DNA of 64,000 nucleotides, from the NCBI GenBank assembly GCA_020137815.1, contig CM035360.1, forward strand, positions 7,874,001 through 7,938,000, given 5' to 3'. The DNA comes from Hormiphora californensis. Lineage: Eukaryota; Animalia; Ctenophora. The first letter of the stretch is position 1. The number at the start of each line of letters is the position of its first letter. The notes below the pieces were generated by a model that was given only the letters and a program-made list of their open reading frames with translations, was not told the origin of the DNA and did no database searches. The translations under genes were made by a program, and so were the position numbers. This document shows, piece after piece, positions 1-64,000 of this stretch.

Positions 1-269
1 CTCCAAGCTTGTTTATCAAATGATCAAGTTTGATCAGTCTGTGCGACGGTATCATCTGGTGTTAAAGTGTTCCTTGGTTCAAAAGAAACAAGTTGGTGAA
101 GGTCCCATGCTTCTAGCTTGTGTTTGAAGCTTGCACGTGCATGCGTGTTCCTAGTTATGAAGGAATTTCAAACACAACATAGGGACGTCACCTTGGACAC
201 CAAGGAATATAACAAGCAATTAGTTTAGACATTATTCCAAATTTCGTTTTTGTGCACCTCTCACTTTAA

Positions 270-690
270 AGTGAGAGTGGACAGAATCAGAATTGGACAA
301 GTTTGTTGGAGGTACTTATAGAGCTCAAAATCGACCTATCCATCACGGAGGTATTTTTGTTACTCTCGGGGAATTCCTGTTTAATCAGTATCTATAAAAC
401 AGAATAGAAACAATGCTTGTGTTTTACGAACACATTCTTTAATATGCTGACTTGCATCGCTCTGCTTCTGTGCATGGACATTTCAACCTCACTGCTTATA
501 TTCAGAATGTGTTAGTAAAACACAACGATTGACTCTATTCTGTTTTATACATACTGATTAAACAGGAATTCCCCGAGAGTAACAAAAATATCTCAGTGAT
601 GGATGGGTCGATTTTGAGCGGCAAAAAGGCAAAATGCTCATATAGAACTAATCTCTACAACCTGAAACATCCAACAAACTTAGTTTGCTC
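270..690. mobile_element. Kolobok-like foldback MITE abutting the end of another copy at a shared TTAA (266-269)
   Basis: CTCTCACT-TTAA-AGTGAGAGTGGACAGAATCAG; internal inverted arms about 320-440 / 505-620; same family as 45371-49511. Confidence 0.7.
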
Positions 691-801
691 AACCTACTAA
701 TGAGAGTTGTTTCATCTTACAACTACTGTCACTTACTTTTTAAATCGTTTAAAATAAAATTAGTTTTATTATCTTTTTAGTTAAAAGAATATCTAACTAA
801 A

Positions 802-2987
802 ATGGATCATTCATCTTCCGCTGGAACCGTGGCCATTGAACCATTCAGTGAGATGGCAGAAAAAAATTCCAAAAAAGAGAGAGGCCCTGGTCACAGGGAG
901 AGAGAAAAGTCAAGTTGTACCAAAACAAGCTGTGATATAAACTCATTTTTTGACAATATCGCCAAACCTGCAATGGAAGAGGAGGAAGAAGAGGCAAAAG
1001 ATGGATTCGTTATTCCTGAACTTAATATTGGAACGCAAAGAAAACATCTTGCACGACGAAATACTGCTTCTGTTATGACGGTTTCAGGTAATAAAGACCG
1101 TCTTATAACTCGGTGATGCTGATCATGTGGTAAAACTGAATGTTATAAATAATATAAATGCAGGAAAACATATTTGAAAAAAGAGAAACAGGTCAAGCTG
1201 AATTTTTCTTTTAAACGACCCACCAGGAGGCGATATCGTGGAAGGAGAGAAGGAAAGCATTAGTATCAGAAATGTGAAAAAGTCAGCAAGGGCAAATTCC
1301 GTCACATCTGGACTAACCGGAAACTTCGTCAAGTAATTTATTAATTGAATAAAGTACATACTTACAATCACCCCCTTACAATAAGTATAGTCGTGCCACC
1401 AGTGTTATATTATATATATATATAATTATATTTTCTGTAGTGTTTTTCAAATAAAATTATGGGCCAATGCAACTCGGTAGTTAGTTAGCATCAATGTCAT
1501 TGCGTTTCATTTATTGGGTTAGAAGTGGCCATTGTTTGGGTTTGATGCTACTGCTAGGGCTAATATTATGGTTTTGGTTGGGTTAAGTAGTCATAGTTTG
1601 ACAGTTTGTGACCCAACAAAAAGTTGAAATAAAGCGGACAGAAAGTCACCTGAGATTTTTGACCATTAACGGGTGATAACTAAAAGATGTCACAAATTTA
1701 AAACAGCTGTAGAATTTTTCCCTTATGAGATATAGCTTCGGGCTAGTTATAGAACGATTTTTCAGACAATTTTGAATCGGAATAGTATACCGGCAAAACC
1801 TAAAAAGTTCATTTTTATTGCGATATCTGATCATTTCATCTTATTCCACCAAAGCATGTAGTACGGAGATTTAAAACTTCTATGTGATCAGAAATGACTT
1901 TTCCGATGAGATAAAATTCTAATAATTGGAGGTTTGGTTGTTCATGCTATAGTCAACATAACTGCCAAGTTTGAACATTTTAGCTCATTAAGAAATTGGT
2001 TTTCACGGTCATTAATGTTTCAAGAGATCGTCGAAATGGCGATTTCTCAAATTACCTGTAAACTAAGCTTTGTTACAGAAGATTCTGATCAGGAAATTGA
2101 GATTTATGAAGTTTGAAACAAAGTTAATTTCGTTCAAAATTGTCTGATAAATCATTCTATCACTGTCCCGAAGCTGAATCTTGAACAGAACAGGTGCTAG
2201 AGGTGCTAGAAAAGTGTGAACGTTTCACGTACTAAATGCTTTGGTGGGGCAAAAGGAAATGATGTGATATCGCAATGAAAACGAACTTTTTAGTCTTTGC
2301 CGGTATATTATTCCGATTCAAAATTGTCTGAAAAATCGTTTTATAACTGGCCCGAAGCTGTATCTCAAAAGGAAAAAATTATACAGCTGTTTTAAATTTG
2401 TGACATCTTTTAGTTATCACCCGTTATAACTCACTTCCAGTCCGCAGTTTTAGTCCGGAAGCTTTTAATGATGAGAACCAAATAAATCATTTTGGGAATG
2501 TCATAATATGTTACTGAAAATATGGTTTTTTTTTCTGTGAGCTGTAGCGTCGGCCACACTCAGGTGTCAGTATTCTCAAACTTATAATTAGCAAATTAAA
2601 AGTGGTCAGATCACATGAACCTCTGTAGTTGAAAGTAGGGAAACACGGCACTATGGATACATAGTGCTAATAATATTCTTCTTAAATAAAGATTACCATT
2701 TTATGTTAATACATAAATAATAACGTGTGTTTCAGTGAAGAAGAAGGTGGAAAGAACGGACAAGTTAAAGGAGCAAAGAAAGCTTATCCTAAACAAGGTT
2801 CAAAGGTATGTTAGTATCGAACTGAATAAATTATATATTGAAATAAACTTTAAACTCTTCTACCATAAAATCATACCCAAAATTTTTCTCTCTCTCTTTA
2901 TATCTTTCTATCTTTATATCTCTCGCTCTCTCTCTCACTCTCTTCTCTCTCACTCTCTCTCTCTCTCTCTCTCTCTCTCGCTTTCTT

Positions 2988-3080
<93 letters not shown>

Positions 3081-6000
3081 CTCTTTCTCTCTCTCTCTCG
3101 TTCTATCTTTCTATCTTTCTATCTCTCTCTCTCTCTTCTCTCTATATATCTATACTAGCGCACCCATTGGGTGCGCCTCAAGTAAGGCCTTTAACCCACC
3201 CGGCTTCGCCGGTTGGTTCTTTTCGCCCTTTCAACGTCAATAACACGGTTGTCATGGCAACTGAATTGGTAACTATGGGGACTGGCATGTTAAAAGGCAT
3301 TCGAAAATATTAACAAACTTCCACTGAAAGACTAAAGTTCCAAAACTGTGAGTAACAGCTTTACAGCTTTGGGCACATAGAGTGTTTTATGAAGGAGCAG
3401 TCTGTCGCTTAGATACCGCTGAACGAACGACTATATCTATTTAAGTATATATCTACCTATCTATCTATCTATCTATCTTTCTATCTCTCTTCCCCTCTTT
3501 CTCTCTATCTATCTCTCTCCCTCTCTCTCTTTTTCGTTTTGGGAATTTGCGAATCGTAGTAGCTAAGCAGGAAAATTTTCGCTATAATCGAGAAAATTAC
3601 CGAATAGATTTCAACATAGCGATCTGAAGGGTCTGACCGAAAAATATGGTTGGAAAATTTTCCTTTTTGTCCGTGAGTCGAACTAGAATTGTGGCTAGTT
3701 GAGAAATGGCTCCGAAAAAAAAATTCCAAAAAATAGCACGGCCATTGGGCATATAATACCACATTTCGTTGACTACTCACCCTTACGACCACACATTTCA
3801 GGAACTATTACTTGGGGAGAGACGAGGAAGTACCCCGTTTAAACGAACCTTCCGGCGAGGGGTAAGTTAAAATATTGATAGCGCGGCTGGGGGAGGGGAA
3901 TGCGCTTGTCAGCGCAGTGATAGCACATGTGGGACTATACTGTCATGTATGAATATAACAGCGACAACCCAAAGATGCATTTGAAAGAAATTATTAATGG
4001 AATAAATAAAACGAGTTGTAGGAAGAATGTATATATTAAGCCAAAAACTAATTGAAATTAGTTGGCGGGAAAGGTGGTCCACTTACACCTGTTGCTGCTG
4101 CCGGGTATCACCACGAACTCTCATTCTCTCCCTCGGTATCTCAATCTGTTATTTTTCGAGGGTAATTTATTCCTGTTCGTTCTATCCCTCTCTCCTCCCT
4201 GTCTCTCTGTCTCTGTCCCTCTCTCTCTCTCTCTCTGTGCATCACGATATATTTTGTAAAGTTTCACTGACCATGCACAGTGGTCAGGAAAGGGAGTTTT
4301 TGCTCGAAAAACGTTCAATTTGCTGAATTTTTCGTCAAATTTTTGACTTCCAACGCGATTAAGGGCTCAAAATGATGAGCTACGAAAATTCGCTATCTGT
4401 ATCTGAAACGGTGACAGTGGTTAGAGAGAAATAGACAATGGTTGCAATTGTACTGATTGGGTCTGCAACATGATGATGATACACAGTACACCCATGAAAT
4501 TAGTCAGTGTGTATTGCTTCCTTTCGCTTCTATTTCACAGTCCATATTTGTACCAACTACCACTGCACACTGTGGACACATTGAGGGCACATTGTGGATA
4601 GGGTGAGGCCATATTGCGCACAACGTTTCCACAATGTGTCCTCCACGTGTCCTCAATGTGTCCACAATGTGTCCTCCACGTGTCCTCAATGTGTCCTCAA
4701 TGGGTACACAATGTGTCCTCAATGGGTCCACAATGTGTCCGTAATGTGTCCTCAAACGTTCCGTAAGCAGTATGTCATTCTACCTAAAATCGGTCGACCC
4801 CCTCTCTGGGACCCGTTCCAGATAGGGATTTACTCATAAAGTCCCGTTCCAGGGAGGGTTGATATGTGTCTCATCTCAATAGTTCCGGATAGATAGTAAA
4901 ATGATCCAGACAGGACTTATTTCTCTTTCTCTCTCACTCTCCCTGTCAATCCTTCGCGATCTATTCTCTATCTCTATCTCTATCTCTCCCTCTCCCACAC
5001 TCTTTCTAACTCTCTCTTCCTCATGCTTTCTCTCTTCCCTCTCTCATTCCCTCTTTATCTCTCTTTTGAAAGTATGGTTCTCAGTTAATAATAAGAGTAT
5101 ATTAGCCTGATCCAATAAAGTAATGACAATTTTGTTGAATTGGTATTTCAATTTCCACCTCATAATCGACACACAGTGTGTAACTTCATTCTTACTTACG
5201 TGTTGATACGAAATTATGTCCCATATTCATGTAAAATGATTTATACAAGATAATATTTAATTCCATGTAAAACAAAAACGTTTTGTTCTGACTCCGTATA
5301 GAGGCTACAGTATTTTCAGGCGATGACAGTTCAGTATGTCAATCCAGTCTCTCATGCCATTTACACTCACTGCAGTTCGCTTTTGCAACATTGTAATCCT
5401 TCTCTGTATACAATTACTATATGAATGTTGGTAGCTTGACACGTTATACAGTTTGCTGTCCCACTTCCCAGCTCGAGCTGGGAACCGCCAACTAGAGTTT
5501 AATCGCCCCGAGAGGGCAATTAAATTGGTTTAAATCATGCACAGAAATACAGATTACAGTACGATGAATACCTAGTGCAGATCTTATTCGTGTTCTTATA
5601 TTATTTTAAGTTGATACTTTTGCTCATCAAACTAGTATGTATAATCGCCAGATAACATATCCTAATTCATCTTTGTCACGTGCATCTGATACCCGACAGC
5701 TTGATTTCCTGTCATCACTACCCAACAGAAAACTGTCTAAATCGGATGTAAGTAAATACATATAGGCAATGTTAGCTTAATATGGTTGTTTCAGTAGGCC
5801 ACAAGAGAGCTCTATCGGCGTGGAACCGAGAGCAGAGTACAACAAATAGAAACACGTTGGTTTACAAACCAACGTGTTTCTATTTGTTGCAATGTTAGCT
5901 TATGTTGATTCGTCACACTGTGACATGACTCACAGTAGAGGAACTCCTTTTTATTGTAAAGTAACAACGACACCAACAACAACAACAACAACCCCATCCT

Positions 6001-9000
6001 ACAGAGGAGCAACCTTGCCGTCGGTTTGGTGGGCTTCGTCCTCTTCGGGGGATCAACGAATGCTCCTCATCAAGGGAACTGCCCCGGGCAGTCCCAAAAA
6101 CCTCAACAAACCCCAGAGAAGACATACAAGGACAACAGACGGTATATTTTTTTCCCGACCCGCAGAAGGCTGGCTAGGTCTCCTCCTGCTGCGGGGCGGG
6201 GATATCGAGACGAACCCAGGACCTAAATGTCACTCATGCTCCGGAACAATCAGAGTCAACTCCACCCCCTACCATGCTCCACAACCGGCTGCCCAGAGAT
6301 TTGCCACAAATCTATAACCTGTAGTGGAATCAGTAGATACAATCTCAAACCATCATGGAAATGTACCAACCACGGAGGTGTATCACCGTTCAACCAGTCT
6401 ACTGACACCGATGACTCCAGCCAAGAGGTGGAACAGAGAACCTGCTCGACGTGCAACAAAACGATCAACGTTGGCATAGTCCCCATTAAATGCAGTGTAC
6501 AAAGTTGCCACAGCTGGTCACACAAACAGGAAAAATGTAGTGGTATAGAGAGGTACCAGCTAGACAAATCTAAATGGCTCTGAGCTTCACACAGTTCAAA
6601 CTCAAGAAGCTTCCCTCCACCATTCCCAAGAGGTGCAAGGGTACCGAACCCGAGCACTAGCACCCCATGGAGAGCCTCCAACCCTACAAACTCCCTCCCA
6701 CCTCCTCGAGTTCTATTCCCCCTGTCACCTCCCCTCCCTTCGAGCTCATCGGATAGCTCGCAGTGCCATGGTCTACTCAGCCCACATAGCATATTCAGAT
6801 TCACCCCAACCTCAGCATCCCCCAGGACAACCAGACATCCTTCCCCTTCAGCTCCACCCCAGCCCCATCTTTTTCGGGGGATGGATGGGGTCACCTTTGC
6901 GCTTGCCAGCGCAGTGATATATACTATTATTATATTATATTATATATTTATCTGTATCAGGTTATATTAAAATATATATAATAAGTAGAATGAGGTAGAA
7001 ATTAACAGCGTGTTTCACACTATCCTTTACCATGAAAGATAGCTAAGGAAAAGATAGACAGTTATAAAAATAAGAGAGAAATAATGAAAAGTGAAACTCT
7101 TCCAAAGGAATTAATTGACCTTGCAAGAGGAAGAATTAAAAACGACGTAGAAAGAGAGAGAGAGAGAGAGAGAAGAAGAAGAAGAGAGAGAGGAGAAGAG
7201 AGATCGATGATAGAGAGAGAGAGGAGAGATAGAGAGATGAGAGAGAGATAGAGAGAGAGAGCGAAGAGAGAGAGAGAGATAGAGATCAGGAAGATATAGA
7301 TCTTAATTTAAGTCAAATAGTCTTTTACTCTTACTATACGAGTTGTTTATAACATACACGCTGTGAAATGTTGAGTAGTCAATACCTCTCAGTCCCTACT
7401 GTTCATATTCCCTCTTTCAAGGCCGCCATTCCTTCCATACAGGTACCATGACAACGGCCAATCGACAACATTAGCCGTTTCCGTTCACTTCAGGCCATTA
7501 GGTGCAATTGAGGGGTGTGTCCACTGTCCAGCCCGGATGGGCTGCCAGATTGTTTTTTACAAAAATAACAAATTCATTTTTAGATGGTTTATCATCTTTG
7601 AAGTCCATTTTTATTCAACTGTTAAGGCCTCGTGCTCAGGCGTCAACTCGTGCTACGCTACACGTTAATATGTGATAGACATATAAAAAAATTCCGCACT
7701 CGACTTTGGGGGTGAACAGTTGAAGAAAAAAAAGGACTTTATGTTACATACTGGGTGTTCATTTTGGATCTTTACAAGCGTTTTCACTTCACTCACCCGA
7801 AAACAAGTTAACAAGATTAGGAAAGGTCCCCCATGACAAACTTCATACTTGGACTATTCTATACCCTCATTCAAGGTTCCGGGGGGTTTTGGAGCTTTAG
7901 GACCCCGGGAAGTGTGTTTTTGGCATCAAAACTATCAGAAGGAATTTTTTTTGCTGGTGCTGAGACTTTGCTAAAATGTTTTTTGGGTATTTTCTATGTC
8001 AATCCTAAAGTTTCATAGAGATTAGATGTGTTTTTAAGACTCAAAATTTCCTAAAAAGTGGTTGGAAAGACTCAATTTTAGCCGTTTTTGAGCTGTTTTC
8101 GAGCCTTTCCAGCCACTTTTATCGAAATTTTGAGTCTGAAAAACACATCTAATCTCTATGAAACTTTAGGATTGACATAGAAAATACCCAAAAAACATTT
8201 TAGCAAAGTCTAAGTATGAAGTTTCATGACCTAATCTTGTCAACTTTTTTCTGGGTGAAGGCCAACGCTTGTAAAGATCCAAAATGAACACCATGTATGT
8301 TACATATGCGAATAAATCTTGATTTACACTTTATTAAATAAATAATATTTATAAAGGGATACACCAGGTTACAATTGAATTTTTAAAATTGTTTAGTTTC
8401 TCACTCAATTCTACAGAGGTGGAGTAGCAATTAACGACTGTGAAAACGCGAGATCTCTACGCCCTTTCATATCAGATATAATATGGCCCCTCAATTATCA
8501 CAGAGAGAATCATGTGTGTTCTCCCTCCGTTTCAGGGATAGCGGGTGAGGGCATACGTTAACATATGATAATACTGTGTGATAATTGAGAGACCATATAT
8601 CTCTGATATGAAAGGGCGTAGAGATCTCGCGTTTTCACAGTTGTTAATTGCTACCCCACCTCTGTAGAATTGAGTGAGAAACTAAACAATTGTAAAACTA
8701 AACAATTGTAAAACTAAACAATTGTAAAAAGTCAATTGTAACCTGGTGTATCCCTATAGGGATAATTATAATTATGTGTGGACTAGTTTTTCCTAAATTT
8801 TTCGTCAATTTCAGACGTTTTTAGCATGATTCAAGTTAATACTGCTATAGCACACAGACTAATATTGTAGTGTTTAACATAGAATTGTGTCAACAAAACC
8901 TAATATGTATATGTTCATACAGTCGGACCCCGATTTAGCAGTACCCCTATTTAACCCTTTGAGGCCCATATTTCACCCCGCTATACCGGGTACCCGATTT

Positions 9001-9228
9001 ACCGTGCAAAATGCTTTCCCCCGAGCTAACGAGCTTCCCTGTAAATCGGGTTGCAGCTGTGTTTAAATATGAATGGTCTCATTTCAGAGTAAAATGGGGG
9101 ATGGAGCACAGACTTTGCCCAGACGAACAAGGAAGGTCAGCGTTTTGGATCCCGTCAGCAAGATTGTACCTCATGTTTTGAGAAAACAGTCAACAGTAGT
9201 TCAACATGTATCATTTGAGGACCAAGAG
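802..9228 (+). CDS. Probable 5' coding exons (hydrophilic N-terminal extension) of the CACNB-like gene
   Basis: Exons 802-1087, 1227-1332, 2736-2805, 3802-3861 and 9088-9228 have canonical AG/GT borders and join in frame without stops (221 codons, MDHSSSAGTV...VSFEDQE). The link to exon 19600 needs at least one more phase 0-to-2 exon that I could not identify. 11480-11554 (LGNAMLNGAVLKRRGDREINRDLSG) is a candidate phase 2-2 exon. Confidence 0.6.
1669..2424. mobile_element. TA-flanked MITE with long TIRs
   Basis: ACGGGTGATAACTAAAAGATGTCACAAATTT ... AAATTTGTGACATCTTTTAGTTATCACCCGT, with TA on both sides. Confidence 0.8.
5993..6068 (+). ncRNA. HDV-like self-cleaving ribozyme fold at the LINE 5' end
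   Basis: P1 cccatc 5993-5998 / ggtggg 6028-6033; P2 gaggagca 6004-6011 / tgctcctc 6061-6068; P3 acc/ggt closing L3 ttgccgtc; P4 tcctc-TTCG-gggga; J4/2 CGAA (C6057) directly before P2'. Confidence 0.75.
5993..6885 (+). mobile_element. 5' remnant of an Ingi/RTE-type non-LTR retrotransposon (ribozyme, 2A-like peptide, two PHD-like Cys/His fingers); pseudogenised
   Basis: ORF from ATG 6060 reads ...LLLLRGGDIETNPGP then KCHSC...CSTTGC..CH...C...WKC and TCSTC...CSVQSC..SH...C...WL*. There is a frameshift near 6265, a stop at 6581, a Pro-rich linker afterwards, and no APE or RT domain left. Confidence 0.8.
7751..8295. mobile_element. Tc1-like foldback MITE
   Basis: TIR GGTGTTCATTTTGGATCTTTACAAGCG and its inverse; internal inverted arms. 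Confidence 0.75.
8355..8755. mobile_element. Foldback MITE (AGGGATACACCAGG termini, possibly Kolobok-type)
   Basis: Near-perfect inverted arms of about 160 bp; a short tandem AAACTAAACAATTGTA expansion in the right arm. Confidence 0.75.
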
Positions 9229-10487
9229 GTATGTACTGCTTACTTATTATATTACAAGGGGACGAAGAATGTTGATGTAATGCGGGTTTTCAAGTGAAGT
9301 GGTTGAGGCTCGCCCTCGCAGTGGAGTGTGTGTTTGGATATGGGTATACCCATACTGTCATACACCTGTCAAGGCCAAAAGGGGGACGCAGTGAGGGACC
9401 CCAGTCGACACATTCATTCCGGGCAACTAGGTATAGATCGAACGGTGGTCTCAGATTATCTAGATTGCCGGTGCGTAATAAAGTCCAATTTTTTAAGCGA
9501 CAGGCCACTGCGCATTCAAAGAAGTTGTGCAGCGTTGTATTTGTGCGTGACAATTCGAGAAACCTTTTCGCTTATATATATGTAGTATATAGTATATATA
9601 TATATATATATATAGTATATATATATACATAGTATATAACTGTTGATGTGCACTATCCCGGTACCGTAAAAGGAGCTCAGGCGGGATCGCTGCGAGTTTT
9701 ACAACTTCATATGGTGATCAGTATATACCGACGATCAAAGTGATAAAAGAACTTACTATTTCGTATGTTTGCAGTATTCATCTCTCTGAGTTTGATCATT
9801 GGTTCTCCAACGTTTTGTTCGTTCTCTCTTTACTTGCTGCATTTAAAACCCTCAGTGTATGGAAAAGTAGAGAATGGCGGTGAGATCTTGTGTGAGTAAC
9901 TCCAATTGTTGCTGTCGTATATCAACTGTTTTTGAAGAGAGCATAATAGCCGGAACAGTGACGCAAAAAAAAAGCAAGAACAGATGCACGTACAGGTGCA
10001 GTACAGTAGTCTGTAGCACCGGCCCCCGCCCCCACCCCTGGCCCCACTCCAGTAGCACTCCACCTCTATACCTGCACGTGCTAAAAGTCATAAATGTACA
10101 TGGTCAAAAAACGTCACCAATAAATAGTATGATTGAGGCATGTACAATGTACATATTAACTTTGTACACCGACTCAATGGAAAAAATTGAAGACAGCTAG
10201 CTTGAAAATCATAATCAACACTCCCAAATGACGAAAACACTGACTTTTTGGCTCAAAACCCTATTTGTGTTGGGTATAAATTGGGTACAAAGTTAGTTCC
10301 CAGATAAAGCCTATGTTTGTTATGTGTAATTTTAGTGTGCCGCATGGGGAAGTGATGATATCCGGCTTGATTAGTACGTGTAAATAAGCCCTTCTTTCAC
10401 AGAGTGGTACATCTTTTCTAAGATAGAGAAAAGGGAGGGAAAAGGGGGGACGAAAAGAGGGGAGAGAGAGGAAGAGGAGATAGAGAT

Positions 10488-10523
<36 letters not shown>

Positions 10524-10581
10524 GCGAGAGAGAGAGAGAGACGAGAGGAGAAGAGAGAGGAGAGAGCAGAGAGGGAGGAGG

Positions 10582-10623
<42 letters not shown>

Positions 10624-13082
10624 CTAGAGCAAGAGAGAGAGAGAGCGAGAAGCGAGAGGAGAGAGAGAGCGTAGAGAGAGACGAACTCAGAGAGAGAGAG
10701 ATGCGAGAGCGAGAGAGATGAGATCGGCGCTCTAGTAGTAGCGAGAGAGAAGGTCGCGAGCTAGAGCTTCGCATTCTCTCTCTCTCTCCTCTATCTCTCT
10801 CTCTTCTTACTCTCTTACTCTCTCTCTCTCTCTCTCTTACTCTCTTACTCTCTCTCTCTCTCTCTCTCTTACTCTCACCCTTTCTTCTTTTCATGTTTTA
10901 TTATAATAGCCCTCTAATAGAAGGAGTTTTCATACTTTATTCTGGTTGCCAATAACTATTTTCACACAAAAAGCGATGTTAAATGTGACAACACTGTCAA
11001 TTATTAAAGCCGATAATTGTATGTTCGCTGTTCACAGTTTCAGTCACTTGCATCTATAATAGGTCTATATGATACACTGGACGCTTCTAATTTTAACCTA
11101 CTAATTTACCTAACATGTTGTTGTACATAACCGTTTTTTGGCTATAGCTACTTAGGAATGGTTTAGGGACTTTTCACTGGTGCTATTTTGTTCAGAAAAA
11201 AAAAGATCTTAGAGTTGTTGTTAAAGGCCTATCTCTTACCATTTTGGCGTTATTTGCAGTCAAAGTAGGCCATATCAGCCGAAAATGAGCAAAGTGCATG
11301 CTTGAGATGCAACCGGTGGGCGCGCTAGTCTCTTTTATAGTTTATAACGTCGACGTCGTTGGTTTAGTGCGTTGATAAGCAACAGTGATCCTTCTTAAAT
11401 ATTTTTTTTTGTGCACAAATAAGTAAAGCTGTTTTTGGTGCTTTGGCAGTTAGTGATAATTTTCGAGAAAACATTTTAGATTGGGCAATGCGATGTTAAA
11501 TGGGGCTGTGTTGAAAAGGAGAGGCGATCGCGAGATCAACAGGGATTTATCTGGGTATTCCTTGGTGGCTCCTTGGTGCAGAGAACAGCATTTCTATCAT
11601 TTTTTGAAAACCGAGCTAACACATGTTAGACGTACCACTAATGGGCCCATATATGAACTATGAAGGCCAAGGTTTGTAGCTTGGCGCGTTATCAAGTTGG
11701 CTTTTCACAGCGTGAGCTGGGGAGAGCCAACTGGAGTTTAATCGCCCGGCAGGGCGATTAAACTGGTTTAAATCACGACGCCGATCCCGAGGCGCCAGCC
11801 GAGGGTGAGGGGGAGGTGATTTAAACCTATAACGCGATAAGCTAACAAACTTTCATAGTTTATGAAACCCGATAGCAATTACAGACTAACAAGAGACACA
11901 ACACAAGGTAAAACACGTCAACAGACGTCCCCAAACTGTGTGTAGACTAACTGGCACCTAGTTGCAACTGTTCCTAACATATTTGAGAAAGAGAGAGCAA
12001 GATTGGGTAAACACACACACACACACATTTAGCTATTCACCGGCTGGGTATAGGGATGAGGTACTGGCAAGATATAGTGGGATCGCTACTGCCCACAAGT
12101 CAAGTCTATTCCGATATACGAGTTTAAAAGGATTGGGTGGTCTCAGGGACCGTCTAAGCTTCGCTCCCCGTTAACATTGCCTGAAACCGGGGGTCCACTT
12201 AGCTCTCATACGCACTCGGCCATTACTTCCCAACCAGTATATACTGGATTTCGCTTCCTCTTATACTGGTAATTCGGAATAGAAACCAAAGGTAGCTCAA
12301 ATCATAGGGCAACCTTTCCGGCCTACTAATTTCAATTAGTTTTGGTATAATTTGCATCATTTTTGGGATTTTTAATCATTTTGACGTCATAACGCAACGT
12401 CACGACGTTATGGCGTCATTATAACTACGTAATCTCATCGGGACAACCTAGATGAAGATATTGACCAAGTTTGAGATCGATTGGATGAGATTTGAGTCCG
12501 CTATGGCGAAAAAACCCATATCGATTAGAATCCGTCTCCAGGGTGTAAATTGAGCTCAAAGAATTTTGGTCAGAGTCTGAAAAATGACGACTTTAAGACG
12601 CTCTGTAGGACGTTCCTGGCGATGAAAAGGGACCCCACCTGTACCTCAACTAATACACACACATCCAGTTAAGTAGATCTACCAGCTGTGAAAACGAGAA
12701 ATTGTTACCTCTTTTCGTTTGGCTTGAATATGGTTTATAAAAAGCGTCTATCCTATGCACACACACGCGGTCTGTTACACTGAATCTTCAGCAAATGGGA
12801 CCAGTCTGTAACTTCAGTCCCAGATGAGATAAAGACTTGAAATTTTAAACTTAAGTAAAAGACCCCAAGCCGGGTATACATTCCAAATTTTAAGTCAATC
12901 GGATGAAAGGGAGCGACGCTATAACCTTTCGAAATCCGGTTTTTCACCCATAAAACGTAAAACTGCGTTTCTGGCGGCGCTTTTGGGGGGAGGGGGAATG
13001 GCAACCTTTGCGCTTGCCAGCGCAGTGATATGGGCGTCGCGTGAGTGCATCATATCTGCCCAGTAATGGACATTGTATAATA

Positions 13083-16000
13083 TGATCGCAAAAGGCAAGC
13101 TTCCCCTCGTCCGACCCGAAGTTGCTAACAAAATTCGATTTGACAAATATTCGTTTCTCGGTTCAGGATCTAATGGCACACTTTATTTCGATTGTTAAAA
13201 TCCATTTATTTTTCACCCAAAAACTTAAATTTAAAACTTTTGTGGCGTGCGCTACACGTTAACTATATTGTTTATAGCAAAAAAGGACTATTTTACAACG
13301 AATTCCCTGGTTACTATGGTAACCAACTCCGTTGTCATGGTAAATTAATCGAACTCTATCGAGTCTATCGCCAGCAACTGTATGAAACTTTCACAAAGGC
13401 TCAAAGTTTGAATATCAAATTTGCCAAAACTGTGCAGGGGCAAAAGTTTTAATTGATTATTATTAATTTATCAATTAGAAAATCAAAAATTCGGCTCCGT
13501 TATGACTCGTAGTTATACTACTAGAACATACATACACAGTTTCATTTCGAAAAAACAAACGGTTTGGCCACAGTTTGAATATCAAAGTTGCAAAAAATGT
13601 GCAGGGGCAAACAAAATTGTGCAGGGGCAAAATTTTAATTGCTTATAATTAATTGGATAATTAATTTTGACTATTCCCACTTTTTGTCGATCTTTCTATA
13701 TGCATGAACTACATTACTACAAAATTTTAGGTCGTTATTTATAGCAGAACAGAAAATATACCATTTTTAGTTGCCTCGTTCAGGAAATGTGCAGGGGGTC
13801 GAAATCAGCGGTGCAGGGGAAAGATGGTGCAGGGGCAAAATTTTAATTACTTATAATTAATTAGTTAAATTAAAAATAAGAAATCCAGCCTTTTTATGAC
13901 TCGTAGTTATACTACTAGAACATGCATACATTCATTTCGAAAAAACAAACGGTTGGCCACAGTTTGAATATCAAAATTGCAAAAAATGTGCAGGGGTATT
14001 TGCCCCTGTACATTTTCAAAAAAAGTGCAGGGGGCCCTAAAAAAGTCCATTTTTGCATGCCTATAACTAATTAATTAATTAATTTTCAATACTCTCACTT
14101 TTCGAATATCATTTTTTATGATTGAAGAACATTCCTACAAAGTTTCAAGTCGATATTTCAAGCAGAACGGAAGATAAACCGTGTGCAGGGGCACGCGTGC
14201 AGGGGCCAAAAAATCAAAATGTACAGGGGCAATGTGCAGGGGCAAATTTTGATAGCTTATAATTAATTAATTAATTAAAAAATCAAAAATCCGGCCACGT
14301 TATGACACGTAGTTATACTACTAGAACATGCCTACAAAATTTCAGGTCGATATCTCAAACGATGTGGCCGCAATCGCTGCCTGAAATTTGCCCCCCCCCC
14401 CCCGAAAATCTTCTATTCTTTGTATATATGATCGCAAAAGGCAAGCTTCCCCTCGTCCGACCCGAAGTTGGAATTATAGGGGTTTAGTTTGTCGAACCGG
14501 CAAGTTGCTAACATATTTTAAATCTTCACTACTTCTCAAATGATCCCATACTTTCAGTCTAATCCCAAAATCCTATTAAAAATAGAGACAAAAATAACGG
14601 CACCAAACTGTGAAATGCCCTTGCATTAGTGCGAGTAGAATAAATCAATTTTGTATCTCACCACGTTAATTAATCATTAATTAAGTTAATGCTCTTATTT
14701 GTTTTAGAGGTGCTCAAATTTGATCTAAATGCCGAGTTTATAGCAAGAAAGGACTATTTTACAACGAATTCCCTGGTTACTATGGTAACCAACTCCCGTT
14801 GTCATGGTAAATTAATCGAACTCTATCGAGTCTATCGCCAGCAACTGGATGAAACTTTCACAAAGGCTCAAAGTTTGAATATCAAATTTGCCAAACTGTG
14901 CAGGGGCAAAAGTTTTAATTGATTATTATTAATTAATTAATTAGAAAATCAAAAATCCGGCTCCGTTATGACTCGTATTTATACTACTAGAACATACATA
15001 CAAAGTTTCATTTCGAAATTTCAAACGGTGTGGCCACAGTTCGAATATCAAATTTACCGAAAATGTGCAGGGGCAACATTTGCCGCAAATGTACAGGGGC
15101 AAAATGTGCAGGGGCAAAATTTTAATTGCTTATAATTAATGGATAATTAATTTTGACTATTCCCACTTTTTGTCGATCTTTCTATATGCATGAACTACAT
15201 TACTACAAAATGTTAGGTCGTTATTTATAGCAGAACAGAAAATATACCATTTTTAGTTGCCTTGTTCAGGAAATGTGCAGGGGGTCGAAATCAGCGGTGC
15301 AGGGGAAAGATGGTGCAGGGGCAAAATTTTAATTACTTATAATTAATTAGTTAAATTAAAAAAATAAGAAATCCAGCCTTTTATGACTCGTAGTTATACT
15401 AATAGAACATGCATACAACTGTACATTCGAAAAAAAAACGGTTTGGCCACAGTTTGAATATCAAAATTGCCAAAATGTTGCAGGGGATTGCCCTTGTACA
15501 TTTTCAAAAAAGTGGCAGGGGGCCCTAAAAAGTACATTTTGTCATGCCAAACTAATTAATTAATTAATTTTCAATCCTCCCACTTTCGAATATCATTTTT
15601 TTGATTGAGAACAGTCCTACAACGTTTCAAGTCAATATTCAAGCGAACGGAGATAAACCGTGTGCAGGGGCACGCGTGCAGGGGCAACAAATCAAAATGT
15701 CCAGGGGCAATGTTGCAGGGGCAAATCAATTTTGATGAGATTATTAATTAATTAATTAATTAAAAAATCAAAAAATACGGCCACGTTATGAAACGTTAGT
15801 TTATACTACTAGAACATGCCTACAAATTTCAGGTCCGACATATCTAAAACGATGTGGCCCGCAATAGCTGCCGGAAATTGCCCCCCCCCCCCCCCCCCGA
15901 AACTCTTCTAGCTGGTGCCTATATAGTGGGCCGTCACTTTTTGGATTTTGTGCAGGGGCAAAAATTTTTTTTCGTTTTTCTGTTTTCTCTCGGGTCGGAG

Positions 16001-16127
16001 GGCCTGCGGCACCTAAATATTTTTTTTTTTTGGGCCGTCACTTTTTGGATTTGGTGCAGGGGCAAAAATTTTTTTTTTCGTTTTTTCTGTTTTCTTCGGG
16101 TCGGAGGTGCCTGCCGGCACCTAAATA
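13083..16127 (+). mobile_element. Two tandem copies of a Helentron/HINE-like element rich in TGTGCAGGGGCAAA motifs
   Basis: Copies start at about 13083 and 14429 (ATGATCGCAAAAGGCAAGC); subterminal IR TCCGACCCGAAG / CTTCGGGTCGGA followed by a 3' hairpin AGGTGCC-TGCC-GGCACCT. Confidence 0.7.
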
Positions 16128-18132
16128 AGCGTCTCGCATCTTTTAGCTTGATTTTCAAAAACATGCGGTTTTCACTAAAATTTTAGTTAGCCATCAAGGG
16201 GATATCCAGATAATTTTTTGTGAAAATCCCTGTTGTTCTCTCTCACTTTAACACACCATAGTCAGTGTATACTTCTGTTGCTGTTGATCTCTCTCACTTC
16301 TCATACTATAGTTATCCAATATTTCTTGCAATAACGTACCAATGTAAGGTGTCTGACGTGGTCTAAGAAATAAAAGACATATGAGGCGCATTTCTAGATG
16401 CTTGACTCTCAAGCTCAATAGGACCAAAGATAGTGACGAGGAGTGAGAGAGAGAGAGAAGAGCGAGGGGGAGAGAGAGAGGCGAGAGAGAGAGGGATAGA
16501 GTGAGGGAGAGAGAGAGACGAGAGATGAGAGAGAGAGAGTAAGAGAGAGAGAGGAGCGAGATGACGGAGAGAGATGAGATGAGAGAGCAAGAGAGAGCAA
16601 GAGGAATGAGAAAATACGGAGGAGAAGAAAGGAGAAAGAAGAGAGGTGAGAGAAGAGAGAAGAAAAAGAAAGAAGGAGAGAAAGAGAGAGAAAGAGAGAG
16701 AAAGAGAGAGAAAAAGAGAGAAAGAGAGAGAAAGAGAGAGAAAGAGAGATGTTTATAGTAAGTAGTAGCAGTAGATGTTTATAGTAGTAGCAGTACGCTA
16801 ACTTGACCATATACATATTGAGACTCAAATATGGGGCTGATGACAAACCCACCCTTTGTGGCTCCTTTAAAGTGACAGTGGACAGAAACAGAATTGGTGT
16901 AGTAGAGCATAAAATTCCTCGCTGTGTCCCATATATAATTCTCTGCAAAACTGTTTTTGGCACTTTTGGAAGTTTGTGATTATTTTAGAATAAATTTTAG
17001 CAATTCTGAATTCAGACTTTAGTCTACATGGTCACCACTTCAGTTGCCATGGCAACAGTAAAAATTGGTGTTGAAGTGGCGAACAAGGGTAGGGTAGCGA
17101 CTGGTTATTTGAAATTGCGGCTAATTTGAAACACCCCCTCTACAGGCCAGCAGGTTCACCATGGCTAGTCAGAACTCAGGCCAAGCTCACTGTCTAAAAA
17201 TCCATGAAACCATAAACCGGGGTTAAGTGTGCAAACAAACAAGGCTACCCGGCAGAGCCAGGTGGGATTGATATCAGTCCAATCGACTAGTCGAAAGTGT
17301 CTTGTGAACCTTCTATGCTTCTATATTTCTTATAATCTCGGACCCCGATTACCGGGATCCTTGGGGGAAGCCATTTTTCCCGGTAAATCGGGGTGCCCAG
17401 TATATCTGGGCGATGGATTTTGGCCCTCTATAGACTAATTTTCACTTCTATAAGCAGTTTCTATGACACACTAAGCTTCGCTTAGCATGTTATTAGCGGT
17501 ATCTTTGCTATTGTGAATGTGAGGCAAGAATTCTAATAATCGAAAAGTGTGTGTAGTGGTGGGGAATCACGCATTGTCGTTTCAAACACAAGTACAAGAC
17601 GGATATCGATACGGCGACCTCATTAGGCATATTTATAAGAGATCACGATATGTGATTCTCTATAACAATCTACTACTTTACCCGCTGAGTCTGATATGGG
17701 TATGATGTGTCGGTCCAATCTCATTTTAAGCGGGAAAATGCAAAATGCTAAGATTACTATTCTCTATTACCGTCTTTCTACAACAAACTTACATTATTGT
17801 CCAATTCCGTGTTGGTCCACTCTGAAATGCAATAAACAAAGCGAACGTTAGAAGGTGATTGTATATTAGAAGATGATTTGTACGTTGTTTGAATGAGTTC
17901 TTTTTTTGCCCGATCTCATTGGAGGAAAGCCAAAGAGGCTGTGCTTCGTAGAAACGACTTTTACGATGACGACCCTGAGGTAGGAACAAGGGGGAATAAA
18001 ACAGCTTGTTAAAAAAGTATTTAAATTTGATGTTCAATACAAAAAGTTCAAAAAACATTTTATTACCAATGAATATCTTGATCCCCCCATGCATGTTTGG
18101 TGGTCCCTAAATCGTTGTCATCAAGACACATG

Positions 18133-18285
18133 CATGATCAGATCACCCCACTGAGGATCAGATCCTCCACCCATGATCAGATCATCCCATTGAGGATCAG
18201 ATCACCCCACCCGTGATCAGATCACCCCACTGAGGATCATATCCCCCACCCATGATCAGATCATCCCATTGAGGATCAAATCATC
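18133..18285. repeat. Minisatellite of GATCAGATCA-containing 20-21 bp units
   Basis: About seven diverged tandem units. Confidence 0.85.
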
Positions 18286-18682
18286 CGAGAGAGTTTTCTT
18301 ATATTGTTTCGTTCGGTGTATCAGCACAACTTTATACCCGTTCCTGATTGCTCCTAGATTTCCCTAGATTCAGACGGTTTGCTTCTTCAGTTCCTGATAA
18401 GTTGTCTCTTCTTAGACTCCGTTCCAGATGGTTGGGCTTCTTTCCAGATAGTATAGGAGGTCTTATGCTCCGTCTCCATGAGCTTTAATTCCCCTTAATT
18501 ATTTTTCCCTTACTTTAACCCATATGTACATTGTTCTTCTTACCCCTATGTACATTGTTCTACCTACCTTTACTCCGCAGGCCCTCCGGGCCCTCAGATC
18601 CAACAGGATCCGGGCTCGGGGGATTTAACCCTGCTCACGCATGGGACCTTACGGCCCCATGCGGGAGTGGTGCGTGTAGTGG

Positions 18683-18685
<3 letters not shown>

Positions 18686-18745
<60 letters not shown>

Positions 18746-18887
18746 GATAGAGAGATAGAGAGATAGAGAGATAGAGAGATAGAGAGATAGAGAGATAGAG
18801 AGATAGAGAGATAGAGAGATAGAGAGATAGAGAGATAGAGAGATAGAGAGATAGAGAGATAGAGAGATAGAGAGATAGAGAGATAGA

Positions 18888-18962
<75 letters not shown>
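18686..18962. repeat. (GA)n / (GAGAGATA)n microsatellite; other CT/GA tracts at about 2890-3150, 7150-7290, 10420-10890, 16440-16750, 57640-57766; (TA)n at about 50002-50094
   Basis: Direct reading of the sequence. Confidence 0.95.
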
Positions 18963-18967
<5 letters not shown>

Positions 18968-19599
18968 TACTACTTTATAATTTATGATTTACATTTCAGT
19001 TTTCAGTTTTGTAAGGACGCAGTGGGGACCAGGGTGGGGTAGCAGGTTCAAAGCACACATAAGACCTTACCGTCTTCGTGCTAGCGACCCTGTTACGCCA
19101 CCCTGAATCCTCACTTAGTTTGGTCCGTGTGGCTGGTTTGCTTGATATTAAGTATATGTTCATTTCGGCGCAATGCCACTGCCAGCGGCAGTTTGAATGA
19201 AATGAATGAATGAATGAATGAGTTAGGTTACACGGTACGGTTACACGGTACGGTTACACAGTACGGTTGCACGTGTGTTTTGACATTACCAGGATCGGAG
19301 GCACCGTGAAAGTTCGATTTTGAGCGTGAAAAGGTTACCAGGCCTGTTTTTAGACCAAATCAGAGATATTAAAAGGACCCGCCCAGGTGAATTTTTGAAA
19401 ATCAAGGAGTTATGCCGCCCTCTAAAGTGTGCATGTCTTCCTGTCAGTGTCTGTAATTCAGAATGTTCATCTTTGGTAAATAATGAATAAGTCATTTCAC
19501 TTGCGCTCTTCAGCTGTTGTATGAGATGATATTCAGAGTTGATTTGAGATCACATAGAAACGGAAACGATTAGTCGCCACGTATCTATTCATTTTGCAG

Positions 19600-22500
19600 G
19601 TCGGAGGAAGCTCGACACAATAATACGGATGTATTTCAAATACACTTGTTTTTATACCTTTTTACGTTCCTCAATAAACTATGTACCTCTCTTCAGATAC
19701 TGGAAAAGTTGATGTATGACTATGATCCCAGATCTAAGACTGACGATGGAATACTGCGCTTGTGTAAAGAAATAAAGGAACATTGGGATGGGAAAATGAT
19801 TCCACCAAATCAGTATGGGCTAAACGAGGCATGGAATAAAATTACTTCTGCTGAGGTAAAAAAGCTCAGTGTGCCACTTTTGCCCAACTATCGCCCGGGC
19901 CCTGCTTCGCTGATACTATTATCTACTAATATTGTTATCTGTCCGGTATTGTTATCTTATCTGGTAGGCGGACTCTTGGCTCCATTGCAACTTATTCTCG
20001 CTCCGCGAAGAATAGGCTCCCGCCCTGTGGACAGCAAGAACTCACGTGCACACGATGTAAAGCACGTTTTTCAGCAAATCCCGTGCGACAGACTGTTTTG
20101 GGAGACCTTTTTAGCTGACCTAGCACAACTCAAACGTCAATTACCGCCTCATTTCGCATCGTGATGAATCGGCGGGTATTTTCCCATGCTCACAAGGCCA
20201 TGACGATTCACCCAGTACCCGCAGATTGTCCCAGGACCGAGTAGGAGCTTGCAGCCAGGTCTTTAAAGAATTGCCCATGTTTAGAGTCAATTTTGACCCA
20301 CTATTCCTCAAATGCTGATACTCGCGGGTATTTTCCGTAAAACTAGAGACAATTATCTGCCAGGGGCAACAAACGAGATGCAAATCGGTTCAGTAGTTCC
20401 TTGCAGCCAGGTCTTTGAAAAAGTTTGCTCTAAAATCAATAACGGGGCAGAGACCTGTATGTGAGATCGATCTCAGTCGCGTGCGATGTCGATCTCACTA
20501 AGGTATGAATGTGACCAAGGCGGACTCTAGTGCTACACTCTAAGTCTACAGTGGACTGTATATCTAAATTTAGATTTAGATAAAGAGTCCAAATAAGTCT
20601 AAACTCTAGGAGGACTCTATGTCTAAAAAGTCTACACAGAGCGGACTCTTTATCTAAAAAGTCTACAAAGGGCGGACTCTATATCTAAATAAATCTGCAT
20701 TAGACATAGAGTACGCCATTTTCAGCGAACTCGAGATTTCGGCCGTTAGGCTGGAAACGAGAGTTTGCTGTACCTCTATACTAATTTAGAAGTGTTAGGG
20801 CTATTATTTGGGTTCGAGGTTAGGGTTAGGGCTAGGGTTAGGGTTAGTGTTGGTTTAGGATTTTAGACAAGTATAACTGTAGATAAAGAGTCCGCTTTTA
20901 GATATAGAGTCCGCATTGAATTTAGATAAAGAGTCCGTTAGCACTAGAGTCCGCCTACCATCTTATCTGTCCTATAAATATATTCCAGTTGTTTTTAATT
21001 TCAGAGCCTGGATGTCAAGTTTGCTGTTCGATCAAATGTTACTTTTAATGGTCTCCTTGACGACGATTCTCCTATTCATGGAAAAGCAGTTACTTTCCGA
21101 GTGCGTGATTGCTTACATATTAAGGCGGTGAGTACTTTAAATATATATTATGTAGGGTAAACCGGGGCAATTCGAACCACCGGGGCAATTCGAACCATGT
21201 TCTGCACGTCTCTCACCTAGTTAAGCTATCATTATGACGTCATCCTATCTCCAGAATAGTGCGAGACACTAGCGTGGTAAAAATGTGCGCCACACAAATT
21301 TCGTTTTTCAAAAAACACGCAAGAAAAAGTTTTTAAGTATCGACTTTTCACGTTTTGGCTCATAACTCCTTTTCCTGATAAGATAAAGACTTCAAACCTT
21401 CGCCATTCGATGGGACTTGAAATTCCCTTTCCAACGGTATGCGAAAGATTTCTCATCAGGAACCGGAGATATAATCAATTATGATAATACCGAAGGAAAC
21501 TTACGCGGTTATTATCATAATTGATCATATCTCCGGTTCCTGATGAGCTACAGAAATCGTTTGTTGTGCTGTTGCACCTCCCCCGCGCAGTATGAACAAT
21601 ACAAATCGTTTGCATACCGTTGGAAAGGGAATTTCAAGCCCCATCGAATGGCGAAGGTTTGAAATCTTTATCTTATCAGGAACAGGAGTTATGAGCCAAA
21701 AAGTGAAAAGTCGGACTTGAAAAACTCTTTCTTGCGTGTTTTTTGAAAAACGAAATTTGTGTGGCACGCATTTTTTTGCGTGTACCACGATAGTGTCTCC
21801 CGCTAGAAGAAAACTGCTCGTTTGAGCCTGCCTGTTACCACTAAAAGGGCTCTAGATCCGGTTTATGATGGCCAATTTCAGATTTGAAAAAACTAGCTGA
21901 AAGCTAACAATATAAGCTTTCAGATGGTATAAAAATTATTTAAATATCCGCATGTTTTCATTTCAAATTCTGGTAAATTAAAAACCACCGGGGCAATTCG
22001 AACCGGGGCAATTTGGTTAACACACCGGGGCAATTTGGTTAGTGAACCTTGTCAGATTACGCGACAAACGTTCATAGTTTATATACCCCGATAGCAATTA
22101 TACACTAATAAGAGCGACAACACAAGGTGAAACACACTAGTAGTGCTATTGATTTTAATCGATGTTAATGATGTGTTACAATACAAACTTTTTCGATGTT
22201 GATAAACAAAATTAACGTTACCCCCCCCCCCTTATAGGGGGTATGTATAAACCCGGATAGCCCGGATAATAAGTAATTTTATGAAAGCTATTCCAGCGTA
22301 TACGAGCTGGAATACTCCGGCGCGGTAATCATGCCCAGATAACTTGTATAGCCCGAATATATCAAATAAATAATAATCGAGCCCAGATATCCCGGGTTGT
22401 CCTCTATGGCTATCCTAAAAATACCTAATATCCGGGATATCCGAGCTGTCCGGGTTTATACATACCCCCTAATATAATGGAGATGGGGGACAAGTCCACA

Positions 22501-25500
22501 AACAGCCAAACCCGCCCTTAAACCCGCTCTTAAATATGCTCTTATTTGGCTTTTTTGATCTGGCTTTTTTGGCCTTTTTTTAACTTTTTTAACCTAAAAA
22601 AGTAAGGCCAAAAAGCCAAACCCGCCCTGGCGCCCTGAAATCCGGGATTGATCCGGGTTTTTATTGCCCCCCCCCTCCATATGAATCACTACCACGCAAC
22701 TTATCTCAGAAATTCAATGAGGATTGGTGGATAGGAAGAGTTGTTCGATGTGACGCACCCATTGGTTTTGTGCCAACTCCAATGAAGCTGAAAAAACTGG
22801 TTAATGAATCCTTGAGTCAACAAACTAACAACAGTAGTAGTCATAACAACACCTTGTAAGTTTTACCACCTTTTGGTAACTAAGGAACCCCACAGGTAGA
22901 CGAGCCCCCGTGACGGGTATACACAGTAGGGTCTTGCTTCTAGGGTATTGGTGGGTAATGGTACCGATGGTGGTGTTGTAGGGTGAATTCAGGATAGGAA
23001 CAAGCAAACGCAAGGTGAAGTGAAGACGGTTAGAGTTTCACGTGCAATATTCTACCCTTCCTCGCTGTAACTATGATCTTAGTACCTAGATCCATGGAAA
23101 CTGTGTCACTATTTGCACGTGGCACGTGCATACGTGTGTGTGTGTGTGTGTGTGTCACACAATTTTGAGCGTGATATTTTATCATCTTTCATACAGACCA
23201 CAGACTTTATGACAGGTTGCAACACCGTTCTGTCGTGCGGCAGAGTTTGGTACGCTATAACCTAGAGACACACACTGTGTGTCTCTAGGTTATAGCGTAC
23301 CAAACTCTGCCGCACGACAGAACGGTGTTGCAACCTGTCATAAAGTCTGTGGTCTGTATGAAAGATGATAAAATATCACGCTCAAAATTACACCAATTCA
23401 AACAAATTTATCTGGTATTCTAACTGTTTGTGGTCTGTATTGGGGCACTCTCACGCAAGCTTTTGTCCTGTCAGCTTCTGAGTCTGGAACAAGGTAACGT
23501 TTTGCCTTTGAGAGTGTCTTGATTTTGGGTCTGATATCCCGATACCGTGTTTTGAATAGTCAATTTTACACAATCTGTGAACAGACAATACGGACAGGTG
23601 AACTTACAGAATTTTGATGGATGATTGGTACCGTGATGTTGTTGATGATGAGATGAGAGGTGTATCCATTTCCAGTGGAGATGAAGATAAACAAAAACGA
23701 TTAAACTCAGATAAGGGGCAGGACTGAATGTAGCACCAATAGACTGTAAAATGTTCTAGAATACTATGCAGATTGCGGATGGGACAGATAAGAACATATG
23801 TTAATTGTTACACGCGATAAGCGACTTAGTGCACCAAAACACAAGGATTGTCTCTATAGTGTGGTGTTTAGCAATGTCCGCTATATTGGGAGAGGTGGGT
23901 GGGGTGGGGCGGTGGGTAATATTGGCCAAAAATATAGCTGTAATTTAACAAAGTTTCCCAATTTAAATTAAATGCGAAATTCCAAAGTGTGGTCGATTTT
24001 GGCCAAAAATATAGCTGTAATTTAGTGTTGAGACTAGGCCATACCCGAGAGACAGTTCAGTGGTAACTGGGAGGTCATGTGTGCTGGAAATGGGTATTGA
24101 GACGGATTTAAGTTGCATTTTAGTGAGGGGAAGAGCCCTTATTGGTGTCTGAGACGAGCAAAAGCGAAACGAACTGCAACGTAACGAACGAGTCACGTGC
24201 ATACGTATGAGGACATTTTTGCTTTTATTATAGTGAGACTAGCGCACCCAATAGGTGCGCCTCATATTTAAAGGGGTTTTGACAACCCACCCGGCAGAGC
24301 CGGGTGACCCTCTTTTATTATTCCCACAGCTGACATCAATTTTACTGTTGCCATGGCAACTTTATCGGTAACCATGAAGACTGAATCGCTACAATGTGTT
24401 CAAAAATCTCTACTATAAGTTGGAGATGAACGTCGAAGTGATGGTCGTTCGTTCAGCGGTATCTACGCGACAGTTCTCCTTCATAAAACACTTTATATGA
24501 AGAAAACTGTAAAGCTGTTATGAAACCCGATAGCTGGTTTATCAGTCGTTTGAAGATTTTGCGCGCTCATGATAACTGCTAGCTGGGGGATTTAACACCC
24601 TGCTCGCGATTTATCAGGCCAGTGTCCTTTTTCACGCGTTTCTCTTCATTTGAATAACATGCGTGTAAAATTCTAAGTATTGAAAATGTGTGTAAACACA
24701 CAGTTCTGTCAACAAAAGAAAGGGGAAACATGTCTGCAACACGTTTCAATGTTATCTCTCTCATAAGGAGTGAAAAGAATCACATTCCATTCATTTCTCT
24801 CTCTCATTGTCTCTTTTACTGTTCACTACCTCTGACAGTGTGTATTGCCCCTAATCTTTCTCTCTCTTTCTCAAACATGTTAGGAACAGTAGACACTAAG
24901 TCTACATACATTTTCAGGGTGTCTGTTGACTATTTGCCAGCAGTCCTAGTGTGTTTCACCTTGTGTTGTGTCTCTTATTTGTGTGTAATTACTATCGGGT
25001 TTCATAAAATATGAACGTTTGTTAGCCTATCGCGTTATAGGTTTAAATCACCTCCCCCTCACCCTCGGCTGGCGCCTCGGGATCGGCGTCGGGATTTAAA
25101 CCAGTTTAATCGCCCTGCCGGGCGATTATTAATCGCCGATTAAACTCCAGTTGGCTGTCCCCAGCTCGCGCTGGGAACAGCCAACTTCATAACGCGCCAG
25201 TCTACAAACGTTCATACTTCATATATCACTTTGGAACTTCCAGTGGAAGTTTGTTAATATTTTCGAATGACTTTTAACATGCCAGTCTCCATAATTACCA
25301 TTTCAGCTGCCATGGCAACCGTGTTAGTTACGTTGAAAGGGGTGAAAAGAACCATCAGGCGAAGCCGAGTTGGTTATCAAAAAGCCCTTACTTGGGTGCG
25401 CTAGTAATAAAAAACTCCCAAGAGTATGAATAACAGCTTTATAAATATGTTTATGAAGGAGCACTGCCGTTTAGCAACGCACTGAACGAACAGCACGACG

Positions 25501-28500
25501 TTCAACTCCTTCTTTTCATAGAGACTAGCGCACCCACTGGTTTTGGTTTTTGATAACCCACCCGGCTTCGCCGGGTGGTTCTTTCACTTTCAACGTCAAT
25601 AAAACCGTTGCCATGGCAACTGAATTGGTAACTATGGGGACTGGCCTGTTAAAAGTCATTCGAAAATATCAACAAACTTCCACTGGAAGTTCCAAAAGTG
25701 TGAGCAACAGCTTTACAGCAATTAAAGAGAAACAACGATTTTGCAGTACTAATATTCAATTAAGAACAGGAGCTTTCGACTGATCTATGTCAGACGTCTT
25801 CAGCTTTACAGCTTTGTGCCTATAAAGTGTTTTATGAAGGAGCAGTCGCTTAGATACCGCTGAACGAACGGCCACTTCGACTTCGTTCATCTCCAACTTA
25901 TAATAGAGATGATACTAATTAGAGAGTGAGCTATGACAATGACGCCGACGACAGACAGATACAACAGTACCACTTGCGCCAGGCGCCTTTGGGGCGCAGT
26001 GCGAGGTACAGTCGAACCAAACTAAACTAATTGGAGAGGTGCGACTCGAGTTTGGGCATTTGTAACCAGTTGAGATGTTTATTACTTGCTTTTGGCTTTC
26101 GTGTATAATTTCAATTGTTATCTAAAATAGTGAGACTAATTAGATAAACAATGATAATTGCATTATGTTCCACTAGTCCTAAGGCCAAGGATGACTTGCA
26201 ATTGATTGCTCACTGCATTGTTCACCGCATGTCATATCATTATGGTTGAAGGATGAATGGCAGGGATTCGAGATTAATAAATGGTATACCGCTTTATGTC
26301 GGCTGGGTGGTGTAGTGGTAACACACTCGCTTCTCATGCAGAAGGTCCCGAGTTTGAATCTCGGTTCGGGATCTAATGCAAGCCGTCTAGTTGACCAAGC
26401 TATAAATTGGTGCAGCTTCGGCTGGAAAGTAACACACCCCTGCACGTAGGGCTACCCCCCCCCCCCTACTGTAAGTTTAGTACCTCGGTACGGAGTAGCT
26501 TAGGGCTATGGATCAGAGATAAGCACCGCCGGCTTACCCAGTGATTTGGGGAGACCCACCACTTGACTTTGACTTTTTTATACCGCTTTATTCATGTCTT
26601 TGCTCTCACTTTTCGTCTCTCGATATTGCTTGTAACTGTAATTACTTTCTTTAGGCGAAAAACGCAATCCCAAGATAAAACCCAGTCGACTCAGGATGTC
26701 TCCGAAAAACTAGACGGCAGTATGGAGAGTATAGCTTACATTGCACAAACTAGAATATCGGAAAAAGATATGAAGGTTATAATTGACTTGCAGTTGAGAA
26801 ACTGTATTGAAATACTTTATCCTCTGTCTCACACTCTTGAGTGAAGCTAAGGTTTCGACAAAATCAACAACTTTCTAATATTTACCTTTAGTCCCAAGGT
26901 CCATATGAAGCCGTTCCGTTGATACGTCCGATAATATTATGTGGGCCCTCCCTTCGAGACTTTGAAGTTACAGATCTTATGCACAAAGCACTCTTTCACG
27001 CCCTCAAACAGAACTATAAGGTGAGTAATGAGTATGGATTATGATTATGTTATACCAAATTTTTACACGGACTGTAACAAAAATTACGTTAGACGTCGGA
27101 TTTTTTATGCTCGTTTTTCCTGCGCCTGATTTGATTTGAAAAAGATATTATATAAACGTACAAATTGCACATTAAATAAATACCCGACCATCGTTTTTGG
27201 GATCTCAGAGTGCGTTCTACACATCCTAAAAACGATGGTAAAAACGATACAGACAGAAAAATTTTGATTTAGGCCCTAGTTCCTGAAATATTGAGGTTAA
27301 AATTTTAGAAAGTTTGATTTTGAAATCACTACATCAGATTTTTAGTTCTCTATCTCAGGATCATAACTGTCAAGTTTCAAGGCCCAGGTCCTAGCCGTCT
27401 CTTCAGGAAGTGGAGCATAAAGTGAAAAAAAATGTTCTGAAATATCTATCGATTAGTATCGTTTTGATGTTTACATTGATTTTTGGGCCAAAAGTTAACC
27501 TCAATTTTTTCCTTAACGGTGTGTGCCCCGTATATAAGTGACTTTTTAGACCCCCCTCTGGCCTTAACAAAGGAATTAAACGCAATCATATCATGACAAA
27601 AGTAATATTTAAATCACAGGATAAGTTTAAAGTGGTCCACATAGAGGAGAAGTGGATAAAAGCATTTCACAATGCCTTAGCTAACAACAACACTAAAGCT
27701 CAAGTGGGTACCGCAGGTGAGTGACGCACATGTCTCTATGTCAGCAAGCTGTTGTTATATTCGGTAGTATGGTAGTTAAGGTCGTGCGCACTTTTTGGCG
27801 CCATTTGGCGCCAAATTGGCGCCAACTTGGCGCCACGTGGCGCCACGTGGCGATATTTTAGCGCCAAATGGCGCCAAAATTTGGCGACTGCGCACAACCG
27901 CCAATTTGGCGCCAAAATGGCGCCAAGTTGGCGGTTTTTTGGCGCCAAATGGCGCCACGTAGCGCCAAGTGGCGCCACGTGGCGATGGTAAATCGCCAAG
28001 TGTTGGCGGTATTTGGCGGTACCGCCACGTGGCGATGCGAATTTGTCTGAATAAACTGTGTCCATCGCCAAGTGGCGCCAAATTGGCGCCAAATTGGCGA
28101 TAGTACCTAAAATTCCAAATATTCATAACGTCCATCAGAGGAATTCCTATCGCCAAGTGGCGCCAAATGGCGCCAAGTGGCGCCAATTTGGCGCTAAATT
28201 GGCGATTAGATACGAATCGCCAACTTAGCGCCAAATTGGCGCTACTTGGCGATTGCCGCCAACTTAGCGCCAAATTGGCGCCAAAATGGCGATTGGCGCC
28301 AAATTAACGCCAATTTGGCGCCAAATGGCGCTACTTGGCGCCAATTTAGCGCCAAATTGGCGATTGGATACAAATCGCCAACTAAGCGCCAAATTGGCGC
28401 CAAAATGGCGATTGGCGCCAAATTAGCGCCAATTTGGCGCCAAATGGCGCTACTTGGCGCCAATTTAGCGCCAAATTAGCGATTGGATAAAAATCGCCAA

Positions 28501-31500
28501 CTTAGCGCCAAATTGGCGCCAATTTGGCGATTGTCGCCAACTTAGCGCCAATTTGGCGCCAAATGGCGCTGCTTGGCGCCAATTTAGCGCCAAATTGGCG
28601 ATTGGATACAAAACGCCAATTTAGCGCTAAGTTGGCGATTTGTATCCAATCGCCAATTTGGCGCTAAATTGGCGCCAAGCAGCGCCATTTGGCGCCAAAT
28701 TGGCGCTAAGTTGGCGACAATCGCCAAATTGGCGCCAATTTGGCGCTAAGTTGGCGATTTTCATCCAATCGCCAATTTGGCGCTAAATTGGCGCCAAGCA
28801 GCGCCACTTGGCGCCAAATTGGCGTTAATTTGGCGCCAATCGCCATTTTGGCGCCAATTTGGCGCTAAGTTGGCGATTTGTATCCAATCGCCAATTTGGC
28901 GCTAAATTGGCGCCAAGTAGCGCCATTTGGCGCCAAATTGGCGCTAATTTGGCGGCAATCGCCATTTTGGCGCTAAGTTGGCGGCAATCGCCAAGCAGCG
29001 CCAATTTGGCGCCAAGATTGCGCCAAAGAGGTGGTTAATTTCCGCTTCTGAACGTTCCCACTCGCCAAGTGGCGCCAAGAGTGAAAAGTACATGGCGCCA
29101 ATTTGGCGCCAATTTGGCGCCACTTGGCGATGGACACAGTTTATTCAGACAAATTCGCATCGCCACGTGGCGGTACCGCCAAATACCGCCAACACTTGGC
29201 GATTTACCATCGCCACGTGGCGCCACTTGGCGCTACGTGGCGCCATTTGGCGCCAAAAAATCGCCAACTTGGCGCCATTTTGGCGCCAAATTGGCGGTTG
29301 TGCGCAGTCGCCAAATTTTGGCGCCATTTGGCGCTAAAATATCGCCACGTGGCGCCACGTGGCGCCAAGTTGGCGCCAATTTGGCGCCAAATGGCGCCAA
29401 AAAGTGCGCACGACCTTAACTACCATACTACCTTATATTCTGTTTTTCCTTGTCATACACTGACTGTACATCGCGCAACCTCGATGCACAGTCATACCCC
29501 AAACCCTGCTTTATCACGCGCAAAGATGAAACGAGGCGTGTTAAACACAGTTTGAACTCTTCTGAGGGCTCGCGCGACTTTCCCACGGCCCGTGGGAAAA
29601 GCGAGAGATTCGTTCAGACTATAGAGAGAGAAGAGTTGGCACGTGTTAGCATTTGCCGTGTGCGGCGCATTTCAGATTCAAGTAGACCTTTTGGGGTGAG
29701 ACCCTCCTCGCTACGCGGCCTCACGTAGCCGCACCGGGCCTTCGGCCCGGTATGGAGAGGAGGGTCTCATGTATGAGACAAGTTTTTCCTCACCCTTTGA
29801 ATGAGTTCCTACGATTATTGTAAAACATTTGGTTAAAAAAATTAGCCCTACCCTGGCCCAATTACATGGGCCGAAGTATGCCCATATATGGGCATATTCA
29901 TATCATAAAATGTTTTTGGGGCGTTATTTTGAAAAAAAAAACACAAACATATGAATCGCCTCATGAGAACCAGTGTAACCATCATTTTCAGTCTGACTCT
30001 GAAGCTTCAGAACTCCATTTTATTATGAAAACAAGAATAACTGCATTAATATTATGTTTCATAATGCTATGTTTCCCCGCCAACCTTTCATTTCTTACAT
30101 GAAGGCGGGACAGACGTTTCGGATCATTTATACATCACTCAAACAGTATAGAACAAATCCTTGCGTTTTAGTAGCACTAAATTGCGTGCGACATTGCGGA
30201 ATTGTGCGCCACACATTTCCTGAAAACGTTTCAATGAAGTGGTTTATGAAGGAGCAGGTTGTTGTTGTGTTGCGTCGCTCTAGTTGCTACACGTTGCCCC
30301 TCGCAACCTGAAACGGGACAAGAGAGCTGACTTGCTACAGGTAGTCACTATGTCCGTTACAGATTTCTAAACCCCTATGCCTTTTTGCAAAAGATATCCG
30401 GGTGAAGGCCTTCGGCCTTCACCCGGGCGGGGAAAAAGTTTTTCCCTGCCCGTGTGAATGCCCGAAGGGCATTCACCCGGGATGATGTTTTTAGCACGCA
30501 CGTGCTAAAAAGATCATTCAGGGTTTAGAAATCAGCAGATTGTGTAGTCAACTAAATGTCCGTCTGTCCGTCCGTCCACCGTTACACATAGTAACAAAGT
30601 CTGCTCTTTCATAAAATTAAAACTTATTGATGCAACAAAGGAAATGATTAACATGCATTGTGGCGCACAATTATTCACTCGTATCACTTCCTACCTTCAC
30701 AAAAAATCACTTTGGGTACCCTACAGCCGTACCATGACATGGTAACAAGTCTTCCAATCATGAAACTACTATCACACAATACAGTCGGACCCCGATTTAG
30801 GGACACCCTCGGGGGAAAGGCTCTTGTCCAATAAATCGGGGTGTCCACTAAATCGGGGTCAAATAAGGTTAATTTCCTATATCGGGGGAAAAAAATCCTG
30901 TCCCTAAATCGGGGTGCCACTAAATCGGGGGCCCCTAAATCGGGGTCCGACTGTAATTGCAAGTGACTGGAGTTAAGATGAGCTAGGGTAAAGTTAAACC
31001 ACTTGGTAACCAACCAGGGTCTCCTAAGCAACTACCTTGGTTATCATAGCATCCGGTTTTGAAGCTTAGTCATCAATTTTACACTCATTTGTGACAGGGA
31101 AACACCGCATTATGAATACATAATGCAATAATTCTTGTTTTTCTACATTTTTTTCCTGCACATTTTCTTACTTTTGTAGTGGGGACAAATTTTTGAGTTT
31201 TTATTTATCGGAAAGCAAATTCCGGTTATAACCGACTGATTTTGGCCTGCTGAACACGATCCTGCAGTATATTAAAAAGCTATCAAAATTGAAGAACATG
31301 ACTAAAATGAACATTTTTGGTCCAAAATAAACATTTTCAGGTAAAAAATGAACTTTGGCTAACCGAGGGGCATCCACCCGTATGATCGTTTTAGCACGTG
31401 TGCTAAAAAGATCATAAAGGGTTTAGAAATCTCGGATTTGAAATAGTAACTCGAGCGTGGTCAAAATCGCGTGTGTCACGGTAGCAGCCTGACAACCGCG

Positions 31501-34500
31501 ATGCTGACAATTTTGAAAAGTTCGTCCGCAAAGTTAATTCACTACGGATTGTGGTGGCGCGCGCTCAAAATTTGCTGCGCGCGGCGCTGTTGTTCTCACA
31601 CCTTGCGCGTTACAGCAGAGCGCTGCTATACTAGCGCTCGAATGGATTTACCCCCATAAAAAAGTCGCTTGGCAAATTCCCTCGTCGCTCGGCAATTGGT
31701 TCGGCAACAACAGGTGGTTTGCCGAGCCAGTCGCTCGGCTAATCAAGGAAGTCGCCGTGTTTTCACCGCGTTCTTACAGAAAAAGTACATTTTTCAGCAC
31801 TTTTTTTCAAAATCTCCTGCTGAAAAATACAAAGTGCTGAAAAAATGTGCTTTTTCTGTAAGAACGCGGTGAAATCACGGAGACTTCCTTGATTAGCCGA
31901 GCGACTGGCTCGGCAAACCACCTGTTGTTGCCGAACCAATTGCCGAGCGACGAGGGAATTTGCCAAGCGACTTTTTTATGGGGGTAACTTCTTAGTTAAT
32001 CTGATCGAAACTAAAAGCTCAGCTCGTTAGTATGGTGATTGACGGAACGTGAGAAGTTCCTATGCATAGCTTAGTGTCACATAACATTGTAATTAGGCGT
32101 TGGCGACGACGATCATATCACATTGCACGGTATCATATAGTGTGGGCGGCGCTTAACAGATCTCATCGCTTATCAGTGAATGTGATCGGTTTCAGTATTC
32201 GTTGGCAGGGAAACACAGCATTATGAAACATAATGCAATAATAATTCTTGTTTTCCCCCAAAAATTTTTTGAATTTTTTTTGTGAAATTTTTTGTGAAAT
32301 TTTTTTGAAAATTTTTCAAAAAGATACCAGCCACGTCCGAATCGTGTTTCGAATCAGTGAATCTTATCGCATGTCCTGCTGCTAATTAGACGGTTCGGAA
32401 CGAACCGATACGTGATCCCCATGGGACCATTGAATCACAAGTTCACCAAGCGTCAAAATTTCGATTCGATGGGGATAACGTTTTGATTCGTTCCGAACCG
32501 TCTAATTAGCAGCAGGACATGCGATAAGATGCACCGATTCGAAACACGATTCGGACGTGGCTGGTATACCTTTTTAAAAAAATTTAAAACTTTTTTGCAA
32601 AATTTTACAGTACGATTGTCAATGCTTTGATCGGTGCTCCCCATAAATTTTGAGAGAAAAAGTTATTTTTAAATTTTGATACTTCCTCACCCGCTTAGGG
32701 TGCCCCGATTCAGTATGGTATCACGTATTGGTTCGTTTCGAATCCGCTAATTAGACAGGACATCCAGTAAGCTGCACAGATTCGAAACACAAATCGGACG
32801 GGCTGGTACAATAACGTTAAATAATAAATTTTTCACATTTTTTTTGAAAAAAAACTATTATATTTTTGCCAGTCCATGTGTTTCGAAGGGCAATCATGGC
32901 ATGTCTTTTTAGACGTGTAAAAAAGATCATCATGGTGTCGAACGCAATTTTGGTGTTAAACTAAACGTTCGTCGTCTTCCGTCACGACAGACGCGATAGA
33001 CATGATCGAAACACGATCGCGTGGTTGATATACCTTTAAAATCTTTATCTACTTTTGATTCAAAATTTTACAGAATGATTGTCAATGCTTTGATCGGTGC
33101 TCCCCATGAATTTTCAGAGAAAAATATATTTTGAAATTCAAATTCTTCCTCCTCGCCCCGATTCGGCATGGTATCACGTATCAGTTCGTCTAATTAGCAG
33201 CAAGACATGCGATAAGATGCACTGATTCGATAAACGATTCAGACGTGGTTGATAAAGTACCTTAGAAAATTTTTATAACTCATTTTTAAATTATTTTGAA
33301 ATTGCTTTCTTTTACTAATCAGAAATGATCATGTAATCAATACATTGCATTTAACCGTGGGGGCTGCGTAAGTGTCTGGCAAGTACAATGACTGACTGAC
33401 ATTAAGAATGCCATGATATTAACTGACCACAACACGATGACAGACGCTATGACGAGGTTGCAATGTCGTTCTGCCCTAACGGGCAGAGTTTGGCACGCTA
33501 TAACCTATCTGTACCACCACCACCACATTGCATTTAACACTTAGAGGTGTTTTAGTACAGCATTTTGGACAAAAATAGGGTTTTAATATGCTCTACCCCG
33601 ATTTAACGGACACCCCGATTTAACGGACAAAACCCTTTCCCCCGAGGGTGCCGTTAAATCGGGGTCCGACTGTATATTTAGGTGCCGGCAGGCACCTCCG
33701 ACCCGAAGAAAACAGAAAAAACGAAAAAAAAATTTTTGCCCCTGCACCAAATCCAAAAAGTGACGGCCCTATATAGCAGAAGAATAGAAGATTTTCGGGG
33801 GGGGGGGGGGGGGGCAAATTTCAGGCAGCGATTGCGGCCACATCGTTTGAGATATCGACCTGAAATTTTGTAGGCATGTTCTAGTAGTATAACTACGTGT
33901 CATAACGTGGCCGGATTTTTGATTTTTTAATTAATTAATTAATTATAAGCTATCAAAATTTGCCCCTGCACATTGCCCCTGTACATTTCGATTTTTTGCC
34001 CCTGCACGCGTGCCCCTGCACACGGTTTATCTTCCGTTCTGCTTGAAATATCGACTTGAAACTTTGTAGGAATGTTCTTCAATCATAAAAAATGATATTC
34101 GAAAAGTGGGAGTATTGAAAATTAATTAATTAATTAGTTATAGGCATGCAAAAATTGACTTTTTTAGGGCCCCCTGCACTTTTTTTGAAAATGTACAGGG
34201 GCAAATACCCCTGCACATTTTTTGCAATTTTGATATTCAAACTGTGGCCAAACTGTTTGTTTTTTCGAAATGAAACTTTGTATGCATGTTCTAGTAGTAT
34301 AACTACGAGTCATAAAAAGGCTGGATTTCTTATTTTTAATTTAACTAATTAATTATAAGTAATTAAAATTTTGCCCCTGCACCATCTTTCCCCTGCACCG
34401 CTGATTTCGACCCCCTGCACATTTCCTGAACAAGGCAACTAAAAATGGTATATTTTCTGTTCTGCTATAAATAACGACCTAAAATTTTGTAGTAATGTAG

Positions 34501-37500
34501 TTCATGCATATAGAAAGATTGACAAAAAGTGGGAATAGTCAAAATTAATTATCCAATTAATTATAAGTAATTAAAATTTTGCCCCTGCACAATTTTGTTT
34601 GCCCCTGCACAATTTTTGCAACTTTGATATTCAAACTGTGGCCACACCGTTTGAAATTTCGAAATGAAACTTTGTATGTATGTTCTAGTAGTATAAATAC
34701 GAGTCATAACGGAGCCGGATTTTTGATTTTCTAATTAATTAATTAATAATAATCAATTAAAACTTTTGCCCCTGCACAGTTTTGGCAAATTTGATATTCA
34801 AACTTTGAGCCTTTGTGAAAGTTTCATACAGATGCTGGCGATAGACTCGATAGAGTTCGATTAATTTACTATGACAACGGTGTTGGTTACCATAGTAACC
34901 AGGGAATTCGTTGTAAAATAGTCCTTTCTTGCTATAAACAATATAGTTAACGTGTAGCGCACGCCACAAAAGTTTTAAATTTAAGTTTTTGGGTGAAAAA
35001 TAAATGGACTTTAACAATCGAAACAATGTGTGCCATTAGATCCTGAACCGAGAAACGAATATTTGTCAAATCGAATTTTGTTTAATGCGTGCCCCCGGTT
35101 CCCATTATTAAATATCGGACTATATGTTAGCAACTTCGGGTCGGACGAGGGGAAGCTTGCCTTTTGCGAACATATATATATATATACATCATGGCGCGCT
35201 TGCACTGCGTGCAGAAGGTTATGTACTATGATATAAATCAGGTTTCAGCTCCTAGCTGAAGCACTTAGCTGTAAGCAACCCGCACACTTAACCCTCTTAT
35301 CACCGTTTTCAGAGGCAATGGATCATGTGGTTCAAAAAGTATTCGAAGCTTCAAAATCCTTCAACTTACTGTTTATAGATCTGAAAATTAATTTCCCGGT
35401 TGCGATCAAGAAAACGCCAATTGCCCCTCTCCTTGTCCACATAAAAATTGGCAACACCAAGGTATGTTATTTTAGTGTTTATATATGCATATAATATTTG
35501 GTAGTATGAAAGATTAGGTCGTGCACGCCAAATGGCATCATCATTTTCGCCAAATGGCACCACGTGGCGAACAAATGGCGCCACTTGGCGCCAAAATGTG
35601 GCGAGTGCACACTATCGCCATTTCTGGCGCCAAATGGTGATTCGCCAAATGTTGGCGACTCTTGGCGGTATCGCCACGTGGTGATGGGATGAAGTCTGAA
35701 AAAAACTATGCACAAAATTTTCATCGCCAATTGGCGACGAACGGCGTCATATGGCGCCAAGAATCGCCAAATGGCGCCAAATGTCGCCATTTGGCGCAAA
35801 ATTTTTGTCAAATGTTTGTCGCCATTTGGCGCGGAACGTCGCCATATGGCGCCAAATGGCGACGTTTAGCGCCATATGGCGACATCTGGCGCCAAACATT
35901 TTGAGCCATATGTCGCCATCTGGCGCTATATGGCGACATTTGGTGCCAAATGGCGACGTTTGGCGTCAAATGGCGACGTTTGGCGCCATATGGCGACAAT
36001 CGTTTGACAAACATTTGGCGCCATATGGCGACAAACAGCGCCATTTGGCGAATTAATCGCCAGTTGGCGCCACTTGGCGCATAACGGGGAGTGTTCTACT
36101 TTAAAAATAATAAAAATATTGTTGATACATCGACAATTAGCGCCAAATGGCGATGTTTGGCGATGAGTATCACCAAATGGCGCCATTCGGCGCCACTTTG
36201 TGACGATTGTCGCCGGATGGCGCCAGATGTCGCCAAACGGCGCCATTTGGCGACTTGATCTCCTGATCGCTTAATGGCGCCATTTGGCGATAAAAATTTT
36301 GCGTATGTTTTTTTCAGACTTCATCCCATTGCCACGTGGCGATACCGCCATTCCGCCAAGAGTCGCCAATATTTGGCGAATGGCAATCGCCATTGGCGCC
36401 ACGTGGCCATTTGGCGATAGTGCGCACTCGCCACATTTTGGCGCCAAATGGCGTCATTTGTTTGCCACGTGGCGCCATTTGGCGAAAATGATGGCGCCAT
36501 ATGGCACCATTTGGCGCACACGACCTAATCTTTCATACTACCTAATATTTACGTTCGTAAAAGCGTCCGACCCAACGCGTACCCAGTATAATCTAGAGGG
36601 TACGCAAGGATAGTCCTAAATTTGGGTTGCCAAAGTGTTACCAAAGTTTTATCATAGTTTGACCTAAGTGTGACCAACTTAACTTACGAATTACTTGACT
36701 TAAGCCTCATCCTACTGGGTGGTGGTCGAATCGATGTATTTCTATTAGGATATATGCCAAAAACTATCAGAAATTAGTTGGCTGGAAAGGTGAGCACTTT
36801 TGTTGTCAAAACTGACACCTTTACCCGGCTTCTAATCACTAATGCAATGTTACAAAAACCCAGCACTATCTCATCCAGGGATGGAAATGGTTATGGGATG
36901 TGTGTCGTTGCTGGTTACTTCCACCTCTCACATGACAAGTCCGATTCAGTCCACATCTGCGTGGTCCATCCTGGTAACGTCACTCTGTTAAGAGAGAGAG
37001 GGAGTGAGTGAGCGAGTTAGAGAGAGTTCTGAGAGAGTGACGGCTAAATGACTACGGACGTCCAGACAACTTTGGATATTTTCAATTCTGACTCACGTCA
37101 CCTGACTTACGTCACCTGAGGGCCCTGCCCGTTAAACCGGCTGCTGTATCGCCTGCAAAACTGCTCTCTTGCCCATTGCTGTTTTCATGACAGTGCAGGG
37201 CTGAGATAAACGGAGACAACAACTCAGACAACAACTCGCCAGTGACTGAGTGACCTAGTCACACACGGCACCCCCGCTACACAGCACCCCCGCCAGTGAC
37301 TACGTCACACACGGCAACTGAGGGCTCCGCCTGTCGACCCGGCTGCTGTCGCCTGCAAAACAGCTCTCTTTCCCAATGCTGTCTTTATGACAGGGCAGAG
37401 ATAAACCCAGTGGCCAGTAATAACCAAGTAGGGGCTGGTCGCCCCTAGGGAACACCTGCCACAACAGAACCATCCCAAGCTTACGCAAATGCGTGATGTC

Positions 37501-40500
37501 ACACGTACTAACAACAAGCAAGTGATAAACCTACCTATCTGAAAAACCCTTTAGTTGATAGGGAAAGACCATTATAATTTTACAAATCATGTAAATAATG
37601 ATAAATCTTGTATCAGTGATACTATCACTTTGTAAATAACTAGTAGGCCCGTTCGCCCTACGGGCGAATTTCGGGGAAATGGTAGCTGGATTAGGGAACG
37701 CTGACATCACATGCACTATCCGTTCCTAGCCTATCTCTCACTTTCTCCCTATCCATATTGTTGTACGCTCTGGGCTTCCTGACAATGTCAAGGTGCGAAT
37801 TTAAGAGATCAATGTCATGGAGGTGCAGTGCTGTTCCAGAAACTCATCACGTGAAAACTTCGCCGCTATGTAGCCGATTCGGAGATTTCTATATTCGACT
37901 GGAGTAATCACCCTTGGGCGACGTTGGGTAAAGTTATCCGTAGTCGTTGATTGGCTCGCTTGAACACGTTGGCGTAATATGTCATATATTCTCTAGCCTG
38001 CTCCCTGACAGCAGCAGATCTTCCGGACCCAGATGACCGTTGCCGAATAGCGCCTGGGGTGGAAGAGCTAGACATCAGGACAGAAGTAGAAGAATGCACG
38101 TGCAGAATTGAATTGGCCCTTGGTACCCAACTACAACCGGCAGATAGGTCTCCAAGTCCCTCTAATAATTGCACGTGCAAGTGTAGTTGCTAGGTGATGT
38201 AGCACTGATCATTTGAATAGTAAGTAGTATGATATGATGGTACCCACTTTCAAACAGCAAGACGCTTAAACTGAGACCCATCGCATTAATTACGCGAAGC
38301 CTTGAGTGAATGATACTGGTCAAATGCATTCAGGGACAACCCTAGATTTTTTATTTTTTGAGTAAACACACACACACATTGAGCAAGCTCAATTTATAAA
38401 TAGTCTATACCCTGGCCACCCGGCGATGGCAACATCGCTTGTCCGCACCCCTTGGTCCGTACCTCGTGGTGTAAAGATAAGCATTTAATCCCCTTAATAG
38501 GTAATCAATGATATCCGGCAAACACACCTACTTCCACAGTCGTTATGACAGTGGTAACCAGAGACCAACCAATTGGACTGTAAGTCCCATCACATGTCTG
38601 CGGAGAGAGATTACTCCGTGCCTATCCGATTCAGACTCGCAATTCGCATGCTCCTCTTGTAGTCTTGTGGTACCACAAGGAGACTGCTCGGAAGCCAGTA
38701 GAATCTAAGTGGAATCATACCGACAATGATCCTACGTGTGGGGGTCATTGGCGAGGAGTGAGGTCAGACCGGACCGGCTGAGGGGTCATCAATAACCTCA
38801 GCATGGGGAGGTGCCCACACACACACTCTCATTCAGGTTCCACCTCTTGATATGGGTTCCACACTTACATACCAACAACCTCCATACCAACATCCCCCAT
38901 ACCACATAGGTATGGAGGGTGTTGGTATGGAAGCGTTTTGTGAGGTTCAGTGACCTCCATACCAACTCATAGATTATATTTAGAGAGTTGGTATGGAGGG
39001 TATTAAAGTCTCTATAACGCTTCCATACCAACTCGATGCAGCCATACCAACTTGTGAAAATCCTTGATATCTGGGTGTATGGCACTGTCAATTAGAGCTG
39101 GCCCGATACGGAATTCAAGTGGCTTAGCTATGGGTGGGGTGTGCCTTTCACGTACTGAGTGTGTTTAGTTTAATGCAATACAAACGTAAGATATCACTGT
39201 GGTCTGTGTCTTACCCTCAACCAACAGCCAACAATTCCTATTACAGTGGCCTAGGAATGTGGCTCCGATGTAGCTCTTACCGATACAGCTGGTGCACTGT
39301 GCAAGTAACCTTTTATGCCAGGTTTTTCTATCGGCGGTTCAGCCTAGTGGAATACGTGTTGTAATACGTATTGCATCTTGTCACTACCTCTTTCACAAGA
39401 GAAGTTGGTAGTACCAACACCCTCATGCCACACTCAACCCAACCCTTTAGGGTCTAAACCCCAAACCCCTCCGAAACCTCCATCTAAACCACCTAAACCC
39501 ATCCTAAACATCACCCATCAAATCTGAACAGAAGTAAATCACCAAGATATAGTATGTACATAACTACATACTTGCATAATAAAAAGCAAGTAAGCAAACC
39601 TGAAACCAGCCATACAGACCAAACTGAGTGAGGATTCAGGGTGAAAGAGTTGTTAGTACGAAGACGGTGTATGAGTATGTACGTGATTTATTTCTGTTCA
39701 GATTTGAGGGGTGATGTTTATGTGGTCTAGATGGAGGTTTAGGAGGGCCGAGGGGTTTAGGGTTTAGACCTTATAAGGTTGAGTTGAGTGCAGTATGAGG
39801 GTGTTGGTACTCGTGATGGTATGGTGGTAATATATTTCCACAAATTGACTTCGATCTTGCACATGTGTCCATGTCACCAACAGTACATGTAGGCCACTAT
39901 TATAGGAGCACCATAGTTTTCAGTGGCTGGGTAACACGGTATAGACACCTATTACAGGGACACCAAGACCAGGAAAGATGGAGCAAGCTGCAAGGGGAGG
40001 TTTAATTTAAGTTGTTGGCCGTTGGGAGAGGGCAAGACACAGACCACAGTAATATCTTACGTTTGTGTGTTTGTTAAAGACGTCTTAGGAACCTGGGATA
40101 CTGAGTTCTCCCCATCATCTTGGTCTATAATTCTGATAGTATTTTCATGCTAGCCTTGATGGAAAATATAGGGGAGACCCCAGTAACTCAGTCTTACTCC
40201 AACCGACATACACGATACCCAGTGCAGGTACCCTTAATCCTTATTGGTACCGAACACAGAGTCAGATGCGAGAGGCATCGCTGTCCTGGGTATCGTGCCG
40301 GATCTTGAAGTGTCTCCGACGTGGAGGGATTTTGGAAGAAGTGGGAATCGGGAAGATTAGAAGAGAGAGGTTGAGGAGCACATTTCTGATGACTCGAGGA
40401 CAGTCGGGGAGATCAGAATGGCTATAGTGGCCAGTGGGTGGATGTATGGGTGGATGTATGGAGGATTATCGCGTCGTCCGTTGTAGTAAAGTCAAGACAT

Positions 40501-43500
40501 AGTTCCTGTAATATCTTATGTTTGTATTGTATTAAACTAAACACACTCAGTACGTGAAAGGCACACCCCACCCAAAGCGAAGCCACTTGAATACCGTATC
40601 GTGATATGAATCGTGTAATTGAATCGTACATCGGGACAGCTCTAATTGGCAGTACCATACACCCAGATATCAAGGATTTTCACAAGTTGGTATGGCTGCA
40701 TCGAGTTGGTATGGAAGCGTTATAGAGACTTTAATACCCTCCATACCAACTCTCTAAATATAATCTATGAGTTGGTATGGAGGTCACTGAACCTCACAAA
40801 ACGCTTCCATACCAACACCCTCCATACCTATGTGGTATGGGGGATGTTGGTATGGAGGTTGTTGGTATGTAAGTAGGGATTCCTTGATATGTGCTCGAAT
40901 ATTGGTATTTGAGGCGGATTTAAGTTGCATTTTAGTGAGGGGAAGAGCTCTTATTGGTGTCTGAGACAAGCAAAAGTGAAACGAAATACAACGTAACGAA
41001 CGAGTAATCCACAGTTTAGTTCAATTCCGGCGGTAGTATGTAGTACTGTCGAGGATATAGGTCAGTATCCTCGGCAGGACTACATATCACCGCCGGCATC
41101 AAACTGTGACTGTTAGATACATCTACCTAAGGAGTAACTTTTGAAACGGAGCTGATTTCTTGCCTTGAAACCAATATCAGCTAAATCCTTGTGACTCAAT
41201 TAGTATGAGGAGAGAGTGCGGAGGAGAGTTTGTGGGGCACCTTGTCTACCGTAGACAATGTGCCCCATAAAATCACCTCTGCACTCTCTCCTCCCGATAA
41301 ACACGCCCGTACTGGAACGTTTTCCAGTCATCACCTCTAGATTTTCACTCCACGGTTTCAAAATGGATATTTTCAGGCTCAATATATTACTATTACTCAA
41401 TGACCTGTTGCCACTCACCGTGACTCGAGGATTCATACTCATAACCGTTATAATAACGGTGAAAAGTGACCGTTACAACTAAAAGATAAGGGAGCAAAAC
41501 TTTTCATACACAAGCGATAATGATAAGCAGACAGACAGAAAGACAGACAGAGAGTCCGACAGAGACAGAGATAGATTGTCCGACAAAGACAGAGACAGAG
41601 AAACAAACATAATGAGAGAGGTTAATAAAAAAGCAGTGGCGGGGAAATGTGCAATGTAAACTTCTAAACTAAGTAAAACTAAAAGGGTTCACCTTTTTAG
41701 CTTGTTAATTTATGTTAGTTTTTGACATAATATCAATTATGGCACTTATATGGTAACATTTTGGTCACATTTGTGTCACAATTCAGTTCCAAATTCGTCA
41801 CAGTTTAGTACCGACGGTGGTAGTTCGACACTGCCATAATATGAATCGTTAACCAATTTTACAGATTCTCCAGAGTTTAATAAAAAAGCGAGGGGCGGAT
41901 CAAAGAAGGAGCTCGGCTGCCCAAATTTACAACGCTGAAAAACTGATTAGTTTGAACAAAGGTGTGTTTGATGTGGTCCTTAAAGAAAGTAGATTCGAGG
42001 ATGCCCGGGATCATCTTATCAAGTGAGTAAAAATGGAAAGGCTCTAAAGCAAGAGTGGGCAATATAAGTGATTTTCTTTAGTACACATGGTGGTTTTTAG
42101 TATACAGCTGTATACTAAAAACCACGAACATGGAGCCACTTGAGATAACTCAATACCGTTGGCTCTCCGATGTACACAGTGTAATTACGTGTAAAAACGT
42201 ATTTTCACGGTCTCTTGACTAGAAAAAGTGTCCCCTGAGGATTGAGATCGACAGAGAGTCACTCTTTCCTAAAAATAATCAATCTGTCAACTGACAGGGT
42301 AACACGGGAAATTTGCGATTTGCGGGCATCGCACTATAGACGCAGTACCCACATACTATAGACGCATTATAGACGCACTATAGACGCATTATAGACGCAG
42401 TATAGACACACGCAATATAGACGGACTTTCGTATTAAGCAGCAGTATAGACGCAGTATAGGCGCATTTTAACAGCAATATAAACGCATTTTTATAGACGC
42501 GACGCAGTATAGCCGCATTATAGGTGCACTACCCACCCCAAAATCACTTTATAGACGCACTATAGACGCATTATAGACTGACTATAGCAGCACCATAAAC
42601 GCTACATAGACGCAAATAGACGCATGATAGAAGTATTATAGACGCAAATCGCTTTTTATAGACGCCGCGTCTATAAAAACGTGCTTTTTAAAGAAGCACT
42701 TATATAGACGTACTCCAGGCTACAGTGCGATATCTGAGGCGCAGTTGGGCGTTTTATAAACACATTTTTGTCGCATATAAAAGGAAGCAGTATAGACGCA
42801 TTATAGACGCATTATAGCCGCATGTGTGCGAAATCGATGAAGACGCAATATAGACGAAAAAAAATAGGAGAGGTAGAGAGGGAGGGAAGGAGAGGGAAAG
42901 AGGGAAAGTAAAGAGAGGCGAGGGACTGAGGGAGGGATACAGGGACAGAAACAGAGACAGACGGATAAAGACCTGAGACAGAAGGACAGAGTAAGATGGA
43001 AAGAGAGTAAGATGGAAAGAGAGTGATACTATTAATATAAAGTGTATAGGGACGGAGTGAGACAGAAAAAGACGGAGATGGAAACAAACGGACAGGGACA
43101 GACGGACGGACAAACACGCGCTTACTATCTCCCTCTCTGTCTCACTCTCTCTCTCTCTCCATCTTAATCTCTCTCCATCTTACTCAATACTCTGTCCGTC
43201 TGTCTCAGATCTGTGTCCATCTGTCTCTGTCTGATCTGTCTCTGTATCCCTCCCTCTTTCCCTCTCCCTCCCTCCCTCCCTCCCTCTTTCCATCTAGTTT
43301 CTCTCCCTCTCCTTCTTATTTTGCGTCTATATTGCGTCTTTATCGATTTCGCACACATGCGGCTATGATGCGTCTATACTGCTTCCTTTTATATGCGACA
43401 AAAATGAGTTTATAGTTCGCCCAACTGCGCCTCAAATATCGCAGCGTGCGTCTGAGTACGTCTATATAGTCGAATTTTTTAATCAAGGGACAGGGGGCCG

Positions 43501-46500
43501 CGCATTTACAAAGTCTTTTTGCGCGTGCTAAATGTTTTCGCTCATATCTCCTCTTCCTGATAAGATAAAGACTTGATCTTTGTTGCGTTGAAAAGGTCTT
43601 AAAATTATCTTTCCAACACTTCCGGGTTCAAGTCTTAAGTTTGCCAGGAACTTGATCTCGATTGTCACACGCAAATACAACGCCGCGCGACCTCTCTGAA
43701 TTCGCGGCCCCCTGTCCCTTGATTAAAAAATTCGACTTTAGTGCTTTTTAAAAAATCACGCAATATAGACGGACAGTACTGCTGCTTACGAAAGTCCGTC
43801 TATATTGCGTGTGTCTATACTGCGTCTATAATGCGTCTATAATGCGTCTATAATGCGTCTATAATGCGTCTATAATGCGTCTATAGTACGTGGGTATAAC
43901 TGCGTCTATAGTGCGATGCCCGCAAATCGCAAATTGCCGGTAACACGTTGGATTTGGATCCGTACAATAGAGAGAGGATTGTATTTTTCCAATTTTTATC
44001 TCCAAGTGGCTCCATGTTTCTGAACCACCCTGTATAATAAAAACTTGAGTCGCCTGACACTGTGTTCGTGCTCCCGCACATTTTTAGAATTAAAAGAAAG
44101 TATGAACATTTCAAGTAAATACAGTCAAACCTCGATTTACTGGACTCCTCTGGCGAACAGTTTTTCACGGTAAATCGAGGTATAAGGTATATGGGGGGGG
44201 GGGGGGGGGGGGCCTGTCGCAAAAATTTCAGCTACCCTGTTTTTGGCCGATGAGATTTTTGAGATTTTCGGGAAAATTTGCTCAATTACGTTTGAGATTT
44301 TTGAGATTTTTGTGGTGAAATTGGCATAATTTTGGATGCCAATACTCAGTCTTTCGTCATAAATACCATTCATTTAGTAACTTAATTAGGTCAATGTTGT
44401 ATTTTAGCTTCTTATTAACTTTTGTATTAGAACACAAGGAAAGTTTCTATTCAGAATTTTGATCTTGTGCAAAATAGAGGGTCTACTGATAAACGAGAGG
44501 CGCAATTTAAAAATTGATACCGTAATATCTCCGGTTCCTGATGAGATACAGAAACCGTTTTGGCATGATAGCGTTGGAAAGGTCTTATTGAGACCAATCC
44601 AACGCAACCAAGATCAAGTAGCTATCTTTTGAGGAACCGGAAACGTGAATTTCAATTTGCGAGACGCAGTGAGTGTGCCCAGTAAAACCAGTGCTGACAA
44701 TATCGGTAGACCCCCTATTTCGATTTTTTTTCTAGCCGACAAAAAATTCTGAAAAATGCTGAAAATTAATAATAAATCAAAATAAGACGATATACGAAAA
44801 GTGTTAGGTATCTTGTCAACCTTTAAAGGCCCACAGAGGCCCCACGGATTGAACAGTTAAAAAGGGACTGTGTCTAATGTCTATGTCAGTATAGCGCCAT
44901 GTAAGAACTCAAGTAGCGCCACGTAAATGGCGCTTATGTGGCGCCAAATATTAGCGCTACACCATATACAGTCGGACCCCGATTTACCGGGTTGCTCGGG
45001 GGAAAGGGTTTTGCCCGGTAAATCGGGGTGCCCGGTATATCGGGGTCAAATACTGTTTTTCCTATTTCGGGGGAAGATTATCCTTTCGGTAAATCGGACT
45101 GTATTCCAGAAATAAAATGATATGGCGCCAAAATAAAATCAGTGCTTGTGAAAATCATTGGCGCTATCCTTTCAAAGTTGGCGCCAGGTCCTGAGATTAG
45201 CGCTTGGTCCTATAGGTACCCTAAATCAATAATTTATAATCATATCCTCATAACTTTAAATATTTTAAGGTATCTGGATAAGTATTATGATGCAAGCAGA
45301 CCATATCAAACGAGTAACAAAAAACCTGACCAGTTGAGACCTCATCTCTTGAATCAAAAACGTGAGTTAAAGTGAGAGTGGATCGAATCAGAATTGGACA
45401 AGTTTGTTGTAGGTAGTAGATGTTAGGTACCTAATCTCTACAACCTTTAGATCTCTGAGCATTTTGCGTTTTGCCGCTCAAAATCGACCCATCCATCACT
45501 GAGATATTTTTGTTACGATGGGAGAATTCCTGTTAGATCAATATTTGTCAAACAGGATAGAAACAATCCTTGTGTTTCACTAATACTTCTAACTATTAGC
45601 AGTGAGGTTGACATGTCCATGCACAGAAGCAGAGCAATGCAAGTCAGTAGAAATGAGTGGCGTGATGAATATGTCGTATCCACACGTGCAAATAGAGAGG
45701 GGGGGTTGCTAAGGAGCTGAGGTCCCTTGGAAGGGGTATGGGAAGTTAGACGTGCGGGTTGGTACAGCGGGTGAGAGGGGTGCTCCTGGGTGAGGGTGAG
45801 CGTGGGGATTCAGGTCAACGGGTGTTCCACTTCAACGGGCTTTCTAGTCTTAATTAAAAGATAGAAATTTGAACGTCGTGAGGGTGATGACCTATCCTAG
45901 CACGTGCAAATAGAGGGGTTCGAGCAGCGATGGGAGGGACTTGCACGTGCAGATAGAATTTTTGGGAAAAGTTCACGATCTGTAGCTTTTTGGAGAGAGC
46001 TCAATCTCCTCTTTCTAAAGAACCCAAGATTTTCAAAATTGGTCAAGAAATGGCCAGGTTATGAGGTAAAAGGTCTCAAACTTATCAGAGTTTTTATTAT
46101 TCTCTCTGGGCTGAACAAATGAACCAGACGGGTATAATTATACATTATAGAGATAAATCACGCTCCCGACCCGGGGTACAGGACTTTCCAATCTTGTGGC
46201 AAATAACCCTCCAGAGCTCCCAAACTTGGGTCGGGGTACAGGGCTTCCCAAGCTGGTGGCAAATAGTAATACCACTTGCTCGTATTATAAACAGAGAAGT
46301 TGATGACAAGGGTCTTATTGAAACTGTAAGATACGAATAATATACAGGAACGTAACCACTTAAGATAATCAAACATATAGCTAGGCCTGGGGGAAAGGGT
46401 AGGGGCTAGCAAGGTGGAGCGGAGTAATCTATTGAGTAGAATCAGAAGTGAGAAACTAGGGGTGGTGGCCTGGGTTAGCTCAAGAGTCTTATCAGTCTGG

Positions 46501-49500
46501 GAACCGCACTAGCTGGGGTTTTAACATACATGTGACCTTTACTTAGAATTATCATCGATTGTATGACACTCGCCCCAGCAAAATTCCAGGCTGTGGGCGG
46601 ATTAGTTTCAACTGGCAAATCTCGTAGCCCAAGTCAATTGAGAATCACTACGCCTACTTTTCATAAATGGAGTAACGACCATACATACCAAACTTACCAA
46701 ACTAGTAAATATAAAACAAATTATTCACATAACCAGCGACCATACTTCATACACTTCAACCCTTAATAACCTACTAAGCGACAGCCTATAATGGAGTGAC
46801 GACCATGACAGGCAACTAAAACACTTACTTACTTACATCTCGGGGATCCGTCTTTTGGGTAGGGACCTGACCTTACATCTCATGAACGGCCGGACGTTTC
46901 ATCCTTCACCTTGTGATGCTCCATGAACCCACATGGAGCACTGGTCCTAGACCAGAGGTTGGCAGCGCAAAATCTAGAAGGTGCCCGAGTCAAGGGAGCC
47001 AGTCCAACTAGTCCTAGCCATTGACCACTTCGATCTTACCCTCCACTAAGAAGCCCCTTAGCGAAGGCTGACATTGAAATCCGAGACTGGCATTAGTGTG
47101 AAAACATATGCCGATGCGGCTCTTAGCAATCAAAACAATCTCGTAAGGGAGATATAGAGGAGTCCCATCTCCTGCACGCCCAGCGCTAGCAGCCAACTGG
47201 GTGATCAGGAATGGGACGGGGGGGGGGGGACATGTTAATTGTTAATAAATCACCTCTTTTTTCCGATTTTATTAATTAACGTTAATTAACAAAATTAACA
47301 AATGTTAAAATATTGGTGTTATCGGTTGATGATACGACTTTAACTGATTTAAATTTATAATTTAATGACTTATCTAACGTTTGTATACCCATGCAAGGCC
47401 TCCTCCGATAACCAAAGTCCGACATACAAGTTTTTTGGCTCCAAATCGAATAAAATTCAAAGAGTACGAATATTTCAATTTAGCGTGTAAAGTGTCACTT
47501 GAATGTAATTTTTTCATTGATAATCCATTATTCAGACGAAAGAAAGTAATGTACAACGTTTCTGTTCGAAAAATATGAAAAAATTCCCAAAATTGCTTTT
47601 TTGGTCAAAAATTGAAAATTTGCTTCGCTACAAATCCTTGTGTTTTTTTAGAAAAAAAATTTTTGGGATATTTTTCGATTGAAGGTAAATTTCCCGTAAA
47701 TTTATAAGTTGGAAAATGTGGATTAGTGTCATTTGACCTCAATTGCGGTTCAGGTTGGCTAGTTTTTGTTCGAATTTACAAAATGGAACAAATCGTTGTT
47801 GGGAACAGTAGTAGACGGCTTGGGGGTATGCAAATCATGCAGAAGGAACATCTTTGTTCGCAGAACAACATGCAGCAAGTGTAATACCAAAAAACACGTG
47901 CTAAAAAGACTTAAGATGGTATAAATGGCATTTGTTAATGTTTGTTAACTTTTATTAATTTTGTTAATAAATCACATGTTTTTTCGATGTTAATATGTAT
48001 TAACAAAGTTAACAAAATTAACATGTCCCCCCCCCCCAATGGGACAATCTCTGGGGGAAAGAAACCTAGTTTCTGGAACCTGAGCTCCGGAAGAGGACTA
48101 CTTGGAAGTGATGCAATATCTTCTGGGATTGGGGAGAGAATTAGGAGTCGGAAGCGGAGGAGCATTCAACAACAACAGCAACCCACCAATACCCAAGAAA
48201 CAAGACCCTATAATGTGTATACCCGTCACTCAAGTACACTGTACAAGGCAGTCAAGTATGTACAAGGCATCCCATGTATCCAATCCCGTCCGTAGGGCGG
48301 GTGTTTCCGATAGTGTTAAAAATTCAAAGAATGTGTTTGTGAAACAGAAGGATTGTCTCTATCCTATTTGACAATTAGTATTAATCTAAAAGGAATTCTC
48401 CCAATCTCTATTATAAGTTGGAGATGAACGTCGAAGTGGTGGTCGTTTGTTAGGCGGTATCTAAGCGACAGTGCTCCTTCATAAAACACTTGTACCCAAA
48501 GCTGTTGGGCTGTTATTCACACTTTTGGAACTTCCAGTGGAAGCTTCTTAATATTTCGAATGAATTTCAACAATTCTACAATTTAGTCCGCATAGTTACC
48601 GCTCCAGTTGCCATGGCAACCGTGTTATTGACGTTGAAAGGGGCGAAAAGAAGCACCCGGCAAAGCCGGGTGGGTTATTGAAAAAGCCCTTACTTGAGGC
48701 GCACCCGATGGGTGCGCTAGTCTTAATTAAAAGATACAAATGAGTGGCGTGATAGTGATGTAGTATCCACACGTGCAAATAGAAGAGGGTTGCCAAGGAG
48801 GTGCCATAGCCCCTACGCAGCAGGTGATTTAAGGCTGCACGTGGGAGTTGGTGCAGTGGGTGAGAGGGGGTGCTCCTGGGTGAGGGAGAGCGTGGGGATT
48901 CGGGTCAACGGGTGCTCTACTTCAACGGGCTTACTAGTCATTATTAAAAAAGGCAGATGCTTGGTGATGGTAGTGATGGCTCAACATTTGCACGTGCAGT
49001 TCAGATGGACTGAGAGGGGCTCAATCGGTGATGGTAGGGATGTGCACGTGTGTATTGATTTCTTGATCAATATAGCTCTTTGGAAAGATCTCCTCAAGTC
49101 GCATTTTTTGAAGTTGTCGCCCCAAAATGACCGGGCATGTGAAATTTATCAATTTTGACGCGCACACCACACGTTAACATGTGATGTGATGCGCAAAAAC
49201 ATTCCGCGCACGAGAAGGGGGGTGACAACTTCAAAAAATCCGACTTTATTTCTAAAGATCCCAGGAAATTTAAAATTGGTTGAGAAATGGCCGAGTTATG
49301 GGGTAAAATGTCTCAAAATGGGCGAAAATTGATTTTTCAATCAGCCGTTGTTACTATTGAGAACGTTGGGCTCTAGAGTAACAAAAATATCTCAGTGATG
49401 GATCGAGATGGGTCGATTTTGAGTGGTAAAAAAGGAAAATGCCCAGAGAACTATTCTCTACTACCTACAACCAATGCAACTTGTCCAATTCTGATTCGGT

Positions 49501-49739
49501 CCACTCTCACTTTAAGCTTTGATATTTTGGGGCTTGGGCCTTGATATCCCGTAATCTTCGAATATCCCTTACTCTTCGATTATGTGTACTTAAAAACTGT
49601 AACTAATTTTACAATTCAATCAGAGTTGAATTTCATCAAAAGCCCCTTTGCGGGTCGGAGGAACACGTCGAAGCGAGACAAAGACCCCCGACACGAAATG
49701 CAATCGAAGAGTCAATCCGAAACGACCATAAAAATTTAG
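19600..49739 (+). CDS. CACNB: Voltage-gated calcium channel beta subunit-like gene (SH3-HOOK-GK, MAGUK-type), spliced core
   Basis: Phase-consistent GT-AG exons at 19600-19630, 19697-19855, 21005-21127, 22710-22855, 26655-26775, 26892-27020, 27620-27716, 35313-35461, 41865-42022, 45270-45361 and 49624-49739 (stop TAG), about 440 codons. Translation gives [86 protein letters not shown] and [34 protein letters not shown]. These match the CaV-beta motifs [57 protein letters not shown] and ENQLEDACEHLAEYLEAY. Confidence 0.93.
19697..19855 (+). CDS. CACNB: CACNB-like exon preceding the SH3 domain ([11 protein letters not shown]...NKITSAE)
   Basis: cttcag acceptor, gtaaaa donor, 159 nt, phase 0-0, open frame joining directly to the SH3 exon. 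Confidence 0.8.
21005..21127 (+). CDS. CACNB: CACNB-like SH3 exon 1 ([41 protein letters not shown])
   Basis: tttcag/gtgagt borders; aligns with CaV-beta AFAVRTNV...DFLHIKE. Confidence 0.93.
22235..22471. mobile_element. TAG...CTA (hAT-like) MITE
   Basis: TAGGGGGTATGTATAAACCCGGA / TCCGGGTTTATACATACCCCCTA. Confidence 0.7.
22710..22855 (+). CDS. CACNB: CACNB-like SH3/HOOK exon ([27 protein letters not shown]...)
   Basis: ctcag/gtaagt borders; DWWIGR and GF(I/V)PxP motifs. Confidence 0.93.
26298..26578 (+). mobile_element. tRNA-derived SINE
   Basis: A-box TGGTGTAGTGG and B-box-like GTTTGAATC head, unrelated body, (TTGACT)n tail, and a 13-bp TSD TATACCGCTTTAT at 26285-26297 and 26579-26591. 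Confidence 0.88.
26655..26775 (+). CDS. CACNB: CACNB-like HOOK exon ([18 protein letters not shown]...EKDMK)
   Basis: ctttag acceptor; phase 2-0 exactly bridges the neighbouring exons; Ser/Thr-rich like other HOOK regions. Confidence 0.8.
26892..27020 (+). CDS. CACNB: CACNB-like BID/GK start exon ([43 protein letters not shown])
   Basis: ctttag/gtgagt borders; hallmark PY-x-x-VP-x-x-RPIIL-x-GPSL motif. Confidence 0.95.
27620..27716 (+). CDS. CACNB: CACNB-like GK exon ([32 protein letters not shown])
   Basis: cacag/gtgagt borders, phase 0-1, fits between the flanking GK exons. Confidence 0.85.
27763..29432. mobile_element. GGCGCC-rich foldback non-autonomous DNA transposon (Merlin-like)
   Basis: Long inverted arms starting GGTAGTATGGTAG; 8-bp TSD TTATATTC at 27755-27762 and 29433-29440. 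Confidence 0.9.
30782..30953. mobile_element. pogo/Tc1-like CAGTCGGACCCCGATTT MITE (other copies 49775-49946, 50095-50266, 55963-56115; fragments near 8920, 17340, 33595, 44969)
   Basis: TA|CAGTCGGACCCCGATTT ... AAATCGGGGTCCGACTG|TA. Confidence 0.88.
31651..31984. mobile_element. TA-flanked near-perfect foldback MITE
   Basis: CCCCCATAAAAAAGTCGCTTGGC ... GCCAAGCGACTTTTTTATGGGGG; arms of about 155 bp; explains the mirrored ORFs at 31669 (+) and 31763 (-). Confidence 0.85.
33675..35172 (-). mobile_element. Third copy of the Helentron/HINE-like TGTGCAGGGG element
   Basis: Near-identical reverse complement of the 13083-16127 units, including the subterminal IR and hairpin. Confidence 0.75.
35313..35461 (+). 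CDS. CACNB: CACNB-like GK exon ([50 protein letters not shown])
   Basis: ttttcag/gtatgt borders; aligns with [41 protein letters not shown]. Confidence 0.92.
35500..36542. mobile_element. Related GGCGCC-rich foldback element (Merlin-like)
   Basis: TIR GGTAGTATGAAAGATTAGGTCGTG; 8-bp TSD TAATATTT at 35492-35499 and 36543-36550. Confidence 0.9.
38850..40875. repeat. Large composite inverted repeat with CCATACCAAC-rich ends (third end copy about 55440-55705)
   Basis: About 38850-39235 is inverted at about 40010-40065 plus 40508-40875; inner inverted pair at about 39400-39540 / 39690-39810. Confidence 0.75.
41865..42022 (+). CDS. CACNB: CACNB-like GK exon ([27 protein letters not shown]...FEDARDHLI)
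   Basis: ttacag/gtgagt borders; aligns with [15 protein letters not shown]..A.EKL...FD..L.ENQLEDACEHL. Confidence 0.93.
42306..43938. mobile_element. TATAGACGCA-repeat foldback element
   Basis: TIR ...AATTTGCGATTTGCGGGCATCGCACTATAGACGC; 8-bp TSD GGTAACAC at 42298-42305 and 43939-43946; nested inside a Tc1-like MITE (about 42090-44033). Confidence 0.85.
45270..45361 (+). CDS. CACNB: CACNB-like GK end exon ([18 protein letters not shown]...)
   Basis: tttaag/gtgagt borders, phase 2-1; [11 protein letters not shown] corresponds to YLEAYWKATHP. Confidence 0.85.
47218..48037. mobile_element. Poly-G/poly-C-ended MITE
   Basis: G(n)ACATGTTAATT ... AATTAACATGTC(n) termini; 8-bp TSD AATGGGAC at 47210-47217 and 48038-48045. 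Confidence 0.85.
48405..48720 (+). mobile_element. Non-autonomous Helitron (other copies about 3155-3430 minus, 24407-25404 plus and interrupted, 25525-25909 minus)
   Basis: A|TC 5' end; 3' hairpin GCGCACCC-GAT-GGGTGCGC running into CTAG|T; no TSD. Confidence 0.8.
49624..49739 (+). CDS. CACNB: CACNB-like terminal exon ([38 protein letters not shown])
   Basis: Phase-1 acceptor (aatcag) just after the Kolobok-like element that fills the intron; open frame to TAG at 49737-49739. Confidence 0.7.
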
Positions 49740-49999
49740 ATTTTATACACACGGTTAATATAATATTATATATACAGTCGGACCCCGATTTACCGGGCCC
49801 CGATTTACCGGAACCCCGATTTACCGGGAGGATAAACTTCCCCCAATATGGGAAAATAACGGTATTTGACCCCGATATACCGGGCACCCCGATTTACCGG
49901 GCAAAACCCTTTCCCCCGAGGATCCCGGTATATCGGGGTCCGACTGTACATATATATACAAATACAAACACTCGTGTTTGTATTTGTATAGTACTCCAG

Positions 50000-50097
<98 letters not shown>

Positions 50098-50266
50098 TCG
50101 GACCCCGATTTAGGGACACCCTCGGGGGAAAAGCTCTTGTCCACTAAATCGGGGTGTCCACTAAATCGGGGTCAAATAAGGTTAATTTCCTATATCAGGG
50201 GAAAAAAATCCTTTCCCTAAATCGGGGTGCTACTAAATCGGGGGGCCCTAAATCGGGGTCCGACTG

Positions 50267-50299
<33 letters not shown>

Positions 50300-50300
50300 G

Positions 50301-50333
<33 letters not shown>

Positions 50334-50677
50334 GTAGTTGGATTTTTTAATCAAGGGACAGAGAGGTCATTTTGACCATATTTCAATTGCGTATCTCCGG
50401 TTCCTAATGAGGTAGAGATTTGAAATTTCTATATAGAGGTTAGTAAGATCATGCAAAGTTCTTCCTAAAGGTCATGTGTTGCCACGCTTGATATTAGGCT
50501 CATCTTCAATAGTTGATAGAAGTTTATATGGATAACTGAGACAATGATTTTATTGCAGGAAATAAATCACACGACGGTTTCGTCGAACATCGACATCATC
50601 AGGCTGCTAAAAATAAGGTCACATTAATTAATGTTTAATATCTAAAATACACGAAATAGGAACTATACAATATATAC

Positions 50678-51154
50678 TAGGGGTTGCTAAGTCGGAATGA
50701 ATCGCTATGCATCATATATCCTGTTATTAATTGGGTAATTATCTACTGATATCCGGAGTTTCAGCCCAAACGGTTGAGCCACTAAGGATCGCAAGCCACT
50801 TTTGTGACCCTTGTTTTTGCTGTTTATTGCAGTGCGCATGGGTTGTTTTCGTGCACATACGGTTGTATAGTATAAAATTGGGTCTTTATAGTCAAATATC
50901 GCTATGCATCATATATCCTGTTATTCATTGGGTAATTATCCACAGATATCCGGAGTTTCAGCCCAAACGGTTGAGCCACTCAGGATCGCAAGCCACTTTT
51001 GTGACCCTTGTTTTTGGTGAAAAATCGGGAAAAAATCGAAAAAAAAAATTTAAAATTTTAAAATTTCAAAACACGGAAATTAGTTCATAGAACATCCCAA
51101 TACATGTGCAAGACTTTAAAATTGAGTATTCAAAAATTTCAACTTAGCAACCCC
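50678..51154. mobile_element. hAT-like MITE in the Penelope 3' UTR, with an internal tandem duplication of about 197 bp
   Basis: TAGGGGTTGCTAAGT ... ACTTAGCAACCCC termini; this sequence is absent from the other pseudo-LTR copy. Confidence 0.7.
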
Positions 51155-52894
51155 ACAGTATCTGATTTTTGATTCCTAGTTTGCGTGTGATGTATATATT
51201 ATATACATCACACGCAAACTAGGAATCAAAAATCAGATACTGTATCAGATAATAAATTGTTCGATCTTTTCTCCCTCTTCTCGTTTGTTAATGTTAGGTT
51301 TAAGAGATTTGATTTGGAATTTGGATCGCCTCCGTGACTTTTCGTCTGACTGGATGGTCCAAGCCAGTTGCCAATATGTCAAACTCTAAATCAGGGGGTT
51401 CTTCATTGTGTTGTGATTGGTAGTGTGCTGCAAGTGCCTCGTTAGGGTAGATATTGGGTGATTTCGCTGCCAATCTGTGCTCCTTGAAACGGTCACGGCA
51501 CGGTCTAGCCGTTTCACCCACATATATTTCATTACATAATTTACACACTATCTTGTATACCACTCCCTTGACAGTACAATCCAAAGTGGGATGGGTCATG
51601 AGGGGGCATACAAGACAGTTAGTGACAGTGTGTTCTGTCGTACGGTCTCGATTTGCAAAACAGGTTTCTCAACTTGGTACCTGGTGTAAACACAACTCGG
51701 ATGGGAAGAATGTTTGACCGTATGAATGAAGTTACAAACTCAGAAAATGATTCACTAATATAGGGAAGGTTAAGTATCGTGAAGTGCTCTCGAGATGTGG
51801 AAATCGACATAAGGCGGCGCTCGGAAGTTTGTCTAGGATCTGGGTACCCGTTATTCATCAACAGCTTATCAACCATACCCATCGAGTGCTCCTCGTGGGT
51901 AGCATTCGATGAGCAGGTAGCAGCTGTTCGGTAGGAGTTCTTGATAGTATTAATCTTCACACCTTCAGGTTGATGACTCTTTGAATGTAGGGTCATGGGT
52001 TTCTTCTGAGGTTTACTATAATATACTAATTATTATATACTAATATAATATCGGTGTTCTACAATACCCTCATCAGATACCCGCAACTCTGCATCCAAGA
52101 ACGGCACCCAATCTCCCTTCTCTGGGTAATCTACTTCCCACTGTAGGAGCTGATCGGGGTCCTCCTTAGCAATACCTGCCACCAATTCTCTCGCTTCCAC
52201 CTCAGATTTTGCAAACGAAGCAGGCAGTATCGTCTACATATCTTCCGTAGAATGTGAGACGGAGGTTAGTGTATATACTAGCTCTCTCAAACATATACAC
52301 ACGGATGATTGCTGCTAGGGGCGAGGGTTTCGATCCCATGAACAGACCGACAAGTTGTTTATACAGCTTGTTGTCGTACACGAAATACGAATTCTCAAGT
52401 ACCACATTCAACATCAGGTGTATATCAGTAGCAGAGATCCCCCAAGTATCTAACTCCTCCCAGTGTTCGAGAGAGAATTCAACTAATGACTTCACGCTCG
52501 CCTGTATGTCGATGTTGGTGTAAAGTGAAACTACATCTGCCGAGAAAAACGACATCTCCTGAAGTTGGGAAGGTGGTATATCATGGAGTGCAGTTAGGTG
52601 GTTATGGATGTTAGAGAGGTGTGAGGGCACGTGTTTGAGTAAAGGTGACAAGATGGTTGTGACGGTGTGCGGACTCTAGTGCTACACTCTAAGTCTAAAG
52701 AGGACTCTATATCTAAATTTAGATTTAGATAAAGAGTCCAAATAATTCTAAACTCTAGGAGGACTCTTTATCTAAAAAGTCTGCACAGGGCGGACTCTTT
52801 ATCTAAAAAGTCTAAACAAAGTGGACTCTATATCTACATAAATCTAAATTAGAAGTGTTAGGGCCGTTATTTGGGTTCGAGGTTAGGGTTGGGG

Positions 52895-53913
52895 CCATAA
52901 ACAATCGAATTCCTGCCAGCGAGGGCGCGGTTAAGATCAATCGATTTCCTGCCACGCCCACGGTTAGGAACACAGTGTACGGAAATCCGACACATTTTAT
53001 TTTTAAGTGCTACTTTAGTTAATCACTGCTAATTAGTGGTTGATTATTTTGAAGTTTTAAGAACGGATAAAGGGAACAGAAGGGATTATCTATCCAGCTA
53101 TGTAATTTTTAGTTGAATTTTCAGATCATAACATAAGTCTATCCTTCCAGAACACCAGGTCATTTTTGGTCATTTTTGGACATAATTGATCAATTATCTA
53201 ATTGACCAATTAACTTTTTTTAAGGTTAAGCTGGCCTAACCTTCACGTCTCAACGTCCTCTTTCAGATGGTGTAATTTTTTTGGAATTTTGTAAAACACA
53301 ACTTCACTCAAACTGCATTTAACTGTTTAGTACTAGCCTATTGTACCGTCTTCATAGTGAAGTGCAATTTCGGGTCGAAAAAGTCAATTTTGTAACAAAG
53401 TCATATCTTAACTGTTTTTAATCAAATAAATTGTTGCATTAATGTTGTCGATACGGTTATCCGCTTATTACTACTTACTTTTATTAAGTTTTTTGGCCAA
53501 AATCGAGCCAATATAGCGTTTTTTGGTCAATTTTGGACATATATGACTAAAAAATCCCAAAATTATCGAAAGTATCGAATTCCGTACAACACATGAACCC
53601 TAACCATTCATACTCCGTTGGTTAGAAACGATCGAATTCCGTCCAAACCGTTCTATTTCCGTTCTATGAGGCCAGGGTTAGAAAATATCGAATTCCGTAC
53701 ACGCAGGGTACTTACAATAGCACTCTCTGCACTCTTGTACGGAATTCGATAGTTTCTAACCTTGCCCGTGGACGGACATCATACAGACTGGACGGACATA
53801 CGACAAACTGTACGGATAGTAGACTCAGTGGATGCATCAGAAAGATCGGACGGACACTGCACAGTTTGTCGGATGTCCTGCCAATATGTCGTACGGATTT
53901 CGATTGTTTATGG
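52895..53913. mobile_element. Unclassified TIR element inserted into the TTAGGG tract of the MITE
   Basis: 15-bp TIR CCATAAACAATCGAA / TTCGATTGTTTATGG splits the telomere-like tract. Confidence 0.75.
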
Positions 53914-55291
53914 TTAGGGTTAGTGTTAGGGTTAGGTTTTGGGTTGGGTTAGGATTGTAGACATAGAGTCCGGGTTGGGGGATTTGGCGCCAAAATGTAC
54001 TAGAGGACTCTATATCTAAAAATTCTACACAGGGCGGACTCTTTATCTAAAAAGTCTACACAGGGAGGACTCTTTATCTAAACTTTTTTCAAAATCTAAC
54101 TGTAGATAAAGAGTCCGTTTTTAGATATAGAGTCCGCCTTGGATTTAGATAAAGAGTCCGTTAGCACTAGAGTCCGCCCACCGGTTGGTAGTACCCATGC
54201 CAACTTCTCAGTAGGTGACCCGCAACAACTCACTATTATAGGACGCACCTTAAAATCACTCAAATCCGGTTCACTCAAATCAATATTCGACATTCATCTT
54301 GTGAGTTTTAATCAATATATACATGGTTGGCAGAGTAGAATCACGGGAAATAAATAAATCTGAGAATTTTCTATCCAAACTCACTTTCTCACAAATAGTC
54401 GACAAAAGGGTATTAGCTTCACTTTCTAAATTATTACGTGAAGAAGCAATAGAATTACTGTAGGAATATTCAGTCGGTTTAGCAATAGTACGGGTACCTC
54501 GGCTTGGAGGCAAAAACTTATACACACCCTTTTCACAAATAGAGTCTCTGTAATACTTTTCTGAATCTGCTTGTCTATCACCACGAATTCACCCCCCTTT
54601 TCCGAGACAGAGATGTGTAGATCATTCTTCCTCTTCAATAGAGATCGGAGTCCGTCGCGTTGGGAGGGTGTGATGTTGGACTTGGATTTGGTGGTTTCCA
54701 AGCGAGTCAGGATCACTTGCTGGAGCTGGCGGAGGTCATGCTTCCCATCCGAGTTGTGTTTACACCAGGTACCAAGTTGAGAAACCTGTTTTGCAAATCG
54801 AGACCGTACGACAGAACACACTGTCACATTACTAACTGTCTTGTATGCCCCCTCATGAACCATCCCACTTTGGATTGTACTGTCAAGGGAGTGGTATACA
54901 AGATAGTGTGTAAATTATGTAATGAAATATATGTGGGTGAGACGGCTAGACCGTGCCGTGAGCGTTTCAAGGAGCATATCTACCCTAACGAGGCACTTGC
55001 AGCACACTACCAATCACAACACAATGGAGAACCCCCTGATTTAGAGTTTGACATATTGGCAACTGGCTTGGACCATCCAGTCAGACGAAAAGTCACGGAG
55101 GCGATCCAAATTCCAAATCAAATCTCTTAAACCTAACATTAACAAACGAGAAGAGGGAGAAAAGATCGAACAATTTATTATCTGATACTGTATCTGATTT
55201 TTGATTCCTAGTTTGCGTGTGATGTATATATTGTATAGTTCCTATTTCGTGTATTTTAGATATTAGAGATTAATTAATGTGACCTTATTTT

Positions 55292-55334
55292 TAGCAGCCT
55301 GATGATGTCGATGTTCGACGAAACCGTCGTGTGA
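55292..55334 (+). ncRNA. Minimal type I hammerhead-like motif in the Penelope pseudo-LTR (second copy 50567-50609, minus strand)
   Basis: CTGATGA-t-gtcga(tgt)tcgac-GAAA-c-c-GTC followed by AATAAA. Stem II is perfect, stem III is only 2 bp, and stem I is weak. Confidence 0.6.
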
Positions 55335-56534
55335 TTTATTTCCTGCAATAAAATCATTGTCTCAGTTGTCTATAAACTTCTATCAACTTGTTCTTCCTAA
55401 CCTAAAAATTTCAAGTCTCTATCTCGCCACGAGATGTAATTGAATCGTACATCGGGCCAGCTCTAATTGACAGTGCCATACACCCAGATATCAAGGATTT
55501 TCACAAGTTGGTATGGCTGCATCGAGTTGGTATGGAAGCGTTATAGAGACTTTAATACCCTCCATACCAACTCTCTAAACATAATCTATGAGTTGGTATG
55601 GAGGTCACTGAACCTCACAAAACGCTTCCATACCAACACCCTCCATACCTATGTGGTATGGGGGATGTTGGTATGGAGGTTGTTGGTATGTAAGTGTGGA
55701 ACCCGAGATATGTGCGTTTGAAATCAGGTCAAAAAGACCCCCCTGTCCCATAATTAAAAAATTGGACTAAAAAGTGCATTTTTATTCAGCTGGTCAGTCG
55801 TGCACGTGCAATATTTTAATTTCTGACGTTTAACATGTGATAGGCAAAAGAAATCCGTGCACGAGTTTCGGGGGGTGAACGGTTGAAAAAATGGACTATA
55901 TGTAGGAACGCTAAAATTATTTTTCATCATCTCGTTATCCCACTACAGAATCGTTTATTGTACAGTCGGACCCCGATTTAGGGGCCCCCGATTTAGTGGC
56001 ACCCCGATTTAGGGACAGGATTTTCCCCCCGATATAGGAAATTAACCTTATTTGACCCCGATTTAGTGGACAAGAGCCTTTCCCCCGAGGGTGTCCCTAA
56101 ATCGGGGTCCGACTGTACCAATTTATATAGCACAATGTTCCAAGAGCTATTCTCTACTATAATGTACCGCCTAGGCCAAAAATTCAAGGTACGCCGAGCT
56201 TCATATGGGGCAAAACACACCAATAGAAATCAAAAGTTTAAAAAAATTGAAATCGGTCTAAAAATTGCGGAATTTAGGCGCAACATGCCCGTTTCAACTT
56301 TAAAACACACATTTTTCGCTGAAACTTCGCCATTTCTGTGCCTATTTTAAATTTATTGAGCTGCTTGGGACCAGCTCGATGCCCTCTTTCCAACGAGCCC
56401 AAGAAAAAAGCAATTTGTCCAAGAAACGGCTGAGTTATGACCAACATTTAATTTTTGAATTTTTATTGGTGTGTACACACCAACAAAAATTTACAGGTGC
56501 ACAGTTGCTCGACAGTCAGCAGCCAGAATCTATT

Positions 56535-56744
56535 TCTGGCTGCTAGACCGGCCTATTTCTGGCTGCTAGACCCTATTTCGGACTAATAGACCCTATTTCT
56601 GGCTGCTAGACCCTATTTCTGGCTGCTAGGCCCTATTTCTGGGTCTAGATAGGGTCTAGCAGCCAGAAACAGGGCCTAGCAGCCAGAAATAGGGTCTATC
56701 AGCCAGAAATAGGGTCTATCAGCCAGAAATAGGGTCTATCAGCC
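56535..56744. repeat. 20-bp CCCTATTTCTGGCTGCTAGA tandem array folded into an inverted pair
   Basis: About five forward units followed by about five reverse-complement units. Confidence 0.85.
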
Positions 56745-57304
56745 GCTCAAAATCAACCCACTCATCACTAAGATATCGGACTTTTATTTAGTTAGGAGCT
56801 AACTTTCAAAGTTAAGATTTGGGACATATGAGGCTCGGCGTACCTTGACTTTTTTAGCCAAGTCGGTACCTACAACAACATTGTCCAATTCTTCTGTCCA
56901 TTCTAACTTTAAATTATTTTCTTACTTAACCGTTACTTAAAATAAAAACGATAGTAAGGTAGTTTTTTGAGTGAGCAAAATAATTACATATATATTACAT
57001 ACAACTATATTTAATTTTGTTTCCATCATACATGTACTTACATAATTCATATTATACTTCACATTTGGTAACCGTAAAATACTTATTTTACTTATTTGTT
57101 ATTAGGGTAAGCTGGGGGTAAAGTGGCCCATGTATGTGGCCAATTAGCCCTATGGATAACGTGTGGTCACGTGACTTTTTCTCCAGCGGAGACCTGCTCG
57201 TTCTGTGCCTGTCAGGCCAATGCTCTGACAGTTCTGTGCCGTATTTTTGCTTTAAAACTGCTGTAATTTCTGTTTGAGTTGGCCAATTTTAATTTTGCAA
57301 AAAC

Positions 57305-57450
57305 TGCCAGTGAAGTGGACGCTTGGGGTGCACAGGAAAGCTACCAACACCGCTTGCTACGGTGAAACAGGAAGAGCTCCAACGTTCATTGCGATCATTA
57401 GTCAGGGTATATCCTACTTTGATAGAGTAATGTCCAAAACATCGGAATCT
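57305..57450 (+). pseudogene. Fragment of a LINE ORF2 C-terminal region
   Basis: KWTLGVHRKATNTACYGETGRAP resembles the post-RT K-x-x-LGV-x-x-x-x-x-N-x-A-x-YGE-x-GR-x-P segment of APE-type LINEs. Confidence 0.6.
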
Positions 57451-57636
57451 GACTCCAGTTGGCTATCGCCAGCTCTCGCTGGCGATAGCCAACTTGATAA
57501 CGCGCCGTGCTACAAACCTTCATAGTTCATATAGCAAGTTATATATATAGCAAGTCATTATGTTATATAACAGTCAAAGGGTCCGGCTAGATCTCATTAA
57601 ATTTTGTCCCACGAGCTTGTGGATATTATTATCCTA

Positions 57637-57752
<116 letters not shown>

Positions 57753-58181
57753 TCTCTCTCTCTCTCAGTCTCACAGTAAACTGCACTCTCTGCTTACATC
57801 GCGATCTCAACTTACGTCTACACCCTGTACCTCAGGTTTGCATTACCACGTGACTTAGTTAACCAGTAATGAGGTAGCAGGCTCGCCACGTGATTATGAT
57901 ACGCCAATAAGAGAGCTTTGTTTGTAGCGGGTGTTGTTTGGGTATACCTGATTTGCGTAGGAGGGCAGCAGCGCAGCAGAACAAGCAAGGGTCCGGTGTA
58001 GTTAGTTATCCGTGTTCGTTTGTGTTAAAAGTTAGCTCATGGGGTACCATATTAGTTATATAATGTATTTATTATGAGTTGTTACAGTGGTGCTTTTAGT
58101 GGGAACGAATACGGTGTCTGAATAATACGGTATCTGACCATTACGGTTTCTGAACTACATATATATATACATATATATATA

Positions 58182-59216
58182 TAGACCCCGCTGGCTCAAA
58201 TAGACGCACGGCGCGCTCAAATAATTTGCACTGGTCTATTGGGCCGTGCACTGCTGTGAGTTTGTCTCGATAGACGCACGCCCTCTGACAGATTTGTGTA
58301 CAGATCACAAATAATCACTGGAAAATGACTTGGTAACACAAGAGGGAGTGTGTGTACAACCTACAACGTTCTCTGTCTAGATTTGGCGCCCGCCAGTCTG
58401 TTGCAACTGTTGCCCCACTGTTGCTCATGACCCACAATTAACGGTTATATCTCTCTGCATATTCCGGTGGGCGGACTCTAGTGCTAACAGACTCTTTATC
58501 TAAATTCAAGGCGGACTCTATATCTAAAAGCGGACTCTTTATCTACAGTTAGACTTTGAAAAAAATTTAGATAAAGAGTCCGCCCAGTGTAGACTTTTTA
58601 GATATAGAGTCCGCACTGTGTAGACTTTTTAGACATAGAGTCCCCTGGTACATTTTGGCGCCAAATCCCCCAACCCGGACTCTATGTCTAAAATCCTAAA
58701 CCAACCCAAAACCTAACCCTAACCATAACCCTAACCCTAACCTCGAACCCAAATAATGGCCCTAACACTTCTCAATTAGTATAGAGGTACAGCAAACTCT
58801 CGTTTCCGGCCTAACGGCCGACATCTCGAGTTCGCTGAGAATGGCGGACTCTATGTCTAATTTAGATTTATGTAGATATAGAGTCCGCTCTTTGTAGACT
58901 TTTTAGATAAAGAGTCCGCCCTGTTTAGACTTTTTAGAGATAGAGTCCTCCTAGAGTTTAGACTTATTTGGACTCTTTATCTAAATCTAAATTTAGATAT
59001 AGAGTCCACTGTAGACTTAGAGTGTAGCACTAGAGTCCGCACACCCTGCATTCCACCCTTTGAAACTGTTACAACGATTGTTTCGAGTGTGTAGGAATGT
59101 AGAGAGGCACTCTGTGCTTCATTTCCATCTGTTTGACTCGTTTTGTGTGAGCTCTCTGTTTGAGAACCACCTAATTTGTGCTTGTTTTGCTTCTAGGTGC
59201 CCGCCAGCGGGGTCTA
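58182..59216. mobile_element. TAG...CTA-ended MITE hosting the TTAGGG MITE
   Basis: 14-bp TIR TAGACCCCGCTGGC / GCCAGCGGGGTCTA. Confidence 0.6.
58466..59045. mobile_element. MITE carrying a degenerate (TTAGGG)n tract and GGACTCT(A/T)TATCTAAA repeats (other copies about 20519-20959 and 52664-54182)
   Basis: TIR GGTG(G/T)GCGGACTCTAGTGCTA; degenerate TSD of about 9 bp (CTGCAT(A)TTCC). Confidence 0.8.
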
Positions 59217-59840
59217 TAGAACACAACTCCCTCCCTTGCGTGCAGATATACCTGTAAACCCCTCGCTGACGCTCGGGATTTACAGGGCTGTAATGCACGG
59301 TCCCTTCGGGACCCGTGCATTACAGCTCAATAGACGCACTGCTCTGCAGTGCGTCTATTGATTATATGCCCGCGCGGGAGGGAGTTATGTACTATATATA
59401 TATTTGTAATACATATTCTACTAGTATGTTTGAAATACATATAATTTTGGTGTCGAAAGGACTCACGTGTTGTTAGCGCTTTGATTGGTCTCGTCTTACC
59501 GTTTTTCACTGATACCGTGTTGAGCCGATACCGTATTCTGACTACAAGCACTCATGTTAGCACAACGGATTTTGCTAATTCTTTTTGTGAGCACAATTGC
59601 AGAAATCTTATCGACGTACTGCACTTGTAGACCAAATTACAAAAATTACTCCGGTATTTTTCGAATACGTTTTATTATTTGATGCGGCCAGAGCATTGAC
59701 ATGATAGGTTTGGTGGCTGCTGATTATTATCCCGCAACTTAGGCCCAAAACACTAAAACAGTCAGACTACACTAAACTAAATTCTGAGAGTAACGTGACT
59801 TATTACTGATGTAGTACCACTCTTATCTTTACTTAATCAA

Positions 59841-59878
<38 letters not shown>

Positions 59879-60254
59879 AATGCAATAGTACCACTAACTT
59901 CAGCTGTGGCACATCATCTCTTCTGAATTCGTTAACATCTCTTCTGAATTCGTTAACTCTCTGGTCGAGTTTTTATAATAACGAATTCTGTTCGCCCTGC
60001 GGGCTCACCAGCTACTTAATCCACTCGGGCTACGCCCTCGGTGGATTAAGTGATGATGCACCACGCTTTCGCGTGGTACTATCTAGTCTATATTCTCCAG
60101 TAGTAAACTTAATTCCACGATCCCAGCTCATTTTCAGTTCACTTTCAGTATCGCTGTTTTGGGGCCGAGTTTCTATGCCAAATCTAGTCCTGACACCTCA
60201 ATTAACCAATTATTTAATCGATAGTAGTAGTAAACAGCGAACATTATCGGTGCA

Positions 60255-62790
60255 ATGAATGCAAGCACTGTAGCGCTGTTGGCCACAACCCTCAGCGGAG
60301 ATACAGAAACTACAACAAAATCGTCATATGATTTTCCTACTACAGGGTTAGTAGTAGGTACCAACAATTTTATTTTTGTGTGCAACTCCCTCGCTGAAGT
60401 AAATCATTTTGATAATGCCATTTCCTAATTCCTACAGGCTCCCTACAATAATCCAAGGCAGCGGGTTTGATCAGATGTGTTCCGATTTCAACATTGGAAC
60501 GGAAAGTTTTGATGTCTGTGGTGGCATTGTTCTGCGTATAGGATCAGCTGCATTTGCAGGTAAACGGTATTATACGGTATATATGTACGTATATACGTTG
60601 CCTCAAAACGTATATATACGTTGCTTCGAAACCTGAGAACTTGTTTGATACTTCACTAGCATAATACTTAGGGGCGATTCAAAAAGGACTTCCAGGGGTG
60701 GGGGGAGGGGGAGGTAGCCGATTTCGGACATCTCTGGACAAGGGCCGGGGAGGGGGGTTGATACAATTCGGACTGTCCCAGGACCCAGGTTTTGAAACAT
60801 TTTTACTGATTTTACTAGATATAGGTGGACGAAACTCGGACAGGAGGGAGGGAGGGGTATGGCAGATTCGGACAGGCCTGGACAGGGGGAGGGAGGGGTT
60901 GGGGGTGGTAAAAAATGACGAAAAATTATGGACGTCCTTTTTGAATCGGCCCTTAGTAAATTCATCAATTATCGAATAACAGTCGGACTCCGATTTACCG
61001 CCCTAGAATATCACCTCTTATACCGTTCCTCTCGAAGTCGATCTGCTGTAATTAAATGAAGACACGATGTCACAGTGAAATGTAATGCCCTTTATCCCTG
61101 CAGCGTTCTTGCTGATCAGTAGTATCATGCTTATGAAATACACTGTGAACGAAAAAAAGCGTGAGGAATTAAAAGAGAACCGACTGAATAAGCTCAAAGC
61201 TCACAAAGGAACATGGCTACTTCTTATCATGACATTGATGTTTGAGCATTACCAACTTGCAACTTGGTAAATAATATTTATCATTTACCAAATATACTCT
61301 TATCATTAACTAAATAACTAAATATACATGTAAAGAAACAATTTTTAAGCTGATCATTGACATATAATATATAATAATACAACAGGCGGTAAATGTTTGG
61401 GCATTCTGGTACAGAACTCACCATGATTAGCGGAAGACGTACTATAGACGTATTAGCGCCGTATTATAGACGTATTAGCGCCGTGTTATAGGCGTATTAT
61501 AAATGTATTAGCGACAGACCTATTACCGACGGACGTACTCAAGACGTATCCAGACGTAATTAACAATTTGAGGACGATAGACCATTTATGACACATTCGA
61601 AAAAATGCCATATTGGGCGTTGAACAATTTTTTTGCACAACATCAAAACAATTGTGCTAGCTTTGTTCATTCTGAATCTCAGAATCTAAACTCCAGTAAT
61701 TAATATACTATTTTAGTGTGAATAGCGCCTAATTGTTCATTTTTTAATCCTGACATCTGATACACAAATGATGCAAGCAAATCCTGTTGAGAAAACATAG
61801 ACCTTTGCTTAGATAAACCGAATAAAACAAGCCGGACCCAAAACCAACAAAAAATGAACAAACTAGAGGCATTGTAAATTTTGGGTCATATATGACCCTA
61901 TCGTCAAAAGAGGTACCAAATTTTCAAACGGCTCCCACGACAATTGTCCGTTCTGCCTAAATTTCGTATTTTATCATTATCATGATGACGAATATTCGCG
62001 TAAAACCGTTTCCAACATAATGGGAGGTCATTTTTTTGCAATTTGGGTCAGATATGACCCTATCGTCGTTATAGAGATCAAACCTTGCTTTTAGACAATT
62101 TACTGGCCAGTTCTCAACCGCAAAAGCCGTTGTGGGCAAGAAAAAACAACCTGAGTAACCACTGCAAGGTTGAAACTAAACTAGAAAAACAGTTTTTACT
62201 CAAACAAAGCTTCAGAATTTGTAGTCCAGAGACTGTGAAAATACGTTTTTAATTACACTGTACATCGGAGAGCGAACTGTATTGACACATTAATTATCTA
62301 AAAGTGGCTCCATGGTTCTGAATCCACCCTGTACCTCTTTCTGGCAAGCGTGGCTGGGGGAGAGGGTGGTCACTTTTGCGCTTGCCAGCGCAGTAATACG
62401 GTGCTAATACGTCTATAACTCTATAGTATGTCTCCCGCTAATCTTTATTTGCCTTTGTGTCATATCTCTAGTACGTCTAGCGTAGTATTATAATAGTCTC
62501 AAGCAGACAAGCAAATATATTACGTTTATACGTTTATTAAGTTTTGACTACGAGTCGATATAAAATCAGACAATTGCCAAACTGTGTGATAAGTGATAAC
62601 TGTGTAGTAATTGCATCTGTTAACCATTTTCCATTATCACCTAATCCTCTACTCCAGGTTGGTTCTGTTTTGGGGAAATGCAGTGGTGAAACTGTATGCT
62701 TTTTGTACCTATTTCATCGCCACACCTTGTGCTTGGATATATCTGTATAGAGTAGAGAAATACCATGCGAAATCCAGCTTTCCTTTTGGG
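60255..62790 (+). CDS. 5' part of a multi-pass membrane protein resembling the TMD0 of ABCC (SUR/MRP) transporters; continues beyond the window
   Basis: Exons 60255-60346, 60438-60559, 61104-61266 and 62658-62790 are phase-consistent. Translation MNASTVALL...FDQMCSDFNIGTESFDVCGGIVLRIGSAAFAAFLLISSIMLM...LKAHKGTWLLLIMTLMFEHYQLATWLVLFWGNAVVKLYAFCTYFIATPCAWIYLYRVEKYH shows two N-terminal Cys, three hydrophobic helices, and H-x-x-x-W and Y-x-x-x-x-E motifs similar to SUR TMD0 (GHNLRWIL; VYYHNIE). The family assignment is by eye only. Confidence 0.65.
60671..60952. mobile_element. PIF/Harbinger-like MITE in intron 2 of the ABCC-like gene
   Basis: TTA|GGGGCGATTCAAAAAGGAC ... GTCCTTTTTGAATCGGCCC|TTA. 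Confidence 0.8.
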
Positions 62791-64000
62791 GTATGTAATT
62801 TAAATTAGTTTGTCGGTTTGAGCCAAGGCTGTCGGCACGATGCCTGACCGCTCTCCTCATGAGAGCACTGCTTTTAGTGATAATGAAATAAATAGATAAG
62901 TTTATCAAATTTTCAGACTTGAGAGATAAGACAAAGTTCATTCCAGTCATAAAAAGGATATTTTTACTTCCAGTCATAAAAATGAACTTTGAGCTAAAAG
63001 TCTGAAATTTTGGTCAAGTTATTTATTTGTATCATTTGGCCCATTTTTAACGTTTTGGGTTCTAAAATACGCAATATATACAGCAGGAAGAAAAAAGTTA
63101 TATAGGCTATCCAATATTGGATAGCCTATATAACTTTTTTCTTCCTGCTGTATTAATTAAATAAAACTTGCAGATTTTAAAATTTAGCTCGGCTGAAAGG
63201 TAAACGTCTCATTGGCCAATGAGACGTTTACCTTTCAGCCGAGCTAAATTTTAAAATCTGCAAGTTTTATTTAATTGGTTAATTAATCAATTCAAATAAT
63301 TTGGTGAGGCTTTTTTGGAAAAGTTGCACTGGGGCAAAGTGGCCCAAGCCAATAGCATTGCTAAATTTTATCACGTGACTGATGTTGTTAACAACATCAG
63401 TCACGTGATACTTTGTGCAACTTTTTTCTAATTAGAACACAGATAGTTGGGGAAAAGTGGCCCATGTTGTCTCCAGCAGGTTCTGTTCTGGACCACTTTG
63501 CCCCAGTGTCACGTGGTATTGCAAACTAAATTTCATTGGTCCAAGCAGAAAAAGAGGACCAATCAGGATTGGGGATAAAGAAATGCTAGTGTGCGTGTGT
63601 AACCATGATAACACACACACACACACACACACACAGCTCCTGTTCTGGACCACTTTGCCCCTATGCATTCCAATGTCACGTGGTATCACGTGGTATTGCA
63701 GGTTCCATTTCATTGGTCCTAGAGGTGGACCACTTTGCCCCAGGGTGGACCACGTTGCCCCAGAGAGTGGTCCATATTTGCCCCGGTTTGACTCATTTGA
63801 CAATTTGATAAAATTAACATTGAGTTTTTTGAAAAAATTTTATATCAGGGTTTAGAAGGATAAAAACCCTAACTGGTAGTTTTTGCAAAATTAAAATCGG
63901 CCAACTCAAACAGAAATTATAGCAGTTTTAAAGCAAAAAATCCGGAACAGAACGAGCAGGTCTCCGCTGGAGAAAAAGTCACGTGACCACATGTTATTAC

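Follow-up and report, generated by a model that had tools for sequence, protein, structure and literature searches.

How translation starts on the uncapped, ribozyme-cut RNAs of non-LTR retrotransposons, and why elements with a single ORF have a 2A peptide close to the N-terminus, are questions (PMC3894237) on which the locus described below bears. The stretch of DNA analysed, 64,000 nucleotides from Hormiphora californensis (hereafter the window), carries an HDV-like ribozyme fold, a 2A peptide and Cys/His fingers in succession, features that are already published for such elements. Together they make up the dead, 3′-truncated 5′ part of a non-LTR retrotransposon of Ingi-like type, the active relatives of which are likely to funnel ribosomes from several reading frames into one ORF. 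The features are as follows.

5963..5992, + strand: (CAA)n microsatellite, read from the sequence
5993..6068, + strand: HDV-like ribozyme fold of L1Tc type (C1-G first pair, one-pair P1.1), from a descriptor search and shuffles
5993..6153, + strand: leader with no stop in any of three frames (0 stops vs 3.7 expected)
6060..6062, + strand: ATG spanning J4/2 and P2′, in frame with the 2A in the window copy, not conserved
6147..6153, + strand: slippery heptamer U_UUU_UUU, its −1 frame being the 2A frame
6150..6224, + strand: 2A/StopGo peptide ending GDIETNPG/P, by motif, with the predicted skip between 6221 and 6222
6159..6225, + strand: predicted H-type pseudoknot, 5 nt past the heptamer (stem 1 6159-6169/6185-6195, stem 2 6175-6181/6219-6225)
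6228..6373, + strand: Cys/His finger 1 of PHD-like type, disrupted near 6265, where one nucleotide shifts the frame
6443..6592, + strand: Cys/His finger 2 of PHD-like type, ended early by a stop at 6581-6583
6593..6868, + strand: Pro-rich linker, the last part of the copy; family contigs continue with other sequence past 6868
6870..6920, strand not given: unrelated high-copy repeat adjoining the break, with matches at 3901, 13004 and 62356 and very high depth

Identity and decay of the window copy

The original prediction described an animal Ingi/RTE-type 5′ module. Its Ingi part is upheld by the ribozyme, leader, 2A and PHD-like fingers in the window, to which homologues add APE, RT and often RNase H, and two Ingi-clade features, a 5′ HDV-like ribozyme fold and an N-terminal 2A motif, are present. 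There were 68 homologues of the fingers, 42 of them with NPGP and two full-length with APE, RT and RNase H, and the search for full-length relatives found these three domains together in L004, L009, L013, P0020 and P0047; RNase H was not found in full-length L010 and L019, a Vingi-like state. By APE, 15 of 21 loci are nearer the RNase H-bearing L004 and L013, five are nearer CR1/L2-like elements and one has no APE. An RT tree that holds no named Ingi/L1Tc reference, and from which L017 was left out, parts the groups weakly (65/48, long branches), and five MAGs yielded only known or CR1-like sites. The names of the homologues did not point to a clade. The RTE label was dropped because the relatives carry RNase H, fingers and a 2A, an architecture that does not point to RTE. 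Viral origin was dropped as well; viral contigs searched with an RT query yielded no Ingi 5′ end.

Decay of the window copy is evident as a frameshift, a premature stop and a 3′ break at 6868, a position at which loose contigs end in three runs, and tblastn detected no APE, RT or RNase H remnants of the element elsewhere in the window. An ORF from the junction ATG had been expected to run through the 2A into two fingers; the two Cys/His fingers do exist, but outside that ORF, which ends at 6315-6317 after 85 residues, the frameshift near 6265 having moved finger 2 and the remainder of finger 1 into another frame. Copies of the family in the same organism were viewed through contig pile-ups, in which CAA-rich DNA precedes other copies too, and the (CAA)n tract likely represents the target site of insertion. 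The tails of relatives are (CAA)n, (CAG)n or (CAC)n, and L010 is flanked by (CAG)n at both ends.

Pfam gave nothing significant for the window peptides and no PHD match, a word-indexed search of proteins gave no matches to the finger ORF, and in alignments the last conserved finger ligand is His, which departs from the C4HC3 pattern. The family finger profile matched the Pygopus PHD at an E value of 1.6e-5, and the best fold matches of a predicted finger model were PHD fingers, albeit weak ones (Foldseek E 0.13; VIA Z 5.0, rmsd 2.6 over 50 residues).

The element had been placed in an intron of a CACNB gene. Two SH3 exons of CACNB do lie on the + strand at ~21.0 and ~22.7 kb, but no CACNB exon was found upstream of the element, so the intron placement stays putative. 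The putative upstream exons at 781-1113, 2717-2830 and 5610-5762 were rejected because no homology was detected for them. Since the element lies on the CACNB strand and its ribozyme is essentially identical to that of the family, cleavage of host pre-mRNA by the predicted ribozyme is possible, and any effect of the dead window copy would be confined to cleavage of host transcripts that cross it. Three RNA or possibly-RNA runs contained 5-6% of the words, and one same-species run guessed to be RNA next to none, which does not constitute evidence on expression.

The predicted HDV-like ribozyme and the stop-free leader

The HDV-type nested fold with an ATG at its junction, as originally predicted, is present in the sequence as a nested double pseudoknot of P1, P1.1, P2, P3 and P4. 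P1 comprises 6 bp (5993-5998/6028-6033) with C-G as first pair, P1.1 is the single pair G6017-C6034, P2 has 8 bp (6004-6011/6061-6068), and P3 (6012-6014/6023-6025) encloses L3 (6015-6022), in which U6015 and G6020 are the equivalents of U20 and G25 in HDV numbering. P4 is capped by UUCG and has one C-C mismatch, and J4/2 is CGAA, including C6057, the predicted catalytic C; the predicted cut lies 5′ of 5993.

The fold is the sole compact descriptor match on the two strands of the window, as against one match in 12 block-shuffled 64-kb strands, and its score was reached by none of 40 local shuffles, on which grounds a chance fold was ruled out. Stricter descriptors missed the window or all relatives, and the final one tolerated G-U pairs in P3 as well as a lengthened J4/2 and a short P4. 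The covariance models of the Rfam HDV-like families, proposed earlier as a check, gave no match, neither at gathering score nor at E values up to 10, and earlier screening criteria have been described as too restrictive for L1Tc-type folds (PMC4035085). Plain minimum free energy, a model without pseudoknots, was unremarkable (z −0.67 to −1.55 for three core fragments, +0.43 with flanks).

Across eight ribozymes, 128 of 136 helix cells are paired, with 53 pair types, a count that is partly by construction because the descriptor itself selected these eight; P1.1 is G-C, C-G or U-A among them. Relative to the organism's main family, the window ribozyme has no listed differences, and a sister family, seen in two runs, retains the ribozyme core unchanged with a P4 shorter by 15 nt. 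No ribozyme was found by descriptor in six of the 16 loci, and the starts of L006 and L007 were placed by eye.

From the first base of the ribozyme to the heptamer, the ten mapped leaders contain no stop in any of three frames where 38.6 are expected, although they are not all independent (L012, L016, L019 and L024 are mutually 58-81% alike). This holds inside the ribozyme (0 vs 21.9 expected) and in the rest of the leader (0 vs 15.4), and TAA, TAG and TGA are the sole trinucleotides absent. Stops occur in the upstream flank (30 vs 34.5 expected) and return past the slip (41 vs 48.5), and antisense stops in the same leaders are at a normal level. In five of six additional loci, every frame stays open over at least 140 nt; L004, where the ribozyme call is doubtful, has a stop 5 nt before the heptamer region.

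It had also been proposed that ribozyme folding sequesters the start codon. The junction ATG does open an ORF to the 2A, with the proline of NPG/P as codon 55, and is in frame in L024 too. However, only two of eight compact ribozymes have an ATG at this junction, and in the sister family it is out of the 2A frame owing to four extra bases between the two; sequestration as a conserved mechanism was therefore rejected. Synonymous differences make up 0/7 in the leader, read in the ATG frame, vs 11/18 codons in the finger frame (Fisher p 0.008). The frame of the leader ATG varies among copies. A 2A-frame ATG lies within seven of the ten mapped leaders, so that many could use a simple start in that frame, whereas the intact ORFs of L009, L013 and L019 (1280-1646 codons) are preceded by a leader that holds no in-frame ATG before the slip.

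Slippery heptamers and predicted pseudoknots at the 2A peptide

In the window and in all 15 loci with an Ingi-like APE (16/16), a heptamer that has the 2A frame as its −1 frame is followed at a spacer of 5-6 nt by a predicted H-type pseudoknot, the canonical layout of a −1 frameshift signal. The heptamers are G_GGU_UUU (5), G_UUU_UUU (6), G_UGU_UUU (3) and U_UUU_UUU (2). P-site re-pairing is imperfect for G_UGU_UUU and G_UUU_UUU (9/16), and the U7 run of the window would also permit −2 or +1 re-pairing. G_GGU_UUU is among the most shifty −1 heptamers, for which spacers are 5-9 nt (PMC5009743). The zero frame, that of an upstream ORF, is open without a consistent AUG: an ATG starts it in three of ten mapped leaders and not in the window.

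Like the ribozyme, the predicted pseudoknot is conserved and covaries, two alignments having been kept out of the pair counts because their stems are out of register between subgroups. No synonymous shuffle of 60 equalled it in 13 of 16 loci; in L004 six did, and in the window, where stem 1 is also the minimum-free-energy hairpin and a mismatch (6166 x 6188) stands at a position that pairs in both family alleles, three did. Between 16 and 27 codons separate the heptamer from the GD motif that follows it, and in L011, where the distance is 27, the pseudoknot tracks the heptamer and not the 2A. The signal was absent from all five CR1/L2-like loci; among the six loci outside the Ingi-like group, five have no in-frame U run and L022 has a U run with no pseudoknot. 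None of 52 viral 2A controls has the full signal, and none reaches −24 kcal/mol vs 15/16 Ingi-like sequences, although the controls look less GC-rich. At the protein level, the tripeptide trace [GVF]F[FLSCWY] is found in 30 of the 47 homologues whose N-terminus reaches far enough (26 at −19/−20; background 57/2743 windows) and is missing in 17, a further 18 having been left out as too short.

The 2A itself has the GD(V/I)ExNPGP motif with a hydrophobic upstream tract; the motif is kept in both families, and family differences inside it are synonymous. The motif alone does not suffice for skipping.

Proposed routes to the long ORF and known systems

We hold it somewhat more likely than not that active relatives merge frames in the following way. 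The predicted ribozyme cut would leave an uncapped element RNA, and ribosomes entering in more than one frame would cross the leader, which holds no stop in any of them. They might load cap-independently on the cut RNA or arrive in a host or microsatellite frame on RNA left uncut; since the ribozyme itself is stop-free, loading at or upstream of its 5′ part is likely. Ribosomes in the +1 frame would reach the long ORF by a −1 shift at the heptamer and pseudoknot, to which the canonical geometry points, and those in the +2 frame, in the least certain step, by slipping −2 or +1 along the U run. Skipping at the 2A would then remove whichever leader was made. At somewhat less than even chances, such a relay of ribozyme, multi-directional frameshift and 2A frees translation of Ingi-like elements from dependence on start codon and frame, such that any ribosome entering from the 5′ side, even from a host ORF through (CAA)n or (CAG)n, would yield the same proline-started protein.

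It is unlikely, though worth weighing first, that a single −1 frameshift or a throttle operates instead, with one upstream frame feeding the ORF, or with some in-frame AUG starters sent off to stops close by, which would keep RT output low, the remaining open frame being a relic of frequent leader indels. The canonical −1 geometry and the in-frame ATG of seven leaders fit this, as does the closing of both non-2A frames 2-44 codons past the slip, and single-ORF elements have been argued to need translational down-regulation (PMC3894237). It accounts poorly for the absence of stops in three frames even inside the ribozyme, upstream of most ATGs, and slips out of the 2A frame would re-pair poorly at G_GGU_UUU-type sites. 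We regard as improbable that the pseudoknot is an IRES-like initiation or protein-binding element, as for R2, with the leader kept stop-free by, for example, avoidance of nonsense-mediated decay or uORF termination: such roles have been proposed for HDV-like ribozymes and R2 5′ structures (PMC6765202; PMC3185411), but the constant frame and 5-6 nt distance of the U-run heptamer in all 16 cases, a pseudoknot inside the 2A coding sequence and the return of stops right past the slip speak against it. Least probable of all is a start at the ribozyme-stem ATG gated by folding, with the U run and structure incidental or a mere pause, since the in-frame ATG6060, its counterpart in L024 and the reported position of 2As 40-80 aa from the ORF2 start (PMC3708506) are outweighed by the junction ATG's rarity, its loss of frame in the sister family, the lack of synonymous bias in its frame, and the stop-free other frames and fixed spacer that it leaves unexplained.

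The proposed funnel offers a testable answer to the opening questions, namely a disposable leader of variable frame, a frame-merging shift and a uniform product made by the 2A. If true, it would mean that the nuclear DNA of eukaryotes holds a family of natural frameshift pseudoknots, along with a compact cassette by which out-of-frame translation may be rescued.

Searches of the literature turned up no account of the leader, slippery site and pseudoknot arrangement. For animal Ingi/Vingi elements a slippery site, pseudoknot or three-frame-open leader is unreported, and the word 'frameshift' does not occur in PMC3708506, PMC3894237 or PMC5786205. Viral −1 signals likewise combine an X_XXY_YYZ-type heptamer, a 5-9 nt spacer and a 3′ pseudoknot (PMC5009743). 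In cardioviruses a frameshift and StopGo are also near each other, but the shift is downstream of StopGo and leads out of the ORF, whereas here it lies upstream of GD and would lead into it from a leader whose product is not conserved. The RNA freed by R2/RTE HDV-like ribozymes is similarly uncapped and needs cap-independent translation, for which IRES-like initiators have been proposed (PMC6765202), and a 2A or frame-merging signal is not described for them in the excerpts checked. Among the clades listed with 5′ ribozymes is Ingi (PMC5786205), and Ingi-1_AC of Aplysia has an active 2A (PMC3708506). Trypanosome L1Tc/ingi shares with the present elements a 5′-terminal HDV-like fold (L1TcRz/Pr77 in the trypanosome case) in which +1 is a C and P1.1 a single pair (PMC4035085; PMC3185411), an N-terminal 2A and, as in the relatives, a single ORF with APE, RT and RNase H. 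A frameshift signal is not described for L1Tc in the excerpts checked, the comparison being with its literature. Its 2A directly precedes APE, whereas window-type elements have fingers between the two, a place in which a PHD is known from Crack, CR1 and STR elements (PMC3708506).

The ribozyme module and its decayed copy

An HDV-type nested fold was read from the sequence at 5993-6068 of the window, and the components that had been described for it (P2, P3, P4 and J4/2) were all located there, together with P1 and a P1.1.

Components of the predicted HDV-type fold (window positions, strand, feature)
5993-98/6028-33, +, P1, first pair C-G
within 5993-6068, +, P2, 8 bp
within 5993-6068, +, P3, ACC/GGT
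6017/6034, +, P1.1, one pair only (G6017-C6034)
within 5993-6068, +, P4, capped by UUCG
within 5993-6068, +, J4/2, CGAA

A compact-descriptor scan returned this region as its sole match in the window and one match in 12 shuffled strands; Rfam gave no match to the fold, and the nested-only MFE of the region was unremarkable. With a relaxed descriptor the fold was recovered in 10/16 Ingi-like sequences, i.e., the window and 15 fetched loci (eight compact, two doubtful), and in none of eight controls. Pairing among relatives held in 128 of 136 helix cells of the eight compact ribozymes, where P1.1 is G-C, C-G or U-A; since the descriptor itself picked these helices, the real control is the shuffle test, in which the score was reached by 0/40 local shuffles per sequence, the exception being locus L024 (2/40). 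No ribozyme difference from the window copy was listed for this organism's main family, and the sister family, found in two runs, keeps the core with a P4 15 nt shorter and an altered P1 5' strand (one U-G pair becomes C-G, one pair is lost).

J4/2 of the compact ribozymes is invariably CGAA or CAAA and never CUAA, which is common among other HDV-like ribozymes and would contain a stop codon. By eye, HDV-like folds missed by the descriptor were seen in loci L007 (166-270) and L006 (68-218), with a long insertion past the G25 position (HDV numbering) of L3. Minimal ribozymes with P4 almost absent occur at L005 92-147, L010 1881-1938 and in run X9, the P1 5' strand of L010 being the same as that of the window.

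The ribozyme, 2A and finger module of the original prediction is real and already known from the literature, but this copy is dead, a fragment. Both the 2A and the two fingers said to follow it are present, but the ORF from ATG6060 terminates at 6315-17 and the fingers run on in a different frame until a stop at 6581-83; family contigs are intact at both sites and extend beyond 6868, while the 64-kb window holds no downstream element parts. The fingers are PHD-like (weak matches), with His as final ligand. Searching with this region gave 68 proteins, 42 with NPGP and two with complete APE, RT and RNase H. Searches with 2A alignments fetched at least 15 metagenome loci and six genome loci, and by APE similarity 15 of the 21 were of the RNase H-bearing type, five were CR1/L2-like and one was without APE. 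At four long loci the terminal tail is (CAA)n, (CAG)n or (CAC)n, and at L010 there is (CAG)n on both sides, which would explain the (CAA)n run upstream of the window copy. We call the element Ingi-like on its architecture, compared without named clade references. Loci L019-L024 are eukaryotic retrotransposon-type contigs within bacterial genome records, probably contamination.

A heptamer, a predicted pseudoknot and an open leader

All 16 Ingi-like sequences carry, 16-27 codons ahead of GD, a U-run heptamer with the 2A in its -1 frame, followed after a 5-6 nt spacer by a predicted H-type pseudoknot. As a sequence pattern, this putative frameshift-type signal, which the original prediction missed, has good support. 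The pseudoknot score was reached by 0/60 synonymous shuffles in 13/16 sequences, and by 3/60 in the window, 6/60 in L004 and 1/60 in L006. Stem sequences vary among families with pairing retained, and in L011, where the heptamer is shifted away from the 2A, the pseudoknot stays with the heptamer; position 6166 of the window is unpaired with its partner, and both family alleles do pair. Among the six loci that are not Ingi-like, the U run is missing from five and the pseudoknot from L022. This last, CR1-like locus has a U7 run 17 codons ahead of its 2A (3776-3856), with closed side frames. An in-frame U run was found at 52 of 97 viral 2A sites, and 0/52 reached -24 kcal/mol or below vs 15/16 Ingi-like sequences. 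A heptamer-matching tripeptide occurs in 30 of 47 proteins with long N-termini (26 at -19/-20; background 2%), a set that leaves out 18 with too-short N-termini and includes a few of the same elements as the loci. G_GGU_UUU is ranked among the most shifty -1 sites, with a usual spacer of 5-9 nt, in PMC5009743.

Also well supported as a pattern, and likewise missed, is a leader in which every frame is open. Between ribozyme +1 and the heptamer, the 10 mapped leaders (four of them 58-81% alike, two starts placed by eye) contain no TAA, TAG or TGA in any frame against 38.6 expected from dinucleotide shuffles (P about 7e-12 even with one coding frame allowed). The absence extends over the ribozyme part (0 vs 21.9) and the remainder (0 vs 15.4), and the three stops are the only trinucleotides missing. 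Stop frequency is normal on the antisense strand, and there is no depletion in the upstream flank (30 vs 34.5) or in the 150 nt past the slip (41 vs 48.5). Five of six further loci are open for at least 140 nt, L004 being the exception; the six CR1/L2-like or unclassed controls are open for only 7-50 nt, and 0/52 viral 2A sites for at least 100 nt.

Possible routes into the ORF and the host gene

We propose that the ribozyme liberates the element RNA and that ribosomes would traverse the leader in two or more frames, those in +1 moving -1 at the heptamer into the ORF and those in +2 perhaps slipping along the U run, by -2 or +1. Ribosomes that do not shift would terminate 2-44 codons on, and the 2A, coded entirely past the merge point, would free an ORF protein starting with proline. 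The main evidence against this multi-frame entry is the in-frame ATG in 7/10 leaders, the imperfect heptamer in 9/16 sequences and L004, with its weaker pseudoknot score and less open leader.

A plain single frameshift or throttle would draw on the same heptamer and pseudoknot, set beside leaders free of stops in every frame, and we hold it to be unlikely. That the pseudoknot is instead an IRES or binding element appears improbable. Least probable, and very doubtful, is a start codon gated by the ribozyme: the ORF from ATG6060 does reach NPG|P at codon 55, as predicted, but sequestering of a conserved start is not supported, with the ATG at the J4/2-P2' junction in only 2/8 compact ribozymes, a distance to the 2A that is four bases longer in the sister family, 0/7 leader differences synonymous in its frame vs 11/18 codons in the finger frame (p 0.008; displayed differences between window and family contigs only), and the 17 ATGs of the 10 leaders spread over the 2A frame (nine, in seven loci), +1 (five) and +2 (three).

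The element had also been placed in sense orientation in an intron of the putative CACNB N-terminal region. SH3 exons of CACNB do lie downstream, at about 21.0 and 22.7 kb, and share the element's strand. Upstream of the element none of the candidate exons could be assigned to this gene, so that cutting of the CACNB pre-mRNA by the ribozyme is only a possibility. Exon-like open stretches occur at 781-1113, 19574-20161 and 47939-48292 (+), with no Pfam match (first 99 codons only for the second). Other features of the window are a stretch at 5766-5902 that has a 14-bp direct repeat at its borders, contains a perfect 50-bp palindrome (5840-5889), shows very high depth in three runs and is likely a MITE-like insertion; a Penelope-like fragment at 51303-52675 (-) with weak RVT_1 and GIY-YIG matches, its peptide repeated, by eye, in another at 54429-55127; a tRNA-like sequence at 26303-26369 (+; 31.6 bits, just over the Rfam cut-off), possibly a SINE head; and long arrays of GC-rich units at about 27700-29500 and 35500-36600, in both orientations, with repeated peptides in all frames.

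Comparison with known elements

Published work already describes 2A in Ingi as well as in other clades, a PHD lying between it and APE (PMC3708506), and likewise ribozymes in Ingi (PMC5786205) and HDV-like ribozymes of related elements (PMC4035085, PMC3185411, PMC6765202). No frameshift, pseudoknot before 2A or all-frames-open leader in Ingi-like elements was found among the papers listed by our literature searches or in the passages covered of PMC3894237, PMC5009743, PMC13405545, 10.64898/2026.09.24.754024, PMC12846837 and PMC13708176. The putative frameshift signal and open leader are apparently unreported. Two features of the window ribozyme, the C at its +1 position and the single pair of its P1.1, are those of L1Tc-type ribozymes (PMC4035085, PMC3185411).
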